Positions 1 through 64,000 of a DNA stretch of 64,000 nucleotides are shown piece by piece. This DNA is from an uncultured Nitrospiraceae bacterium (GTDB lineage: Bacteria > Nitrospirota > Nitrospiria > Nitrospirales > Nitrospiraceae): assembly GCA_963730935.1 (NCBI GenBank), contig CAVSTP010000003.1, positions 96,001-160,000 on the forward strand, read 5' to 3'. The notes beneath the pieces were generated by a model that saw nothing but the letters and a program-made list of their open reading frames with translations, was not told the origin of the DNA and did no database searches. The stretch's first letter is position 1; every line of letters begins with the position of its first letter. Made by a program: the position numbers and the translations under genes.

Positions 1-1515
1 ATGAACCCCTTTTTTGATAAAGGTGCACACGTGCGGAAATATTTAGTTGGTTCTCTCCTCGTATTCTCGTCGCTTGCCTTCCGCATGCTGTTCGCACAGC
101 GAAAACAGGCGGAAGGGGAACTCAAGGCCATTGCCTGGCTGCTGCGGGAAGGGAGAACGCCGTTCCAAATGCCAAAAGTACAGGCCTATGGAGATTTGAC
201 TCAACTCAACACCGAAGGGACCATTCTCCGGACGGTTGGAAAAGATCTCCTCGTAAATGTCTCCGGTGATGCCCTCCACCTCATCGGGACCTCGGGCGCG
301 GTATGCGAAAGGAATGGAGAGTACGCCTCATGCCTCGTGGCATCGGACTGGTGTCGGTTCCTGGACCACACGTCGCGCGACCGCTGTGGCACGACCGACA
401 ATCGGGCTGCCTTGACCAGCGGCAAGTGGCATTGTCGAGAATCAGGTCGGGAAGCGTCGATCCTCGCGATGGAGACAGGGAAGCCGGTCGACATGCCCTG
501 CAAAGGTGGAATCAATCTGTATGCGGCACCAATCAAGGTCGATGGAGAAACGGTCGGAAGCATCGCCATTGGCTACGGGGATCCGCCCAAGGATCAACAG
601 CGACTGATGGAAGTGGCCGAGCGGTATGGCGTTCAGGTGGAGAGACTCCGCGAACTCAGCGCCAACATGCCGTCTCGGCCGCAATTCATCGTAGCGGTCG
701 CGAAAGCGCGCTTGCGAAGTGAGGCCAACTTGTTGGGGGAGATCATCAAACGGAAAGGCGTTGAAGAAGCCTTGGCCGACTTGACAAAACACCTCGAAGC
801 CCGCGTCACGAAGCGCACCGAGCAGCTCCGGGCGTTGGCAACTGAATTGAATCTTGCCGAGCAACAGGAGCGCAAGCGGCTGGCTGTGGAACTGCACGAT
901 CACCTGCAACATCTCCTGGTGCTGGGGAAACTAAAGATTGGCCAGGGGAAGCGGTATGCCCCGCCGATTCCTGTTTTGACTGACGCATTGAAGCAGGTTG
1001 ACCAGGTGTTGTCCGACGCCCTGCGCTACACGAGGACGTTGGTCGCCGAATTAAGTCCCGCTGTATTGAGGGATCACGGACTGTTAGCGGCGCTGACATG
1101 GCTGAGCGAGTATATGCAGAAACGCTCCGTAACTGTCACCGTGAGTATGCCTGAAGAGCTCCACCTCACCTTGCCGGAGGATCAAGCGATACTGCTGTTC
1201 CAATCTGTGCGAGAACTTCTCATCAACACCTCGAAATATGCAGGGACCGGCGCCGCCACGGTCACAGTCGAATGCCGCGACGATCAGTTACGAATACAAG
1301 TGCGCGATGAAGGCACCGGCTTCGACGTGGCTGCCACTACAGTTGCTGCAGTACCATCGATCGGTGGAGTGTCATTCAAATTTGGCCTGCTCAGTATCCT
1401 GGAGCGGATGCAGGCATTGGGGGGATCGTTCGACATTCAATCTGCCCCGGGGCAGGGAGTCACCGCGACGCTGACCCTGCCTCTGAGTCAAAGACAGACA
1501 AGACCGGCGGCATAA
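1..1515 (+). CDS. PocR-domain sensor histidine kinase (HisKA_3/HATPase_c, NarX/UhpB type); true start may lie outside the window
   Basis: Cys-patterned PocR-like sensor region (SDWC...WHC...CKGG, APIKVDGETVGSI); H-box ERKRLAVELHDHL; N-box ELLINTSKYA; G1 DEGTGFD; G2 FGLLSILER. Confidence 0.85.
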   Translation: MNPFFDKGAHVRKYLVGSLLVFSSLAFRMLFAQRKQAEGELKAIAWLLREGRTPFQMPKVQAYGDLTQLNTEGTILRTVGKDLLVNVSGDALHLIGTSGAVCERNGEYASCLVASDWCRFLDHTSRDRCGTTDNRAALTSGKWHCRESGREASILAMETGKPVDMPCKGGINLYAAPIKVDGETVGSIAIGYGDPPKDQQRLMEVAERYGVQVERLRELSANMPSRPQFIVAVAKARLRSEANLLGEIIKRKGVEEALADLTKHLEARVTKRTEQLRALATELNLAEQQERKRLAVELHDHLQHLLVLGKLKIGQGKRYAPPIPVLTDALKQVDQVLSDALRYTRTLVAELSPAVLRDHGLLAALTWLSEYMQKRSVTVTVSMPEELHLTLPEDQAILLFQSVRELLINTSKYAGTGAATVTVECRDDQLRIQVRDEGTGFDVAATTVAAVPSIGGVSFKFGLLSILERMQALGGSFDIQSAPGQGVTATLTLPLSQRQTRPAA

Positions 1516-1693
1516 GCACAGTAAAGGATAGACTGAACGAGAAATCATAGAACCGCGCACAAGCCCTTGGCCCGGCATGAACAAATGGGGATACCGTTGC
1601 AATAGCGAGCACTTGTCAAAAACAGCAGGCATTTCAGCCGCTAGGGGATTCGCTGATAGACAAATCGCTGATCTACTTTATACTCCTGACCAA

Positions 1694-2083
1694 ATGGAAA
1701 GTGGGAACAAGATACGAGTGCTTCTCGTTGATGATGATGTCCGTGTTCGTGAAACGTTAGGCAGTATCCTAAAAGCTTATTCCAACATCGAAGTGGTCGG
1801 TGAAGCTAGCGATGGTGACGAGGCCGTTACGAGTGTGGGAAAGCTCCGGCCCGCGGTGGTGGTAATGGATATCGCTATGAAGAAAATGGACGGAATTACG
1901 GCAGCTCGGTTAATCAAGGCCCAATATCCCGCTGTTCTCGTGGTGGGATGCTCTGCTCACACGGAAGAGTACCAGGTATACGCAATGCAGCGAGTACGCG
2001 CTTTTGAAGTGTTATTGAAGAAGGAGGATGCAGCCCAGGACTTGTACCCCTCGATACAGAGAGTTATGGCAGCGGCCGCTTAA
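1694..2083 (+). CDS. Single-domain NarL-type receiver (REC only)
   Basis: IRVLLVDDD, VVGEASDG, VVVMDIAM, MDGITAARLIK; no HTH; internal ATG 1694 of ORF 1577-2083 chosen. Confidence 0.85.
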   Translation: MESGNKIRVLLVDDDVRVRETLGSILKAYSNIEVVGEASDGDEAVTSVGKLRPAVVVMDIAMKKMDGITAARLIKAQYPAVLVVGCSAHTEEYQVYAMQRVRAFEVLLKKEDAAQDLYPSIQRVMAAAA

Positions 2084-2270
2084 TCCTACCGCGTCCCTCT
2101 CTCTATTCTTGCATATCTTTCCGTTTGGGGACTCGCTCTCACCCTGCTGCTGATGCCGTCATAGAACCGCTTCCGACCTTCCCTGACCAGTCCGCTTTGC
2201 CGACCGTCGTTCGGCTCTAGACACTCACCCAGTGTGACCTATTAATTCCCAGTGTATGTCTGGTCGTGAT

Positions 2271-2455
2271 ATGTCTTTCATGCACCTTGTGAGTGAATTC
2301 CAGCGGAAGGGAAAGAAGTCTGTCGGCGCATGGGCTCTCCAGAGGGAACGACCCTCTCCAGAGCGGATCTTCAGGTACTCAGGGACCAGTCACATGTTCT
2401 TTATAAGGAAGCGGTGAGTCTACTGAACAAGAAGGAGACAAGAGGAAGTGAATGA
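2271..2455 (+). pseudogene. Possible frameshifted small helical protein
   Basis: MSFMHLVSEFQRKGK continues, after a 1-nt shift near 2313, as EVCRRMGSPEGTTLSRADLQVLRDQSHVLYKEAVSLLNKK; layout resembles the other small helical-hairpin proteins in the window. Confidence 0.3.
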
Positions 2456-2478
2456 TCAAACCTATCCTTGGGGGAGGC

Positions 2479-2859
2479 TTATTCACTAGAATTGCGCGGC
2501 GAAGAATTTTTCCGATCCGTGATGTCCCGAAATACCAGGATGACTCCAGGTGTGGAGGGGTACCCCTGTATTTCGTACCAGCGCTTGTCTCCAGGATAGA
2601 GAAACTCGAATTTGATTGAGGCGTGATCTTCGAGCGCCTTACGAAGCTCCCCCTCGACGGTGGTGCCTTTCACGTCTGGAAACACTTCCCACAATGATTT
2701 GCCGATCATGATCTGAGGGTCTTGGCCTAACCGACGGAACGTACCTGCTGCGGCCTTGTTCATCGCCACATACTTCGATTGCCCATCGAGTTTCACGACA
2801 GCATCCTCGATGCCATCAAGGATGGCCATGAGATCGTCTTTCCGGAATGGACTTTCCAT
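2479..2859 (-). CDS. Stand-alone PAS (PAS_4-like) protein
   Basis: ILDGIEDAVVKLD...MNKAA...MIGKSLWEVFP...VILVFRDITDRK; close paralog of 55730-56104. Confidence 0.85.
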   Translation of the reverse strand: MESPFRKDDLMAILDGIEDAVVKLDGQSKYVAMNKAAAGTFRRLGQDPQIMIGKSLWEVFPDVKGTTVEGELRKALEDHASIKFEFLYPGDKRWYEIQGYPSTPGVILVFRDITDRKNSSPRNSSE

Positions 2860-3090
2860 TATCACTACGGTAGCGAGAAATATCCTCGCCGTCCAGACAC
2901 GGAAACCCTGAAAGGTATTGGGGAGAATGGTGGATGGAATGCGCAAGGCATTGATTTCTTAGCGGCTCCGTCAGTTTGTTATACCGATCCGCATATGGAG
3001 GTAGGCGCAATCGTACAAGCCTAGAATTAGGTTTTCGTGTATCTTCGGCGAAATTTTAGCTTCCGTCTGTCATCGCTGGAAGACTCGGCC

Positions 3091-3258
3091 ATGCGAGAAG
3101 ACCAAGCCAAAATCAAACGCGAAGAGTGGGCAGCGAAGGGAAGTCCACCATGCGAACACCGTACGCTCAAGCTGCTTTATACTGTCGAGAACTACATTAC
3201 TGGCGATTATGTGTGCGTTGACTGTGGCGAATGCGTCGGCAAAGTCTCGAAACCTTAG
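3091..3258 (+). CDS. Small Cys/His zinc-ribbon-like protein
   Basis: 55 aa with CEH...YVCVDCGEC. Confidence 0.55.
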   Translation: MREDQAKIKREEWAAKGSPPCEHRTLKLLYTVENYITGDYVCVDCGECVGKVSKP

Positions 3259-3607
3259 TTCAAGAATTTTCCCTCTAATGCGGTCAGGCGGCGAGTACCC
3301 TTGGTCCCTACGGCTGGACAAGTGTTCCTAGAGCAGGAGACAAAACATTCCTATCTGTCGCTTCTTTACCTTCATCGGGCCAGTTTCGATTTACTCTCGC
3401 CCTTTTAGCTTATCGCTCTCCCTAGAAAGATCATTTGATTCCGGCTTTTTCTTGGTTCAGGTGAGGGGTCTCACTGGTGCACGGTCACAAGTTTATTAAC
3501 GGATTAGGAACTTATCTACAGGTGCAACTCTTGCTCCTTATAAGAAAATGGAGTGCTCAGAAAGGCTGAACTTTACGTACGTATCGTATTGCGTGGAGGA
3601 GGGAGGT

Positions 3608-4111
3608 ATGCCAGTCCAACGCTTCATTGTAGGATCGGCTCTCATCATCTTGACCGGCTGTCAGCATTCGCTTGTGCGCGACATTATGCCCGCCGTATCC
3701 AGAACCGGCGAAGTTCAGGATGTTGTCATTCAAGACACCGTTTCGCCGACTTCCATCATGGCTAAACCTGGGGATGAAATTCGATGGATCAATAAGCGGC
3801 AAGCTGACGTCCAAGTGATCGTTATCAGTCGCCCCAGGGAGCAACTCACATGTCAGCGGAGCTTCTGGGGAATGATGGGAGCGGACAGTAATCAGTACAC
3901 TGCGAACGTGGAGAGGAATGATACAGCAGCTATCTGCTTTCGAGATCCCACCGAACTAAAGTATGTCGTGAGAACAAAATCGGGTGATCCCAGTGGAGAG
4001 CACAGCTTTCCGGGGACAATTAAGATCGCGCAGGAGGAAGACCCAGGCCCTTCGATGCAGACACGCGAAACGGCCTCTCTGACAAAGGAGGAACCATCCT
4101 TAATTCCATGA
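3608..4111 (+). CDS. Lipoprotein with cupredoxin-like fold, no obvious copper ligand set
   Basis: GGAGG RBS; lipobox LTGC; VSPTSIMAKPGDEIRWIN pattern; two internal Cys. Confidence 0.6.
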   Translation: MPVQRFIVGSALIILTGCQHSLVRDIMPAVSRTGEVQDVVIQDTVSPTSIMAKPGDEIRWINKRQADVQVIVISRPREQLTCQRSFWGMMGADSNQYTANVERNDTAAICFRDPTELKYVVRTKSGDPSGEHSFPGTIKIAQEEDPGPSMQTRETASLTKEEPSLIP

Positions 4112-4375
4112 ACAGGTCATGGACATTCGCATGCCCCGCATTAGAGTGTGATCGAACAAGACTACTGGGCACATCCCTCAATTTCAGGGATTTGGAGAGT
4201 ATCACTCGTGCCTCTGCGTTTTAATTACGTCAGCGTATTCCTAGGTTCGGCTCGGGGCCTTACCAGTAGTGCATCCCCTACACCTCGCCTAAGGTTTAAG
4301 GGACAAATGAAAAGCGGAAATCTCGCTCGCTTTGCTCCTGTCAAATCAAGCGACAGCGTTGACTAATGTGAAACA

Positions 4376-4588
4376 ATGAATTTCTTCAAAAAACACCGGG
4401 CGCTTGCCTCACTCAATCAGGCGAGCAGGAATCTGCTCGAAATCCTATCAGATGGAACTGAACTAGACGAGTGTGACCAGTCGTACATTCAATGTCATTT
4501 GCGTCTCATGGAGTTGACCTACTCCAATTGGAAGAACAGCCCGATCGAGAAATCAACCAAGGAAGCAGATATTCGCCCCGCTGCCTAA
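4376..4588 (+). CDS. Small helical-hairpin protein (paralog of 63053-63241)
   Basis: DQSYIQCHLRLMELTYSNWK aligns with EQVFIENHIHIIQSAYSSWK. Confidence 0.6.
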   Translation: MNFFKKHRALASLNQASRNLLEILSDGTELDECDQSYIQCHLRLMELTYSNWKNSPIEKSTKEADIRPAA

Positions 4589-4729
4589 TTACGGCGCCGT
4601 GGTCGTCTTCCCGCCGAGCCCAGTAGCATTCCGCAGCCTGCATCAACAACTCATTTTGGGCGAACACCTCTGCACGTTTGTCTATGCCAAAACGGATTTG
4701 CATCCCACCAAACTGTCCGATCGCGGTAT

Positions 4730-5377
4730 TCAGAGCGTGGTAAGTCCGTGGGCCAGAGCGAACTTGATGAGGTCGGCGGTCGTATGGACGCCAACCTTCC
4801 GTGTGATGTTGGCTTTGTGGAATTCAACAGTCTTTATCGAGATGTTCAGCTGCTGCGCAATCTGCTTTGCCGTCTCGCCTTGTGCCAACAGAACTAGAAT
4901 CTCTCGTTGTCGATCGGTAAGATCGCCGGAATAGCCCTCAGGCCTGAACCACTCGTCTTCCAACGCCTCGCGCACCTCTGGCGTAATCTGACACGACAGG
5001 AAACGTTTGTTAGCAAGCACCGTGTGAATCGCCTGACGCAGTTCCTCTGACGCCGACTGCTTTAGCACGTAGCCGCTCGCTCCTGCTTTAAATGCCTCAC
5101 TGATGGAAATGGCTTCTGTTAACATCGTCACGAGAATCACTTTTACTTTGGGAAGGTGTTTTCTTAGTTCTTTGGCAGCCGCAAAGCCGCTTAATCCCGG
5201 CATGCACGCGTCCAAGAGAATGACGTCCGGCCGGTACTCCAGCGCACGTTTGATGATTTCACCGGAGTCCTGCACCGTACCCACAATTTGGAAATGCGGT
5301 TCGAGCAGGGTGCTGATACTTTCAAGTACGAGCGGATGATCATCGACGATCAAGATTTTCGTCGTGTGTGTTTGCAC
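4730..5377 (-). CDS. NarL/FixJ-family response regulator (REC + LuxR HTH)
   Basis: ILIVDDH, ILLDACMPGLSG, GYVLK, LTDRQREIL...ISIKTVEFHKANI. Confidence 0.95.
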   Translation of the reverse strand: MQTHTTKILIVDDHPLVLESISTLLEPHFQIVGTVQDSGEIIKRALEYRPDVILLDACMPGLSGFAAAKELRKHLPKVKVILVTMLTEAISISEAFKAGASGYVLKQSASEELRQAIHTVLANKRFLSCQITPEVREALEDEWFRPEGYSGDLTDRQREILVLLAQGETAKQIAQQLNISIKTVEFHKANITRKVGVHTTADLIKFALAHGLTTL

Positions 5378-5413
5378 GCTTCAACCCTCACAAGTATCTA
5401 TTGGTGAGACACC

Positions 5414-5450
5414 AAAAAAAGAGCCCGCCTCCCTTTCGGTGAGCGGGCTC
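5414..5450 (-). terminator. Intrinsic terminator about 37 nt upstream of the NarL gene start
   Basis: Minus strand GAGCCCGC-TCACCGAAAGGGAG-GCGGGCTC followed by T7. Confidence 0.8.
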
Positions 5451-5495
5451 CTACTCTTGGATTCGGCAATGTTTCCACTGCCGTAGTCTAAGATA
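5414..5495 (-). ncRNA. Putative ~80-nt sRNA or attenuator leader
   Basis: Extended -10 TGGTACACT (5501-5509), hairpin CGGCAGTG-GAAA-CATTGCCG, then the terminator; no ORF. Confidence 0.4.
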
Positions 5496-5598
5496 AAGGC
5501 AGTGTACCACCAGCGCCTCCACAGAATGGCTAGGGAAAACACTGGGAGCTCCCTGGAAAAACACGAGCTAACGAGAAGGATGTATCACGGCAGTGATG

Positions 5599-5754
5599 CT
5601 AGCGTAGGTCCACCCACCACTTTGGGGACTGACCTTGTTTAACTGCGTTGCTGCAACAATTAAGGATCGTAATCAGGCCAAGCTGAAACTCGAATGCATC
5701 GCCTTTGACGAAGGCACTATCGAGCATGTCGATGGCGTGGCGAATCGCAGCCAT
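5599..5754 (-). pseudogene. 5'-truncated paralog of 11690-11953 (51 aa)
   Basis: MAAIRHAIDMLDSAFVKGDAFEFQLGLITILNCCSNAVKQGQSPKWW vs IHESITSMDEAFVQGDSKLFEACLIVLLDHCAELVNRGDYQQWW. Confidence 0.55.
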
Positions 5755-6015
5755 GGCCTGTGGAATGGCCCCATGAAGGGTTCTAGCCCTACTTGGTTTC
5801 CTATCTAGTTGACTTCCTGGAGAATTCCTTCATACTCATCTTTGGTTCCTGAATTCCACATCCCCTTGCGGCCTCCCCTTTGACCGCGTCCCCGTCTGAA
5901 AGGCGAGCGACATCATTCGTCACTTCTTGCTTCCAAAAGATGAGAGTGGCCACTGCTGGGAGATCAGACTTCTAGCGGACGGTACCATTCAACACCGCAA
6001 AGCATCCGGAACGAG

Positions 6016-6438
6016 ATGAGCGCGGAGGGTGACGCTCAACGAACACCTCGCGCCGGTGAAGCACTTCGCATTCTCGTGGTCGATGATTTTGCTCCTGTTC
6101 GGGAATCCCTTTGCAGCTTGTTTCTAGCGTACGAACCCTTAACTGTCGTCGGTGAGGCCACAGACGGGGAGGCAGCCGTTGAAATGGCCTTTCGGCTCCT
6201 TCCTCACATCATTGTCATGGATGTGAAAATGCCTCGGATAAGTGGCGTGGAGGCAACTCGGCGGATCAAACGGTTTCTTCCAGGCGTCCACATCATTGGA
6301 ATCTCCACGCTAGATGACGCTTTCATAAGAGAATCCATGAAAGCCGTCGGATCTTCACACTTCGTCACAAAAGACTACGCCCATACACTTCCTGACCTCA
6401 TTGCCAAGATTACCGGCAGCCCAATCACAAGACGTTAG
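6016..6438 (+). CDS. Single-domain receiver (REC only)
   Basis: RILVVDDF, VVGEATDG, IIVMDVKMP, FVTK. Confidence 0.88.
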   Translation: MSAEGDAQRTPRAGEALRILVVDDFAPVRESLCSLFLAYEPLTVVGEATDGEAAVEMAFRLLPHIIVMDVKMPRISGVEATRRIKRFLPGVHIIGISTLDDAFIRESMKAVGSSHFVTKDYAHTLPDLIAKITGSPITRR

Positions 6439-7021
6439 AGGCAAGCAAAACGTTGATGTGTATCTTCACTTGATCCTACTCTGCTACCGCGCTGCTACGA
6501 TTCAGCCTCCGCACTGAGCGTCGTCGATTGTCCACATAACTATTTTGGCGTTCCATTGTCCACCGCGGCATCGCGGTCGATTGTGTCGGGGGCTATATCT
6601 CGTTAGATGGAGGTAGGTCTCGCGGGCTTCTGTTCCGAGTTCTCCAATATCGAATACGACACCAGCAATGGGATCGGATCAGATGCATCGAGGATTGGAT
6701 CCGATTCACAAACAGCTCACGTGCTGGATCGTGGTTCGCATAATTCTCTGTGTTTTCCATCCATTCAGTTCTCACTATCACAGGTACGTGTGATGCAGTC
6801 ATTTGTATCCGTAAGAAGAGCATCAAGCGTTTCGCTAGAGGATTGGGAATTCTCGACAAGGTAGACCGATCGGCGTCAGAGAAAGGTCTGCGCTCAACCA
6901 AAGGAGGCGAAGCATGAATCATAGAATATGTTGATCGCGTCGAGTGCGACTTGGCAAGCAAGGCACGCGTGGAAGACCTTAAATAACGGGGGCACCCTTT
7001 ACTAACACGGAGGGACGAATC

Positions 7022-7543
7022 ATGAGATACCTAAGTGGCATAGGTACAACCGTAGCGCTCTTGGCCCTTGCCGTTCCAACTGGGGCGGAGACGTTGACCC
7101 AAGGGTCAACCGGATCGGGTCAGCCTCAAATGATCAGGTCACAAAATACGGACCCAGATGCCGAAGTGGTGATGAAGGATAAGACGTTCCGCATCGCCAA
7201 AGGAGAAACTGCGAAAGGATTCATGCTCTTGGCTGGTGCCCGCGCCGACATCGTCCTGAGGAACGAAGATACCGTGGCACATGAGTTCGTGTCCTCAATG
7301 CTTTTCAATGTTCCATTTCGGCTCGATGGTAACGGTGCGTTCATAAAGTTGCCGACTGCGGCGGGGGTGCGCGTTGATCCCGGAAATGTTGTCCGATTGA
7401 CTTTCGATGTCCCTCAGGACTCCAAAGAGTTTCAAAATCTCTACGAGGTATTCTGGTGCAACGTCCACGGGAAGCAGCACGGCGACAAAATGCGCGGAGA
7501 GGTGTTGATCGTCGAGCAAAGGGGTGAGGTTGGAGGAGGTTGA
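7022..7543 (+). CDS. Exported cupredoxin-like protein 1 (His...Cys-His-Met set)
   Basis: Signal peptide; LRNEDTVAHEF; FWCNVHGKQHGDKMRG. Confidence 0.75.
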   Translation: MRYLSGIGTTVALLALAVPTGAETLTQGSTGSGQPQMIRSQNTDPDAEVVMKDKTFRIAKGETAKGFMLLAGARADIVLRNEDTVAHEFVSSMLFNVPFRLDGNGAFIKLPTAAGVRVDPGNVVRLTFDVPQDSKEFQNLYEVFWCNVHGKQHGDKMRGEVLIVEQRGEVGGG

Positions 7544-7594
7544 CGGCAGAGCGAACGCTCGAAGCAGTGCGTGAGTGGCCCAGGGGAGTTGTGT

Positions 7595-8146
7595 ATGGCT
7601 CATGGCTTGTCGTATGTAACACGCCCGTTGCGAGAGGCAAGGAGCGAATCCAGAAGCGCTGGCGCGTGCTCCACTTTTCTGCAGCTCATGGTCTTGGCTG
7701 TTGTGCTAGCCGGTGGAGTATGCGTCGCTCTCGCCCAAGCTGAGGAGGCCGAGTATGAGCCCGACGTGATTCTGGTCATCAAGGAGAAGGCTTTCCACAT
7801 GGTCAAGGGGAAGTCCGCGGGGGAAAATTCGCTGCATCCAGCCTTCTCCTTGTCCGCTGGTGAGGATATCATCCTGGAGTTGCGCAACGAGGATAGTCTG
7901 CCCCATGAGTTCGTCTCCCCCTTGTTCGCGAAGGTGGAATTCCAATTCTGGGGCAAAGCGACGCTGGTCTACACGTATACGGCCAATGGGCTACGCATCG
8001 ATCCAGGAGAGAGAGTAGCTCTTCGCTTTGAGCTGCCGAAGGACTTCAGTGGGGAGCTGTTCAAATTCTGGTGCAACGTTCACGGAAAGCTACACGGCGA
8101 CGTCCTGCAAGGGGAAATGTTTATCGTGAAGCCCAAGCATGGGTGA
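7595..8146 (+). CDS. Exported cupredoxin-like protein 2 (Leu at the Met position)
   Basis: LRNEDSLPHEF; FWCNVHGKLHGDVLQG; GGGGAG RBS before ATG 7595; start uncertain. Confidence 0.72.
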   Translation: MAHGLSYVTRPLREARSESRSAGACSTFLQLMVLAVVLAGGVCVALAQAEEAEYEPDVILVIKEKAFHMVKGKSAGENSLHPAFSLSAGEDIILELRNEDSLPHEFVSPLFAKVEFQFWGKATLVYTYTANGLRIDPGERVALRFELPKDFSGELFKFWCNVHGKLHGDVLQGEMFIVKPKHG

Positions 8147-8167
8147 CCGAGAACGGGAAAGGCTCAG

Positions 8168-8698
8168 ATGAAACAAATGACCAGGCTGGCGGTACTGTTC
8201 GCCACAACGATGGTTGGCGCTACGGTTGGGACAGCCCTCATTTCCCCCCATGGCAGCATCTGGGCACATGACGGAGCCCCCGATATTCACCAGGGCGCTC
8301 ATTCGTCAGCCCAACCGCCCGCCGTCGATGTCGAGATCATCATTCGGGAGGGAGGGCATCCCATTCTCAAGGGACAACAGACGCACGGACAAGTCCTTAG
8401 GTTGGTTGCGGGCGAATCTATCGTCCTTGCGCTCCGGAACGAAGATATCGGTCCTCGTGAATTCATTTCTCCTCTCTTTACTAGGACAGAGATACATTTT
8501 GTGGGACGCGCAACAGGAATGTTTCGGAAAGACGCGGCTGGGTTTCGGTTGAATCCTGGGGATACCTTGACCTTGCAGTTTATGGCGCCCTACAGCGGAT
8601 TTCACAGAATGTATGATCTGATTTGGTGTAGTCATGACGGGAAGGCCGGCACAGAGGTGCAGGAACTGTTGATTGTCATGACCGAAGAGAAGATGTAA
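8168..8698 (+). CDS. Exported cupredoxin-like protein 3 (degenerate copper site)
   Basis: Signal peptide; LRNEDIGPREF (His to Arg); IWCSHDGK. Confidence 0.68.
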   Translation: MKQMTRLAVLFATTMVGATVGTALISPHGSIWAHDGAPDIHQGAHSSAQPPAVDVEIIIREGGHPILKGQQTHGQVLRLVAGESIVLALRNEDIGPREFISPLFTRTEIHFVGRATGMFRKDAAGFRLNPGDTLTLQFMAPYSGFHRMYDLIWCSHDGKAGTEVQELLIVMTEEKM

Positions 8699-8742
8699 CG
8701 GCGCTGGAAGCGGGACAGTCTGGGTCTTCAAGGGGGTCTGCC

Positions 8743-9327
8743 ATGCGTGCACCAACTCGGAGCAGTGTCATCCTTTTCGGCCTCGCCCTGCTCCTTTCTG
8801 AAGAACTCATGGGTGAAGTGGCGCGCACAGGAGTGCAAGGAGGAATTCCACCAGAGGTGGTGGCCGAGTACGTCTATGCGATCGTTCAAGCTAATCGCAC
8901 CCTGTATACGACCCACGTGGCGGAACGCATGCAGGAACTAGGGGTGGTTGTGGCGACCGAACAGTGGAAGAAGCAGGGAACGTTGCCACTTCCAGCACAA
9001 ATGCTGCTTATGGCAGGGGAGGATGTTGAAGGGCAAGGAACCAATTTGCGCATCCGGCTGTCCAGCCTATGGCCGATCAACAAGGCGAATGCTCCAGCTG
9101 ATGACTTTGAACGGATCGGATTAGAGAGGGTGGCAAAGGAGCCACAAAAGCCGTATACCGGTATCGTTACCCAAGGGGAGCGACGTATGTTCAAGGCCAT
9201 CTACGCCGATCGAGCTGTCACGAAAGCCTGTATCGAGTGCCACAACGGCCATGCCTTGAGCAATAAGCGAGACCTTAAGCTCTACGATGTAATGGGAGGA
9301 ATCGTCATTTCATTCCCGTCCCGCTAA
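8743..9327 (+). CDS. DUF3365/Tll0287-like c-type heme protein
   Basis: N-terminal hydrophobic segment; LPLPAQML; IRLSSLWPIN; CIECH heme motif; MGGIVISFP terminus. Confidence 0.85.
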   Translation: MRAPTRSSVILFGLALLLSEELMGEVARTGVQGGIPPEVVAEYVYAIVQANRTLYTTHVAERMQELGVVVATEQWKKQGTLPLPAQMLLMAGEDVEGQGTNLRIRLSSLWPINKANAPADDFERIGLERVAKEPQKPYTGIVTQGERRMFKAIYADRAVTKACIECHNGHALSNKRDLKLYDVMGGIVISFPSR

Positions 9328-9355
9328 GCGCGTAACGAGGTGAGCCTCGTCTACA

Positions 9356-10849
9356 TTAACGCCACTCCACAGTTCCGAATCCCGTTTCTCCGAGGAACAC
9401 GTACATCAGGCTGACCATTCCGACTGTTTGATCCTTATACTCGATATTGGGATACTTCGCGTCCCGATGCGACTGGGCATACCGCACTGCCACTCCGTGA
9501 CGGTCGTAGACCCGCACCGTCAGGGACGAATCACCGCGCACAATATTCTCCCATCCGTCTTCTGAGGATAGAGCGTTGCTGACATAATACTCACGGCCGG
9601 TGAGATCGATCATTAGTCTATTGCCGAACATGAGGCGAAGGGAGAGCAAGGCATGAGGGGTCACTCCATAGTGATAGTCACGTTCACCCGTCTGCTCGAT
9701 ACTGCCAGCTGCGCCATAGCCTGCCCCAGCGAGGGCCGTCCCTTGTAGTGCCACCGTCTGCGATAACCACGTCTGCCAGGTTGTTCCAAGCGACAGGGCC
9801 GTATTCGAGACACGGAACACTTGCGGAGAGATGTAATCGTAATTTCCGTAGAGTCCCCATATCCCCCGCGTGGATTCACCGGACGCGTAGGTCGCCCCCA
9901 GAAGAAGCCCACGAGTGTTGATGCTTTCCAATGCATTGGCGGTGACCGCAGTGACATGAAAGTCAAAATAATCGAATGGGCGACTGTAACTGTAGCCTGG
10001 CTTGCCAGGGAGACCGTAACTAAAGGTGAAGTCTGCCACGGCCCCCGTCTCTTCTACCGCAGATGAGACGTTCCTGCTGCTCGAAGAGATCGTTCCTCCT
10101 GCCTGTAAGCGCATGAAAGTGGCGGGCGTGTGGCTTGGAAACACGGCGTCGAACTTATCGCCGAAGACCAGGCGATTGAATCCCGTTGGGGGGGAGATAA
10201 GCGCTGCGCCGAGTTCTCGCCAGAAACCGGGTCTTCCGTCGCTGTCCTCGAGCAAGAGGCTGGCCATCCGGAAGAAAGGCTCTCCCAAAAAAGTGCCCCC
10301 AATCGACGTCGCAATCATGTCGTTAATGGAAGGATTCGTCGTCTCGCCCGCTATTTCCCAGACAAAACTTCCGGCGGCACTGTAGAGGAACGATTCCCAG
10401 AAGTTCAGCCCGGACGATCTGGCGATACCGTAATAGATGCTTCCACCATAGGGATGAAGGAACTGATTAACCTTGAATTGATCATTATCGATGACCCACT
10501 TCGAGTTGGTGAGATTTTTCCAGATCGTGTCTCCGTTCGTTTGGTAATCGGACTTCGGCTCGACAAAATTGCGGTCGAATAGATTCAGCAAGAATTCGTA
10601 TAACAAGATCTCGCCGGCAGGAAGGAGGTAACTCCGGCCGGCCCCGGTCTCCCAATCAAGCTTTTCATTATGCCAGTCACGAGCTATACGAACAATTGTG
10701 TATGGTTCGTCTTTCTTCGCAGACGAGGTGTCATAGAGCAACGGCTCGAAGGGTGATGGTGGGCCTTGCACAGGTGCAGCAGCAGGGGAAGACTCTGCGG
10801 CATGACCTTGGACGGCTAGGGGAATAGAAAGGAGCACCAGAAGAAACAT
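9356..10849 (-). CDS. DUF3943-domain probable outer-membrane protein
   Basis: Signal peptide; DNDQFKVNQFLHPYGGSIYY, WEIAGET, PSINDMIAT; beta-rich C-terminus; ORF is open to 10954. Confidence 0.75.
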   Translation of the reverse strand: MFLLVLLSIPLAVQGHAAESSPAAAPVQGPPSPFEPLLYDTSSAKKDEPYTIVRIARDWHNEKLDWETGAGRSYLLPAGEILLYEFLLNLFDRNFVEPKSDYQTNGDTIWKNLTNSKWVIDNDQFKVNQFLHPYGGSIYYGIARSSGLNFWESFLYSAAGSFVWEIAGETTNPSINDMIATSIGGTFLGEPFFRMASLLLEDSDGRPGFWRELGAALISPPTGFNRLVFGDKFDAVFPSHTPATFMRLQAGGTISSSSRNVSSAVEETGAVADFTFSYGLPGKPGYSYSRPFDYFDFHVTAVTANALESINTRGLLLGATYASGESTRGIWGLYGNYDYISPQVFRVSNTALSLGTTWQTWLSQTVALQGTALAGAGYGAAGSIEQTGERDYHYGVTPHALLSLRLMFGNRLMIDLTGREYYVSNALSSEDGWENIVRGDSSLTVRVYDRHGVAVRYAQSHRDAKYPNIEYKDQTVGMVSLMYVFLGETGFGTVEWR

Positions 10850-11689
10850 CCGTTGCACTTTCCTGCTTGTCCGGCATGGGTGGACAGGTGAGAGGTCTCG
10901 TCTCTTGAGCATTGTGTAGTTCATGCGACGGCGCGGTTCCCCAGCCTGCTTCAAGCGGTCAGGGACCTAACATATTTCGCTCATCTCATTATCGATGAAT
11001 CTTTGAAATGGGTGCCAGACCCAGGTCCTACATTGCACGCTGAAGAAACAGACAGGATTAATTCTATCTTCTTTCGATTGTACGACAGTGATCGTAGATG
11101 AATGGACACTTATGTAGGCCACGGCATAGAGTAACTGCTCGTTTTCTAACTCGAAGGCCCTGGTAGGTAGGCCGCCTGGGAGGTAATTTCCTGTCGCCAG
11201 GGTGGCCAGGGGAATACGTGCATTCATCCCCATTACTCTACGTAGAAACCATCTCCTACCTAAGATAGGTTGTCGCTTTTTGCGCATTCGACTAGGCTGA
11301 ACACTGGTATATCTCGTTCTAAAAGGTGGTGGATGGTGATTCACGGACTACAGACATTTTCGGCGGGGATTCCGGGTCAAATCGGTCACGCTATTGGATA
11401 TTTTCGACAGTGGCTTTCTTCCTCGGCAAGCACATTGCCACTTCCAAAAAGAACGCGCATCCCATTGAGGTCCAAGCATGCAGGTCACTGTATGTGGCGA
11501 CGTGTGGCTCGCCAGCGATTGAGCGACCATCTGTTAGGCTGGCTGGGTTGGTATCCATGGCAATGCAAAGGATGCCAAACCCGCTCCTATTTTCGTGTAC
11601 GCTTCTGACTTTCTATGCACGATGCTGACAGCTGTTTCCAGGCATCGTTGATGTTTGGCTCTTTTGATTAGATCCGAGACAACCTCGCT

Positions 11690-11953
11690 TCACCACCATT
11701 GCTGATAGTCCCCTCGATTTACCAACTCGGCGCAGTGGTCCAACAGCACGATAAGGCAAGCCTCAAATAGTTTACTGTCTCCCTGTACAAATGCTTCATC
11801 CATGGACGTGATGGACTCATGGATTTGAACGCAGCTAGCCAACTCAGGCGGCATCCCATTGATCCGTCTCAATGCCGACTGCCATGCCCGTTCCCAGTCT
11901 GGACCAGTCCATTTGGTTGGCTCGTTCTTCGGACAATTCCACCTGTTCTGCAT
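11690..11953 (-). CDS. Hypothetical helical protein ending in WW
   Basis: GAAGGAGG RBS; paralogous fragment at 5599-5754 supports coding status. Confidence 0.65.
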   Translation of the reverse strand: MQNRWNCPKNEPTKWTGPDWERAWQSALRRINGMPPELASCVQIHESITSMDEAFVQGDSKLFEACLIVLLDHCAELVNRGDYQQWW

Positions 11954-12247
11954 TGGCCCTCCTTCAAACAGACACGCAAAAATTATTTCAAACCCAGCGA
12001 TGATACCGAGACGGCGTGACACGCAAGTCACGCCCCTGTAAGGGCGGTGTTAATTGACGGGAAACTGTTTGTAAGGTCTTTTCTTGTCTAGGCGTAGTGG
12101 CTGGCCTACGGTCTGGCAGCAGATGCCCTTGCCTGACAATTTGCTGTCAGTTTTATCAGTGGATATCGGACTTCTCGTTCTTTAAGATGCCGTCTCTTAT
12201 ACATCCTTAGGACGTGAGGGGCGTTTAATGAAAATTCAACACGCATC

Positions 12248-12829
12248 ATGGTAGCCGTTACTTCGGTATTGTGTTTCCTCTGGCTCTCCATGGCAGCTAA
12301 TGCAAATGATGATGTCTTAACTGTGGGGGTACAGCAAATCAGCCTCACCGCTGGACCGGTCTCTCCATTGCGCTTAACTCCGGCACAGTCATCCAAATTG
12401 TTTGGGGAACAAACGACCGTGAGTTGGGCGATGACCATCACGGAGCCGCGGGGTAAAGGGGTCTTCGACGGTGCGCTGTCTCTAGGTGTCGAAGCAGTCT
12501 TCTTCCATACAAGGCGGCCCGCAGAAAGCTATAACGTTGGAGCTATGCCGTATTTACGGCATGTCTTTGGAAGTCGTGCGGTCGTTCGACCCTATCTCGA
12601 AGGTGGCGGCGGAGGAATATGGGGTACACTGGCAGGAACACCAGAACAGGCATCGGATATGAATTTTCTCCTCATGGCAGGCGCGGGGCTGTCATGGTTT
12701 TTTTCTCCCCACGCTGCGGTGTCTCTGGGCTATCGGTTTTATCATATTTCAAATGGCGGATTGGGGAATCCCAATAGCGGACTGAACTACAACTATCCAT
12801 TCATTGGCCTGTCGTATCTTCACTTCTAG
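12248..12829 (+). CDS. PagL-like lipid A 3-O-deacylase (acyloxyacyl hydrolase family)
   Basis: Signal peptide; RPYLEGGGG; YHISNGGLGNPNSGLN catalytic His-Ser motif; C-terminal Phe. Confidence 0.85.
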   Translation: MVAVTSVLCFLWLSMAANANDDVLTVGVQQISLTAGPVSPLRLTPAQSSKLFGEQTTVSWAMTITEPRGKGVFDGALSLGVEAVFFHTRRPAESYNVGAMPYLRHVFGSRAVVRPYLEGGGGGIWGTLAGTPEQASDMNFLLMAGAGLSWFFSPHAAVSLGYRFYHISNGGLGNPNSGLNYNYPFIGLSYLHF

Positions 12830-13051
12830 CAACTGCGGCCAGTCAAAAACGGGTCAAATCTACCGCAATCTGAAAGTTGATCTGCATGCTACTTGCTCCG
12901 ACATGATTGGTCGTGCGTAGTCAGTCACAAGTTTAATGGCTAGTCCGCTTTCCCCCTAGGCAACTCCTGAAGGTCTTTTCCTAATAGCGGCGCTGGACGC
13001 TGATCGATCTAGTTGCGACGCCCTTGAAGAGAACGTGGTATGTCGGCCTAT

Positions 13052-13909
13052 CTATAAGGAAAGAGTGGTACGGAGCGACGAGGCCAAACCGAATCGTGAG
13101 AGGGCAAAGATCAGCCATTTCGAGGGGTCGAAGTTATACCAACGAGGACCGTTCCGATAGTCCGCTTGGTTGGTATGGTGATAGTTGTGGTAGCCTTCGC
13201 CAAATGTGATTAGCGAAACCCACCAGCTATCCCGACTGGAATCCGCCTGACCATGAGGTTGACGGCCCCACAGATGGCAGATCGAATTGATGCAAAAGGT
13301 CGAATTGAGTACGGCGAAGGTGCGGCCGATGCCGGCGAGCAGGAAACACCCCAGGCCGCCGATCCAACCGTTATGGAGGAAGCCAACCACAAACGTGAGA
13401 GCGAGTCCTGAGAGGACTAAGGGAAGATAGAAGTGATGCTGCCACATCGCGACCGGATCTTGCTGTAGGCGGCTTGCGTATTTCTGATCCGCATGGACTT
13501 TCTTGAAAAACAACCATCCACAGTGGCTGTACCAAAATCCCTGCTGCGCGTTGTAGGGGTCCTGCTCTTGGTCGGTGTGGGCGTGGTGGCGGATATGGTC
13601 TGCCGCCCACTTGAGCGCAGAGTTTTGGAGCGCCCACGCGCCGGCAACTAAGAACCCAGCCTTGACCCAATTGGGGCAAGCGAAGCTACGGTGGGCCATC
13701 AGACGGTGGTAACCGACCGTAATGCCCAATCCAGTCACGACATACAGCAGCCCGAACATGGTCCAGTCCAGCCACGTGTAGCCGTAAAGCATTGCGAAGG
13801 CGGGGACTCCGATCAACGCGCCAACAGTTATCAGGCCGAACAGTATCATCGCTATATAATCAGGGTAGGCTCGCCTAAGTTCTGTCGATAATGGTGCGGT
13901 GTGTCTCAT
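13052..13909 (-). CDS. Delta-9 acyl-CoA/acyl-lipid desaturase
   Basis: His boxes HRLMAH, DHIRHH, GEGYHNYHH; FDPSKW. Confidence 0.93.
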   Translation of the reverse strand: MRHTAPLSTELRRAYPDYIAMILFGLITVGALIGVPAFAMLYGYTWLDWTMFGLLYVVTGLGITVGYHRLMAHRSFACPNWVKAGFLVAGAWALQNSALKWAADHIRHHAHTDQEQDPYNAQQGFWYSHCGWLFFKKVHADQKYASRLQQDPVAMWQHHFYLPLVLSGLALTFVVGFLHNGWIGGLGCFLLAGIGRTFAVLNSTFCINSICHLWGRQPHGQADSSRDSWWVSLITFGEGYHNYHHTNQADYRNGPRWYNFDPSKWLIFALSRFGLASSLRTTLSL

Positions 13910-14249
13910 ATCGTTTGTGTCTCGCAGATCTTAAGGTTGGCTGTTGGATGCACGGAGAACAGCAGAAACTAGAGCATCAATCGCGCAGAGACTAGGAATG
14001 AAGGAGGGAGGGCGCGAGGGATAAGATAGTACTGGAGTTCAAACTAGGTATCACCCTAGCACACCTTCCCTGAATATAGATAGCAAGTCATCAATTCGGC
14101 ACACAATCAACTGTTTGTGAGCCACTTCCTTGGGCAGCAGGCCTCGGATTGGCGACCATGGCCAAGCTTTGGCAGAACTAGCGTGCTCGATCGTGTTTGA
14201 GCGGTGTTCCACCTGACTCCAATTCATCTGTAAGCGTTTGAGAGAACCA

Positions 14250-14271
14250 CCTGGTAGCAGCCTGGTAGCAG
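14250..14271. repeat. 11-bp tandem repeat (CCTGGTAGCAG)x2
   Basis: Read directly from the sequence. Confidence 0.8.
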
Positions 14272-14288
14272 AATGGATTCTCGTGAAA

Positions 14289-14456
14289 TCATTGAGAGGG
14301 ATTTGCGGGAGGATGATCGATTTTGCTTAGCACTTCGTTGCAATAGTGTTTGACGAGCAAAGCTTCATCTTGAGTAAGTGGTCGATGTACCGCGATGGCT
14401 GAAAGAAGGCGCTCGCAGGCGCTGATGAACTTTTGAACATCCTCCGAGAGTTTCAT
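14289..14456 (-). CDS. Small helical-hairpin protein (ACExLL family)
   Basis: GGAGG RBS; MKLSEDVQKFISACERLL...LTQDEALLVKHY. Confidence 0.7.
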   Translation of the reverse strand: MKLSEDVQKFISACERLLSAIAVHRPLTQDEALLVKHYCNEVLSKIDHPPANPSQ

Positions 14457-14706
14457 GATCCTCCACGACAAAATGAGGTATCGAAATGTATCCGCACTGA
14501 TTAGAAGGTAGCGGATAGCCTTGGTTCGTGTAAGACCTGAAAGCACTACTTCCGAAGAGGGGAACGCCCCTAATGACTAGTAATAGGGGCCTGACGGGCT
14601 TACTGCCCCCTCCGTCCTAAGTACTTCAAATAAGGGCGGACTGGCCGGGCTATAGTGTCTCGCGTGTAGGCGGTCGCTGATAGACAATTTCCCAGCCTTC
14701 GGTAAG

Positions 14707-15330
14707 ATGCGACCCATGGAAAAACGACGTATGGGGATACCGGGTGTTGGTGGAGCCGGGTGGGGGGAACACATCTGTGCATTCTTCTACACCAAGGACG
14801 AGCTGCTCAAACTGACGGTGCCATATATCAAGGCCGGCTTGGAGGACAACGAATTCTGCATGTGGATCACTGGAGATCCCGTCACCGAGAACGACGCGCT
14901 TCAGGCCTTGGAGCAGGTCTTGCCCGATGCGCACCAATACCTGGTGAATAAACAGTTGGAAATTTTCCCGCACAGCCAATGGTATCTTTTCTCTGGTATT
15001 TTTGACGCTGGGCTTGTTCTTGGTAACTGGCTGTCCAAATCCAAGCATGCTGAGGGGAAAGGTTTTGCTGGTATGCGTATTACTGGGAATCCCTTCTGGC
15101 TCGCGTCTGAACAGGATTGGGAGCAATTCGGAGCCTATGAACAAGCGGTCACTCAAAGCATCCGCGATGAGCGGATTCTTGCGCTGTGCATGTACCCAAT
15201 AGAGATCTGCAAACTCACCCATGTCATGCAAACCTTGTCCTTCCATGGATCGGCGCTAATTGCACGCAACGAAGATTGGCAACGCCACGCCATCCCGTCC
15301 CCAAATACACCACACCTCCCTCTCGCTTAG
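14707..15330 (+). CDS. Stand-alone MEDS sensory-domain protein
   Basis: WGEHICAFF, YIKAGLEDNEFCMWI, GFAGMRITGN, YEQAV, LALCMYP. Confidence 0.88.
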   Translation: MRPMEKRRMGIPGVGGAGWGEHICAFFYTKDELLKLTVPYIKAGLEDNEFCMWITGDPVTENDALQALEQVLPDAHQYLVNKQLEIFPHSQWYLFSGIFDAGLVLGNWLSKSKHAEGKGFAGMRITGNPFWLASEQDWEQFGAYEQAVTQSIRDERILALCMYPIEICKLTHVMQTLSFHGSALIARNEDWQRHAIPSPNTPHLPLA

Positions 15331-15530
15331 ATTGGGGTCGTCCCAGCGATTCCTAATACAGGTTCTCCACGGGACTCTCAATCAGCCGACCGATCCGCCA
15401 CAGTGGAACAGATGACAACCTCTAAGCCGCGGGCCTACTGATTCTAGTGCGTTTCCCAGTATGTCAGCAGGTGAGACCGTGACAATCTCAAGCGCTCTGA
15501 TCTCTTCACTCTGAAAGGAGTCAAAACTCA

Positions 15531-16415
15531 ATGCTGGCGATTAAAATGTCCTTCGTACACTGCACGGGCCTTTTGTGCGTCTTCGTACTGATTGGAGGGC
15601 TCTCTTCCTGCGGGAAGAAGGCCGCACCCTCAGTGCCGCCACAACCGATCGATTTCTCTGCGGCGCTTCAATATGCCCAGCGGGCCGCTCTCGCCTATGA
15701 ACAAGATGCAACTATTCAGAGGCAGAGTGGCACTGATGTCAAAATCAGCATTAGTGGTCCCGTGTCCGCTGGAATGAAGGCCTACGTGGAGTTGAATGAG
15801 GCGAAGCGTGTGCAATGGATCGTCGTGCGCGGTACCTCAAGCCTCGTCAACATTAGATCGGACGTTGATTATAATAAAGTCATTGACTCTCGACTTGGCA
15901 TCCCGCTTCACAAAGGGTTTGCAGATGCAGCGGTTCAGGTGTATCAATTCGCCAAGCCGCTTCTCAAAACGGATTATGAGACTCGAGTCACGGGGCATAG
16001 CTATGGGGGAGCCGCTGCCGCGATCGTCTTAATGCTGCTCAAGGAGGATGGGTTCAAGCTTGGACAGGCGATGACGTTCGGCCAACCCAAAGTCACCAAC
16101 CGTGATGGAGTTCGCAAATATCGCGCGTTGCCGTTGCTTAGATTTGTCAACGCCAAAGATCCGGTGCCCTCACTTCCACCGTTCGAGGTGTTTGCCGTCT
16201 TGGATGAAGGTCCTTATCTGCACTTCGGTCCCGAGGTCGTGGTCGAAGAGGGGGCCAAATACCGTTATTACCCTGAGCATCCGTCGGAAATTGCATCCGT
16301 GTTTTCGTTCTGGGATAATTTGAAGAACCTCAGTATTCAAGATGTGCCCGAACATTTAATGGCTACGTATCTCGCACGGGTCCAGCAAAACGTTCCATCT
16401 GCCACCGGCAGATGA
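15531..16415 (+). CDS. Class 3 lipase lipoprotein
   Basis: Lipobox LSSC; VRGT; HKGF; VTGHSYGG; TFGQP; DPVPSLP. Confidence 0.9.
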   Translation: MLAIKMSFVHCTGLLCVFVLIGGLSSCGKKAAPSVPPQPIDFSAALQYAQRAALAYEQDATIQRQSGTDVKISISGPVSAGMKAYVELNEAKRVQWIVVRGTSSLVNIRSDVDYNKVIDSRLGIPLHKGFADAAVQVYQFAKPLLKTDYETRVTGHSYGGAAAAIVLMLLKEDGFKLGQAMTFGQPKVTNRDGVRKYRALPLLRFVNAKDPVPSLPPFEVFAVLDEGPYLHFGPEVVVEEGAKYRYYPEHPSEIASVFSFWDNLKNLSIQDVPEHLMATYLARVQQNVPSATGR

Positions 16416-17017
16416 GGTGTGCAACGCCTTGAAGCGTGACCAGGCTTCGTCGACTTCCAGCGATCGAATCGTATAGAGGGCTTTGAGCCGGAGTCGGTCA
16501 GAAATACGAAAGTGGGGATAGGTCTAGCGGCAGTCTTCCAGCAAGGACGACAGAAGGCATCAGAATACGCCGAAGCTCACCCACGTAAAAATGAGGGAGT
16601 CACCATGCTTCGGCAGGACCAGTGGAGACATTGAGATATTTATGCGAAGGTAGGCAGAGGAGAACGCTGCGGGGAGGTCAAGCTGCTTTTCGATTACTGG
16701 CTACAACAATATATCCCTCGTCTCTCATTGAAGTGCCACTACATGAATCTAGGCTCGCCCCATATCCATCGCTCATCCGCCAAAGGGCGTCGATTTCAAC
16801 GATAATTGAATAAGCCGGATCCACTTCATTCTTGTAGGTCGAATAGTTGGCTTGACACCAGTTGTTGGACACTACAGTATTCATAATTACTCTCCCCTTC
16901 ATCTCTGCTACATCGAGAAATGATTGATTATTATTAATTTGGCCGGCAAAGAAAACTGGTGGTTCCCCTAGGCACCATTCAGGTCGTTTTTGTGAACAAT
17001 GACTCAGGGAGACACTC

Positions 17018-17668
17018 ATGCAAGCAAGCCGCCCTTTTCAATTCATGGCATGCGCCGAGCTGCGACAAACCCTAGGGGAAGAAGCAGACGACGAGAAACG
17101 GTTGGTCGAATTGCTCGAAACCGTACCACTGGATTCGATCTACTTCCATACCCATAGCTACTTTCTGAGGCACAGTTACGTAGAGCGGATGTACCCGAAT
17201 GATTTCGCACAGTGGGTGGCGATGGAAGTCCGCGACCACGTGTTGGGGGAGCGGCTGTCGGTCATCGATCCATTCGAGTTCACAGAACTCGACGCACTGC
17301 GAGGGGAGCTGATTTCGGTGATCGACGACCATCTGTCGAAGACGCCCATCGTCCCCCGGGTCATCTTCGGCGAGCCGTTCTATTTCAATAAATCGCTCAT
17401 TCTCCAAGTGCCAACCCGCGTGGAAGTCCGGACGCTCCAGGAGTTTCGAAACGCGCTGAGCGAGGTCGAGGTGAGTGCGATCTATTTCCACGTCTTCGAA
17501 GCGAGGCATCGTCTTCGCCATGAAGACAGCGATTTCTCCGCCTGGATTCAGCATAGTCTTGGTATGCCCGAGCTTGCTGACAAACTGCGCACCATCAACC
17601 CTTATCTGGGCAGTCTCGAACGGGTGCGCTCAGCGCTGCTCACGGTGTGCGACGAGTTTTTGACCTGA
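17018..17668 (+). CDS. DUF5752-like protein
   Basis: Internal repeat SIYFH...NDFAQW / SAIYFH...SDFSAW; leads the trehalose operon. Confidence 0.8.
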   Translation: MQASRPFQFMACAELRQTLGEEADDEKRLVELLETVPLDSIYFHTHSYFLRHSYVERMYPNDFAQWVAMEVRDHVLGERLSVIDPFEFTELDALRGELISVIDDHLSKTPIVPRVIFGEPFYFNKSLILQVPTRVEVRTLQEFRNALSEVEVSAIYFHVFEARHRLRHEDSDFSAWIQHSLGMPELADKLRTINPYLGSLERVRSALLTVCDEFLT

Positions 17669-17704
17669 GACCGCATCCACTAGGCAGATGAAGGAATTGG
17701 CGAG

Positions 17705-19378
17705 ATGACAGATTCATTGTGGTTCAAGGACGCCGTCTTTTACGAGCTTCACGTCAAAGCCTTTCATGACGGGAATGGAGATGGGATCGGAGATTTTCGG
17801 GGGCTCATTGAGAAACTCGATTATCTCGAATGGCTCGGCGTGACCTGCCTCTGGTTGCTTCCCTTCTTCCCGTCTCCGCTGCGCGATGACGGGTACGATG
17901 TGGCCAATTACGTCTCGATTGCTCAGGATTATGGATCGTTGGAAGATTTTCGAGAATTCCTCGACGAAGCGCACAGACGGAGAATGCGCGTCATCGTGGA
18001 CCTCGTGCTCAATCACACTTCGGACCAGCATCCATGGTTTCAAGAGGCGAGAAGTTCACCTCAGTCGGCCAAACGCGACCACTACGTCTGGAGCGACACG
18101 GACAAGCGTTATCAGAAAGCACGAATTATCTTTATCGATACCGAGAAGTCGAACTGGACCTGGGATCCCGTAGCGCAAGCCTATTACTGGCATCGATTTT
18201 TTAGTCACCAACCGGATCTGAACTACGATAACCCAGTGCTCCAGCAAGCCATGATGGATGTCATGTCCTTCTGGCTCGATCAGGGTCTCGACGGATTTCG
18301 CTGTGACGCGGTCCCTTATTTGTTTGAGCGGGAAGGCACGATCTGCGAGAACCTTCCCGAAACTCACGCCTATCTGAAGAAAATTCGAAAGCGGATCGAT
18401 GAGGCGTATCAAGGACGGATCCTTCTCGCGGAGGCCAACCAATGGCCTGCCGATGTCCGTCCCTATTTTGGAGAGGGAGATGAGTTTCACATGGCGTTTC
18501 ATTTTCCTCTCATGCCAAGACTCTTCTTGGGAGTGCGGAGTGAGGATTGGCATCCCATTGTCGACATGTTCACGCACACACCACCGATCCCTGACAATTG
18601 CCAATGGTGCTTGTTTTTGCGGAACCATGACGAGCTGACATTGGAAATGTGTGCCGGAGAGGAACGCGATTACATGTACTACGCCTACGCGCGAGATCCA
18701 CTCATGCGGCGGAACATCGGCATCGCGCGGCGTTTGGCACCGTTGTTGGATAACGATCGCCGAAAGATCGAGTTGCTCAACAGCCTGGTGTGTACGCTTC
18801 CTGGAAGCCCGATCATTTACTACGGTGATGAAATTGGCATGGGAGACAATGTCCATCTGGGGGATCGCAATGGTGTCCGGACGCCCATGCAATGGTCTGC
18901 TGACCGAAACGGCGGATTTTCCAAAGCCGATCCCTCGAAACTGTACCTACCGGCCATTTCAGATTCCGTCTATGGCTTCAACGTGACGAACGTCGAATCG
19001 CAACGGCAGTCGCCCCATTCGCTGTTGCACTGGATGCGGCAAATGATTGCGAGGCGCAAACAGCAGCCGGCATTTGGACGAGGAGCGCTGACCTTTCTTC
19101 GCCCGAAAAACGACAGAGTCTTGGCGCATCTACGTGAACATGAGGGAAATCTCTTGTTGCTCGTGCATAACTTGGCGGGATCGGCGCAATCGGTGGACTT
19201 GGATCTGGGAACATTCGAGGGCCGAGTGCCCGTCGAACTCCTCGGTGGGTCGCGGTTTCCTATGATTAGTAAACGCCCCTATGTGTTGAGCTTGGCTCCC
19301 TATGGGTTTTACTGGTTCAACTTGGAACAGAAACCGAGTGACGATTCCTCTTACGGAATGGAAGGAAGTGTCCTGTAG
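17705..19378 (+). CDS. treS: Trehalose synthase (maltose alpha-D-glucosyltransferase, GH13)
   Basis: [57 protein letters not shown]. Confidence 0.95.
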
Positions 19379-19407
19379 CGTGCACCACCTATTCTAATGG
19401 AAACACG

Positions 19408-20607
19408 ATGGCTCAAGAATTGGATGAATATCGAGACTATGCGTCGAAAGGCACGGTGGAGTTTTTGTATCGCTTGAGCGATCAGGTCGCAGGGCAAAGT
19501 TTCCTGCATGTCAGCGCAGGGCGTTATGGCGGCGGCATGGCGGAAATCCTCCGACGGCTGGTGCCGATGCTCAATACCCTGGGAATCAATGCGCGCTGGG
19601 AGGTACTTGCAGGGGATCAAGAATTCTTTCAGGCATCCAGACGATTGACGAATTCCCTTCAAGGCCAGGACGATCATCTTACAGAGCAGATGCAGCAGGT
19701 CTATCTCAAGATCAACCAGCGCACCGCACAGAGCCTGAATCTCGAGGCAGATCTGGTGATGATTCATGACCCGCCTCCCGCCGCGTTGATTGAACATCGA
19801 AAGGGCGGGAAGTGGTTGTGGCGCTGTTACCTCGATATCGCCAAACCCAGGCAGCACAGTTGGAGCTTTCTTCGGCGGTTCCTCGTCGAATATGACGCTG
19901 CCATTTTTTCACTGCCGGGTTTTGCGCATCGCCTGCCCATCCCACAGTTCTTGATTTCACCGTCAATTGATCCGTTGAGTGAAAAGAACCGGCCCATGGC
20001 CCGCCTCGAGATGAATCAGATCCTTCAGCGCCTTGGTATCCCGCAGGACAAACCGATTTTGCTACAGTTGGCGCGGTTTGAGTGGTTCAAGGATCCGATC
20101 GGTGCGATCAAGGCCTACCGATTGGTCAAGAAACACCAAGATTGCCGTCTGGTTCTTGCCGGGTCGGGGGTCATGCATGATCCTGAAGGCGAAGCGGTCC
20201 TCGCTGAAGTCCAGGAAGCCGTTGCCGGCGATCCCGACATTCATGTGCTGCAATTGCCTCCCGAAGCGGACCTTGAAATCAACGCACTGCAACGCGCTGC
20301 CACGATCATTATTCAGAAATCGATCAAAGAAGGCTTCAATCTCGCCGCCACGGAAGCCATGTGGAAAGGCAAACCTGTCATCGGGAGCACCGCCGGGGGA
20401 CTTGCGGCACAAATCCTCGATGGAGTGACGGGCTATATCGTCCATTCCGCCGAGGGAGTCGCGTTTAGGGCTAGGCATCTGTTAAATAATCCTTCCTCGA
20501 TTCAGCGCATGGGTGGAGCGGCTCGAGAGCATGTGAGGAGGAATTTTCTCATCACACGTCACCTGAGCGACTATCTGACTCTCATGAAACTGTTCGTCAA
20601 TCGGTGA
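19408..20607 (+). CDS. TreT-like GT4 glycosyltransferase
   Basis: GGGMAEIL, IHDPPP, PSIDPLSEKN, KDPIG, INALQRAA, QKSIKEGF, EAMWKGKPVIG. Confidence 0.88.
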   Translation: MAQELDEYRDYASKGTVEFLYRLSDQVAGQSFLHVSAGRYGGGMAEILRRLVPMLNTLGINARWEVLAGDQEFFQASRRLTNSLQGQDDHLTEQMQQVYLKINQRTAQSLNLEADLVMIHDPPPAALIEHRKGGKWLWRCYLDIAKPRQHSWSFLRRFLVEYDAAIFSLPGFAHRLPIPQFLISPSIDPLSEKNRPMARLEMNQILQRLGIPQDKPILLQLARFEWFKDPIGAIKAYRLVKKHQDCRLVLAGSGVMHDPEGEAVLAEVQEAVAGDPDIHVLQLPPEADLEINALQRAATIIIQKSIKEGFNLAATEAMWKGKPVIGSTAGGLAAQILDGVTGYIVHSAEGVAFRARHLLNNPSSIQRMGGAAREHVRRNFLITRHLSDYLTLMKLFVNR

Positions 20608-20643
20608 CGACAACCGGCATATATCGGATGCGCCAAGGGATCT

Positions 20644-21927
20644 GTGATGGAGGACGCCGTATGGAAGGCAGTACAGGAACAATGCCCCGATGCGCATCAG
20701 GTCGACCTTCTGATTGCGCTCCCTTCCTTCAATCATGCGTCAACTATCGGTTCGGTACTCAAGGCGATTCTCGCAGGGCTCAAGGCATCCTTTACAGATG
20801 CGTCGATCCTCATCGTCAATGCCGATGTCGGGTCACAGGATGGAACGCCAGAGATCGTCAAGCAGACAGTTGGAGACCTGTTCCCCGTCGCTTTGATTCA
20901 GCCTCTGGGAGAAGGAAGTTCCGCCAGCCCGTTTGCCCTCAATCGGTTGTCGTATTCAGGCATGCCGGGCCGAGAGGAAGCCTTCAGATCCTTTTTTGTG
21001 CTGACCCAGCGGTTGCAAGCCAAGGCCTGTGTCGTCATTGATGCAAACGTGCGATCGGTCACAGCGGAGTGGATGACTTTGCTCGTCAAGCCGGTGTGGG
21101 AGAACGGTGCGGACTATGTGGCGCCCGTGTTCCGCCGCCCACGATATGAGGGCAGTTTGACCAATAATCTCATCGCACCCTTGACACGATCACTCTATGG
21201 GAAGCGCGTGGCCTGCCAGGTAGGAGGGGGTTATGGGTTTTCTCAAAGAATGGCCAGTGCCTTGTTCCAAAAGAAGTTTTTGTGGGAGGGAGAGGCCTCC
21301 CGCTTCGCCATTGATAGTTGGTTGACGACAGTTGCCGTCGCGGAGGGATTTGAGGTGTGGCAGGCGAGGCTCGGAGCGAAAGTTCAGGACCACAAGGCAG
21401 GCGCAGCTGATGTCGCAGTGAGCCTGGTGCAGGCAGTCGGTGCTTCATACCATTATATGGAGCATTATCAGGACGTGTGGGAAAAACCAATGGGCTCGAG
21501 TGCTGTGCCGGAGATCGGCAAGCCTACGGAACCCGAAGTTGAATCCGTGCCCATCCATGTGGAAAGGATGATGAAGGGGTTTCGACAAGGCTTGAGAGAT
21601 TTGCTGCCGATTTGGGAGGTCATTCTGACGCCGGAGACTTTGGCCGGTATCCTCGCGCTGGGTTTGAAAGATGATGAAGACTTCCGCTTTCCACTCGCAT
21701 TGTGGGTTCAGACCGTCTACGACTTTGCCGTCGCCTATCACGAGAAGGTGATCCATCGCGAGCACCTGCTCAGGTCGCTGATGCCTCTGTATCTCGGACG
21801 GACTACGTCGGTTGTCCTGGAGACTAGAGGCGGCGGTCCGGAGGTGGTCCAGCATACGGTCGAGCAAGGGTGTCAGACCTTTGAGGCAATGAAGCCGTAC
21901 TTGGTCGACCGATGGAGGTTCCAATGA
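20644..21927 (+). CDS. Glucosylglycerate synthase-like GT-A protein
   Basis: LPSFNHASTI, SQDGT, DYVAPVFRR, LTNNLIAPLTRSLYG, FAIDSWLTT, WVQTVYDF, PLYLGR. Confidence 0.78.
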   Translation: MMEDAVWKAVQEQCPDAHQVDLLIALPSFNHASTIGSVLKAILAGLKASFTDASILIVNADVGSQDGTPEIVKQTVGDLFPVALIQPLGEGSSASPFALNRLSYSGMPGREEAFRSFFVLTQRLQAKACVVIDANVRSVTAEWMTLLVKPVWENGADYVAPVFRRPRYEGSLTNNLIAPLTRSLYGKRVACQVGGGYGFSQRMASALFQKKFLWEGEASRFAIDSWLTTVAVAEGFEVWQARLGAKVQDHKAGAADVAVSLVQAVGASYHYMEHYQDVWEKPMGSSAVPEIGKPTEPEVESVPIHVERMMKGFRQGLRDLLPIWEVILTPETLAGILALGLKDDEDFRFPLALWVQTVYDFAVAYHEKVIHREHLLRSLMPLYLGRTTSVVLETRGGGPEVVQHTVEQGCQTFEAMKPYLVDRWRFQ

Positions 21928-22622
21928 GTGAAATGTGGCAGGAAGCCATGATTGCAGCCTTTCGCGAGATGATGAACCGAGCAGTGCTGTTTTTGCCCAA
22001 ACTGATGGCCATGGTGACCTTCCTTCTGGTTGGCCTTGCGGTGGGATGGCTCGTGAAACTGTTGCTCATGCACATTCTTAAGGCTGTGCGCTTCGAAGTC
22101 TTCTGCGAGCGCATTGGGCTCACTGCCGCCTTAGCAAAAGGCGGGGTGAAGCAGCGAATTTCCGATCTGATCGGTCGCTTCTCGTTTTGGGTGGTGTTCT
22201 TGTTTTTCGCATTCATGGGTGTCGACGCACTGGATCTTCCGGCCACTGCCAACCTCATGAGTGCCATCCTGGGCTTCTTGCCCCATGTGATCGCGGCCAT
22301 CCTCGTCGGCCTGCTGGGCATTCTCTTCGCCAACTTTAGCGGGGAAGCCGTATTGATCGCGGCAGTGAATGCCCAGATTCAGGGGGCTCGGTTTATGGCC
22401 AACATGGTTCGATGGGGAGTGATCATTTTCACCGGAGCCATGGTGTTCACGCAGCTGGGAATCGCGAAGGAAATTGTCGTCGCAGCCTTCTCCATAATTT
22501 TCGGCGGCATCGTGTTGGCCATGGCCATTGCGGTCGGCTTAGGAGGGCGCACGATCGCCAAAGAGGTGCTCGAGCGCCGGCTGCGTCGAGAGAAGGCCGG
22601 AGATGAGTTCACGCATATTTAG
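21924..22622 (+). CDS. MscS-associated TM-helix membrane protein (no soluble cage domain)
   Basis: Two FLP-initiated TM repeats; AIAVGLGGR; ATGA overlap with upstream stop. Confidence 0.78.
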   Translation: MSEMWQEAMIAAFREMMNRAVLFLPKLMAMVTFLLVGLAVGWLVKLLLMHILKAVRFEVFCERIGLTAALAKGGVKQRISDLIGRFSFWVVFLFFAFMGVDALDLPATANLMSAILGFLPHVIAAILVGLLGILFANFSGEAVLIAAVNAQIQGARFMANMVRWGVIIFTGAMVFTQLGIAKEIVVAAFSIIFGGIVLAMAIAVGLGGRTIAKEVLERRLRREKAGDEFTHI

Positions 22623-22642
22623 ATCGAGAAGGTGCTGACAAC

Positions 22643-24637
22643 ATGAAAGATGAGTTTGGAAGGCAGCGAGTCGCCATAGAAGGCGTCCGTCCAGAAATTG
22701 ATGGGGGGAGATTCCCCATTAAACGAACAGTCGGAGAAGAAGTTGTTGTGGAAGCCGATGCCTTTACCGATGGCCATGATGTCATTGCGGTGCTGCTTCA
22801 GTATCGCCATGAGGCCACGGCCAAATGGACAGAGATCCCGATGACGTTTCTCAACAACGACCGTTGGCGCGGCTCGTTTCCCGTCACCAGCTTGGGAGGC
22901 TGGCGCTACACCATCACCGGGTGGGTAGATCACTTTGCCACCTGGCGACGAGGCCTTCTCAAGAAACTAGAGGCCAAGCAGGAGGTTCAGGTTGATCTTC
23001 TGATCGGCACCAAGTTCATCGAGGATGCGAGTCGGCGGTCGACGACGGAGGAACGCCACACGCTCGTCACGTGGGGGAAGACTCTCGCCTCAGGGGACAC
23101 ACCGGAGGCAGAGCGCATTCGCTTGGCCTTGAGCGCGGAACTTGAAACGATGATGGCGAGATATCCGGATCGACGTGTCGCGTCGACCTATGGTCGCGAA
23201 CTCACCGTCATGGTGGATCGAGAAAAGGCTCGCTTCAGCACCTGGTATGAGATGTTCCCGCGCTCGTGGGGTCAAAAGCCGGGCAAGCACGGGACATTCA
23301 AAGACTGCGAAGCGCGTCTTCCGTACATCGCCTCAATGGGATTTGACGTGTTGTATCTCCCTCCCATCCATCCGATCGGACAGACGCATCGGAAGGGAAA
23401 GAACAATGCGCCTGCCGGCGGGCCGTCGGATCCAGGGAGTCCATGGGCGATCGGAGCTTTGGAAGGAGGCCATAAGGCGATTCATCCCGATCTGGGGACA
23501 CTGGACGACTTCCGAAGATTGATGGAGCGGGCGGGCACCTATGGCATCGAGATTGCCCTGGACATCGCGTTTCAATGCTCTCCTGATCATCCCTATGTGA
23601 AGGAGCATCGAGAGTGGTTTCGCATCAGGCCGGATGGGACCGTGCAGTATGCGGAAAACCCCCCAAAAAAATATCAGGATATTTTTCCGCTTGAGTTCGA
23701 GACCGACCAATGGCGCGAATTGTGGGAGGAGTTGAAGAGCGTCATTGTCTACTGGATCGAGCAAGGCGTACGGATCTTTCGGGTCGACAATCCGCACACA
23801 AAACCCTTCCCCTTTTGGGAGTGGCTCATCAGAGAAATTTGGACAGCGCACCCAGACGTCATTTTTCTGGCTGAAGCCTTTGCTCGACCAAAAGTGATGC
23901 TGCGGTTGGCAAAATTAGGTTTTACCCAGTCGTACAATTATTTCCCCTGGCGGAATACCAAATCGGAAATCACCCAGTACTTCACCGAGTTGACCCAAAC
24001 AGAGGTACGAGAATTTTTCCGCCCAAACCTCTGGCCCAACACGCCGGACATCCTCACGGAGCAGCTCCAGCACGGAGGACGCCCAGCCTTCATGTCTCGA
24101 TTCGTGTTGGCGGCAACGCTGGGAGCCAGTTACGGCATCTATGGGCCGGCGTTTGAACTGGGAGAGCACGTTCCACGGGAACCCGGAAGCGAAGAGTATT
24201 TGCATTCAGAAAAATATGAAATCAAGCACTGGCATCTTGATCGGGAGGACAGCCTCAGCGAATTTATCGGCCACGTGAATCGCATCCGGCGTGAGAATCC
24301 GGCGCTTCAGAGCGACTGGAGTCTGCACTTTCATGATGTCGCAAATGACCAGTTGCTCTGTTACAGCAAGCGGACCTCGGATGGGTCGAACATCGTTCTC
24401 GTCGTGGTCAATCTTAGCCCGCATCATGTGCATTCAGGCTGGCTCGAGTTAGATCTGGAGAGTCTGGGAGTTGAGGAGAAGCACCCATTCCAAGTTCAGG
24501 ATCTGCTGACCAATGCCCACTATCTCTGGCACGGAAAGCGGAACTACATTGAAATCAATCCTCATTCGGCTCCTGCCCACATTTTCAGTATCCACCGACG
24601 GGTCCATACGGAGCGGGACTTCGACTACTATTTCTAA
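22643..24637 (+). CDS. glgE: Alpha-1,4-glucan:maltose-1-phosphate maltosyltransferase
   Basis: WYEMFPRS, YLPPIHPIG, QCSPDHP, AENPPKKYQDI, FRVDNPHTKP, SEKYE. Confidence 0.96.
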   Translation: MKDEFGRQRVAIEGVRPEIDGGRFPIKRTVGEEVVVEADAFTDGHDVIAVLLQYRHEATAKWTEIPMTFLNNDRWRGSFPVTSLGGWRYTITGWVDHFATWRRGLLKKLEAKQEVQVDLLIGTKFIEDASRRSTTEERHTLVTWGKTLASGDTPEAERIRLALSAELETMMARYPDRRVASTYGRELTVMVDREKARFSTWYEMFPRSWGQKPGKHGTFKDCEARLPYIASMGFDVLYLPPIHPIGQTHRKGKNNAPAGGPSDPGSPWAIGALEGGHKAIHPDLGTLDDFRRLMERAGTYGIEIALDIAFQCSPDHPYVKEHREWFRIRPDGTVQYAENPPKKYQDIFPLEFETDQWRELWEELKSVIVYWIEQGVRIFRVDNPHTKPFPFWEWLIREIWTAHPDVIFLAEAFARPKVMLRLAKLGFTQSYNYFPWRNTKSEITQYFTELTQTEVREFFRPNLWPNTPDILTEQLQHGGRPAFMSRFVLAATLGASYGIYGPAFELGEHVPREPGSEEYLHSEKYEIKHWHLDREDSLSEFIGHVNRIRRENPALQSDWSLHFHDVANDQLLCYSKRTSDGSNIVLVVVNLSPHHVHSGWLELDLESLGVEEKHPFQVQDLLTNAHYLWHGKRNYIEINPHSAPAHIFSIHRRVHTERDFDYYF

Positions 24638-24663
24638 GTGGAGCGAGGCGTGTTGAGGGGAAC

Positions 24664-26292
24664 ATGAACATGTTGACGGCTACGCATGATTGGATGCGTC
24701 TCTTTGAAGGAGAGACCGCTGGGGACTTGATGAGAGCCCTGCCGGAGATTCTTCAGGCCAGGCGCTGGTTCGGAGGGAAAGCTCGGCGCATCCAGAAAGT
24801 CGACTTCCTGGATTGCATTGCCATCCCATCTGATTCGCTGTCGATGCTCCTGTTGATCCGGGTGGAGTACGAGCAGGCTGGGACTGAAACGTACACGCTG
24901 CCCGTAACGGCGGCCTTCGGGGACGAAGCTGAGCATATCCAGCGGGAAATTCCTACGGCTGTTATTGCTCCCTTTGTGCTGCAGAGAGAGGCCAAAACAG
25001 AGAACGGTCTGTTATACGATGCCCTCTGGAACCGGGATTTCACCCTTGCTCTTCTGACAGCGGTGCGTCATGACGCTTGGTTGAACGGACTCAACGGAGG
25101 CATGGCGGCTTCATCGACGAACGCCTTCACAGATCTGATGCCCGTGGGAGTGAAGCCTGAACCAGTTGTCATGAAATCAGAGCAGAGTAACACGTCTGTC
25201 GCCTATAACGGCTATGTCATCTTGAAACTGTATCGACGCCTGGAAGAGGGCATCAATCCGGATCTCGAGATGGGTCGGGCGTTGACCCGCCTGCGGTTCT
25301 CTCATGTCCCGTTGCTTGCCGGGGCGCTGGAGTATCAGGCGGCTTCCGGCCGCCTACTGACGCTTGGCGTGCTGCAACAGTTTGTGGCCAACGACGGCAA
25401 CGCGTGGCAATTCAGCCTTGAAGCTGTGAAGCAGTTCTTCGATCGAGTCGACTCAGAGCAGTTGAGAGATGAACCACCTCCCGAGCATACATCTCGTCCG
25501 CTCGAATCGGCACGCGAGCCGTATGCACCGCTCGCCCATCACCTCCTCGGCGGCGATGTGGAATGGGCAGAGCGGTTAGGGCAACGAACCGCCCAACTAC
25601 ACGACGCACTCAGCCAAGTGGCAGATGATCCGGCTTTTGCTCCCGAGCCCCTTACGGCTCAATACAGGCAAACTCAACACGCGACAGTCGAGCGTGGCAT
25701 GACAGAGGCCCTGCGGCTCCTCAAGGAGCGCAGACAGTTCCTCTCAACAGGCGGGCAAGAACAGGCTCGCCTGTTATTCGAACTCAGACCTGCCATTGAA
25801 CGGATCATCGCGGCCTTCGAGACCGTCGCGACCTCAGTGCCGCGCATTCGGTGTCACGGCGATTATCACCTTGGGCAAGTGTTGTGCACAGCAGCCGATT
25901 TCATGATCATTGATTTCGAGGGAGAGCCGGCTCGTGCATTGGCGGAGCGCCGGATGAAGCATCCGGTCGTGTTGGACGTCGCTGGCATGATTCGATCGTT
26001 TCACTATGTTCCATTCGCATTTCTGAAAGGGCAAGGGCTCGAGCCTTCTCGGTGGGCGTCCTATTGGTCTAATTGGATGAGTGCCGGCTTTGTAAAGGGC
26101 TATCTCAGGACGGCAACAGGATCCAGCTTTTGGCCTCCAAGTCGCGATGATGTGGACAGGTTGATGGACCTGTATCTCGTGGACAAGGCGTTCTATGAAT
26201 TGCGCTATGAACTGAACAATCGACCAGATTGGGTTGAAATTCCGTTGCATGGTCTCGTGGCGATTTTGGAACATGGACAGCATGAGGCGTGA
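24664..26292 (+). CDS. mak: Maltokinase (Pep2/Mak)
   Basis: RRWFGGK, EQSNTS, HGDYHLGQVL, IIDFEGEP, YELNNRPDW. Confidence 0.92.
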   Translation: MNMLTATHDWMRLFEGETAGDLMRALPEILQARRWFGGKARRIQKVDFLDCIAIPSDSLSMLLLIRVEYEQAGTETYTLPVTAAFGDEAEHIQREIPTAVIAPFVLQREAKTENGLLYDALWNRDFTLALLTAVRHDAWLNGLNGGMAASSTNAFTDLMPVGVKPEPVVMKSEQSNTSVAYNGYVILKLYRRLEEGINPDLEMGRALTRLRFSHVPLLAGALEYQAASGRLLTLGVLQQFVANDGNAWQFSLEAVKQFFDRVDSEQLRDEPPPEHTSRPLESAREPYAPLAHHLLGGDVEWAERLGQRTAQLHDALSQVADDPAFAPEPLTAQYRQTQHATVERGMTEALRLLKERRQFLSTGGQEQARLLFELRPAIERIIAAFETVATSVPRIRCHGDYHLGQVLCTAADFMIIDFEGEPARALAERRMKHPVVLDVAGMIRSFHYVPFAFLKGQGLEPSRWASYWSNWMSAGFVKGYLRTATGSSFWPPSRDDVDRLMDLYLVDKAFYELRYELNNRPDWVEIPLHGLVAILEHGQHEA

Positions 26293-26345
26293 AGCCAGGG
26301 GAGCAGCTGCTCCGCGAACGATACCCAGTCTGTAAGGAGTGACCA

Positions 26346-28286
26346 ATGACGAAAACCCACTTTACACCAGATACGTCCGACAAGCAGGTGACGTTGCTCA
26401 GCAAAGATGATTTGTATCTCTTCAATGAAGGGACGCACTTTCATCTCTTCGACAAGCTGGGCGCACATCCGTTGGAGCATAATGGCGTCGGCGGAACCTA
26501 TTTTGCCGTGTGGGCGCCCAATGCGGGAGAGGTCTCGGTCATCGGTGCGTTCAACGATTGGCAGAAGGGAACACACACTCTGTCGCCGGTCAGGGAATCC
26601 GGAATTTGGGAAGGCTTTTTCCCTGGTGTCGGTAAAGGTACGCTTTATAAGTTTCATATCCGAACACGAACCGGCGACTATGAGGTCGATAAGACCGATC
26701 CCTTTGCCTTCTTTAACGAGATTCCTCCTAAGACAGCATCGATCGTGTGGGACTTAGAGTATACGTGGCAGGATCACGCCTGGATGCAACACCGGCATCA
26801 GCGGAATGCGTTGAGCGCTCCAATGACGGTTTATGAAATGCATGTAGGATCATGGAGACGAGTTCCTGATGAGGGAAACCGTTCGCTGAGCTACCGTGAA
26901 CTTGCTGAGTCCTTGCCGGGATATCTCAAGGAGATGGGATTTACCCATGTGGAGTTCTTGCCGATCATGGATCACCCGTTTTTCGGCTCATGGGGGTACC
27001 AAACCACCGGATACTTCGCTCCGACCGGCAATTTTGGAACGCCCCAGGATTTAATGTATCTCGTCGATGCGCTCCATCAACACGACATAGGGGTCATACT
27101 GGACTGGGTGCCTTCACATTTTCCGACCGATGGCCACGGTCTGAGTTTCTTTGATGGCACTCATCTCTTTGAGCATGCCGACGCTCGGCAAGGATTCCAT
27201 CCTGACTGGAAAACCTACATCTTCAATTATGGCCGCAACGAGGTGAGAAGTTTTCTGATCAGCAGCGCGTTGTTCTGGCTGGAAAAATACCATGCTGATG
27301 GATTACGCGTGGATGCGGTCGCATCAATGCTCTATCTGGATTATTCACGAAAAGAGGGGGAATGGATTCCCAACCAATATGGAGGGAGAGAAAACATCGA
27401 GGCCATTTCTTTTTTGCGTCGATTCAACGAAGAGGTCTATCGGAGCCATCCCGATGTCCAGACGATTGCCGAGGAGTCGACGGCCTGGCCGATGGTGTCC
27501 AAGCCGACGTATCTCGGAGGACTGGGCTTCGGTTTAAAGTGGGACATGGGGTGGATGCACGACACGCTCTCCTACATGAGCCAGGATCCGTTCTTTCGTA
27601 AATATCACCATAATAAGCTGACGTTTCGCATGTTGTACGCGTTTCACGAGAATTTTATTCTGCCCCTCTCGCATGACGAAGTCGTGTACGGCAAGGGCTC
27701 TTTGCTTGGGAAGATGCCCGGAGACCACTGGCAAAAGTTCGCCAATTTACGCCTGCTGTATGGGTACATGTACGCACAAGCGGCGAAAAAGCTCCTCTTT
27801 ATGGGCGGCGAGATCGGGCAGTGGAGCGAATGGGCGCACGACGCCAGCTTGGAATGGCATCTCCTTGGCCAGCCACTGCATAGCGCTCTGCAGCGATGGG
27901 TCGCGGATTTGAACCGGTTGTATCGGGCTGAACGGGCGCTCCATGAGCGTGACATCGATCCCTCGGGATTTGAATGGATCGATTGCAACGATACGGAATC
28001 TGGCGTCATTAGCTTGATGCGCAAGGGCGCATCAACCGATGAGCTGCTGTTCGTCATCTGTAATTTCACGCCGGTGCCACGGCCGAACTATCGCGTGGGC
28101 ATTCCGCGCGGAGGATTCTGGCAGGAAGTGCTCAACAGCGACGCCACTCTCTATGGCGGAAGTGGTTGGGGAAACCTCGGCGGGGTCGATGCCGTTCCGG
28201 TGTCCCTGCACGGGAGGAGTCACTCGTTGACTCTGTCGCTGCCGCCACTGTCCGCGCTGTTCTTTAAACACGGCGGCGTCCGTTAA
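26346..28286 (+). CDS. glgB: 1,4-alpha-glucan branching enzyme
   Basis: [47 protein letters not shown]. Confidence 0.96.
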
Positions 28287-29932
28287 GAAAGACGTACGAG
28301 CCGACCTTCGTCAGGACCGAGCCGTATTCGGGCGGGATCCCACTTGGAATCTGCCGCATCGGGATTTGTAGACGCCAGGACGAGGCCCTGTAAAGAGCCG
28401 AAAGGCAGGGCGAAGTCACAGGCCCGTTGCGAAAAATTGACTACGACCAACATCCGCTCGACCGTTCCCGTCTCGGTGCGCGCCTCCCGCTCGTAAAGCA
28501 GGCAATCACGAGGACTGCCTTCGATCACATGGTAGTCTCCTCGACTCAACGCGGGAGACATTCGGCGAAGCGCGAGCAGTTGTCGATACAGCGACCAGAG
28601 GGAACGTGGATCGGCAGCCTCTGATGCCACATTGAGCCGCGAATAGTCTTGGGGCAGGGGAAGCCAGGGCCGGCTGGTCGTGAACCCCGCGTGGAAGGAA
28701 GCATCCCATTGCATCGGCGTGCGCGCCGGGTCCCGTCCAGGGCGAAAGGGCCAGAAGCGCTTGGTATAAGGATCACGTAAATCCCGATAGCGCAGCGTTC
28801 CGTTTCGCATTCCAACTTCTTCGCCATAATACAGGAAGGGGGTTCCAGGCATTGTGAGCAAGAGAAGGGCGGCAGCTCTGGCGCGAGCCTCGGCATCCCC
28901 TCCAGCGCCATACCGGTCGATATGACGTGGTTGATCATGGTTGCTCATCACGATCGTCGGCCAACCTCCCTTTGGAATGGACGGGACATGTTGTGACAGG
29001 AACTGACGGAAGCTGTCCGCGCACCATGGCGACTTCATCAGGCGAAAATCGAACACCAGATGCAGTTCATCGTCGCCCTTTCCATAAAATGAGGCAGGGC
29101 CGCCTGGTGTGTCGGCAGCGGCCTCGCCGATCAAGACGATGTCAGGGTAAGCCGAAACAATTTGCCGCAACTCCTGCATGCTGTCATGTGCGAGAGCCTG
29201 ATCGCGGTCGTACACATGGTGTTGCCTGGTATAACCGCGAAGACCGAGTCGAAACGGATTGTTCTTCCATCGCATGTCCTTGCCCAGCCAGTTGATCGCG
29301 TCAAGGCGAAACCCGTCGACCCCCCGATCGAGCCAGAATCGAACGACATCCCACATCGCGGCCCGGACGGAGGGATCCTGCCAGTTCAGGTCCGGCTGTT
29401 CCTTCAAAAATGAATGGAGATAATACTGCCGGGCTTCTGGATCCCACGTCCAGGAGGAGCCGCCGAACCGAGCATTCCAGTTACTCGGCCGGCGCCCAAA
29501 CGACTTGCCGTCAGCCCAACAGTACCAGTGGCGCTTGGGCGAGAAGCGCGAAGCGCGTGATTCAAGGAACCATTTGTGCTGATTCGACGTGTGGTTCAGG
29601 ACAAGGTCCATGATCACGCGGAGCCCGAGACGGTGAGCCTCCTCAAGGAGGTCGTCAAAATCCTTGAGCGTGCCAAAGCGGGGGTCAATATTGACGTAGT
29701 CGCTCACGTCGTAGCCGAAATCATGCATCGGAGATGGGTAGATGGGGGAAAGCCAAATCGCATCCGCTCCGAGTGAGTGCTGTGCACCTCGGAGATAATT
29801 CAGCCTGGATCGGATGCCGCGAAGGTCGCCGATGCCGTCGTTATTGGAGTCCTGGAAACTCCATGGATAGATTTGATAAAAGACGGCGGATTGCCACCAG
29901 GGAAGTTTGAGAGGACGAGACGCAGGAAACAT
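28283..29932 (-). CDS. GH13 alpha-glucosidase
   Basis: [50 protein letters not shown]. Confidence 0.92.
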
Positions 29933-30117
29933 TGCAGGTGTGGACAGTAACGCATGGCATCTTAGAACTCAAGCAGCGCGAGAAATGAAACTGGGGTTGA
30001 GCTACCCACTCTGCTACGAAGACAGGACAAACGAGCCTCATTTGATGTAGAGTTCCTCTACATCAGGGGGAAATCGTGAACATTTAAGCGCCAGATTAAC
30101 GTGGAAAGAGGTACACC

Positions 30118-31764
30118 ATGAAGTCCTCTCACATGATCGGGTTCGCGGTGGCTGTTCTGCTCGCTTGTGCCGCTCCCAGTTCGGGCACAGAGTCGACAGC
30201 GGAGCCCTCGCCGCCGAAAAGCAATTCTGACACGGTCCCCCTCTATACGAACCTCGGTTCCCACCACAAACGCATCTCCACTCGAGTCGAGGCCACACAG
30301 CAGTACTTCGACCAGGGCCTGCGACTCGTCTATGGATTCAATCACGCGGAAGCGATCCGTTCGTTCACGCGCGCCGCAGAGCTCGATCCCACCTGCGCCA
30401 TGTGCTACTGGGGGATCGCACTCGCCTACGGCCCGAACGTCAACGCTCCGATGGACTCGGCGAGCGGACTGGCCGCGTACGCGGCGGCGCAGAAAGCGCT
30501 GGCGCTCAAGTCCCATGGCACGGCGGCTGAGCGTGCCTACATCGAGGCGGTTGCGCAGCGCTACGCGGAGGTCCCGCCGACGGATCGTGCCCGGTTGGAC
30601 ACGTTATACTCGCGCGCGATGGGCCGAGTCGCAAAGACCAACCCCAACGACCTCGACGCTGCAACCCTGTATGCCGAATCGCTGATGGACCTTCGGCCGT
30701 GGAACTACTGGCGACCCAACGGCACTCCTTACCCCGGCACGAATGAAATCGTACGACAGCTCCAGAAAGTTATCTCGCGCAACCCGAACCATCCCGGCGC
30801 CTGCCATTACTACATCCACGCGGTCGAAGCGGTGAACCCGAAGGCCGCAGTGCCTTGCGCCGAGCGGCTCGCTCGGCTCATGCCGGGCGAAGGACACATG
30901 GTCCACATGCCCGCACACATCTACATCCGCGTTGGACGCTGGAACGACGCCGTGGAAGCCAATCAACACGCCATCCACACCGACGAGGAGTTCATCGAAG
31001 GGCAGCACCCGATGGGCGTCTATCCGCTCGCGTATTACCCGCACAACATCCATTTCCTCGCCTTCGCCTCCACGATGGCGGGCCGCAGTGCGCAGGCAAT
31101 CGAGGCGTCCAATACACTCACCTCCAAGGTGAACCTCGATGTCGCGCGGCAGGTCGGGATGCTGCAGGAGATGGTGCCCTACCACGCACTCACGCTCACG
31201 ACGTTCGGAAAATGGGACGAGGTGCTTGCCGAACCGCTTCCGCCGGAGGACATCCGCTTCTCATACGCCATGGCCCAGTACGCCCGCGGCGTGGCGCATG
31301 CCGCCAAGGGACAGTGGCCGGAGGCGCAAGCCGCGCTCGACACGGTGACGGCAATCAACGCCGCGACGCCCGATGGTGCCGATGGCAAGACCGCGCTCTC
31401 GATTGCCGTACATGCGCTGTCCGGCGAGATCACCACCCGCCGCGGCGACCTGGACGCAGGCATCAAGCACTTCCGGGAGGCGGCCAAGATCGAGGACGCG
31501 GGCCTCTACTTCGAACCGCCCAAGTGGTACTACCCGATTCGGCACTCGCTCGGCGCCGCACTGGTGAAGGCGGGACGAAATGCCGAGGCCGAGAAGGTGT
31601 ATCGCCAGGACCTCAGGCGATTCCCCGAGAACGGCTGGTCCCTGTTCGGGCTCGCGCAGGCGCTCCGGGCGCAAAAAAAGGACACCGAAGCCGCCGCGGT
31701 GGAAGTGCGCTTCCACCGAGCGTGGGCGAGCACGGATGTGACGCTGACGGCATCGAGGTTGTAG
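30118..31764 (+). CDS. Exported TPR-repeat protein with conserved His clusters
   Basis: Signal peptide; YGFNHAEA, HPGACHYYIH, GHMVHMPAHIY, PENGWSLFGL. Confidence 0.85.
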   Translation: MKSSHMIGFAVAVLLACAAPSSGTESTAEPSPPKSNSDTVPLYTNLGSHHKRISTRVEATQQYFDQGLRLVYGFNHAEAIRSFTRAAELDPTCAMCYWGIALAYGPNVNAPMDSASGLAAYAAAQKALALKSHGTAAERAYIEAVAQRYAEVPPTDRARLDTLYSRAMGRVAKTNPNDLDAATLYAESLMDLRPWNYWRPNGTPYPGTNEIVRQLQKVISRNPNHPGACHYYIHAVEAVNPKAAVPCAERLARLMPGEGHMVHMPAHIYIRVGRWNDAVEANQHAIHTDEEFIEGQHPMGVYPLAYYPHNIHFLAFASTMAGRSAQAIEASNTLTSKVNLDVARQVGMLQEMVPYHALTLTTFGKWDEVLAEPLPPEDIRFSYAMAQYARGVAHAAKGQWPEAQAALDTVTAINAATPDGADGKTALSIAVHALSGEITTRRGDLDAGIKHFREAAKIEDAGLYFEPPKWYYPIRHSLGAALVKAGRNAEAEKVYRQDLRRFPENGWSLFGLAQALRAQKKDTEAAAVEVRFHRAWASTDVTLTASRL

Positions 31765-31823
31765 GCCTCGCTAGAAAAGTCGATCATTCACCGGTTAGGA
31801 CGATATCGTGGTCTCAATGCCAA

Positions 31824-32024
31824 TCATCTTGCGCACCTCGGGCTTGTACATTGTTGTGCCGTCGCTTTTTGCATAGTCGGTCCAGGGGAGACAAATTTTC
31901 GAGAGAGCTCTTGAACGTAATATTCAACTAGGCTGCTCTCATCATCGTTCAATGTAACCTCTGTGGAGAGTAGATGCTCACAGGCGCGGCTATAGACGAG
32001 AATTTCCTGGCTGAGTTGCATCAT
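31824..32024 (-). CDS. Small helical-hairpin protein (ACExLL family)
   Basis: GGGAGG RBS; MMQLSQEILVYSRACEHLL...LNDDESSLVEYYVQEL. Confidence 0.7.
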   Translation of the reverse strand: MMQLSQEILVYSRACEHLLSTEVTLNDDESSLVEYYVQELSRKFVSPGPTMQKATAQQCTSPRCAR

Positions 32025-32360
32025 GGTCAACCTCCCTTTTCGAATCAACTATGTCAAACGTATCTGTCGGCTGTCGGTGACGGCTAATAACCAGCTTCAG
32101 AAGCAAATTCTACTCACGCCTACGAATAACATTGTTCGTGTGTGCCTTACCCATTCACAAAAAAAGAACCACGCATCGCCCAATGCCATCCAACACTCCA
32201 GCCAGTTATCGATGGATTTCCTTCTTTTTGCGTTTCGAGACACACAAATCGGCATCTCGTTAATCGATATCAGGCGCGCCGTTCACCACACCGGATATCG
32301 GTCGATCCAGGGAAGTCGTCGTCCCATGATCCATCTCGATAACGGGTGTTTCAGAACAAT

Positions 32361-32795
32361 CTACGGGGAGATTATGAAAGGGGGTGCACGAGAGGCTTGA
32401 TGACCACCTAAGAGATCAAACTTGCGGTGTCGGGCCGGCGATTCAAAAGCCGATGTGGCGAGTGATGGCCTATTGGACTGGAAGGAGGCTAGGTAGAGCG
32501 GACTTGGTTCGCCATACCCTCGTTTTTTGGCATCCTCTTCTGTTGAAAGAACGAATCCAAGCTCCGGGGAGTTTTGGGATCTGGTCGACAGGTGAAAGCC
32601 ACTGCTCTGAGCGCGGGAAAACTCACCGGGGAGATCGGGAGAGAAAACCGTATGGGCTAAACCCTGATGGGACGCTCGTCCATCATTTACGTCTGGCAGA
32701 TGAGTATGGAACAGAGGGACGGTCGCAACCCACGTGATCACCCACGCCAGAGTTAGAAGCTGCAAGCAGGTTTTCGTTCGAATTCTTAAGGGCAT
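32361..32795 (-). CDS. Hypothetical membrane-anchored protein
   Basis: One TM helix followed by VPLFHTHLP...AHTVFSPDLPGEF; C-terminal RAPP. Confidence 0.65.
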   Translation of the reverse strand: MPLRIRTKTCLQLLTLAWVITWVATVPLFHTHLPDVNDGRASHQGLAHTVFSPDLPGEFSRAQSSGFHLSTRSQNSPELGFVLSTEEDAKKRGYGEPSPLYLASFQSNRPSLATSAFESPARHRKFDLLGGHQASRAPPFIISP

Positions 32796-33326
32796 GCGCA
32801 CCCTCCGCACTCGAAATCTGAAGAGCCAGGCTCCATTTAATCCATTACTGGCTGGGCGGCTTCAACTTGAACCTCATTCATGGGAAAACATTCCCAAGAA
32901 TGAGTCGAAGGGTAGCTCCTTACAAGTATTGGTGTCAATGAGATTGTATAGCGGCGGGCAACACCACCATTTCTTCATCCTCATCATAAACGCTGCTAGC
33001 AGGATAGGACAAACCAGTACACCTGCTTTCTAGATTCTTGCAGGGGTACGTGGTCCGAGGGTGGATCTTCTAAACTTCGTATCACGGCAGGCCGCTGGTT
33101 CAAACGGGTCGCCGGCTCGCTCCTTCCAATAGGTTCTTCTCCCTCACGGTTTGTGTACGTACTTCCCGCCCTAGGCAACGTCCTAGGCTACGAATCACAT
33201 GATCTCATATTAAGATTTAGCATCTCCCAAGATTTGCCTAGAGGCTCTCAATTAAGAATGGATGATGAGCATGGCAACCCGATCACCACAATGTCCCACC
33301 AAAACAGCTAGCTCGGAGGTGCTGAC

Positions 33327-33428
33327 ATGACTTACCGGACGCAACTCTGGATCATGACCGTGCTGTACGCCTTGACCACGGCAGTCATGTTCTATTGGGT
33401 GACGTTGTTCATGACGATGACATCCTAG
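33327..33428 (+). CDS. 33-aa single-TM micropeptide (absent from ORF track)
   Basis: GGAGGTG RBS; MTYRTQLWIMTVLYALTTAVMFYWVTLFMTMTS. Confidence 0.55.
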   Translation: MTYRTQLWIMTVLYALTTAVMFYWVTLFMTMTS

Positions 33429-33832
33429 GACGTAGAGCCTGAGCTGATACTTTTATCGGTCACCGGTAGGCGGACATGCGTAATTCTTTGGCCCTACATT
33501 GGCGATTGGACTCCGCCAGCGCTGACGACAACCAATGTTCCACTGAACGAGCGCAGACATCACCGGCCGGGTGCATGTCTTCACGAGGACGGTGCTATGC
33601 ACTCTTGGCATCCTAGCGGTTATGGCCTATTGGTTGTTCTTGATGATAGCGATGCCGGAGACACAGCTTGGGCCTGCGATGTTCTTGGACCGATAACGAT
33701 TCCTCCTTGGTTCGGCACTTCTGTTCGTCATCGCAGACGCGACATGTCTAGTCTCTGTGTCCGAAGCGTTTTGAAATACAACTGTCGTTTGTTGAACCTT
33801 GTACCTGTCTTCTTCACGCAATCCCCCCTTCC

Positions 33833-33880
33833 ACTGATTCGTGCCGCAGGTCGCTGGTTCGATTCCAGTCGCCGGCTCCA
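33833..33880 (+). pseudogene. 3' remnant of tRNA-Thr(CGT); att-like scar
   Basis: ACTGATTCGT...AGGTC-GCTGG-TTCGATT-CCAGT-CGCCGGC-T-CCA: intact T-arm, 3' acceptor strand and CCA; D-arm and 5' acceptor strand absent. Confidence 0.75.
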
Positions 33881-34013
33881 TTCCATGCTTGCCCCCGACC
33901 AGGGGGTCGTGCTCTGTAGCCTGTTAACTCATCGGTAACAGGCTCATAACACAATCGTAATAGCATGCCCGTATGCTGATCTCTCCCTTCTTCCCACTTC
34001 CAGGGAGGTCCGC

Positions 34014-35606
34014 ATGCAAGCAACGGTTGCCGTCTCTCCACTTGCGTCCTATTCGTCCAGCCGCCCGACAATTCTCCTGATCGCCGCCGCCTTGGCTGCA
34101 GGGGTGCTTTATGCAGGACATGCGCTGTTTCTCGATCTCTCCTCTATCCGAGTGGGGGCAAGCTTCCCCTATGTCATGTTAGGGATCGCGTTGCTCATTG
34201 CCCTCGGCTTTGAATTCGTCAATGGCTTTCACGATACAGCCAACGCGGTTGCCACGGTGATCTACACCAATTCCCTTCAGCCACAGGCGGCCGTGCTATG
34301 GTCCGGAATGTGGAATTTTCTCGGCGTCCTGTTTTCAAGCGGCGCGGTGGCGTTTGGCATCATTGCGCTATTGCCCGTGGAACTGATTCTCCAAGTGGGC
34401 AGTGGGGCGGGCTTTGCTATGGTGTTTTCGCTGCTGCTGGCGGCTATCCTGTGGAACCTAGGGACGTGGTATCTCGGCTTGCCGGCATCCAGTTCCCATA
34501 CGCTGATCGGGTCGATCATCGGGGTAGGATTGGCCAATCAACTCATGCAGCCATCCAGTGCGACAAGCGGGGTCGAGTGGAGTCAGGTGACAAAGGTCGG
34601 GTACTCGTTGCTGTTATCGCCGTTGATCGGCTTCACGTGTGCGGCGATACTCTTACTCCTCATGAAAGTGTTGACGAAGAATCCGGCGTTGTTCCGGGCG
34701 CCGGTAGGCAACACCCCTCCGCCGGCCTGGATTCGTGGACTTCTCATCTTGACCTGCACTGGCGTCAGCTTCGCGCACGGCTCCAACGACGGGCAAAAAG
34801 GCATGGGCTTGATCATGCTCATCCTCATCGGGACGGTGCCCATGGCCTACGCCCTCGACCGTGCCGTGCCGGCCAAGGGAGTGGAACAGTTTGTCACTGC
34901 CACCCAGCAGGCCTCTCAAGTCCTGGCTACTCATGAGTCCGGCATCCGCCCGATCGCCTCGGTGGATGCTCATGAGGAGGTGACTCGGTATATTCAAACA
35001 GGAAAGAGTGACTCCAACACCATTACCTCTCTTCGGGGTTTGATGGGCTCGATTGCCACCCAAGTGTCACACTATGCAACTTATGGTGACGTGCCGGATG
35101 AGATGAGAGGCAACATCCGCAACGATATGTATTTAACGAACGAAGCCTTACGGCGCGTCGACAAACAGAAGAGCTTCGGCTTGACGACCGAGGAGACGCA
35201 AGTTTTGAAGCGGTATCGCCAGGAACTGGACCGCGCGACCAAATTCATTCCCACCTGGGTCAAGGTGATCGTGGCCATCGCGCTGGGTTTGGGCACGATG
35301 GTGGCCTGGAAACGGATTGTCGTGACGGTGGGCGAACGGATTGGCAAAAGCCATCTCACGTATGGGCAGGGCGGGGCGGCCGAGCTGGTTGCCATGACAA
35401 CAATTGGAGCGGCCGATGCGTTTGGGTTGCCGGTCAGCACGACACAGGTGCTGTCTTCCGGCGTCGCCGGTACGATGGCAGCGAATCGGTCGGGACTTCA
35501 AGCGACGACGATCCGGAATATCTTCGCGGCATGGATTCTGACGCTACCCATGTCGATCGTGCTTGCCGGCGGACTGTTTATCATTTTGAGAACTCTCGCA
35601 TCCTGA
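34014..35606 (+). CDS. pitA: PiT-family inorganic phosphate transporter
   Basis: NGFHDTANAVAT, LPASSSHTLIG, AHGSNDGQK, LPVSTTQ. Confidence 0.93.
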   Translation: MQATVAVSPLASYSSSRPTILLIAAALAAGVLYAGHALFLDLSSIRVGASFPYVMLGIALLIALGFEFVNGFHDTANAVATVIYTNSLQPQAAVLWSGMWNFLGVLFSSGAVAFGIIALLPVELILQVGSGAGFAMVFSLLLAAILWNLGTWYLGLPASSSHTLIGSIIGVGLANQLMQPSSATSGVEWSQVTKVGYSLLLSPLIGFTCAAILLLLMKVLTKNPALFRAPVGNTPPPAWIRGLLILTCTGVSFAHGSNDGQKGMGLIMLILIGTVPMAYALDRAVPAKGVEQFVTATQQASQVLATHESGIRPIASVDAHEEVTRYIQTGKSDSNTITSLRGLMGSIATQVSHYATYGDVPDEMRGNIRNDMYLTNEALRRVDKQKSFGLTTEETQVLKRYRQELDRATKFIPTWVKVIVAIALGLGTMVAWKRIVVTVGERIGKSHLTYGQGGAAELVAMTTIGAADAFGLPVSTTQVLSSGVAGTMAANRSGLQATTIRNIFAAWILTLPMSIVLAGGLFIILRTLAS

Positions 35607-35742
35607 GGCCTTTGCTGCCCGTGATTCTCCTCGCGCTGCCAAAATCACTTTCTGGCATTCTCGGGCACTGACCTGCGGGTTGTTGCTGCCTTTCTAAAAC
35701 GCATGGCAGGGCAAGAGGTTAAGAATTCCGCCTACTGCGAAG

Positions 35743-36297
35743 TTATTTACCGCCCGGTAAGATACGGTTCGCCAACCAGAAGACGTATGTGCCGTACCAA
35801 ATCGTCGGGGACCAGGACACAACGGCAAACGTCCATGTCACATTCTCCAACCCGCGAGCAAGCCAAGCCAGGATCACGAAGAGCACCATCAGTACCGAGT
35901 GTGGAAGAATTGCCCACAGGAATCGGCGGTTGGGCGTGAAGTGATAGGCGACAATCAAGGCGCCGACCACCGCGAGCAAGGCATAGCAAGTAAACAACTT
36001 TCGATCCGACGCCTGCCAATAGGCTGCACCGAATACCACAGCAATGGCTGCATCCAACATCGTATCCCGCCAATTGCCCTGGGGGAGTTGGTCGGAGCCG
36101 AGATCGCTCTGCAAGTAGAAGAAGTCGATGCAATAGAGGAGCGTGACGGAGATTTCAACGGCCTGGAGCGGTCCCCATCCCTCTGTGACATGGAGTACAT
36201 CATAAAGCATCGATCCGAGCACAGCCGGATATAACTGCGTGTAGGTGAATCGATGCCAGGCTGAGAGCTCTTTGAGTCGCACTAGCGAGTGGAACAC
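35743..36297 (-). CDS. Multi-TM (about 6) hypothetical membrane protein, downstream of and co-oriented with the TIR gene
   Basis: Hydrophobic segments; QLYPAVLGSMLY; true start uncertain (see findings). Confidence 0.7.
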   Translation of the reverse strand: MFHSLVRLKELSAWHRFTYTQLYPAVLGSMLYDVLHVTEGWGPLQAVEISVTLLYCIDFFYLQSDLGSDQLPQGNWRDTMLDAAIAVVFGAAYWQASDRKLFTCYALLAVVGALIVAYHFTPNRRFLWAILPHSVLMVLFVILAWLARGLENVTWTFAVVSWSPTIWYGTYVFWLANRILPGGK

Positions 36298-36357
36298 AGC
36301 AGCGGGGCAACTGCTGGCTCCACCACAATGTTGGGGCGTGCATTCATGCGTCGAGAA

Positions 36358-37281
36358 CTACCTGTACCACTTTCCAGTTGCCTTGGAGTAAATGTTACCA
36401 CCGACATCACTTGAGAGGTGTCCACGGAGGACGCCAGGCTCGTCAGGGGGACAGTGAATGAATAGATCGATCTCCCGCGCGCCTCGCAAATCGGGCTCGA
36501 ATCCGTCCCGCTGGGGAGGGTCACCTTCCAATCTGATGCGCTGCCGACTTTGCAACCCGTTGCGGATTTTCATGCTTCCATCGCCCAACACTTTGACATC
36601 GATCACTCGGTCACTGATCTCAAACTCAGCGTAGCAACCACCAATCTGGACTTGGAAATTGCCGAAAAAGCAGCCGGTGCCACCATCTCCATCGGATGAG
36701 ATTTGCAGAATCGTCTTTCCACTAAGAGCGGCGTAATCTGGGTCTTTGAATTGGATGCGGCGCCACACTTGGTACACGATCTCAGTGTGCCATACCCCTG
36801 AGTATCCATGCAGCTGACAGGTCGGCGCAAATCCAACCTGGACAGTGGGGAGCTCAGTCGCCCATGATTTGAGCTTCACGCTCGCTTGATGATCGAGGGG
36901 CCTGGTTGGTTCAAACGTACCCATGGGAACATAGGTGAGTCCTGCGAAGTCTGAGGGTAGCTCAACACCGGAGTACAGGCAGAGTGCAACCCTCCTCCGA
37001 GTCAGCATCGCGGTGAGATACCCGTACTCAAACAACACGTTCGCTCGGGGCGTCCTGACACGCCTCTCGCGAATGACGGAATCATCGTCAGGTGTCGCAA
37101 GGAAAACTGCACCGGCGACTCGACTCGCAATGTTTTCGATGCCCATGAAGGTGATGTCGCCGAGCTTGAAGACCTCTGTCCACAGCAGGGGCTTTACGTC
37201 CTTGGCTTCCGAGAGGACAGCAACCACCTGCATGGCTTGATCGAGTCCTTCTTTGCTGCTTCCAACAAAGATCTCCTTCAA
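36358..37281 (-). CDS. TIR-domain protein (Cap12/Pycsar-type TIR) fused to a beta-rich C-terminal domain
   Basis: IFVGSSKEG, AVFLATPDD, PRANVLFEYG (catalytic Glu), LPSDFAGLTY; C-domain begins YSGVW; AAAAGGAG RBS. Confidence 0.85.
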   Translation of the reverse strand: MKEIFVGSSKEGLDQAMQVVAVLSEAKDVKPLLWTEVFKLGDITFMGIENIASRVAGAVFLATPDDDSVIRERRVRTPRANVLFEYGYLTAMLTRRRVALCLYSGVELPSDFAGLTYVPMGTFEPTRPLDHQASVKLKSWATELPTVQVGFAPTCQLHGYSGVWHTEIVYQVWRRIQFKDPDYAALSGKTILQISSDGDGGTGCFFGNFQVQIGGCYAEFEISDRVIDVKVLGDGSMKIRNGLQSRQRIRLEGDPPQRDGFEPDLRGAREIDLFIHCPPDEPGVLRGHLSSDVGGNIYSKATGKWYR

Positions 37282-37590
37282 CGTGCGCTCCTTTTAGAAA
37301 ATGGCGTCGTCCCCCTAGCCACGTCGTCTGTTGCGGCTCCCTAGCAGTCAGCCATCAACACTTTTAGTGGTCGCCATCGTGCCCTGTCGGCGTGAGTGTG
37401 TCAACGAGGGCTGGATTCTAGAGTGTTTGGCTTTTCATGGCGCGCGTCCTCCCATTCCATACAGATCCAGGGTGGCCTTAACAATAAGAACTTACTCACA
37501 CAGTGATCCCGCAACAAGGGAATGTGCTAGGGGTGCCCACAGTGCTGAGCCCTTAAAATAGAGAGATGCACCAACCTGGGGGAGGCTCTC

Positions 37591-37758
37591 ATGGAACGTC
37601 AACCTTCTTCCGTGCGTGATCCTGTCTGCGGGATGGAAATCAACCCGCAAAATGCAGTCGCAACAACCGGCTATCAGGGGCAAACCTTTTACTTCTGTAC
37701 AGCCGAGTGCCAAGAGCAGTTTGAACAGAGTCCAGAACGCTACGTGAAAGCAGCCTAG
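37591..37758 (+). CDS. Stand-alone YHS-domain protein (absent from ORF track)
   Basis: GGAGG RBS; RDPVCGMEI...YQGQTFYFCTAECQEQFEQSPERY. Confidence 0.88.
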   Translation: MERQPSSVRDPVCGMEINPQNAVATTGYQGQTFYFCTAECQEQFEQSPERYVKAA

Positions 37759-37820
37759 GAGTACGGACGTCCGGGATTGAACCTTTTTCGGTTGAAATCT
37801 TTATCAGTAGGGAGGGTGCT

Positions 37821-37982
37821 ATGCTGTGTGAACAATGCCACACCCTAATGATTGAACGGCCCGTCACCCGAGAGGTGGAAGACGTTCCCCATGAACAGGC
37901 TATCGTCCTGGAGTGCCCGCAGTGCGGCCATACCGAATATCAGCCGGTGATTGCCTCGTTTTGGAGAAGATTGGCGGCGTAG
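37821..37982 (+). CDS. Small zinc-ribbon protein (absent from ORF track)
   Basis: GGAGG RBS; MLCEQCHTLM...LECPQCGHTEY. Confidence 0.72.
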   Translation: MLCEQCHTLMIERPVTREVEDVPHEQAIVLECPQCGHTEYQPVIASFWRRLAA

Positions 37983-38492
37983 TTCATATCATTCCAATAT
38001 GTGGCATAGGGCGGCTCCCTAGCCTATCCGCCGGATTCCCCTTCCTCGATAACGCTCGCCGTCAGCCGGTTTCCTATCCGGTTCCAGGACACGACGGCTC
38101 CCGGCTCAGTCAGCGGTCCCATTTCGGTCGGTATTACGGATTAGCAGCCTGGCGAGCCAGCCGCCTTTTCAAGGCGGCCGGAGAACATCGGCATGAAGCT
38201 CTAGATGTGACGGAGCAGGAAATACCCCTTAATAGCACTGGAGATTGAGTTCACGAGAGGAGACGAGTTCGAGTCGTTTGACGCTGGGCAAGGTGCGTGA
38301 TACCCTACGAGGACCGTACGAGCTTCTTGTCCCTCGCGCTTTCCCACTCTCCCGTTGTTTTGCGCGATCCCTTCACTTCGCTCTTACGCTTCCCGTCCCG
38401 AGGTAACGTCCATCGGTCGGAGAGAAAGCTATCAGTGTCGGTTCTGAGGCAAGGGTGTGCTCGGTGGATTGCCACGCAAGAGGAGTGCCTAG

Positions 38493-38747
38493 ATGAAAAC
38501 CACCAACAAGAAATATAAGCGGACCTATAAACCGAAAATCCCATGGGACCTGCTTGGTTTGTCCGATCCCAGCCTTGCCGAAACGACCACCTCGATCGAA
38601 ACGATCAGGAAAGAGGTGTCCTTGCTTGCGAATCGAGGCTTTGGGGAGGAAACCACCTTGCGAACCACAGCGCAGAATGCGAAGGGACGTGGTCAGGGCC
38701 GTCAACCCGGTGGAAGCCGAACTCGTCGTCGTGGCGCGACCGAATAG
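38493..38747 (+). CDS. Basic hypothetical protein
   Basis: GAGGAG RBS; 84-aa ORF. Confidence 0.45.
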   Translation: MKTTNKKYKRTYKPKIPWDLLGLSDPSLAETTTSIETIRKEVSLLANRGFGEETTLRTTAQNAKGRGQGRQPGGSRTRRRGATE

Positions 38748-38809
38748 AGCACACCATACCTGTCTCAAAGCGAGTAGAGGCTTCCAATGCAATGGGAAAG
38801 GGGAATCCC

Positions 38810-39097
38810 ATGAGTCGCTTGAACATGGACCCGCTGCTCACCTTTCAAGACGGATCGCATCTGGTGATCAGCACGCAATGTTCCAAAGAGGGGAATTTTT
38901 CCTGCGCCCTATACACAGTTCTCCTCTCAGCCGATGATGGCGCCGCCTTTCGGATTGTTTCCACGCATCTGGAAGCGGAGACATGCCTGAGGGCCCAAGC
39001 CTATGCCTACGAGCATGCCGCTCAACTGTATCCGCGCACGTCTCATATGATGAAGAAGCCCCCATATCTCATATGGCATGGACCGAGGAATGCATGA
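38810..39097 (+). CDS. Hypothetical protein
   Basis: Internal ATG with AAGGGG RBS; MSRLNMDPLLTF...KKPPYLIW. Confidence 0.6.
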   Translation: MSRLNMDPLLTFQDGSHLVISTQCSKEGNFSCALYTVLLSADDGAAFRIVSTHLEAETCLRAQAYAYEHAAQLYPRTSHMMKKPPYLIWHGPRNA

Positions 39098-39129
39098 CGA
39101 ACTGCGCGCATGGCATGACCTAAGCCAGA

Positions 39130-39158
39130 TTGCTAATTGTTTCAGGACTTGCTACAGT
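39130..39158 (+). promoter_or_regulatory. Sigma70-type promoter of the RRM gene
   Basis: TTGCTA-17 nt-TACAGT with extended TG. Confidence 0.5.
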
Positions 39159-39345
39159 GAGCTACTTTCATGGCGGCGGGCCTCGCATGGAAGATGAACG
39201 AAACGGCCCATCACCGATGTTGTTGTCACCGAGAGTGTGATCGGAAGCCTGACCCAAGCCGCCTCCCTCGATTGCGTCTTCGGCCCTCTCCTTCCCTAAC
39301 CGTTCTCGTGTTTCAGACAATGTCATTTTAGAAGGAGGAACCCCC

Positions 39346-39669
39346 ATGGGTTCAAAACTATACGTTGGCGGCTTGCCTTATGCGGCCACCGAAACTCAGC
39401 TCACCACCTTGTTTGCCGCACACGGTACCGTTGCATCGGCGCGTGTCATCGCAGATAAGTTTACCGGACAGTCACGCGGCTTCGGCTTCGTCGAGATGTC
39501 CACGCAGGAAGAGGCGCAGGCAGCCATTGCCGCTTTGAATGGCACGCAAATGGACGGCCGGTCCTTGACCGTCAACGAAGCGAAGCCGCAGGAACCTCGT
39601 TCCGGCGGAGGCGGTCGCTTCAGCGGAGGTGGACGAGGAAGCGATTTCGGCGGTCGGAATCGATACTAA
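39346..39669 (+). CDS. RRM RNA-binding protein with Gly-rich tail
   Basis: RNP2 LYVGGL; RNP1 RGFGFVEM; LTVNEAKP. Confidence 0.95.
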   Translation: MGSKLYVGGLPYAATETQLTTLFAAHGTVASARVIADKFTGQSRGFGFVEMSTQEEAQAAIAALNGTQMDGRSLTVNEAKPQEPRSGGGGRFSGGGRGSDFGGRNRY

Positions 39670-39735
39670 GGTCAACGACGTGACACGCGGGGCGCCTCGG
39701 CAGGCGCACCGAATCCATCACATTCGCGACTATTG

Positions 39736-39769
39736 AAAGGCTCGCCCCGCCGGGGCGAGCCTTTTTTTT
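39736..39769 (+). terminator. Intrinsic terminator
   Basis: AAAGGCTCGCCCC-GCC-GGGGCGAGCC followed by T8. Confidence 0.9.
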
Positions 39770-39943
39770 GCTGCGTGACGGACTCTCGCCGGCCATTGCG
39801 GCCAATCAGCGAGCGTTCAAACAGACACCAGTCAAACACAGTCCTCACCATCCGAATTTGGTACCATGCTGGGATAAATCGATCACGAGCGCACCCTTGA
39901 CAGGAGCACGGGAAGCGATGAAATTTGAACAGGGGAGATACAC

Positions 39944-40654
39944 ATGCGGATTGGAGTGATCGGCGCTGGAAGCATGGGAGGGATACTTGCGCGCCACCTC
40001 GCCAAGCTCGGACATCAAGTCTCGATTGCGAACTCGAGGGGACCGGAGAGTCTGACCGCGTTGGCGGCGGAGATCGACGCGACGCCCGTTTCCGTTGTCG
40101 ATGCCGCCAAAGCCGGAGAGCTCGTCATCATCGCGATCCCAACGAAGGCCGTCGCCGATCTTCCGCAGCCGCTGTTTGCGAACGTATCGAGCAGCGTCAT
40201 CGTCATCGATATCGGCAACTACCATCCCGAGCTTCGCGATGGCCGCATCGATGCGATCGACCGCGGCATGCTCGATAGTCAGTGGGTCGCGCGGCAGATC
40301 GGTCGTCCGGTGATCAAGGCCTTCAACAGCATCTTTGCCAAAAGCCTTCTCGAAAATGGGGTTCCGAGGGGAACGAAGGGTCGGATCGCTCTCTCGGTCG
40401 CCGGCGATTCGTTGGACGCCAAGGCAGCTGTGCTTCGCCTCGTCGACGATCTTGGCTTCGACCCTGTCGATGGTGGTGATCTGGACAACTCATGGCGGCA
40501 GCAGCCCGGAACGCCGGCATACTGCCAGGACCTTGAAGCCGCTGCTCTCCGGCGTGCGCTCACGGAAGCTGATCGAAGCCGGATTGCGGAATACCGCGCC
40601 GAACAGGAGGCGCGCATCAGGAGGTCTATGGCGACGGAGACAACGGAAGGATAA
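39944..40654 (+). CDS. NADP oxidoreductase (F420_oxidored family)
   Basis: IGVIGAGSMG, ANSRGPESL, IDIGNY, IKAFN, SWRQQPGTPAY. Confidence 0.9.
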   Translation: MRIGVIGAGSMGGILARHLAKLGHQVSIANSRGPESLTALAAEIDATPVSVVDAAKAGELVIIAIPTKAVADLPQPLFANVSSSVIVIDIGNYHPELRDGRIDAIDRGMLDSQWVARQIGRPVIKAFNSIFAKSLLENGVPRGTKGRIALSVAGDSLDAKAAVLRLVDDLGFDPVDGGDLDNSWRQQPGTPAYCQDLEAAALRRALTEADRSRIAEYRAEQEARIRRSMATETTEG

Positions 40655-40709
40655 GCGTATCCGTGGAGAGCACTTGCACAGGAGTCGCAGCTTAAAGGAG
40701 GAATTGCAC

Positions 40710-41093
40710 CTACATCGCTGCATGAATGCCGATTACTTTTTTAATTGCCGGGTAGAGTTCTTCCAAAGCGCTGGACTTTTGATAGACCCCTGCGGCTCCT
40801 GCCTTCTCCATCGCATCGGTGTTGTATCCATACGCGTACTCTGACAAGCCGATCACGTTCACAAGGGGATACTTGACTCTAATCTCGCGAGCCGCGGCGA
40901 TCCCATCCAATCCTGGCATGCGAATGTCCATAACCACAATATCCGGTTGAAGTCTCTCCACGGCGGAAATCGCTTCGTAGCCGGTCGCTGCCTCCCCAAC
41001 CAATTCCACATCTGGGTAGCTTGCGAGGATCTGTTTGAGAATCCGGCGGACCAAGGATTCATCATCTACGAGCAACACGCGTGTAGTAGCCAT
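40710..41093 (-). CDS. Single-domain receiver (REC only)
   Basis: RVLLVDDE, VVMDIRMPGLDG, VYQK; close paralog of 46092-46484. Confidence 0.9.
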   Translation of the reverse strand: MATTRVLLVDDESLVRRILKQILASYPDVELVGEAATGYEAISAVERLQPDIVVMDIRMPGLDGIAAAREIRVKYPLVNVIGLSEYAYGYNTDAMEKAGAAGVYQKSSALEELYPAIKKVIGIHAAM

Positions 41094-41186
41094 CGTTCAA
41101 CCTCCCCGATATTAAAGTGGGGAACTAACCAAACATAGCATGCCGGACTGTGATAGTTTACTAGAGAAATCGATAGGTTACATCAT

Positions 41187-41202
41187 CCTACAGCGTTGTA
41201 GG
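41187..41202. promoter_or_regulatory. Palindromic operator CCTACA-N4-TGTAGG
   Basis: CCTACAGCGTTGTAGG; recurs at 46577 and 62880. Confidence 0.55.
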
Positions 41203-41364
41203 CTGTGACGTACGGAGGAAATTGGAAAAGTCAGTCGCCAATCATGAATCTGACGGGCTAGTAGGCCGTCGCTGACATTTCTGTCAGCCAAAAAGTACAA
41301 AAACCCTGAAAATTGTGCTTGATGCGGCAAACCAATCGGATATTCTGAAGATTGGCCTCTTCAG

Positions 41365-41913
41365 TTACTTCTTCGTACAGCGAAGGTCTGCCTTCTGAAA
41401 CTCTGCGATCTGCTGATCGTCGATCGAGAGAGGAGCACAGCCGTGGCCCTTTTCACACACGAAGTCGAACTTCGCCGCCGGCTGATGACAGCTTTGACAC
41501 GACGCCCCCAGCAAGAGATTGACGACGTGCTCGTCGCCCCGATCTCTGATCTTGGTGCCGGCCTCCGAAATCTCCAAAGCAAAAAACTCCCATCCGTTCG
41601 ATTTTGGGAACTTCTCGCGCGGGTGCTTCACCATGGCTTCAAACGGAACAAGCTGGAGAATGGTGCCAACTGGATACTCCTTGTCCGGCTCACTCTCGCG
41701 GAAGATCCGCATCGCCTCCTTCAACTTCTGTGGATCTTCATGCTTGAAGCGTGTATTTCTGACCTTCGGCCAGTCGAGGATGCACCCGAAGCTTTGCTCA
41801 GAAACGGTGATATCTTGAGCGGCGACGCTGGATGGCATTGAAAAGCTAAGCCAGACTGCAAGGAGAATCCCTGCACACACCCAGAGAGAAATTTGACGTG
41901 TGAACGTCGTCAT
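41365..41913 (-). CDS. Exported monoheme c-type cytochrome, P460/c'-beta-like
   Basis: Signal peptide; YPVGTIL, AMVK, NGWEFF, C-terminal CQSCH, DFV. Confidence 0.68.
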   Translation of the reverse strand: MTTFTRQISLWVCAGILLAVWLSFSMPSSVAAQDITVSEQSFGCILDWPKVRNTRFKHEDPQKLKEAMRIFRESEPDKEYPVGTILQLVPFEAMVKHPREKFPKSNGWEFFALEISEAGTKIRDRGDEHVVNLLLGASCQSCHQPAAKFDFVCEKGHGCAPLSIDDQQIAEFQKADLRCTKK

Positions 41914-41948
41914 GTGGCGTCCTCCTCTCTTTGACTGACACTATCGCT

Positions 41949-42965
41949 TTAGTTCATGGTGAGCACCACGCGAAACCGCGCCTTGCCGCTCAACATCTGC
42001 TCGTAGCCCTTCGCGGCTTGTTCGAGCGGTAACGTCTCAACCATGGGTCGAATCCCTGTGAGGGCGGAGAACTGCAACGTGTCTTCAGAATCCCGGGCCG
42101 TCCCTGATGGCCATCCTCGAATGGAGCGGCGGCTCATGATGAGTTGAACGGGTGTCACGTTGATGGGATCGGCGGAGGCTCCGACGACGAGCAGTTGTCC
42201 TCCAACCCCAAGCCCGTCAATGAGGGCCGACATGGCCTTACTGTCCGGAGCGGTCGCAAGAATCACCGACGCGCCGCCAAGATTCGTGAGTTCTTTCGCG
42301 ACGTCGACGGCACTGCTGTCGAGATATCGGACGGCGCCAAGCTTCAGGGCGAGGGACTCTTTGTCCTGGCCTCGACCGATGGCCACCGTGTGAAATCCCA
42401 TTTTGCTCGCGAACTGGATGCCAAGATGTCCAAGTCCGCCCAGACCCTGCACGGCCACCAGATCGCCCGCCTGTGCTCCACTGCGGCGCAAACTATTGAA
42501 CGTCGTGACCCCCGCACACAACAGAGGGGCCGCTTCGACCGGTGATAGGGCATCGGGGACCGCCGCCACGGCTTCCTGTCTCGCGATCATATATTGGGCA
42601 TAACCGCCGTCTTCCTGGAATCCGGTCACTTGGAAATATCGGCAGCCCATGAAATCGCCACGCCGGCAAGGATCGCATTGACCACAATGGCCGCCATGCC
42701 AACCCACGCCAACCCGTTGGCCTTTCTTCCACGCCGTGACACCCGCGCCAACCTCGTCGACTATTCCGGCCACCTCGTGGCCCGTGACACGCGGGTATTG
42801 CAGGCCGGGCCAATAACCCTCTTTCACAAACATGTCGCTATGACAAATCCCACAGGCTTGGACTCTGATGCGGATCTGGTTCTGCCCGGGCGTTGGGATC
42901 TCTCTCTTGATCGCTTCGAATGGCCCACCTGGTGAGCGGATTTGAACAGCCGTCATTTGTGGCAT
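41949..42965 (-). CDS. Zn-dependent alcohol dehydrogenase (AdhP-like)
   Basis: CGICHSD, GHEVAG, CGQCDPCRRGDFMGC, GLGGLGH. Confidence 0.95.
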   Translation of the reverse strand: MPQMTAVQIRSPGGPFEAIKREIPTPGQNQIRIRVQACGICHSDMFVKEGYWPGLQYPRVTGHEVAGIVDEVGAGVTAWKKGQRVGVGWHGGHCGQCDPCRRGDFMGCRYFQVTGFQEDGGYAQYMIARQEAVAAVPDALSPVEAAPLLCAGVTTFNSLRRSGAQAGDLVAVQGLGGLGHLGIQFASKMGFHTVAIGRGQDKESLALKLGAVRYLDSSAVDVAKELTNLGGASVILATAPDSKAMSALIDGLGVGGQLLVVGASADPINVTPVQLIMSRRSIRGWPSGTARDSEDTLQFSALTGIRPMVETLPLEQAAKGYEQMLSGKARFRVVLTMN

Positions 42966-43050
42966 GTCGGGCCTCCTTGAGACTATCGCGGTCGGGAACT
43001 TGTGAAACATTAGCTACAGTGCATGAACGCGATTAGCTTATCCCCAACGG

Positions 43051-43590
43051 TTACTTACACTTGGGCGTTGTCGGCTGAGGCAGAGCCTCGACCTCACCTG
43101 GTTTGTAGTGCGTTTTCCCTCCATGTGCTTCGTGTTCCCCATGGGGCGCCACGTCGAATTCGGCTACTGCTACATGCTTCAGCCAATACCCTTCCTCGCC
43201 CTTCGCGCCGTGCATTGACGTATCTCCGGTCGCTGGGGTATTGGTCCGATGAAAATGGGTAAAGCCGGTCCTTCCATGATCAGGCTGAGAGTCGGTGCAA
43301 AAGCGGCCTTTGATGCCTTGGCCCACCCACTGCAATACGGCAGTGGGGTCGCTCACTGGCTTGTCGAACATCATGAACTGCACCCGACCATTGCCTTCAT
43401 CCAACCACAGATGGTTGGGCGGGTTTGGGTGTACGGGCTCAAACGTATAAGCTTTTATAAGGATTGCACCGATATTATTGGCGGCCTCTGGCGAGGCAAC
43501 CGTTCCTTCTCCGGCATTGCTGGTATTGAACGAGATGCTGGCGAGTAGACCAACCAATACAATACTGATGATCACGATCTTGCTAGACAT
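43051..43590 (-). CDS. Exported His-rich hypothetical protein
   Basis: GGAGG RBS; signal peptide; NHLW, GFTHFH, GYWLKH, HGEHEAH. Confidence 0.7.
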   Translation of the reverse strand: MSSKIVIISIVLVGLLASISFNTSNAGEGTVASPEAANNIGAILIKAYTFEPVHPNPPNHLWLDEGNGRVQFMMFDKPVSDPTAVLQWVGQGIKGRFCTDSQPDHGRTGFTHFHRTNTPATGDTSMHGAKGEEGYWLKHVAVAEFDVAPHGEHEAHGGKTHYKPGEVEALPQPTTPKCK

Positions 43591-43809
43591 GGCAAACCTC
43601 CATAGGAATGTTGTTTGGTGCCTGAATGACCTGACCGACCAAGTCGGTGATGTAACGATGGAAGTTTGTAAAAGCCCCCCTAAGCGGAGGTAGCATTTCT
43701 CCCCGTCGTTGGGAACTGTCAGAAATGCCAGAGACTGGCAGAACTTCGTTCCCAATCATTTCTTCTGAACAACGAACGGCAGCGGGGGACTCACCACAGT
43801 GGGCCGCCA

Positions 43810-44025
43810 CTAGTAAAAGCACGAGTAAGACCGGCACCCGTTGGAAACATCCGGTTGCGGGGACTCAGCGTCTTCAAGAATGAGGCAATGGGTGATTGTG
43901 TTTCGATAGTCGATCCGACCACAGTCGAGACAATGCCATGCTGCGACCCCCTTGGTTTTGATAGGTCCTCCGGACACGATCAAATCTTCCTCCATCATGC
44001 ATCCCTTGCAGCGTTCGCACTTCAT
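43810..44025 (-). CDS. Small zinc-ribbon protein
   Basis: GGGAGG RBS; MKCERCKGCM...WHCLDCG. Confidence 0.7.
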   Translation of the reverse strand: MKCERCKGCMMEEDLIVSGGPIKTKGVAAWHCLDCGRIDYRNTITHCLILEDAESPQPDVSNGCRSYSCFY

Positions 44026-44310
44026 CGTGCCTCCCTTCATCTATGGCTCGCCCTAATCGGTCTTATCATCGGAAGCCGTACTTCCGCCGAACGTCTTCCT
44101 TCATATTCGCCAAAATTTCGAGAGCCCAGCCTAGAATAAGGCGTTGAGGCTTGGCGCTCTGGAAAACCCTTGATTGTCGTAAATTGTGCGTTACGGAAAT
44201 GTTGAAGCGCGATGCCATCGAAATATGGAGAAGGATGAAACTCGGCGCAGACCTCATGTGCCCATTGCATTCCACTCTGTTGTCTGCCTACATTTGGTGA
44301 AACACCGTAC

Positions 44311-45798
44311 GTGACGAAGGCTATGCCACAAGTGCCCTCTCAACATTCTTCTCTGGTCCCCCTGCAGTCAGTGGTGGAAACGGAGAAGAAGCTCGCCGTA
44401 GCCGATGACTTCAGGCTGCCGGCCTTTTCAGGTGATCCGCTTCCCCGACGAGTGTTCAGATCAACCTACTTCGACACACTGGACCATTGTCTTGCCCGCT
44501 CGAGCATTACCCTTCGTCGTCGTCTCGACAAGGGATCGACCGTCTGGCAGATGAAATTGCCTCCCCTCAACGGAGCTCGCCGCGAACTTGAGTTGCGAGA
44601 GGCGTCAACGACGCCGCCCACTCGATTCGTCGACGCCTTGATCGTGCTTCACGAGGGCAAACATCTGGTTCCCATCGCCGATTTGCGTACGTCTCGAACC
44701 GGAGTGCGCGTGCCTGATGGCAAGAACAACGGAGTGGAAGTGGTGTTGGATACGGTGGCGGTCCTTCGGAAAGGGTCAGTCATCCAGCAGTTCAAAGAGC
44801 TCGAGATTGAGTCATTGAATGGAGACGATGAATCTATCGAGAGGCTTGCCTCAAAACTCTATGGAGCGGGAGCACGACCCCATGACGGCAGGCCGAAATT
44901 ATTTCAAGCCCTTTCCCTCGCCTACCACGCACTGGACGAGCCGGAGAGGGAAGCCTCGATCGTCGATCACGTGCGGCATCGTTTGATGCAACAGTTGGAC
45001 ACTCTCAAACAGTGCGATCCTGGCGTTCGCTTATGTGGGGACATCACAGATGTGCATCGTATACGAGTCGCGGCGAGGCGGATGCGGACCATCCTCATTG
45101 CCGTGCGTAAAATTGCTTCCACAGAGTGGGTTGAGCCACTTCTTTCGGGGCTCAAGTGGCTCGGAGAGGTGTTCGCCCGAGTGCGCGATCTGGACGTGCA
45201 AATACAATATTTCAAGTGTGAGGCCGAGCAGTTGAAATCCCGTGACCGACGCCCGCTCGAACGGTTCCTGCGCCACTTGCAGAGCGACCGGGAGCAAGCT
45301 CACCAGATGCTTCTCGACGAAATGAAAAGCGCGCGGTATGTGGGATTTGTCAGTAAACTACGGGATGCCACAGAAGCCCCAGCCATCGTCAATCTGGAGT
45401 ACACTCTCACCGATGCCGCTGCCCGTCAATTTCGCAAGCTTCGAAAGGCGGTCCGGAAACTCAACGGATCCGTTTCGAACGCCGAGCTTCATCGGATTAG
45501 AATCAAAACCAAACGAGCGCGATACGCGGCAGAATTGGCTCAAGAAGGCGATAGCAAAGCGATCGGTCGATTTATCAAGGCGGCCACACGATTTCAGGAC
45601 CTGTTGGGCGTGCATCAAGACGCGGTGTTGGCGGAACGGTATGTCGAGGGATTCCTGAAATACCAGGGCAGGCGGCAGGCTGCGTTCACGGCAGGCCTAC
45701 TCGCTGCGCGGGCTAATCAGCGGCGTGAGGAAGTACGCAAGGAATTTTGGTCTGACTGGAAACGCCTGAATAAACGGGGAAAGCGTGCATGGAATTAG
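44311..45798 (+). CDS. CYTH + CHAD domain protein
   Basis: ETEKK, YFDT, TLRRR, ELEIE (CYTH); VHRIRVAARRMR, RDLDV, LHRIRIKTKRARY, QDLLG-HQD (CHAD). Confidence 0.9.
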   Translation: MTKAMPQVPSQHSSLVPLQSVVETEKKLAVADDFRLPAFSGDPLPRRVFRSTYFDTLDHCLARSSITLRRRLDKGSTVWQMKLPPLNGARRELELREASTTPPTRFVDALIVLHEGKHLVPIADLRTSRTGVRVPDGKNNGVEVVLDTVAVLRKGSVIQQFKELEIESLNGDDESIERLASKLYGAGARPHDGRPKLFQALSLAYHALDEPEREASIVDHVRHRLMQQLDTLKQCDPGVRLCGDITDVHRIRVAARRMRTILIAVRKIASTEWVEPLLSGLKWLGEVFARVRDLDVQIQYFKCEAEQLKSRDRRPLERFLRHLQSDREQAHQMLLDEMKSARYVGFVSKLRDATEAPAIVNLEYTLTDAAARQFRKLRKAVRKLNGSVSNAELHRIRIKTKRARYAAELAQEGDSKAIGRFIKAATRFQDLLGVHQDAVLAERYVEGFLKYQGRRQAAFTAGLLAARANQRREEVRKEFWSDWKRLNKRGKRAWN

Positions 45799-45814
45799 AA
45801 GCTTCTAGGCTCTG

Positions 45815-46016
45815 TTATGTGTTCGAGGCGGGGTTGACCGCGACTGATTCAGTGTAGCGTACTCGAATAGTGGGCCGATCTGAAAGAAATTCCCGAGACA
45901 GCTCCCTCACGATAGTCGAGAAGGTTCCGTTCATCCTCATTCATCGTCCCTTCTTTGCAAAGCAAACGCTCACATGCACGAGTGTAGGCCGCGATCTCTT
46001 GGCAGACATGGCTCAC
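45815..46016 (-). pseudogene. Frameshifted ACExLL-family paralog (absent from ORF track)
   Basis: MSHVCQEIAAYTRACERLLCKEGTMNEDERNLLDY; a 2-nt loss near 45911; similarity resumes as VRELSREF, matching YVQELSRKF of 31824-32024. Confidence 0.7.
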
Positions 46017-46091
46017 GATTCGGCCACCTTTTTCATGACGGAGTGATCCTTAGTATCTTCTCCTGAATGGTTTCACGGCCGCGGCTTTTAA

Positions 46092-46484
46092 TCAAGCCAA
46101 CGATTCCGGGAACTCATGCCCACTGGCTTTCGTGATAGCCCCGTATAGTTCTTCCGTGGCTTTCGATTTTCGATACACGCCCACGGCGCCGGCTTTTTCC
46201 ATCGCATCGGCATGATATCCGTCTGCGTATTCTGACAAGCCGATAATTCTCACATGGGGATATTTACGTGTGATCTCCCGAGACGCGGCGACCCCATCCA
46301 TTCTCGGCATGCGAATATCCATAACCACAATGTGAGGTTGGAGTCTCTCCACGCTGGAGACAGCTTCGTCTCCGGTCGCTGCCTCGCCAACCACTTCCAT
46401 GTTTGGATATGCTGTCAGCATTCGTGTGAGAACCTGACGAACCAAGCACTCATCGTCCACGAGCAAGACGCGAATAGTTGTCAT
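46092..46484 (-). CDS. Single-domain receiver (REC only)
   Basis: RVLLVDDE, VVMDIRMPRMDG, VYRK. Confidence 0.9.
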   Translation of the reverse strand: MTTIRVLLVDDECLVRQVLTRMLTAYPNMEVVGEAATGDEAVSSVERLQPHIVVMDIRMPRMDGVAASREITRKYPHVRIIGLSEYADGYHADAMEKAGAVGVYRKSKATEELYGAITKASGHEFPESLA

Positions 46485-46574
46485 TCCTGTCCCCTCCGAT
46501 GTTAATGGGGAAGTGAGCCGCTGGAATGTAGCATGCCCGGAAGTATTTCGGTATATAAAGCGCTGGGTTACACC

Positions 46575-46594
46575 TGCCTACAAGCTTGTAGGCA
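46575..46594. promoter_or_regulatory. Perfect 20-bp palindrome TGCCTACAAGCTTGTAGGCA
   Basis: Read directly; same offset from the REC start codon as the 41187 site. Confidence 0.6.
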
Positions 46595-46644
46595 CCTTAT
46601 TACAGAGGAGATCGCACGAGCAATGATGTCAACCTGATTTTTCA

Positions 46645-47640
46645 CTATTTGTCGAACGCGAACACCTTCTTCCAATCCTGTTTCATATCAACCACCGTCC
46701 AGCCTTTGGCTTTGGCTTCATCGAGCCCTTTGTCGAGTTGACCGATATGCGACTGGCGGTCGTAGGCCCATTCGCGCGCGGCGTCGGTGTGATGTACATA
46801 GAGACAGAAGCGCGCGCCGGCACCCGCGCAGGTCCACTGAAGCATCTGCAAGTCGCCATCCGAATTGCCGAAGGCGGCGATGGGACGGTGGCCGATGTAG
46901 GTTTGTATGGCGACGGGTTTCCCCGCCTTGTCGTCAAAGAAATTCAGCTCCGGCAGCTTCATCAGCGTAGGTGTTCCATCGCGCAGATCGAATTTCAATT
47001 TGCCGCTGCTGCCCACGACCTGCTCTGGCGGGATGCCATAGGCTTTTTCGACCCACGGTCGCATGAACTCGACGCCGCCCCCGGACACGATAAACGTTTT
47101 GAAACCATTCGCTCGCAGATAGGCAAGCACCTCGACCATCGGCTGATACAGCATCTCCGTGTAAGGCTTCTTCTTCATGGGATGTTTTGCGGTCGCGATC
47201 CAGTCGGTGACGAACCTTTCAAACTCTTCCGTCGTCATGCCGGCGTGCGTGGCCATCACGATTTGGAAAACGGCCGGCTCGCCCCCAGCCAGCGCACCTT
47301 TCACATCACCCTTGAGCAGCGAGGCAAACGGTTCCTTGTCCTTCCACTCCGGATGCTGCGGCGCGAGCGCCTTGACCCGGTCGAGCGCAAACAGGAGTTG
47401 GAAATACATCGGCTGCTCGGCCCACAACGTGCCATCGTTGTCGAAGGTGGCGATGCGTTCTGCCGGCGGCACGAACTCAGACCCGCCTTCCTTTGTCACT
47501 TTCGAGACAAATTCGACGATGGCTTTCTTCGCCGCGCCATCATTCCACGACGGAAGAGGATCGGCGGCCTGAACCAATCCGGCGCAGAGCACTGACTGAG
47601 CCGCCACGAAGATCAATGCTTTGACGATGCCGTGCCTCAT
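46645..47640 (-). CDS. Exported HAD-family hydrolase (nonspecific acid phosphatase-like)
   Basis: Signal peptide; FDNDGTLW, IVSGGG, GKP, FGNSDGD. Confidence 0.92.
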   Translation of the reverse strand: MRHGIVKALIFVAAQSVLCAGLVQAADPLPSWNDGAAKKAIVEFVSKVTKEGGSEFVPPAERIATFDNDGTLWAEQPMYFQLLFALDRVKALAPQHPEWKDKEPFASLLKGDVKGALAGGEPAVFQIVMATHAGMTTEEFERFVTDWIATAKHPMKKKPYTEMLYQPMVEVLAYLRANGFKTFIVSGGGVEFMRPWVEKAYGIPPEQVVGSSGKLKFDLRDGTPTLMKLPELNFFDDKAGKPVAIQTYIGHRPIAAFGNSDGDLQMLQWTCAGAGARFCLYVHHTDAAREWAYDRQSHIGQLDKGLDEAKAKGWTVVDMKQDWKKVFAFDK

Positions 47641-47724
47641 CGTGACATCGCTCCAATTCGAAGCATGGACTCCATACAGCACTTCTGCCGGCCATAGACC
47701 GGCTGCAGTGCTGCGCACTGTCGA

Positions 47725-47862
47725 TTAGTTGCCTGGATGCCCGATAGCCTCCAACCCCTCCAATTTCTTGAGCGCCTGCATTGCCTTGAGCGTCGTATAG
47801 TTGATGTTGGCTGCATTCAGACTGGTTCCTTCCTGGCAGGGATACAGGGGAATCGTTGGTTG
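47725..47862 (-). pseudogene. C-terminal remnant of an arylsulfatase-like gene
   Basis: PTIPLYPCQEGTSLNAANINYTTLKAMQALKKLE resembles arylsulfatase C-termini as recalled; HAD and FGE genes are neighbours. Confidence 0.5.
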
Positions 47863-47964
47863 CTTCCGTGCGCATGGACCAATACGCGCGATGGACATTC
47901 TCAGTTCGACAAGAAGGAACATGAGTCACAGCGAAGATGACTCCTCTCCGCAATTGAATTTTCC

Positions 47965-48738
47965 TCACTTCATGTCGGCCAACAGGTCCGTGAGCGCTTG
48001 ATCGGCGAAGTCGATTTGAATCAGCCCGTAGCGTGGATAGTCGAGATCGTAGATGACATAGATGGTGATCGTCATCATGAACGCAAACGCCAGCCAGTGA
48101 AAACCCGCGTGGCGGGTGTGGCTACTGCCGATCACGTAGCCTGCCAGGAGAGAGCAGACAAGCCCGAGCGTCAACAGCATGGCCATGATGAGCTTTGGGG
48201 TATGGGTCAGCGCTGCAATGGCGCGCCTGGTAGTGACATCGATCATTTCGTTTAGCGCTGGCACCACGATAATGGTCGCCTGCAGCGGCGCCTCTGCAAG
48301 GGCAGCGACTGTGCCAGTCCAGATTTCCCGTTGGAGCTTGGCGGCCATAGCCTCGTGCGGTTGGTGCGACGAATCAAGGTCAGTCCGATAGACGGCGATC
48401 CGTGCCTCCAGATACTGGCGGTATTTGTCACGCAGGGCTGCTTGTCGGACAACAGGCAGAAGATCGATGCGCAAATAAGACGTGCCGATGGCATTCGCTT
48501 CGTTTACGACGAGCTGTCGGCGCATCTCGTACCGTTGTGCCGCGCCTGAGAAGGTAAAGGCGATCATCAGCCCCATCAACCCGAAGATGGCCGCCTCGAC
48601 TGCCGTCAACTGGATGCGGCCCGAATCCGTCCCCACATCCTTTTCGCGACGACCCAGTCGCTGTCCAATGATCAGGCTCAGCAGCATGCCGGCGAACACA
48701 CCGATGAGGAGCAGTACACTCGTCGTGTTGAAGCTCAT
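47965..48738 (-). CDS. DUF4239/bestrophin-like membrane protein
   Basis: GLMIAFTFSGA, RRQLVVNEANAIGT, IYDLDYPRYGLI. Confidence 0.8.
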   Translation of the reverse strand: MSFNTTSVLLLIGVFAGMLLSLIIGQRLGRREKDVGTDSGRIQLTAVEAAIFGLMGLMIAFTFSGAAQRYEMRRQLVVNEANAIGTSYLRIDLLPVVRQAALRDKYRQYLEARIAVYRTDLDSSHQPHEAMAAKLQREIWTGTVAALAEAPLQATIIVVPALNEMIDVTTRRAIAALTHTPKLIMAMLLTLGLVCSLLAGYVIGSSHTRHAGFHWLAFAFMMTITIYVIYDLDYPRYGLIQIDFADQALTDLLADMK

Positions 48739-48963
48739 GTCGTTTGCCCCCTCTATTGTTTCGCAAGCCGCAGTTCCGCCGAACTCAGGGTTGAGTCGAC
48801 GGAAGGATACCCGGATTTCGCACTAAGATCGAGGTGGTAGGCAGACTCTCGCCAAATATGTGCATCCACCAGTCTGGTAAAATTGCCCTGTCAATTCTGA
48901 CAGTTGAACACAGGTAATCACGTCGCTATGGTGGCATGAAAAATTTGCCGTCAAAGGTCGTTC

Positions 48964-50007
48964 ATGAGCAACGCGAATCGAAGACTGTACGCCTATGTGC
49001 TGTTGTTCATCTGTGCCGCTATTGTGGCTTGGGTAGGGCGCGATCGGTTTGCGCTTTCCTCTCGCGCACCTGAGGGAATGGTATGGATCGCAGGAGGCGA
49101 ATTTTGGATGGGAAGTGATTTTCCCATGTTTCGCGATGCCCAACCTGTTCACCGGGTACACGTTGACGGCTTCTTTCTGGACAAGGCGGAGGTCACCAAC
49201 GAACAGTTTGAACGTTTTGTGCAGGCAACGGGTTACATGACGGTTGCCGAGCGTATTCCATTGCCAGAGGATTTTCCTGGTGCACCACCAGAAAATCTGA
49301 TTGCGGGCTCTGTCGTCTTCACCGCTCCACCCGGGCCGGTTCCGCTCGACGATCACTTTCGATGGTGGAGTTACATCAAGGGGGCCGACTGGCGTCATCC
49401 ACAAGGGGCAGGAAGTACCATCGAGGGGAAAATGAATCACCCCGTCGTGCATGTCGCGTACGATGATGTACTCGCTTTCGCCGCATGGACCGGCAAACGG
49501 CTTCCAACAGAGGCGGAATGGGAGTTTGCCGCGCGAGGCGGTTTGAACAAAAAACCCTATGTCTGGGGAGATGATTTCGAGCCGGAAGGCAGGCCCATGG
49601 GAAACTCATTCCAAGGCCATTTCCCCGATCACAATACGGCCCACGACGGTTTTGAAACCACCGCTCCTATCATGTCGTTCCCGCCCAACGGGTATGGGTT
49701 GTATGACATGGCAGGCAATGTGTGGGAATGGACTTCAGACTGGTACCGCCCCGATTACTACCGGACGGTCGCCGCTTCCGGCGTCGTCCGTAATCCCCAA
49801 GGACCATCCGACAGTCTCGATCCGAGCGAACCGGGAGTGAGGAAGAAGGTTCACAAAGGAGGTTCCTATCTCTGCACAGATCAGTATTGCGCCCGCTACA
49901 TGCCCGGCGGCCGCGGGAAGGGGGCGACAGATACCGGGACGTCACACCTTGGATTTCGCTTGGTGAAGGATGTACCTAGGACCGCAGCAATGAGTGCGGC
50001 CGATTAG
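48964..50007 (+). CDS. Formylglycine-generating enzyme (FGE-sulfatase family)
   Basis: EVTN, HPVVHV, RLPTEAEWEFAARGG, GNVWEW, GGSYLCTDQYC, HLGFR. Confidence 0.92.
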   Translation: MSNANRRLYAYVLLFICAAIVAWVGRDRFALSSRAPEGMVWIAGGEFWMGSDFPMFRDAQPVHRVHVDGFFLDKAEVTNEQFERFVQATGYMTVAERIPLPEDFPGAPPENLIAGSVVFTAPPGPVPLDDHFRWWSYIKGADWRHPQGAGSTIEGKMNHPVVHVAYDDVLAFAAWTGKRLPTEAEWEFAARGGLNKKPYVWGDDFEPEGRPMGNSFQGHFPDHNTAHDGFETTAPIMSFPPNGYGLYDMAGNVWEWTSDWYRPDYYRTVAASGVVRNPQGPSDSLDPSEPGVRKKVHKGGSYLCTDQYCARYMPGGRGKGATDTGTSHLGFRLVKDVPRTAAMSAAD

Positions 50008-50033
50008 CTTCAACCTTGCTCCTCACCGGAACG

Positions 50034-51194
50034 CTACACGACCACTTTCAGCAGGAGCTTCCAGACCTCATCCATCGGCACAAGCGTGACAAGTAGCGGA
50101 ACGTAAGGAAGAAAGGCTACGAAGAGGAGCTTCAAGACGTCATCTTTGCCCAGTGGAATGATTGACATGTCGCGCACGGCGGTCAATGAGTTGCCCAGGT
50201 GGTGGACGGCCCCGAAGTCAACCCCAGCGTCTCCTTGCACGGGTTCCCCCGACAGCCACTTTCGATCGACTTGCTTGATCTGTCGGCTGGCGAGTGCCCC
50301 GTAGTGGAAGACTGCGGAGTCCTTGGCCTCATAGAGCTGCCGTACAAATAACAGGAGCGGTCCAGCAATTACGATTACTAGAACCACCAAAAGGCCTCCC
50401 ACCTCCCATTCATATTGCAAAGGGGAGGCACCCTCGTAGACGACATGGTCGGCCACTTCGCCAGCCGTGGTGGCCGTCAGCGCGAATGCGAAACCGCCGA
50501 AGGCCAACAGTGATTCGCTGAGAAAGCCCAATCCGGCCGCTCCATCACGATGAGCGGGTGACAGATCGAGTTCCAGCCGCGAGATACGCCACAGCAGCCG
50601 CCACCAGAGGCCCAATCGCCACACCCATCGTAATAGCATAAACGAATAGATCGGAAAGGAGACCAAGAAGTACCAGCCACCGGCAAGGGTGACCACATGC
50701 CTGCCGTCTCCCGCTCCGAACCGCCACGTCGCCTCCGGGTAGTTGATGATGTACGTAAAGGCGATCAGGCTGTGGAGGTACGCGAATCCCAGCAGTACGG
50801 CTGCAACCCGGCTCGAACGGCTCAGCTGGACGATATCACGTATCACGTCCTGAAACCCCGATCGTGCCTCCTCGAGCACCAGGCCCGCATGCTGAAATTG
50901 CTGGACAACGGTCTGAAGTTGACGTTCGCACATGGCCTCGCCCAACAGGAACACCGGCACCGCAATGAGAAACCGCACATTGACCGCAAAGTCCATCAGG
51001 AAGGAACTGAGGCGGGTGGGTCCGATGGCCAACCCTTCTGCAGCCGCGAGCAGAGCCATCGGCGCCCAGGTGATGCACACGGAGTAGAGTACGGTGAGCC
51101 CCAGCCGACGTTTCCCTTCCCGCACAAGACCAAGCTTTTCCTGTAGACGGTACAAGGGACCTGCTGTAAAGAGAGGAAATTCGGCAAAACTCAT
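50034..51194 (-). CDS. Polytopic membrane protein of unknown function
   Basis: Multiple TM segments; LSPAHRDGAAGLGFL. Confidence 0.8.
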   Translation of the reverse strand: MSFAEFPLFTAGPLYRLQEKLGLVREGKRRLGLTVLYSVCITWAPMALLAAAEGLAIGPTRLSSFLMDFAVNVRFLIAVPVFLLGEAMCERQLQTVVQQFQHAGLVLEEARSGFQDVIRDIVQLSRSSRVAAVLLGFAYLHSLIAFTYIINYPEATWRFGAGDGRHVVTLAGGWYFLVSFPIYSFMLLRWVWRLGLWWRLLWRISRLELDLSPAHRDGAAGLGFLSESLLAFGGFAFALTATTAGEVADHVVYEGASPLQYEWEVGGLLVVLVIVIAGPLLLFVRQLYEAKDSAVFHYGALASRQIKQVDRKWLSGEPVQGDAGVDFGAVHHLGNSLTAVRDMSIIPLGKDDVLKLLFVAFLPYVPLLVTLVPMDEVWKLLLKVVV

Positions 51195-51245
51195 GTTGCT
51201 TTCGGCCGGTGGAAGAGTGTGGGCAGGTCAATCATGTATTCGGAG

Positions 51246-52919
51246 TTATTCCAACGGGAGGCGTTCTTGGGCTTGAAGCTCAGGACTCGTCTGTTCAACC
51301 CGGTCCCCTGAAATAGACGAGCGGCCTGCCCGCAAAGAACTTTGCAAGGCCGGTTCTGATAAATGCAGACCAAGTGTGGACGTGGTGCCTTTTCCGATGG
51401 CACTCTCTTCTGTGAGCCATCCACCAATGGAATCCAAACGCTCTCGGATGCTGAGCAGCCCAAAGTGCTCGTCATCCGAAGGGACTTTGACAGCCGGATC
51501 ATACCCTCGGCCGTGATCTTCCACTGTGAGCACAAGCCTTTGGTCTGCATCGACCGTCAGCGCAACGATTGCACGGTCAACCCCAGCATGCTTCACCACA
51601 TTGATCAACAGCTCTCGTACGCACCGATACAGGAGGACGGCCTGATGCTGAGCAAGATTGAGCGGTTGTGGATCGAGGCGGAGATCAACTGTGAGGCCGT
51701 GGTTTTTCGCCATATTGTCCGCAAGCCAACGTATCGCGGCCTGTAGCCCTGATTGATGGAGTTCAGGCGGAACGAGTTCGGCCATCAGAGTTCGCGCGTA
51801 TTTTATGGAATGCTGCAGTGCTTCCGCGGTCTCTCGCATGTAGCGCTCAGTTTGGCGTGGAGAGGAATCCAGGGATTGTTGCGCCAATTGCAACTTGATG
51901 TGCCCTAAAGTGAGCAGTTGTGCGAGGTAGTCGTGCAGTTCGGATGCCAATGCACGGCGTTCACGCTCCTCCACAGTGGCTAATTTGGCAGAGATGTCTC
52001 GAAGCTTTTGTTCACCATCGGAGACCTGAGTTTCCAAATCCAGCTTACTGAGCCGTAATGCTATTTCGCTCTGTTTGACTTCGATGAGGCGCGCGGCCTG
52101 GTCGGCGTACAAATCCAGGATGCGAAGCTGTTCGTCACTCGGCCTACCCGCATTAGTGGAATAGGTCGTGAGCACCCCCAGAACCCGACGATCGCCCGCG
52201 AAGAGCGGTGTTGATTGAGCAGAGACGACGTGGTGCCTGGCATAGAGGGGAGCCAGCTGCGAAAATTCTGTGTCGGTCGTGATATTTTCAACAATGACGC
52301 GCCGCCGGCGTTGGTAGGCCGCACCACAGGTGGCTAAATCCAGCGGCATGCGTTGAAACTCATGTAGAAAGTTACCATCGAAGCCGACCTGGGCCACCAT
52401 GTGCAACTCATTGGTTTTCGGGTCATAGAGCTGAAGGGTCCCTTTTGTCGCTTTCGGTAATTCCACCGCCGCCATCAGCGCACGCTGCAACACTGCATCA
52501 AAGGTTTCTTCTCCCAACAGACGCGTGCTCAGTTTGTGTAAACGCTGTAACTGCGAGTGAAAGCCCACCGCTTGAGACCGTTCATGCTCTTGCTGATGGA
52601 TAAAATACGCCATCGCAGTTCCTACGAAAGAAAACAAGAGAAGCGTGCCTAAATCGGCGGGACTAACCTCGAAACTATTCCCAGGGGGAATCAACCAATA
52701 GTCGATGACAATCGCAGAAAGGACAGTGGCAAAAAAGGCGGGCAGAAATCCCCACTTCCATGCGGTGAACATGATAGCCACGAGAAACGTAATAAAAGGT
52801 GGAGAGGTGCTGATATACGGCTGGATGAACGATTTTACGGCAAACGCAAGGCAGACCGTGAGAGCGGCTAGGATATACGGGCGAATCAAGCGGAGATGGG
52901 CGCGCACACAAGGACCCAA
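51246..52919 (-). CDS. DUF4118-GAF-HisKA_3 sensor histidine kinase
   Basis: Four N-terminal TM helices; GAF (CGAAY, AQSTPL); ELHDYLAQ; ELLINVVKHA; DHGRG; FGLLSIRER. Confidence 0.9.
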   Translation of the reverse strand: MGPCVRAHLRLIRPYILAALTVCLAFAVKSFIQPYISTSPPFITFLVAIMFTAWKWGFLPAFFATVLSAIVIDYWLIPPGNSFEVSPADLGTLLLFSFVGTAMAYFIHQQEHERSQAVGFHSQLQRLHKLSTRLLGEETFDAVLQRALMAAVELPKATKGTLQLYDPKTNELHMVAQVGFDGNFLHEFQRMPLDLATCGAAYQRRRRVIVENITTDTEFSQLAPLYARHHVVSAQSTPLFAGDRRVLGVLTTYSTNAGRPSDEQLRILDLYADQAARLIEVKQSEIALRLSKLDLETQVSDGEQKLRDISAKLATVEERERRALASELHDYLAQLLTLGHIKLQLAQQSLDSSPRQTERYMRETAEALQHSIKYARTLMAELVPPELHQSGLQAAIRWLADNMAKNHGLTVDLRLDPQPLNLAQHQAVLLYRCVRELLINVVKHAGVDRAIVALTVDADQRLVLTVEDHGRGYDPAVKVPSDDEHFGLLSIRERLDSIGGWLTEESAIGKGTTSTLGLHLSEPALQSSLRAGRSSISGDRVEQTSPELQAQERLPLE

Positions 52920-53103
52920 TTAAGATGTTTCAAAAGTCGTCGTCGGAAGCGGACCTACTCTAAACCTTACAGAGAATTATTGCCATACGGATGCGAGCGG
53001 CGGAATCGTGGTTAACAGCTCATACTACATTCCTCCCATTGACACATGCCGACGACCTCTTGGAAGGCCACGACCGCCGGATTATGAGAAAGATAGTCGT
53101 CCG

Positions 53104-53313
53104 ATGGCGGATCCTGAACATACGTCCATCCGTAAAGAAGTTCGTGCGTACTTAGGCGCCTGTGTGGCTCTGTTGAACGGAGAACCTGGATCACACGATG
53201 GATTCATGCTGGCAAGTGAGACATTTCAACCACGAGATCGTAAACTGACTGAGAATGAAAGGTTCTTGGTCCAAGAGATGATTTTTCGTCTCTCCGTGAA
53301 GCTTGCTCAATAG
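53104..53313 (+). CDS. Small helical-hairpin protein (ACxxLL family)
   Basis: IRKEVRAYLGACVALL...LTENERFLVQEM. Confidence 0.6.
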   Translation: MADPEHTSIRKEVRAYLGACVALLNGEPGSHDGFMLASETFQPRDRKLTENERFLVQEMIFRLSVKLAQ

Positions 53314-53482
53314 TTCCTCCGCACCTTCAGGGCTTTCCTCGCTACGTCCTCCTCAATCAAGAGCGTAAACCGTCTTCTTTCCATGGATACCGGGCAGGCT
53401 GGTCAAGGAGTGTCAATCGTCACATGGCCTCGGTGCATGGCGCGGGAGGCAGTGCGTCATCACGAAGGGAAAATAACCGATT

Positions 53483-53686
53483 CTAGGTATCTGACGATGG
53501 GTTGGAAGGGGGCTTGATCAATTTGGATAATTTCGGAATTTGCTCACTCAAGGCTACGCGAAGCTGCTGAACTTCCTCCTCGGTGATTCTGCCCTCAGCA
53601 CGTAGCCTGTCAATGAACTGATCATAGGGATCCGTTAAGACGCTGATAATTAAACTGAGGATGCGGCTGAGATCGGTCTTATCCAT
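53483..53686 (-). CDS. Small hypothetical helical protein
   Basis: 67-aa amphipathic ORF, co-oriented with its neighbours. Confidence 0.5.
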   Translation of the reverse strand: MDKTDLSRILSLIISVLTDPYDQFIDRLRAEGRITEEEVQQLRVALSEQIPKLSKLIKPPSNPSSDT

Positions 53687-53725
53687 GACTCTTGGTCGTG
53701 CTCGCCAGGAGTCCCTCAAGCTCGC

Positions 53726-54070
53726 CTAGGCTGAACAGACGAATCTGTCCTCCGAAAACCCGCCACGCAACTGGGCTGTCACGAGGCGCCGGTAATCTAC
53801 GTGCTGCTTCAACATCGAGACCAACCCTTCGGCGTCGATCACAATGAGGAGCGCGTCTTCGGCCACCAGCGTCCGACCAGGATCACCGAAATTTACCCGA
53901 TATTGCGTCCGGCCATCAGGATTTCTACCCGGCCCGATCACTAACTCTGTCAGTCCGCAGATCACGCCTTCCCTATTGTTCTCCCGGAGGCGGACCTTGA
54001 TTCCGTCGGGTATTCTTATCCAGGCCTGTGTTGTTCTCTGGTTCACGGATCCGGTCTGAGGGTGTGTCAT
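53726..54070 (-). CDS. Hypothetical protein, possibly SH3-like
   Basis: AAAGGAG RBS; IPDGIKVRL...EGVI...QYRVNF. Confidence 0.65.
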   Translation of the reverse strand: MTHPQTGSVNQRTTQAWIRIPDGIKVRLRENNREGVICGLTELVIGPGRNPDGRTQYRVNFGDPGRTLVAEDALLIVIDAEGLVSMLKQHVDYRRLVTAQLRGGFSEDRFVCSA

Positions 54071-54125
54071 GGTGCTCCTTTCACTGATGGGGCCATTTGC
54101 TACCGAAGACGCGGCCTGGACGGGA

Positions 54126-55376
54126 TCATGTTCGCTCTGGCGTCGCAAGGCGTTGGCCACCGTGCCGGCCGCTTTGTGCTTTCCACCCAGGTGAACGCAT
54201 TTCATGTCGCTGCTGAGGCCTCACCCGCGTCGGTCGACCCAATGAAGGCTGTTGGCTGTCAGAGGCCCATGGCACCGCATGGCCAAGCAGACGTTCGATG
54301 GCATGGAGCTGCTCTGGATCTTCAGCGGTGATAAAACTGGTGGCCCGACCGGTCGCCTTCATTCGAGCCGTCCGTCCGATTCGATGGACATAGTCCTCAG
54401 GACAATAGGGTAAATCGAAGTTGATCACGTGACCAATGTTGGCCACATCGATCCCTCGAGCGGCAATATCCGTCGCCACGAGCATGCGAAAGACGCCACG
54501 CTTAAAGCCGTCCAGCGCACTCCGACGCTGCGAAAAGCTTCGATCGCCATGCAGGACGCCAACGCGATATCCCGCGCGGCTGAGCACAGCCCCCACATGA
54601 TCCGCTCGATGCTTGGTTCGGGTAAAGATAAGGACAGTCTCCTGCTCGTCCTTTAACAAGGAGAGGAGCAAATTTGGCTTGCCGGTATGGGTCGTATAGT
54701 GCAGCGCTTGCACGACGCCGTCCGCGGTGGTGGCCGAGGGCGTCGCCATCACGCAAACCGGGTCGTTGACGCTGGCTTCTCCAAACTGCCTCAGATCGGA
54801 CGGCAGCGTGGCGGAGAACAACAGCGTCTGTCGTTCCTCCGGGAGTGCGGTGAGGATCTGCTTAATCTGCGGTGCAAACCCCATGTCCAGCATTCGGTCT
54901 GCCTCATCGAGCACCAGGATCTTTATGGGGAGCAAATTGACGGTTCCGTTCCACATGTGATCGAGGAGCCGTCCAGGCGTCGCGACAAGAATATCTGGTC
55001 GCTGACGGAGACCCCGTAGCTGGGCCTGCATGTCTGCCCCTCCCACAAGGACTGTCGCAAAAATCCCGCGACGGCGACCAAGTGTCTCGATGGTACTGAG
55101 TATCTGGACCGCAAGCTCCCGGGTAGGAGCCAAAATCAAGACTTGAGGCTCGGTTTTCGGGAGTTGGGCCAACCGTTCAATGATCGGAATGACAAATGCG
55201 GCGGTTTTTCCCGTTCCTGTTTGGGCACAGCCGATCACGTCGCGCCCAGCCAGGGCCAAAGGAATCGCCTGTGTTTGTATGGGGGTGGGGGAAGAGAGGC
55301 CTGCTATGGCAAGATCCTTGACCAATGCCTCAGACACACCAAGATCGTGAAAATTAACTTGCAGAGACGTATCCAC
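54126..55376 (-). CDS. DEAD-box RNA helicase (RhlE-like)
   Basis: PTPIQ, AQTGTGKT, PTRELA, TPGR, DEAD, SAT, ARGID, HRIGR. Confidence 0.96.
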   Translation of the reverse strand: MDTSLQVNFHDLGVSEALVKDLAIAGLSSPTPIQTQAIPLALAGRDVIGCAQTGTGKTAAFVIPIIERLAQLPKTEPQVLILAPTRELAVQILSTIETLGRRRGIFATVLVGGADMQAQLRGLRQRPDILVATPGRLLDHMWNGTVNLLPIKILVLDEADRMLDMGFAPQIKQILTALPEERQTLLFSATLPSDLRQFGEASVNDPVCVMATPSATTADGVVQALHYTTHTGKPNLLLSLLKDEQETVLIFTRTKHRADHVGAVLSRAGYRVGVLHGDRSFSQRRSALDGFKRGVFRMLVATDIAARGIDVANIGHVINFDLPYCPEDYVHRIGRTARMKATGRATSFITAEDPEQLHAIERLLGHAVPWASDSQQPSLGRPTRVRPQQRHEMRSPGWKAQSGRHGGQRLATPERT

Positions 55377-55544
55377 TACTTATCCTTTCAGTATGATCGC
55401 ATGATGACGGGATCAGAGAACCGAGGGGAGAAACAACCAGGAAGGGTGCCGCTCCAGACTGGACCTGGTCGCGATGCGATCGCGAAGTCCGTGCTGTGCT
55501 TGGCATGTCCCCTGCCGGACTAATACGAGGGAACAACTGACGTG

Positions 55545-55573
55545 AGCATACAGGACCCTATCGGCGCAGTCAA
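55545..55573 (-). promoter_or_regulatory. Sigma70 promoter of the DEAD-box gene
   Basis: Minus strand TTGACT-17 nt-TATGCT. Confidence 0.6.
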
Positions 55574-55714
55574 TGCATTGTGAGCAACATGCACGGGGAA
55601 GGAAACGGCTTCGCAGGCAGGCGCTGTGGGACACGGCCCTCGATGGGGGCTCGACTTATGGTATTTGCGCGGCAGTTCGCGTGAATGGGGGAGTGGTATG
55701 CGATGGCCAAAAGA

Positions 55715-55740
55715 GCTTAGCGGGTGTGCTTAGCGGGTGT
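55715..55740. repeat. 13-bp tandem repeat (GCTTAGCGGGTGT)x2
   Basis: Read directly; spans the PAS gene stop codon. Confidence 0.8.
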
Positions 55741-56104
55741 GATTGGTCTCTGAGGACTGTCCGGTCTTCAACTCGGTGATGTCTCGGAAAATCAGCACGA
55801 CCCCTGGAGAGGAAGGAAAGCCTTGAGTGTCATACCACCGTTGGTCTGCGGGCGAATAGACTTCGTGCTGGATCGGTCGCTGATCATCGAGCGCGCGGCG
55901 TAGTTGCTGCTCGGCCACTGTGCCTTTCAGGTAAGGGAACAATTCCCACACTGACTTCCCGATCGTTCCCCCGGGGTCATGCCCTAAGCGACGGAAGATT
56001 TGCACTGCCGCCTGGTTCATCGTCACACACTTTCCTTGCCCATCGAGTCGCACCACTGCATCTGCAATGTCGTCCAGCGTGGCCATTAAATCAGAAGTTT
56101 TCAT
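55730..56104 (-). CDS. Stand-alone PAS protein
   Basis: LDDIADAVVRLD...IGKSVWELFP...LIFRDITE; paralog of 2479-2859. Confidence 0.85.
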   Translation of the reverse strand: MKTSDLMATLDDIADAVVRLDGQGKCVTMNQAAVQIFRRLGHDPGGTIGKSVWELFPYLKGTVAEQQLRRALDDQRPIQHEVYSPADQRWYDTQGFPSSPGVVLIFRDITELKTGQSSETNHTR

Positions 56105-56291
56105 AAAAATTTGCGTGTGAGGGAGCGATTGTACGGGGGAGAACGCTCATTTGGCAAATGACTCCACTGGTGTCGGTTTTCGCTTCTTCTTTTGCTCGTT
56201 TCTTCTCTTAAAGCCGGAGATTGACTCAGCGCGAAAACGACATATATCCTCGTGATCACGGCCCGGGTGCTGTTCTGTTCGGTATGACGCG

Positions 56292-56981
56292 ATGAGGAAG
56301 GTGAATATAGCGACATCCATAATGGGGGTGTGTCTCGCGTCGCTGCTCATGTCGGCCTGTGGCCACGCCGAGCAAGAAAGAAAGATTGAATTTATTTATC
56401 TGGCGCTTGGAACAAGCGACGTTATTGGAGTCGGCGCAACGCCGCTCACTGAAGGCTATGTCTACCTGATCAATCAGGACCTGCAGCAGCGCATTCCCGG
56501 CACGTTTCTCATCAACCTTGGCTTTCCAGGCGCGCGCATTGATGTACTGAACGAACAGGTTCGCCTGGCCAAGCACTTCCACGGTGAAGCCGATTTGGCG
56601 ACTGTATGGGTCGGCGCGAACGATCTTGTCCATGGGGATGACCCTTCACGCTTTCAAAGCGACCTCAGACAGTTCCTCCGGAGGCTGCAGAGTTCGGTGT
56701 CGACGACTGTGGTGATCGCGAATCTTCCCGACTTGACGCAACTTCCCGCCTTTCACGCTATGGCCAATCCGGCCGTGACTCTGGCACGGGTCAAAGCTTT
56801 CAACATGGCCATAGAAGTGGAAGCGCCCTATGTGAATGCTTCAATCGTGAACGTCTTTGGGGAATCGTCCCCTGATGATTTTGCCTTTGATGAAAATGGT
56901 TTTCATCCGACGATCGAAGGACATCGGCGCATCGCCAGTTTGTTCCGAAAGGCTATACTCGAGCGGGTCGGGTCGCGATAG
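56292..56981 (+). CDS. SGNH/GDSL hydrolase lipoprotein
   Basis: Lipobox MSAC; YLALGTSD; VGANDL; NGFHP. Confidence 0.85.
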   Translation: MRKVNIATSIMGVCLASLLMSACGHAEQERKIEFIYLALGTSDVIGVGATPLTEGYVYLINQDLQQRIPGTFLINLGFPGARIDVLNEQVRLAKHFHGEADLATVWVGANDLVHGDDPSRFQSDLRQFLRRLQSSVSTTVVIANLPDLTQLPAFHAMANPAVTLARVKAFNMAIEVEAPYVNASIVNVFGESSPDDFAFDENGFHPTIEGHRRIASLFRKAILERVGSR

Positions 56982-57013
56982 AGGGTCGCAGACAGGAGAG
57001 GGCGGAGACAGCT

Positions 57014-57355
57014 CTAACTCGTCATGCTGTTCTTACTTGTCGAGCCATCAGCACAGTGCTGAGCGACGAAGCGTTGCAAGATCCGTTGTTGCGACTCATG
57101 CATCTTGATGAACTCCACGCCGAAGCGCTTCCCTTGCGTCCACCGGACAACTCCCAGTGTGACCGAGACCGGAAACCTGAGTCCCGGCAAAAACAGTTCG
57201 AGCTGCAGGGACTGTGCGTCTTCAACCGCCTCTGAGCTTTCGATGAGACAGCCTGGCAACGTCAGGTCCAGTACCTGTCCCTTTCCGACACGAGCCCCCG
57301 ATGTAAATGTGACGGGGAAACGGAGTCGGATGCGTGGTTTGTAGCGTGGTTTCAT
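57014..57355 (-). CDS. Stand-alone PilZ protein
   Basis: RYKPR, DLTLPGC, VRW, FGVEF. Confidence 0.85.
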   Translation of the reverse strand: MKPRYKPRIRLRFPVTFTSGARVGKGQVLDLTLPGCLIESSEAVEDAQSLQLELFLPGLRFPVSVTLGVVRWTQGKRFGVEFIKMHESQQRILQRFVAQHCADGSTSKNSMTS

Positions 57356-57888
57356 GTGAGCGTTAACGCCTCCGACAGCTGAGCGTTTTTGCTGAATCTG
57401 ATGGCGCACTCGGCCTCCCTAGAGAGCAGGCTGACTATGCTGCCCTCCCTGAGCATGGCTCTCCCTCGGTCAAAGCTACCTTGCTTAAGAATAGCATTCC
57501 TTCTCCAAAATGGAGGGAATGGATATCGCCAGAAGAGGAGGGACTAGTAAAATTACCTGACCGGCTTAGGATGATTCGTAGTTAATGGAGGTCCCAACCT
57601 CGGGCGAGGATTTGGCTCAAGCCATCGAAAAGGCCGTCGCTGTCGTCGGTTCACATAGAGAGCTGTAGACCCGCGATTCCCTCGGCTGAGAATCTACCTG
57701 GCTGGCAGTCTGGCCGACAATTGCTAGCATTCGCGAAACCAGTTACAGATGGGATGGCACCCAGGATTCTGTTGATCGGAGCCCGCCTGAATGTGGAGAA
57801 GCCGAGCTGGGCGTCTTGCTCAGAGTGACGGAGGAGATTGATTATTTGTGGAGTAGGGAGTGTCCTTAAACGATCGCCTGGACTCAGA

Positions 57889-57981
57889 TCAGCTATTGAT
57901 GACGACCACGGCCACGCCGACCAAGGCCATCAGGACCCACATTAGCTCTCTGTCTCCACAACGGCTCAAGAGGTTATGCAC
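57889..57981 (-). CDS. 30-aa single-TM micropeptide (absent from ORF track)
   Basis: AAAGGAG RBS 7 nt before GTG; MHNLLSRCGDRELMWVLMALVGVAVVVINS. Confidence 0.45.
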   Translation of the reverse strand: MHNLLSRCGDRELMWVLMALVGVAVVVINS

Positions 57982-58192
57982 GGGTGAACTCCTTTCGGGT
58001 TCTCCTCCATTGATGAGCAAGACAGGTGCCCGTAGGAGGACTGGGGAATTTCCGTTTGTTTAGGTCCTGCGGTGATCGAGAATCGAGCGATTCCGCACGG
58101 GTCGCACTGTGCGAAAGGATGGGAATGTCTCAAGCGGGCTGGCTGATCTATGAAACTTGTCGGGCGTTTTCTAACGACTTCAGGAGGACGAC

Positions 58193-58432
58193 ATGGACGA
58201 TAAGGCCATCACAGCAGTATCCACTTCTCTCGCACTGATGCAGATACAAGTCAACGCCCTCGTGCTTTTGCTTGAGCAGCAATCAGGGGTGTCGGTCAAA
58301 GAGGACTTCCAGCGACTTATCAGCGAAGGTGTGCAAGCCGTCGGGATCGAGACCATGCAGGGGATTAAGAGCCGCATTTATGAGGGCATCCTCCAGCAAA
58401 ATCAAGGCGAAGCTGGGGACGGTGTTCATTGA
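58193..58432 (+). CDS. Hypothetical protein
   Basis: AGGAGG RBS; 79 aa, helical. Confidence 0.6.
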   Translation: MDDKAITAVSTSLALMQIQVNALVLLLEQQSGVSVKEDFQRLISEGVQAVGIETMQGIKSRIYEGILQQNQGEAGDGVH

Positions 58433-58722
58433 GCCTGCTCAGGTCTTGCTCTCAACATCGCCATTCGAAAAGCGGTTACCGCGCAAGGAACGGTAGGTAG
58501 CAGTGGTTTCCTCGTCAAGAGCACCCAGATTGTTACGGCAATCAGGGCAACACTTCCCAACGCAAACGCCCAAAAGGCCACATACAGCGCCAAGAGTACT
58601 GAGGCGACACTGAATGAACCTAGTGTCTGTCCGACGACGAGATTCAAGCCAATGCCGATCCCCATCGACGCGGTGGCGCTTGTCACAATCCACATCATCC
58701 GTCTGCACGCCGTATCGTTCAT
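58426..58722 (-). CDS. Two-TM membrane protein
   Basis: AAAGGTG RBS; two hydrophobic helices; downstream of the DUF3313 gene. Confidence 0.6.
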   Translation of the reverse strand: MNDTACRRMMWIVTSATASMGIGIGLNLVVGQTLGSFSVASVLLALYVAFWAFALGSVALIAVTIWVLLTRKPLLPTVPCAVTAFRMAMLRARPEQAQ

Positions 58723-58773
58723 CACATCACCTTTCAAGCACGAGGCTCAGGCCGAGCCTCGTGCCTTTCTCAC

Positions 58774-59478
58774 TTACGCCTTTGGTTGTATGCAGCCTGT
58801 CGCCTTGCGCAGGACGCAAAATTGATACGCGGACAGATCTGACCAGAATTCCACGCTGTTGTTGGCATCGCCCCATGCGTTGAAGAGCTCCTTGTCAATG
58901 AGGTTCTGGCCCCCGACGCGCCGGTCGGCCCCTGCGACGAGCAGTTCGGTCGTCTGGGCATCGTGGACGGTGAATTCGAATGTGATTTCCCCCGCAAAGG
59001 CCGGTTTTCCGCTGAAGAATGTCCATGCGCTGTTCAGCACTTGTAACTCCAAGCTCGCTTTGGATAAGAGCGCGGGTGCTACCCAGGATTTTTCAGCGTG
59101 GGTGATTGCAACCTGGATGACCATCGTGTTGGCCTCGGGCTGCTCGATCATCTCGTAATCTCTGGAGAGTTTCTGATAGAGCTTGCCGTAGAACGAATCC
59201 GCCAGCCTTTGCAGCTCATCGCGCTCCTGACGGGTCAGGCGGGAGGAGAAGCCGTCCCAAATCATGACCGGCTTGAGCATGATTCTGCGGTAGCTGGGCC
59301 AATCGACGTTCGGGTTCTTGTACGTCCGCAGAACGTCGCCCTGTGGCGCGTTCACGAGCTTCGCATGATGAGGCTTGAGGAAGTCGGACGGTTGGACATG
59401 TTTCGCCTGAAAGGTCGAGGAACATCCTCCTGCGAATCCCACCAGTGCGATGACGAGCGAGAGTTGAATCCGGTTCAT
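58774..59478 (-). CDS. DUF3313-like lipoprotein
   Basis: AAGGAG RBS; lipobox AGGC; SDFL, YRRIMLKPV, VAGADRRVG, WGD. Confidence 0.8.
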   Translation of the reverse strand: MNRIQLSLVIALVGFAGGCSSTFQAKHVQPSDFLKPHHAKLVNAPQGDVLRTYKNPNVDWPSYRRIMLKPVMIWDGFSSRLTRQERDELQRLADSFYGKLYQKLSRDYEMIEQPEANTMVIQVAITHAEKSWVAPALLSKASLELQVLNSAWTFFSGKPAFAGEITFEFTVHDAQTTELLVAGADRRVGGQNLIDKELFNAWGDANNSVEFWSDLSAYQFCVLRKATGCIQPKA

Positions 59479-59559
59479 GATGACTCCTTCTATTCCACCT
59501 TCATGTGGAATGGACGTAGTGTAAGTGAGAAACAAAATCGGCCAACGGACCGGATGCAT

Positions 59560-59575
59560 GGCACAGGGCATGCCG
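59560..59575 (-). promoter_or_regulatory. Candidate sigma54 -24/-12 promoter
   Basis: CGGCATGCCCTGTGCC (GG-N10-GC) about 80 nt upstream of the lipoprotein ATG. Confidence 0.4.
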
Positions 59576-59682
59576 GTGCACCATTCGGCGTCTTGCCGAG
59601 CACAAGTCATTGACAGAACAAGGGAATGACGAGTCGACCGGCAGCAGACCTATTTCTCAGAGTGCATTCGCAGGCGGATTTC

Positions 59683-59717
59683 TGCCGAGACTCCGGCAAT
59701 TGCCGAAGCCATCGGCA
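59683..59717. promoter_or_regulatory. Tandem palindromic enhancer-like sites
   Basis: TGCCG-AGACTC-CGGCA and TGCCGA-AGCCA-TCGGCA. Confidence 0.5.
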
Positions 59718-61808
<2,091 letters not shown>

Positions 61809-62054
61809 CGCTCGGAGTCCTTTGGGGGCCCTAAGTATGCCCTTTTGCTGAGAGCGGCTCAAGTAGAGTCGGTAAAGCCCTGCGCACGGATCGTTTGAGT
61901 AATGCAATCCCATGAGCTTCGGAAGCCTCTCCATCCTCTCCGACAGTCTGGCATGTACGAAGTCCCCATAAGGCCATTTGCTTCCTTGTGCGCAGCAGGC
62001 TGGCGAGGTATACGCACACACCTTGCGGTGGTTCCGTATAAGGGAAGCACCTTA

Positions 62055-62354
62055 ATGAAGCAACGCAGCTATAACCGGATCGGCGTCGAATATTCGGCCG
62101 CATTTTCCGGAAGCTCCTATCGTGCCAATGGAATCGTCTTGAACCTGTCGATGGTCGGCTGCCGATGCCGTACCGGCGTTATCGTCCAAATAGGTGACGC
62201 GTTACGGCTATTGATACATGTACCCCGATACGAGCACCCGCTGTACGTCGCCTTGGCGGAGGTTCGATGGTCTGAGGGGCAGGAATTCGGAGTGGAGTTC
62301 ATTCATATGGAATTGGAGGACCGCCATCGCTTAGCTGAGGTGATTCGAGGATGA
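62055..62354 (+). CDS. Stand-alone PilZ protein
   Basis: RSYNR, NLSMVGC, VRW, FGVEF. Confidence 0.85.
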   Translation: MKQRSYNRIGVEYSAAFSGSSYRANGIVLNLSMVGCRCRTGVIVQIGDALRLLIHVPRYEHPLYVALAEVRWSEGQEFGVEFIHMELEDRHRLAEVIRG

Positions 62355-62527
62355 GCCGATATCTTCACTTGAGGATAGGTAACTGGAGGCTTGCATTCGG
62401 CTGCGCATCATCCTATCCTTTTGCCTGCCGTGGCTTTCTAATCCTCTAATTGACGTTCGTCTTTATTGCAGATCTCAGCGGGTCCACGCCGCGCTTCAAC
62501 CTATAATCGTGAACAAGGAGGCAGGGG

Positions 62528-62776
62528 ATGAAGGTACCATCGGCCAAACGGACGGACGAGAAGAAATCCCGAGCAATCATCTCAGTCCCGGATGGCTCGT
62601 CACCGGCGACCAACGAATCCGCACAACGAAAGAAACCGGCTTTCGAGGACTTACACGCTCGTATCAGCCGTCGGGCCTACGAGCTCTATCTCCAGCGTGG
62701 TTGCCGTGAGGGCCATGCCCAGCAAGACTGGCTGGATGCCGAGCGAGATATCATCGATCGTGAGTTTCCAGCCTAG
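62528..62776 (+). CDS. DUF2934-domain protein
   Basis: ISRRAYELYLQRG...DWLDAE. Confidence 0.88.
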   Translation: MKVPSAKRTDEKKSRAIISVPDGSSPATNESAQRKKPAFEDLHARISRRAYELYLQRGCREGHAQQDWLDAERDIIDREFPA

Positions 62777-62879
62777 CCGAGGATGTAATTGTTCGTACAT
62801 TGTCCCGGCCGTCGTTTCTCAGAGCGAGGACATCTCGGGTCACTGGCCTCATGGGTCTAGACGAAACGACGCCCATCCG

Positions 62880-62895
62880 CCTACAAACCTGTAGC
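62880..62895. promoter_or_regulatory. CCTACA-N4-TGTAGC operator variant
   Basis: One mismatch to the 41187/46577 motif. Confidence 0.45.
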
Positions 62896-63052
62896 CATCC
62901 CTTATAGACAAAGTGGCACACAAGTATTACAGTTCACGACTACGATCGGGTGGAGTAGGGTGAAGTGTGCCGTCACGGCGTTGTTTGCTGTGCTTCGATA
63001 ACTTCTTGTTTTGCTTGAGAACGCGAAGAACCTCTGCTCAGGAAAATGCACT

Positions 63053-63241
63053 ATGTCACATGCAGCTGACAGGACCCTGTCGGAATTTGGAAAGTCTGCA
63101 ATGGCTCTTGTGGAGAGGCTCGAGGGGGACCCTCAGTTCGGTCTCATTGAACAGGTCTTCATTGAAAATCACATTCACATCATTCAATCGGCCTATAGCA
63201 GCTGGAAACGACGGCATCTCAGCAAAGCCAGCGGCGAATGA
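63053..63241 (+). CDS. Small helical-hairpin protein (paralog of 4376-4588)
   Basis: LSEFGKSAMALVERL...EQVFIENHIHIIQSAYSSWK. Confidence 0.65.
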   Translation: MSHAADRTLSEFGKSAMALVERLEGDPQFGLIEQVFIENHIHIIQSAYSSWKRRHLSKASGE

Positions 63242-63285
63242 ACGCTGCCCGATGGAGGCAGATCTTTTAGCACACCGCTTCTCCC

Positions 63286-63780
63286 ATGGCCACTGCGCAG
63301 AAGATTCGGGTCCTTATTGTGGATGACCATGTCATGGTGCGCCAGGGACTGCGTGCAGTTCTGCAATCCTACCCCAACATCGATGTCGTGGGCGAAGCGG
63401 GAAATGGTGAAGAGGCGCTCTCGAGCGTGGCAAAACTTCAGCCCACCATCGTGGTGATGGACATCAGCATGCCGAGCCTCGACGGCATCGGCGCGACACG
63501 ACTGATCAAAACGCAATACCCACAGATCGCGGTGCTCGGGTTATCGGTCAACGCCCCGAGCTATCATGTCGATGCGATGTTGAAGGCAGGAGCATTTGAC
63601 GTGATCACGAAGGAAAAGGCCGTCGACGAGTTATACAGCGCCATCCAGCGGGCGACAGCCGCCATTCAGCCCATTCTCGTTCTCCAGGAACAGCCACCAG
63701 CAGAACAGGCGGGTGCGTCTGAAGCGGCCGAGGCGCCGCGGACATCCGATATCATGCCGGCAAAAGCGCCCAAGATCTAG
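63286..63780 (+). CDS. Receiver protein with low-complexity tail and no HTH
   Basis: IRVLIVDDH, VVMDISMPSLDG, VITK; Pro/Ala/Glu-rich tail. Confidence 0.9.
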   Translation: MATAQKIRVLIVDDHVMVRQGLRAVLQSYPNIDVVGEAGNGEEALSSVAKLQPTIVVMDISMPSLDGIGATRLIKTQYPQIAVLGLSVNAPSYHVDAMLKAGAFDVITKEKAVDELYSAIQRATAAIQPILVLQEQPPAEQAGASEAAEAPRTSDIMPAKAPKI

Positions 63781-64000
63781 CGGTCACGAGTACCCGGAAA
63801 GCGACCCTGCTGCCTTCGAGCTTCTGCCTCCCGATCGATCGTCTTCAATGCTTCCAGTTGAAACGTGAGTTCTGCGATGCGCCGATCACGCTCGCGTACC
63901 TGCCGCTGAAGAGATTGCACCACCGCCGACTGAGCGCCCATCGGTTCGACCCTGCTGCTGTCGGACGCCTGGGGCAGGCGCTCGGGCAGGTGTTCGGGCG
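63777..64000 (-). CDS. 3' end of a coiled-coil protein (partial; begins beyond the window)
   Basis: ...SLQRQVRERDRRIAELTFQLEALKTIDREAE...; stop at 63777-63779. Confidence 0.6.
   Translation of the reverse strand, partial: PEHLPERLPQASDSSRVEPMGAQSAVVQSLQRQVRERDRRIAELTFQLEALKTIDREAEARRQQGRFPGTRDR

Follow-up and report, generated by a model that had tools for sequence, protein, structure and literature searches.

A conserved TIR–β-barrel fusion gene of integron-cassette origin and its membrane-protein neighbor in Nitrospirota

Two adjacent genes, one encoding a TIR–β-barrel protein and the other a membrane protein (hereafter the TM gene), lie on the minus strand of the window, the 64,000-nucleotide stretch of Nitrospiraceae DNA analyzed here (Table 1). 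Both open reading frames (ORFs) were recovered where the initial annotation had read them. Homologues of the TM gene begin at GTG 36282, and the GTG that precedes it at 36297 is replaced by GCG in other alleles; the start is therefore most likely at 36282, which widens the gap between the genes from the 60 nt first given to 75 nt. Contigs from four RNA libraries overlap the region (27, 11, 5, and 6 of 30 bins), and contigs cannot prove transcription. A promoter and terminator scan gave signals no better than chance, and an Rfam search returned zero matches.

Table 1. Features of the TIR–β-barrel locus in window coordinates. L014 is a homologous locus and G000 the host genome (99.89% complete).
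Feature	Position	Strand	Basis or remark
TIR–β-barrel gene	36358..37281	minus	307 aa; TTG start; RBS AAAGGAG 5′ of start
Cap12/PycTIR-class TIR domain, residues 1-145	36847..37281	minus	PF10137 and 7un8 fold match
Codon of E85, predicted catalytic Glu of the TIR	37027-37029	minus	
8-stranded β-barrel, residues 157-307, putative ligand sensor	36361..36813	minus	AlphaFold2 model, fold search
Cassette core-site position, decayed in the window	37313..37319	minus	6/12, alone no better than chance
Decayed left attC arm (inverse core, 5-nt spacer, L″ box), joined to TM start	36289..36336	minus	L014 attC alignment
TM gene, membrane protein with about 6 TM, 179 aa	35743..36282	minus	start GTG at 36282
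tRNA 3′-end-like 33-bp repeat	33848..33880	plus	exact copy at G000:C3:95618-95650

No cyclase, ThsA, or Argonaute gene was found in the window, as first noted; PADLOC models were run against its 49 other ORFs, and the six with hits are housekeeping types. The initial annotation had also placed a tRNA-derived attachment scar about 2 kb from the gene pair. The scar is real, with an exact 33-bp copy, but the pair lies ~1.9 kb outside the bracketed DNA. A link between the two was rejected: the copies bracket DNA to the left of the repeat, which is the right end of a separate ~34-kb region with a glycogen/trehalose gene cluster. Neither copy is part of an intact tRNA. The host genome has a third copy, which has diverged, at C3:16737-16815. 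Elsewhere in the window (41365-41913), a secreted-looking protein weakly matches cytochrome P460 (E 4e-5, which falls short of the cut-off).

A TIR domain fused to a β-barrel

Residues 4-120 of the 307-aa protein match PF10137 (Pfam search, E 5.5e-24), and the motifs IFVGSS, ATPDD, RANVLFE, and LPSD are present in the TIR half. The original assignment to the Cap12 class with an intact catalytic glutamate is borne out by this match and by E85, whose counterpart in TIR-STING (9lmq and 7un8) is the conserved FE-motif Glu when a profile of 74 homologues is aligned. E85 and the BB-loop residue W34 are invariant in 125 of 125 full-length sequences, as is the BB-loop residue F38 in 74 of 74 homologues. 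In the AlphaFold2 model (mean pLDDT 79.5, pTM 0.52), the TIR is joined by a low-confidence linker to a separate eight-strand domain. The top structural match of the TIR among 48,161 chains is the TIR-STING protein SfSTING (7un8; Z 14.7, rmsd 2.5, 129 aligned). On this sequence and model evidence, the domain has the Cap12 fold and catalytic residues, and NADase activity is predicted. For ElSTING, the available text of PMC12421889 identifies W34/F39 as BB-loop residues that bind substrate and describes an NADase activity that requires head-to-tail assembly of the TIRs.

PADLOC and NCBIfam models for Cap12 and PycTIR match within the TIR half only, and the NCBIfam Cap12 model NF050172 scores 66.8 bits against a cut-off of 450. 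CBASS Cap12 proteins (SfSTING 7un8, ElSTING 9lmq) share the N-terminal PF10137 TIR, a length of ~310 aa, the TIR-then-sensor order, and the catalytic and BB-loop residues. They differ in that their C terminus is STING rather than a barrel, with TIR-STING matches ending at or before residue 158, and in that the TIR-barrel gene has no CD-NTase nearby or found in its genome. Pycsar PycTIR, whose sensor is a cNMP sensor, belongs to the same TIR family (8jsj, E 6e-7), but its TIR is C-terminal (157-275 in 8jsj) and it needs PycC, whereas the TIR here is N-terminal.

The C-terminal region had been described as all-β from YSGVW onward, and the model agrees: YSGVW spans residues 160-164, and eight strands cover residues 162-306. 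Fold searching places the domain fused to the TIR among barrels of the Cap15/streptavidin 8-strand type. The modeled barrel has long hairpins, and the loop between strands 5 and 6 (about residues 252-269) is conserved yet low in confidence. Cap15 (7n34) aligns over 103 of 108 residues (Z 12.0, rmsd 2.5, 11% identity); it is outscored by de novo barrels (Z 12.4-13.3), equaled by quinohaemoprotein amine dehydrogenase (1jmx, Z 12.0), and followed by OmpA-type and avidin barrels. The matches also include the barrel of GID4 (Z 10.5), which binds peptides. An hhalign comparison of the barrel with Cap15 gave 0.1-0.2%, on thin Cap15 alignments (2 and 7 rows), and neither PF18153 nor any other Pfam model matched in the barrel. 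As for the conserved pocket tyrosines of the S-2TM-β barrels, the Y-x-Y seen in Cap15 homologues is, judged by eye, missing from strand 5. With Cap15 among the best natural fold matches, the likeness of the modeled barrel to that of Cap15 is one of fold, and homology is a possibility.

Conservation within the barrel is high, with a mean pairwise identity of 72%. R174, Q212, E219, R240, Q257, R266, R269, and Y298 are conserved at 99-100%, and C216 and H158 are invariant in 125 of 125 sequences. The ESM Atlas yielded no usable barrel match and Foldseek against BFVD weak matches only. Searches of plasmids, phages, and IMG/VR gave no barrel match, the 13 viral hits being other TIRs. Two viral contigs (L132:4986-5987 and L136:4989-5990) encode PF10137-like TIRs with another unannotated C-terminal domain; a repressor-like gene lies next to both, and L132 has a kinase-like gene there as well.

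Other barrel-bearing systems offer partial parallels. The S-2TM-β effectors (Cap15, Panoptes OptE, PanDA PanE, and Cas13-linked 2TM-β) share the 8-stranded topology seen with 7n34, but here a soluble predicted NADase replaces the two N-terminal TM helices, and the TIR-barrel stands apart in its 11% identity, its long extra hairpins, and its lack of a Pfam or profile match and of a cyclase or Cas13 partner. The PanDA β-PNP, as the available text of PMC13640721 presents it, is likewise a soluble barrel fused to a metabolite-destroying enzyme; that enzyme is a PNP rather than a TIR and adjoins a minimal DAC, whereas no DAC was found in the window's host. Stand-alone TIR NADases (SpbK and cyclase-free TIR-SAVED) would have in common with it the depletion of NAD+ by a single gene without a dedicated cyclase; in the portions of those reports available, their sensor domains are others and function is demonstrated, whereas for the TIR-barrel it is predicted.

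The fusion was not found in the literature searched, and a listing in a supplementary cluster table is possible. The word "barrel" is absent from the available text of four TIR or domain surveys (10.64898/2025.12.03.692087, 10.64898/2026.04.30.722052, PMC13069673, and PMC11350192), and the accessible part of PMC13692257 mentions 2TM-β genes beside TIR genes. The TIR-barrel is real and conserved, joins known parts in a new domain combination, and is best studied as a single gene.

Family spread and integron-cassette origin

A search with the barrel retrieved 172 proteins; among the best 120, PF10137 is present in 116, and the majority have a length of exactly 307 aa. Longer and shorter queries (158 and 61 hits) added close relatives and fragments. 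All matches listed, which for the 172-hit and 158-hit searches are the best 120, share at least 51% identity, and no distant barrel relative is among them; the word-based search may miss remote relatives. The family is tight, at 57-95% identity across phyla. Its genome loci, at 57-93% identity, come from metagenome-assembled genomes (MAGs) labeled Nitrospirota, Acidobacteriota, Planctomycetota, Verrucomicrobiota, Myxococcota, Rokubacteria, and Gammaproteobacteria, the labels being those of the MAGs and some short contigs possibly mis-binned. The closest named relatives are Nitrospiraceae, and within the host phylum 2 of 301 genomes carry the gene, the host counted.

The gene evolves under purifying selection: over 40 intact alleles, the TIR has a median dN/dS of 0.13 and the barrel one of 0.18. 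The GC3 of the alleles tracks host GC. By our expectation, the cross-phylum identity and host-adjusted GC3 look like those of a gene that evolves more slowly than a defense gene. Decayed or interrupted copies occur at three loci (L019, L125, and L129), and two more (L127 and L128) are frameshifted, possibly by assembly error.

Between most loci, DNA similarity stops within ~30 nt of the TIR-barrel ORF. In L014 and L047-L050, a core site lies at -40 and a 13-bp perfect core/inverse-core complement just past the stop codon. Under the usual attC box definitions, these loci carry a 125-nt attC with R″, L″, L′, and R′ boxes and extrahelical bases. The core site at -40 is intact in L014, L056, and L063. 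The window is similar to L014 over 36289-37308, and its intergenic gap corresponds to the left arm of an L014-type attC, with 9 of 12 inverse-core positions and the right half missing. Two loci with the TM gene alone (L018 and L020) retain the same left arm.

Of 40 clusters, 7 have exact core motifs and 3 have inverse cores, where chance predicts 3-4%; 1 has both. With decay allowed, at least 9/12 of the core leader is kept in 12 of 50 allele clusters, compared with 0.6% of random windows, and the inverse core in 13 of 55; these remnants are inherited rather than independent, most of them in related alleles. The full attC is kept by one allele group only (L014 and L047-L050), and the folding energy of the L014 site is ordinary (z 0.13). 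Our attC scanner found sites beside IntI in L160-L162 and, on 1.13 Mb of shuffled DNA, gave ~2 hits in each pass. IntI scores above the cut-off in 5 of 19 genomes; the window's host genome has none over it (best TIGR02249 score, 86 bits vs 265).

The TIR-barrel gene derives from an integron cassette and moves between bacteria as a single gene. Integrons are reported reservoirs of defense genes, according to the available text of 10.64898/2026.03.17.712381. Like cassettes with defense genes, the TIR-barrel in L014 is a single ORF flanked by a core site and an attC; unlike them, it lies outside arrays in most hosts, its attC is truncated in the window, and the host lacks an IntI over the cut-off. 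A Methylococcales locus (L029:2987-11281) contains an integron-like array with six attC-like ends, toxin-antitoxin cassettes, and a homologue of the TM family that sits between two of the six ends (0.10 expected). The same array encodes another PF10137 TIR with an unannotated C-terminal domain (L029:3025-3996).

Activating signal and proposed function

The initial annotation had called the locus cyclase-less. This held for the window and, for the families tested, for the host genome, where SMODS, DAC, mCpol, Cas10 palm, and Cap15 had no match and CD-NTases from six fetched loci gave no tblastn hit. No CD-NTase was found in the window, among 150 neighboring ORFs, or in the host genome, in which the PF21654 search had no ringing control. 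The one class III cyclase of that genome is a kinase-receiver fusion, not PycC; the genome also encodes seven GGDEF proteins. Among 18 TIR-barrel hosts, SMODS and mCpol were found in none, Cas10 over the cut-off in 1, and DAC in 9, and ThsB was found in 6 of 19. Most host MAGs are incomplete, so the absence of a synthase is weak evidence outside the window's host and G326, whose genome is one contig and whose TIR-barrel is intact. Among the searched families, no synthase tracks the TIR-barrel gene. As a universal ligand of the family, c-di-AMP was rejected, DAC not being found in any Nitrospirota host searched.

The neighbor scan covered 150 of 168 selected ORFs (6 TM copies, 6 other ORFs of L019, and 6 short ORFs were dropped). 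The defense-island enrichment that had been anticipated did not emerge: PADLOC models matched 4 of the 150, namely a receiver-cyclase fusion, which is the sole neighbor with PycC hits, a LuxR regulator, a methyltransferase, and one partial candidate model, none belonging to a system. Pfam assigns the neighbors to hydrolases, a peroxidase, a catalase, glyoxalases, reductases, transporters, and two toxin-antitoxin modules. Over 64 allele clusters, the recurrent ones are α/β hydrolase (9), TMEM175 (6), DUF5069 (5), and haem peroxidase (5), as raw counts uncorrected for background, several of which stem from one Verrucomicrobia-like clade.

Cap12-type TIRs are known as effectors downstream of dedicated cyclases. 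The TIR-barrel gene can do without both the TM gene and an adjacent cyclase. In many phyla purifying selection maintains its predicted catalytic machinery although no synthase tracks it, so the activator would have to come from the host or the phage. We tentatively favor, at a little under even confidence, a stand-alone sensor-NADase for anti-phage defense that is gated by a small molecule and has spread as an integron cassette. The barrel would bind a small phosphate-bearing ligand that any host can make under infection, for which a nucleotide or RNA breakdown product is a better candidate than a CD-NTase product. Binding may alter barrel oligomerization and align the TIRs head-to-tail into a composite active site, and the ensuing NAD+ depletion would lead to abortive infection or dormancy. 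This proposed sequence draws on TIR-STING activation, on ligand-gated barrel effectors, and on cyclase-free TIR-SAVED. In the available texts, barrel effectors oligomerize on ligand gain or loss, and their varied ligands include tRNA-derived 2′,3′-cUMP (PMC12657218, PMC12657230, PMC13640721, and PMC13692257); a TIR-SAVED effector can work without its cyclase, as the accessible part of 10.1101/2025.06.19.660554 describes. Patchy spread, purifying selection, and several decayed copies count for the stand-alone mobile sensor-NADase. The TIR class and the cassette origin favor a role in defense, whereas the neighborhoods, with redox and stress genes and no defense systems, disfavor it. A soluble 307-aa protein with a simple NADase readout makes the ligand directly findable, and finding it would test whether Cap15-like barrels sense more than cyclase products.

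In a further, rather doubtful reading, the protein is a cyclase-free, single-gene immune sentinel: its barrel, of Cap15 type but strongly diverged, recognizes a small molecule that signals infection, one so far undescribed, and activates a Cap12-type NADase. If so, the signal would be universal enough for seven phyla, a nucleic-acid breakdown product for example, and the barrel-sensor family would gain a TIR-coupled member spread by environmental integrons.

The neighborhoods with redox and stress genes are what lend some credit to a role outside defense, as a stress-responsive NAD+ sink or dormancy switch of soil bacteria in which the barrel senses a redox, electrophile, or metabolite cue. 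The four recurrent neighbor families, the catalase, glyoxalase, NmrA, and aldo-keto reductase genes also found beside the TIR-barrel, the absent defense clustering, and the invariant C216 and H158 would all suit such a role. No neighbor is constant, however, the clade behind several of the counts is a single one, the sites may be accessory-gene hotspots, and the characterized PF10137 relatives found (TIR-STING and PycTIR) are immune effectors, so that we regard this role as unlikely.

Direct sensing of the phage, with the barrel binding a phage protein or peptide and clustering the TIRs, would make a signal synthase unnecessary and has a parallel in SpbK, which is activated by a phage portal protein (PMC12847820, available text). 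The long extra hairpins and the GID4 match would fit a protein-binding barrel. A direct protein sensor should nevertheless diversify, and the strong conservation of this barrel (identity and dN/dS given above) leaves this mode of stand-alone defense quite improbable.

We likewise see very little likelihood that the protein is an orphan effector driven in trans by CBASS, Panoptes, PanDA, type III CRISPR, Thoeris, or housekeeping c-di-GMP or cAMP. Possible sources exist in the host, which has the GGDEF proteins, the class III cyclase, and a ThsB-caspase pair on another contig, and Cap12 relatives sense c-di-GMP (PMC12421889, in the text available). Against these stand the families not found in that genome (SMODS, DAC, mCpol, Cas10, and CD-NTase), the kinase-receiver architecture of the cyclase, and the ThsB pair having its own effector and not being found in G326. 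The pair itself (G000:C4:795816-797155; L168:4817-6156) consists of a 120-aa ThsB-type TIR followed by a 329-aa caspase-domain gene, a type IV Thoeris layout, beside HIT- and HNH-like genes.

The neighboring membrane-protein gene

The TM protein had been described as having about six TM segments, in keeping with a model of 6-7 helices (pLDDT 93.9) and six hydrophobic peaks, two of them weak. It is not the orphan it had been taken for: a profile search of representatives recovered 72 relatives at the 50% cluster level, with the motif YPAxLGSMLYD and invariant G and D. No Pfam model covers the family, and in the ESM Atlas the protein falls in unnamed clusters only. Its best fold match is the K+ channel TMEM175 (5vre; Z 12.2, rmsd 4.1, 160/188; next Z 9.2), below the caution level of ~13 for helical bundles. 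None of 41 family members matches PF06736 (TMEM175), and TM1 carries YPAxLGSMLYD rather than RxxxFSD, the TM1 motif of TMEM175 that is seen in bona fide TMEM175 genes among the neighbors.

The initial annotation had treated the TIR and TM genes as a two-gene module, and the distribution of the pair speaks against this. From 102 TIR loci grouped into 66 clusters at 95% nucleotide identity, 48 clusters have at least 600 nt downstream; the TM gene lies beside the TIR in 7 of these 48 alleles, the window counted. Below 88% identity, 1 of 40 alleles has the partner, and that locus holds a TIR remnant. In the tree, all five paired intact alleles fall in one clade of nine rows (100/96); its named rows are Nitrospirota, and four unpaired alleles belong to it as well. 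The expected co-occurrence of homologues with the TM gene is thus found, but in one lineage only. The TM gene is encoded in 3 of 18 host genomes, in one on a separate contig, and 14 of 16 TM loci have no barrel match in the fetched flank. Either gene decays alone: L154 has an intact TIR and a decayed TM gene, and L019, L018, and L020 have an intact TM gene and a decayed or missing TIR. Obligate co-occurrence was ruled out by the unpaired alleles, the TM-only loci, and the genomes without a TM gene.

The integron-cassette origin offers an explanation for the pairing. The TM gene may have joined behind the cassette once, in Nitrospirota, through loss of the right half of the attC, and afterwards either traveled with the cassette or been lost; it seems to be a local passenger. 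An integron cassette may in this way exit its array and leave a misleading "two-gene operon." Joint action, in which the TIR might make a signal and the TMEM175-like protein depolarize the membrane, is the least probable reading: the pair does recur as a ~1.56-kb unit in several Nitrospirota contexts, the paired TM gene is under purifying selection (dN/dS 0.13, 10 pairs), and the fold match has a counterpart in true TMEM175 genes near the TIR in six other clusters, but the pairing is rare among alleles and genomes, each gene is found intact without the other, the junction is a broken attC, and a TM homologue occupies an attC array of its own in L029. Those bona fide TMEM175 genes occur in L006, L007, L013, L059, L089, and L091, in the last of which the gene lies 55 nt downstream of the TIR gene.
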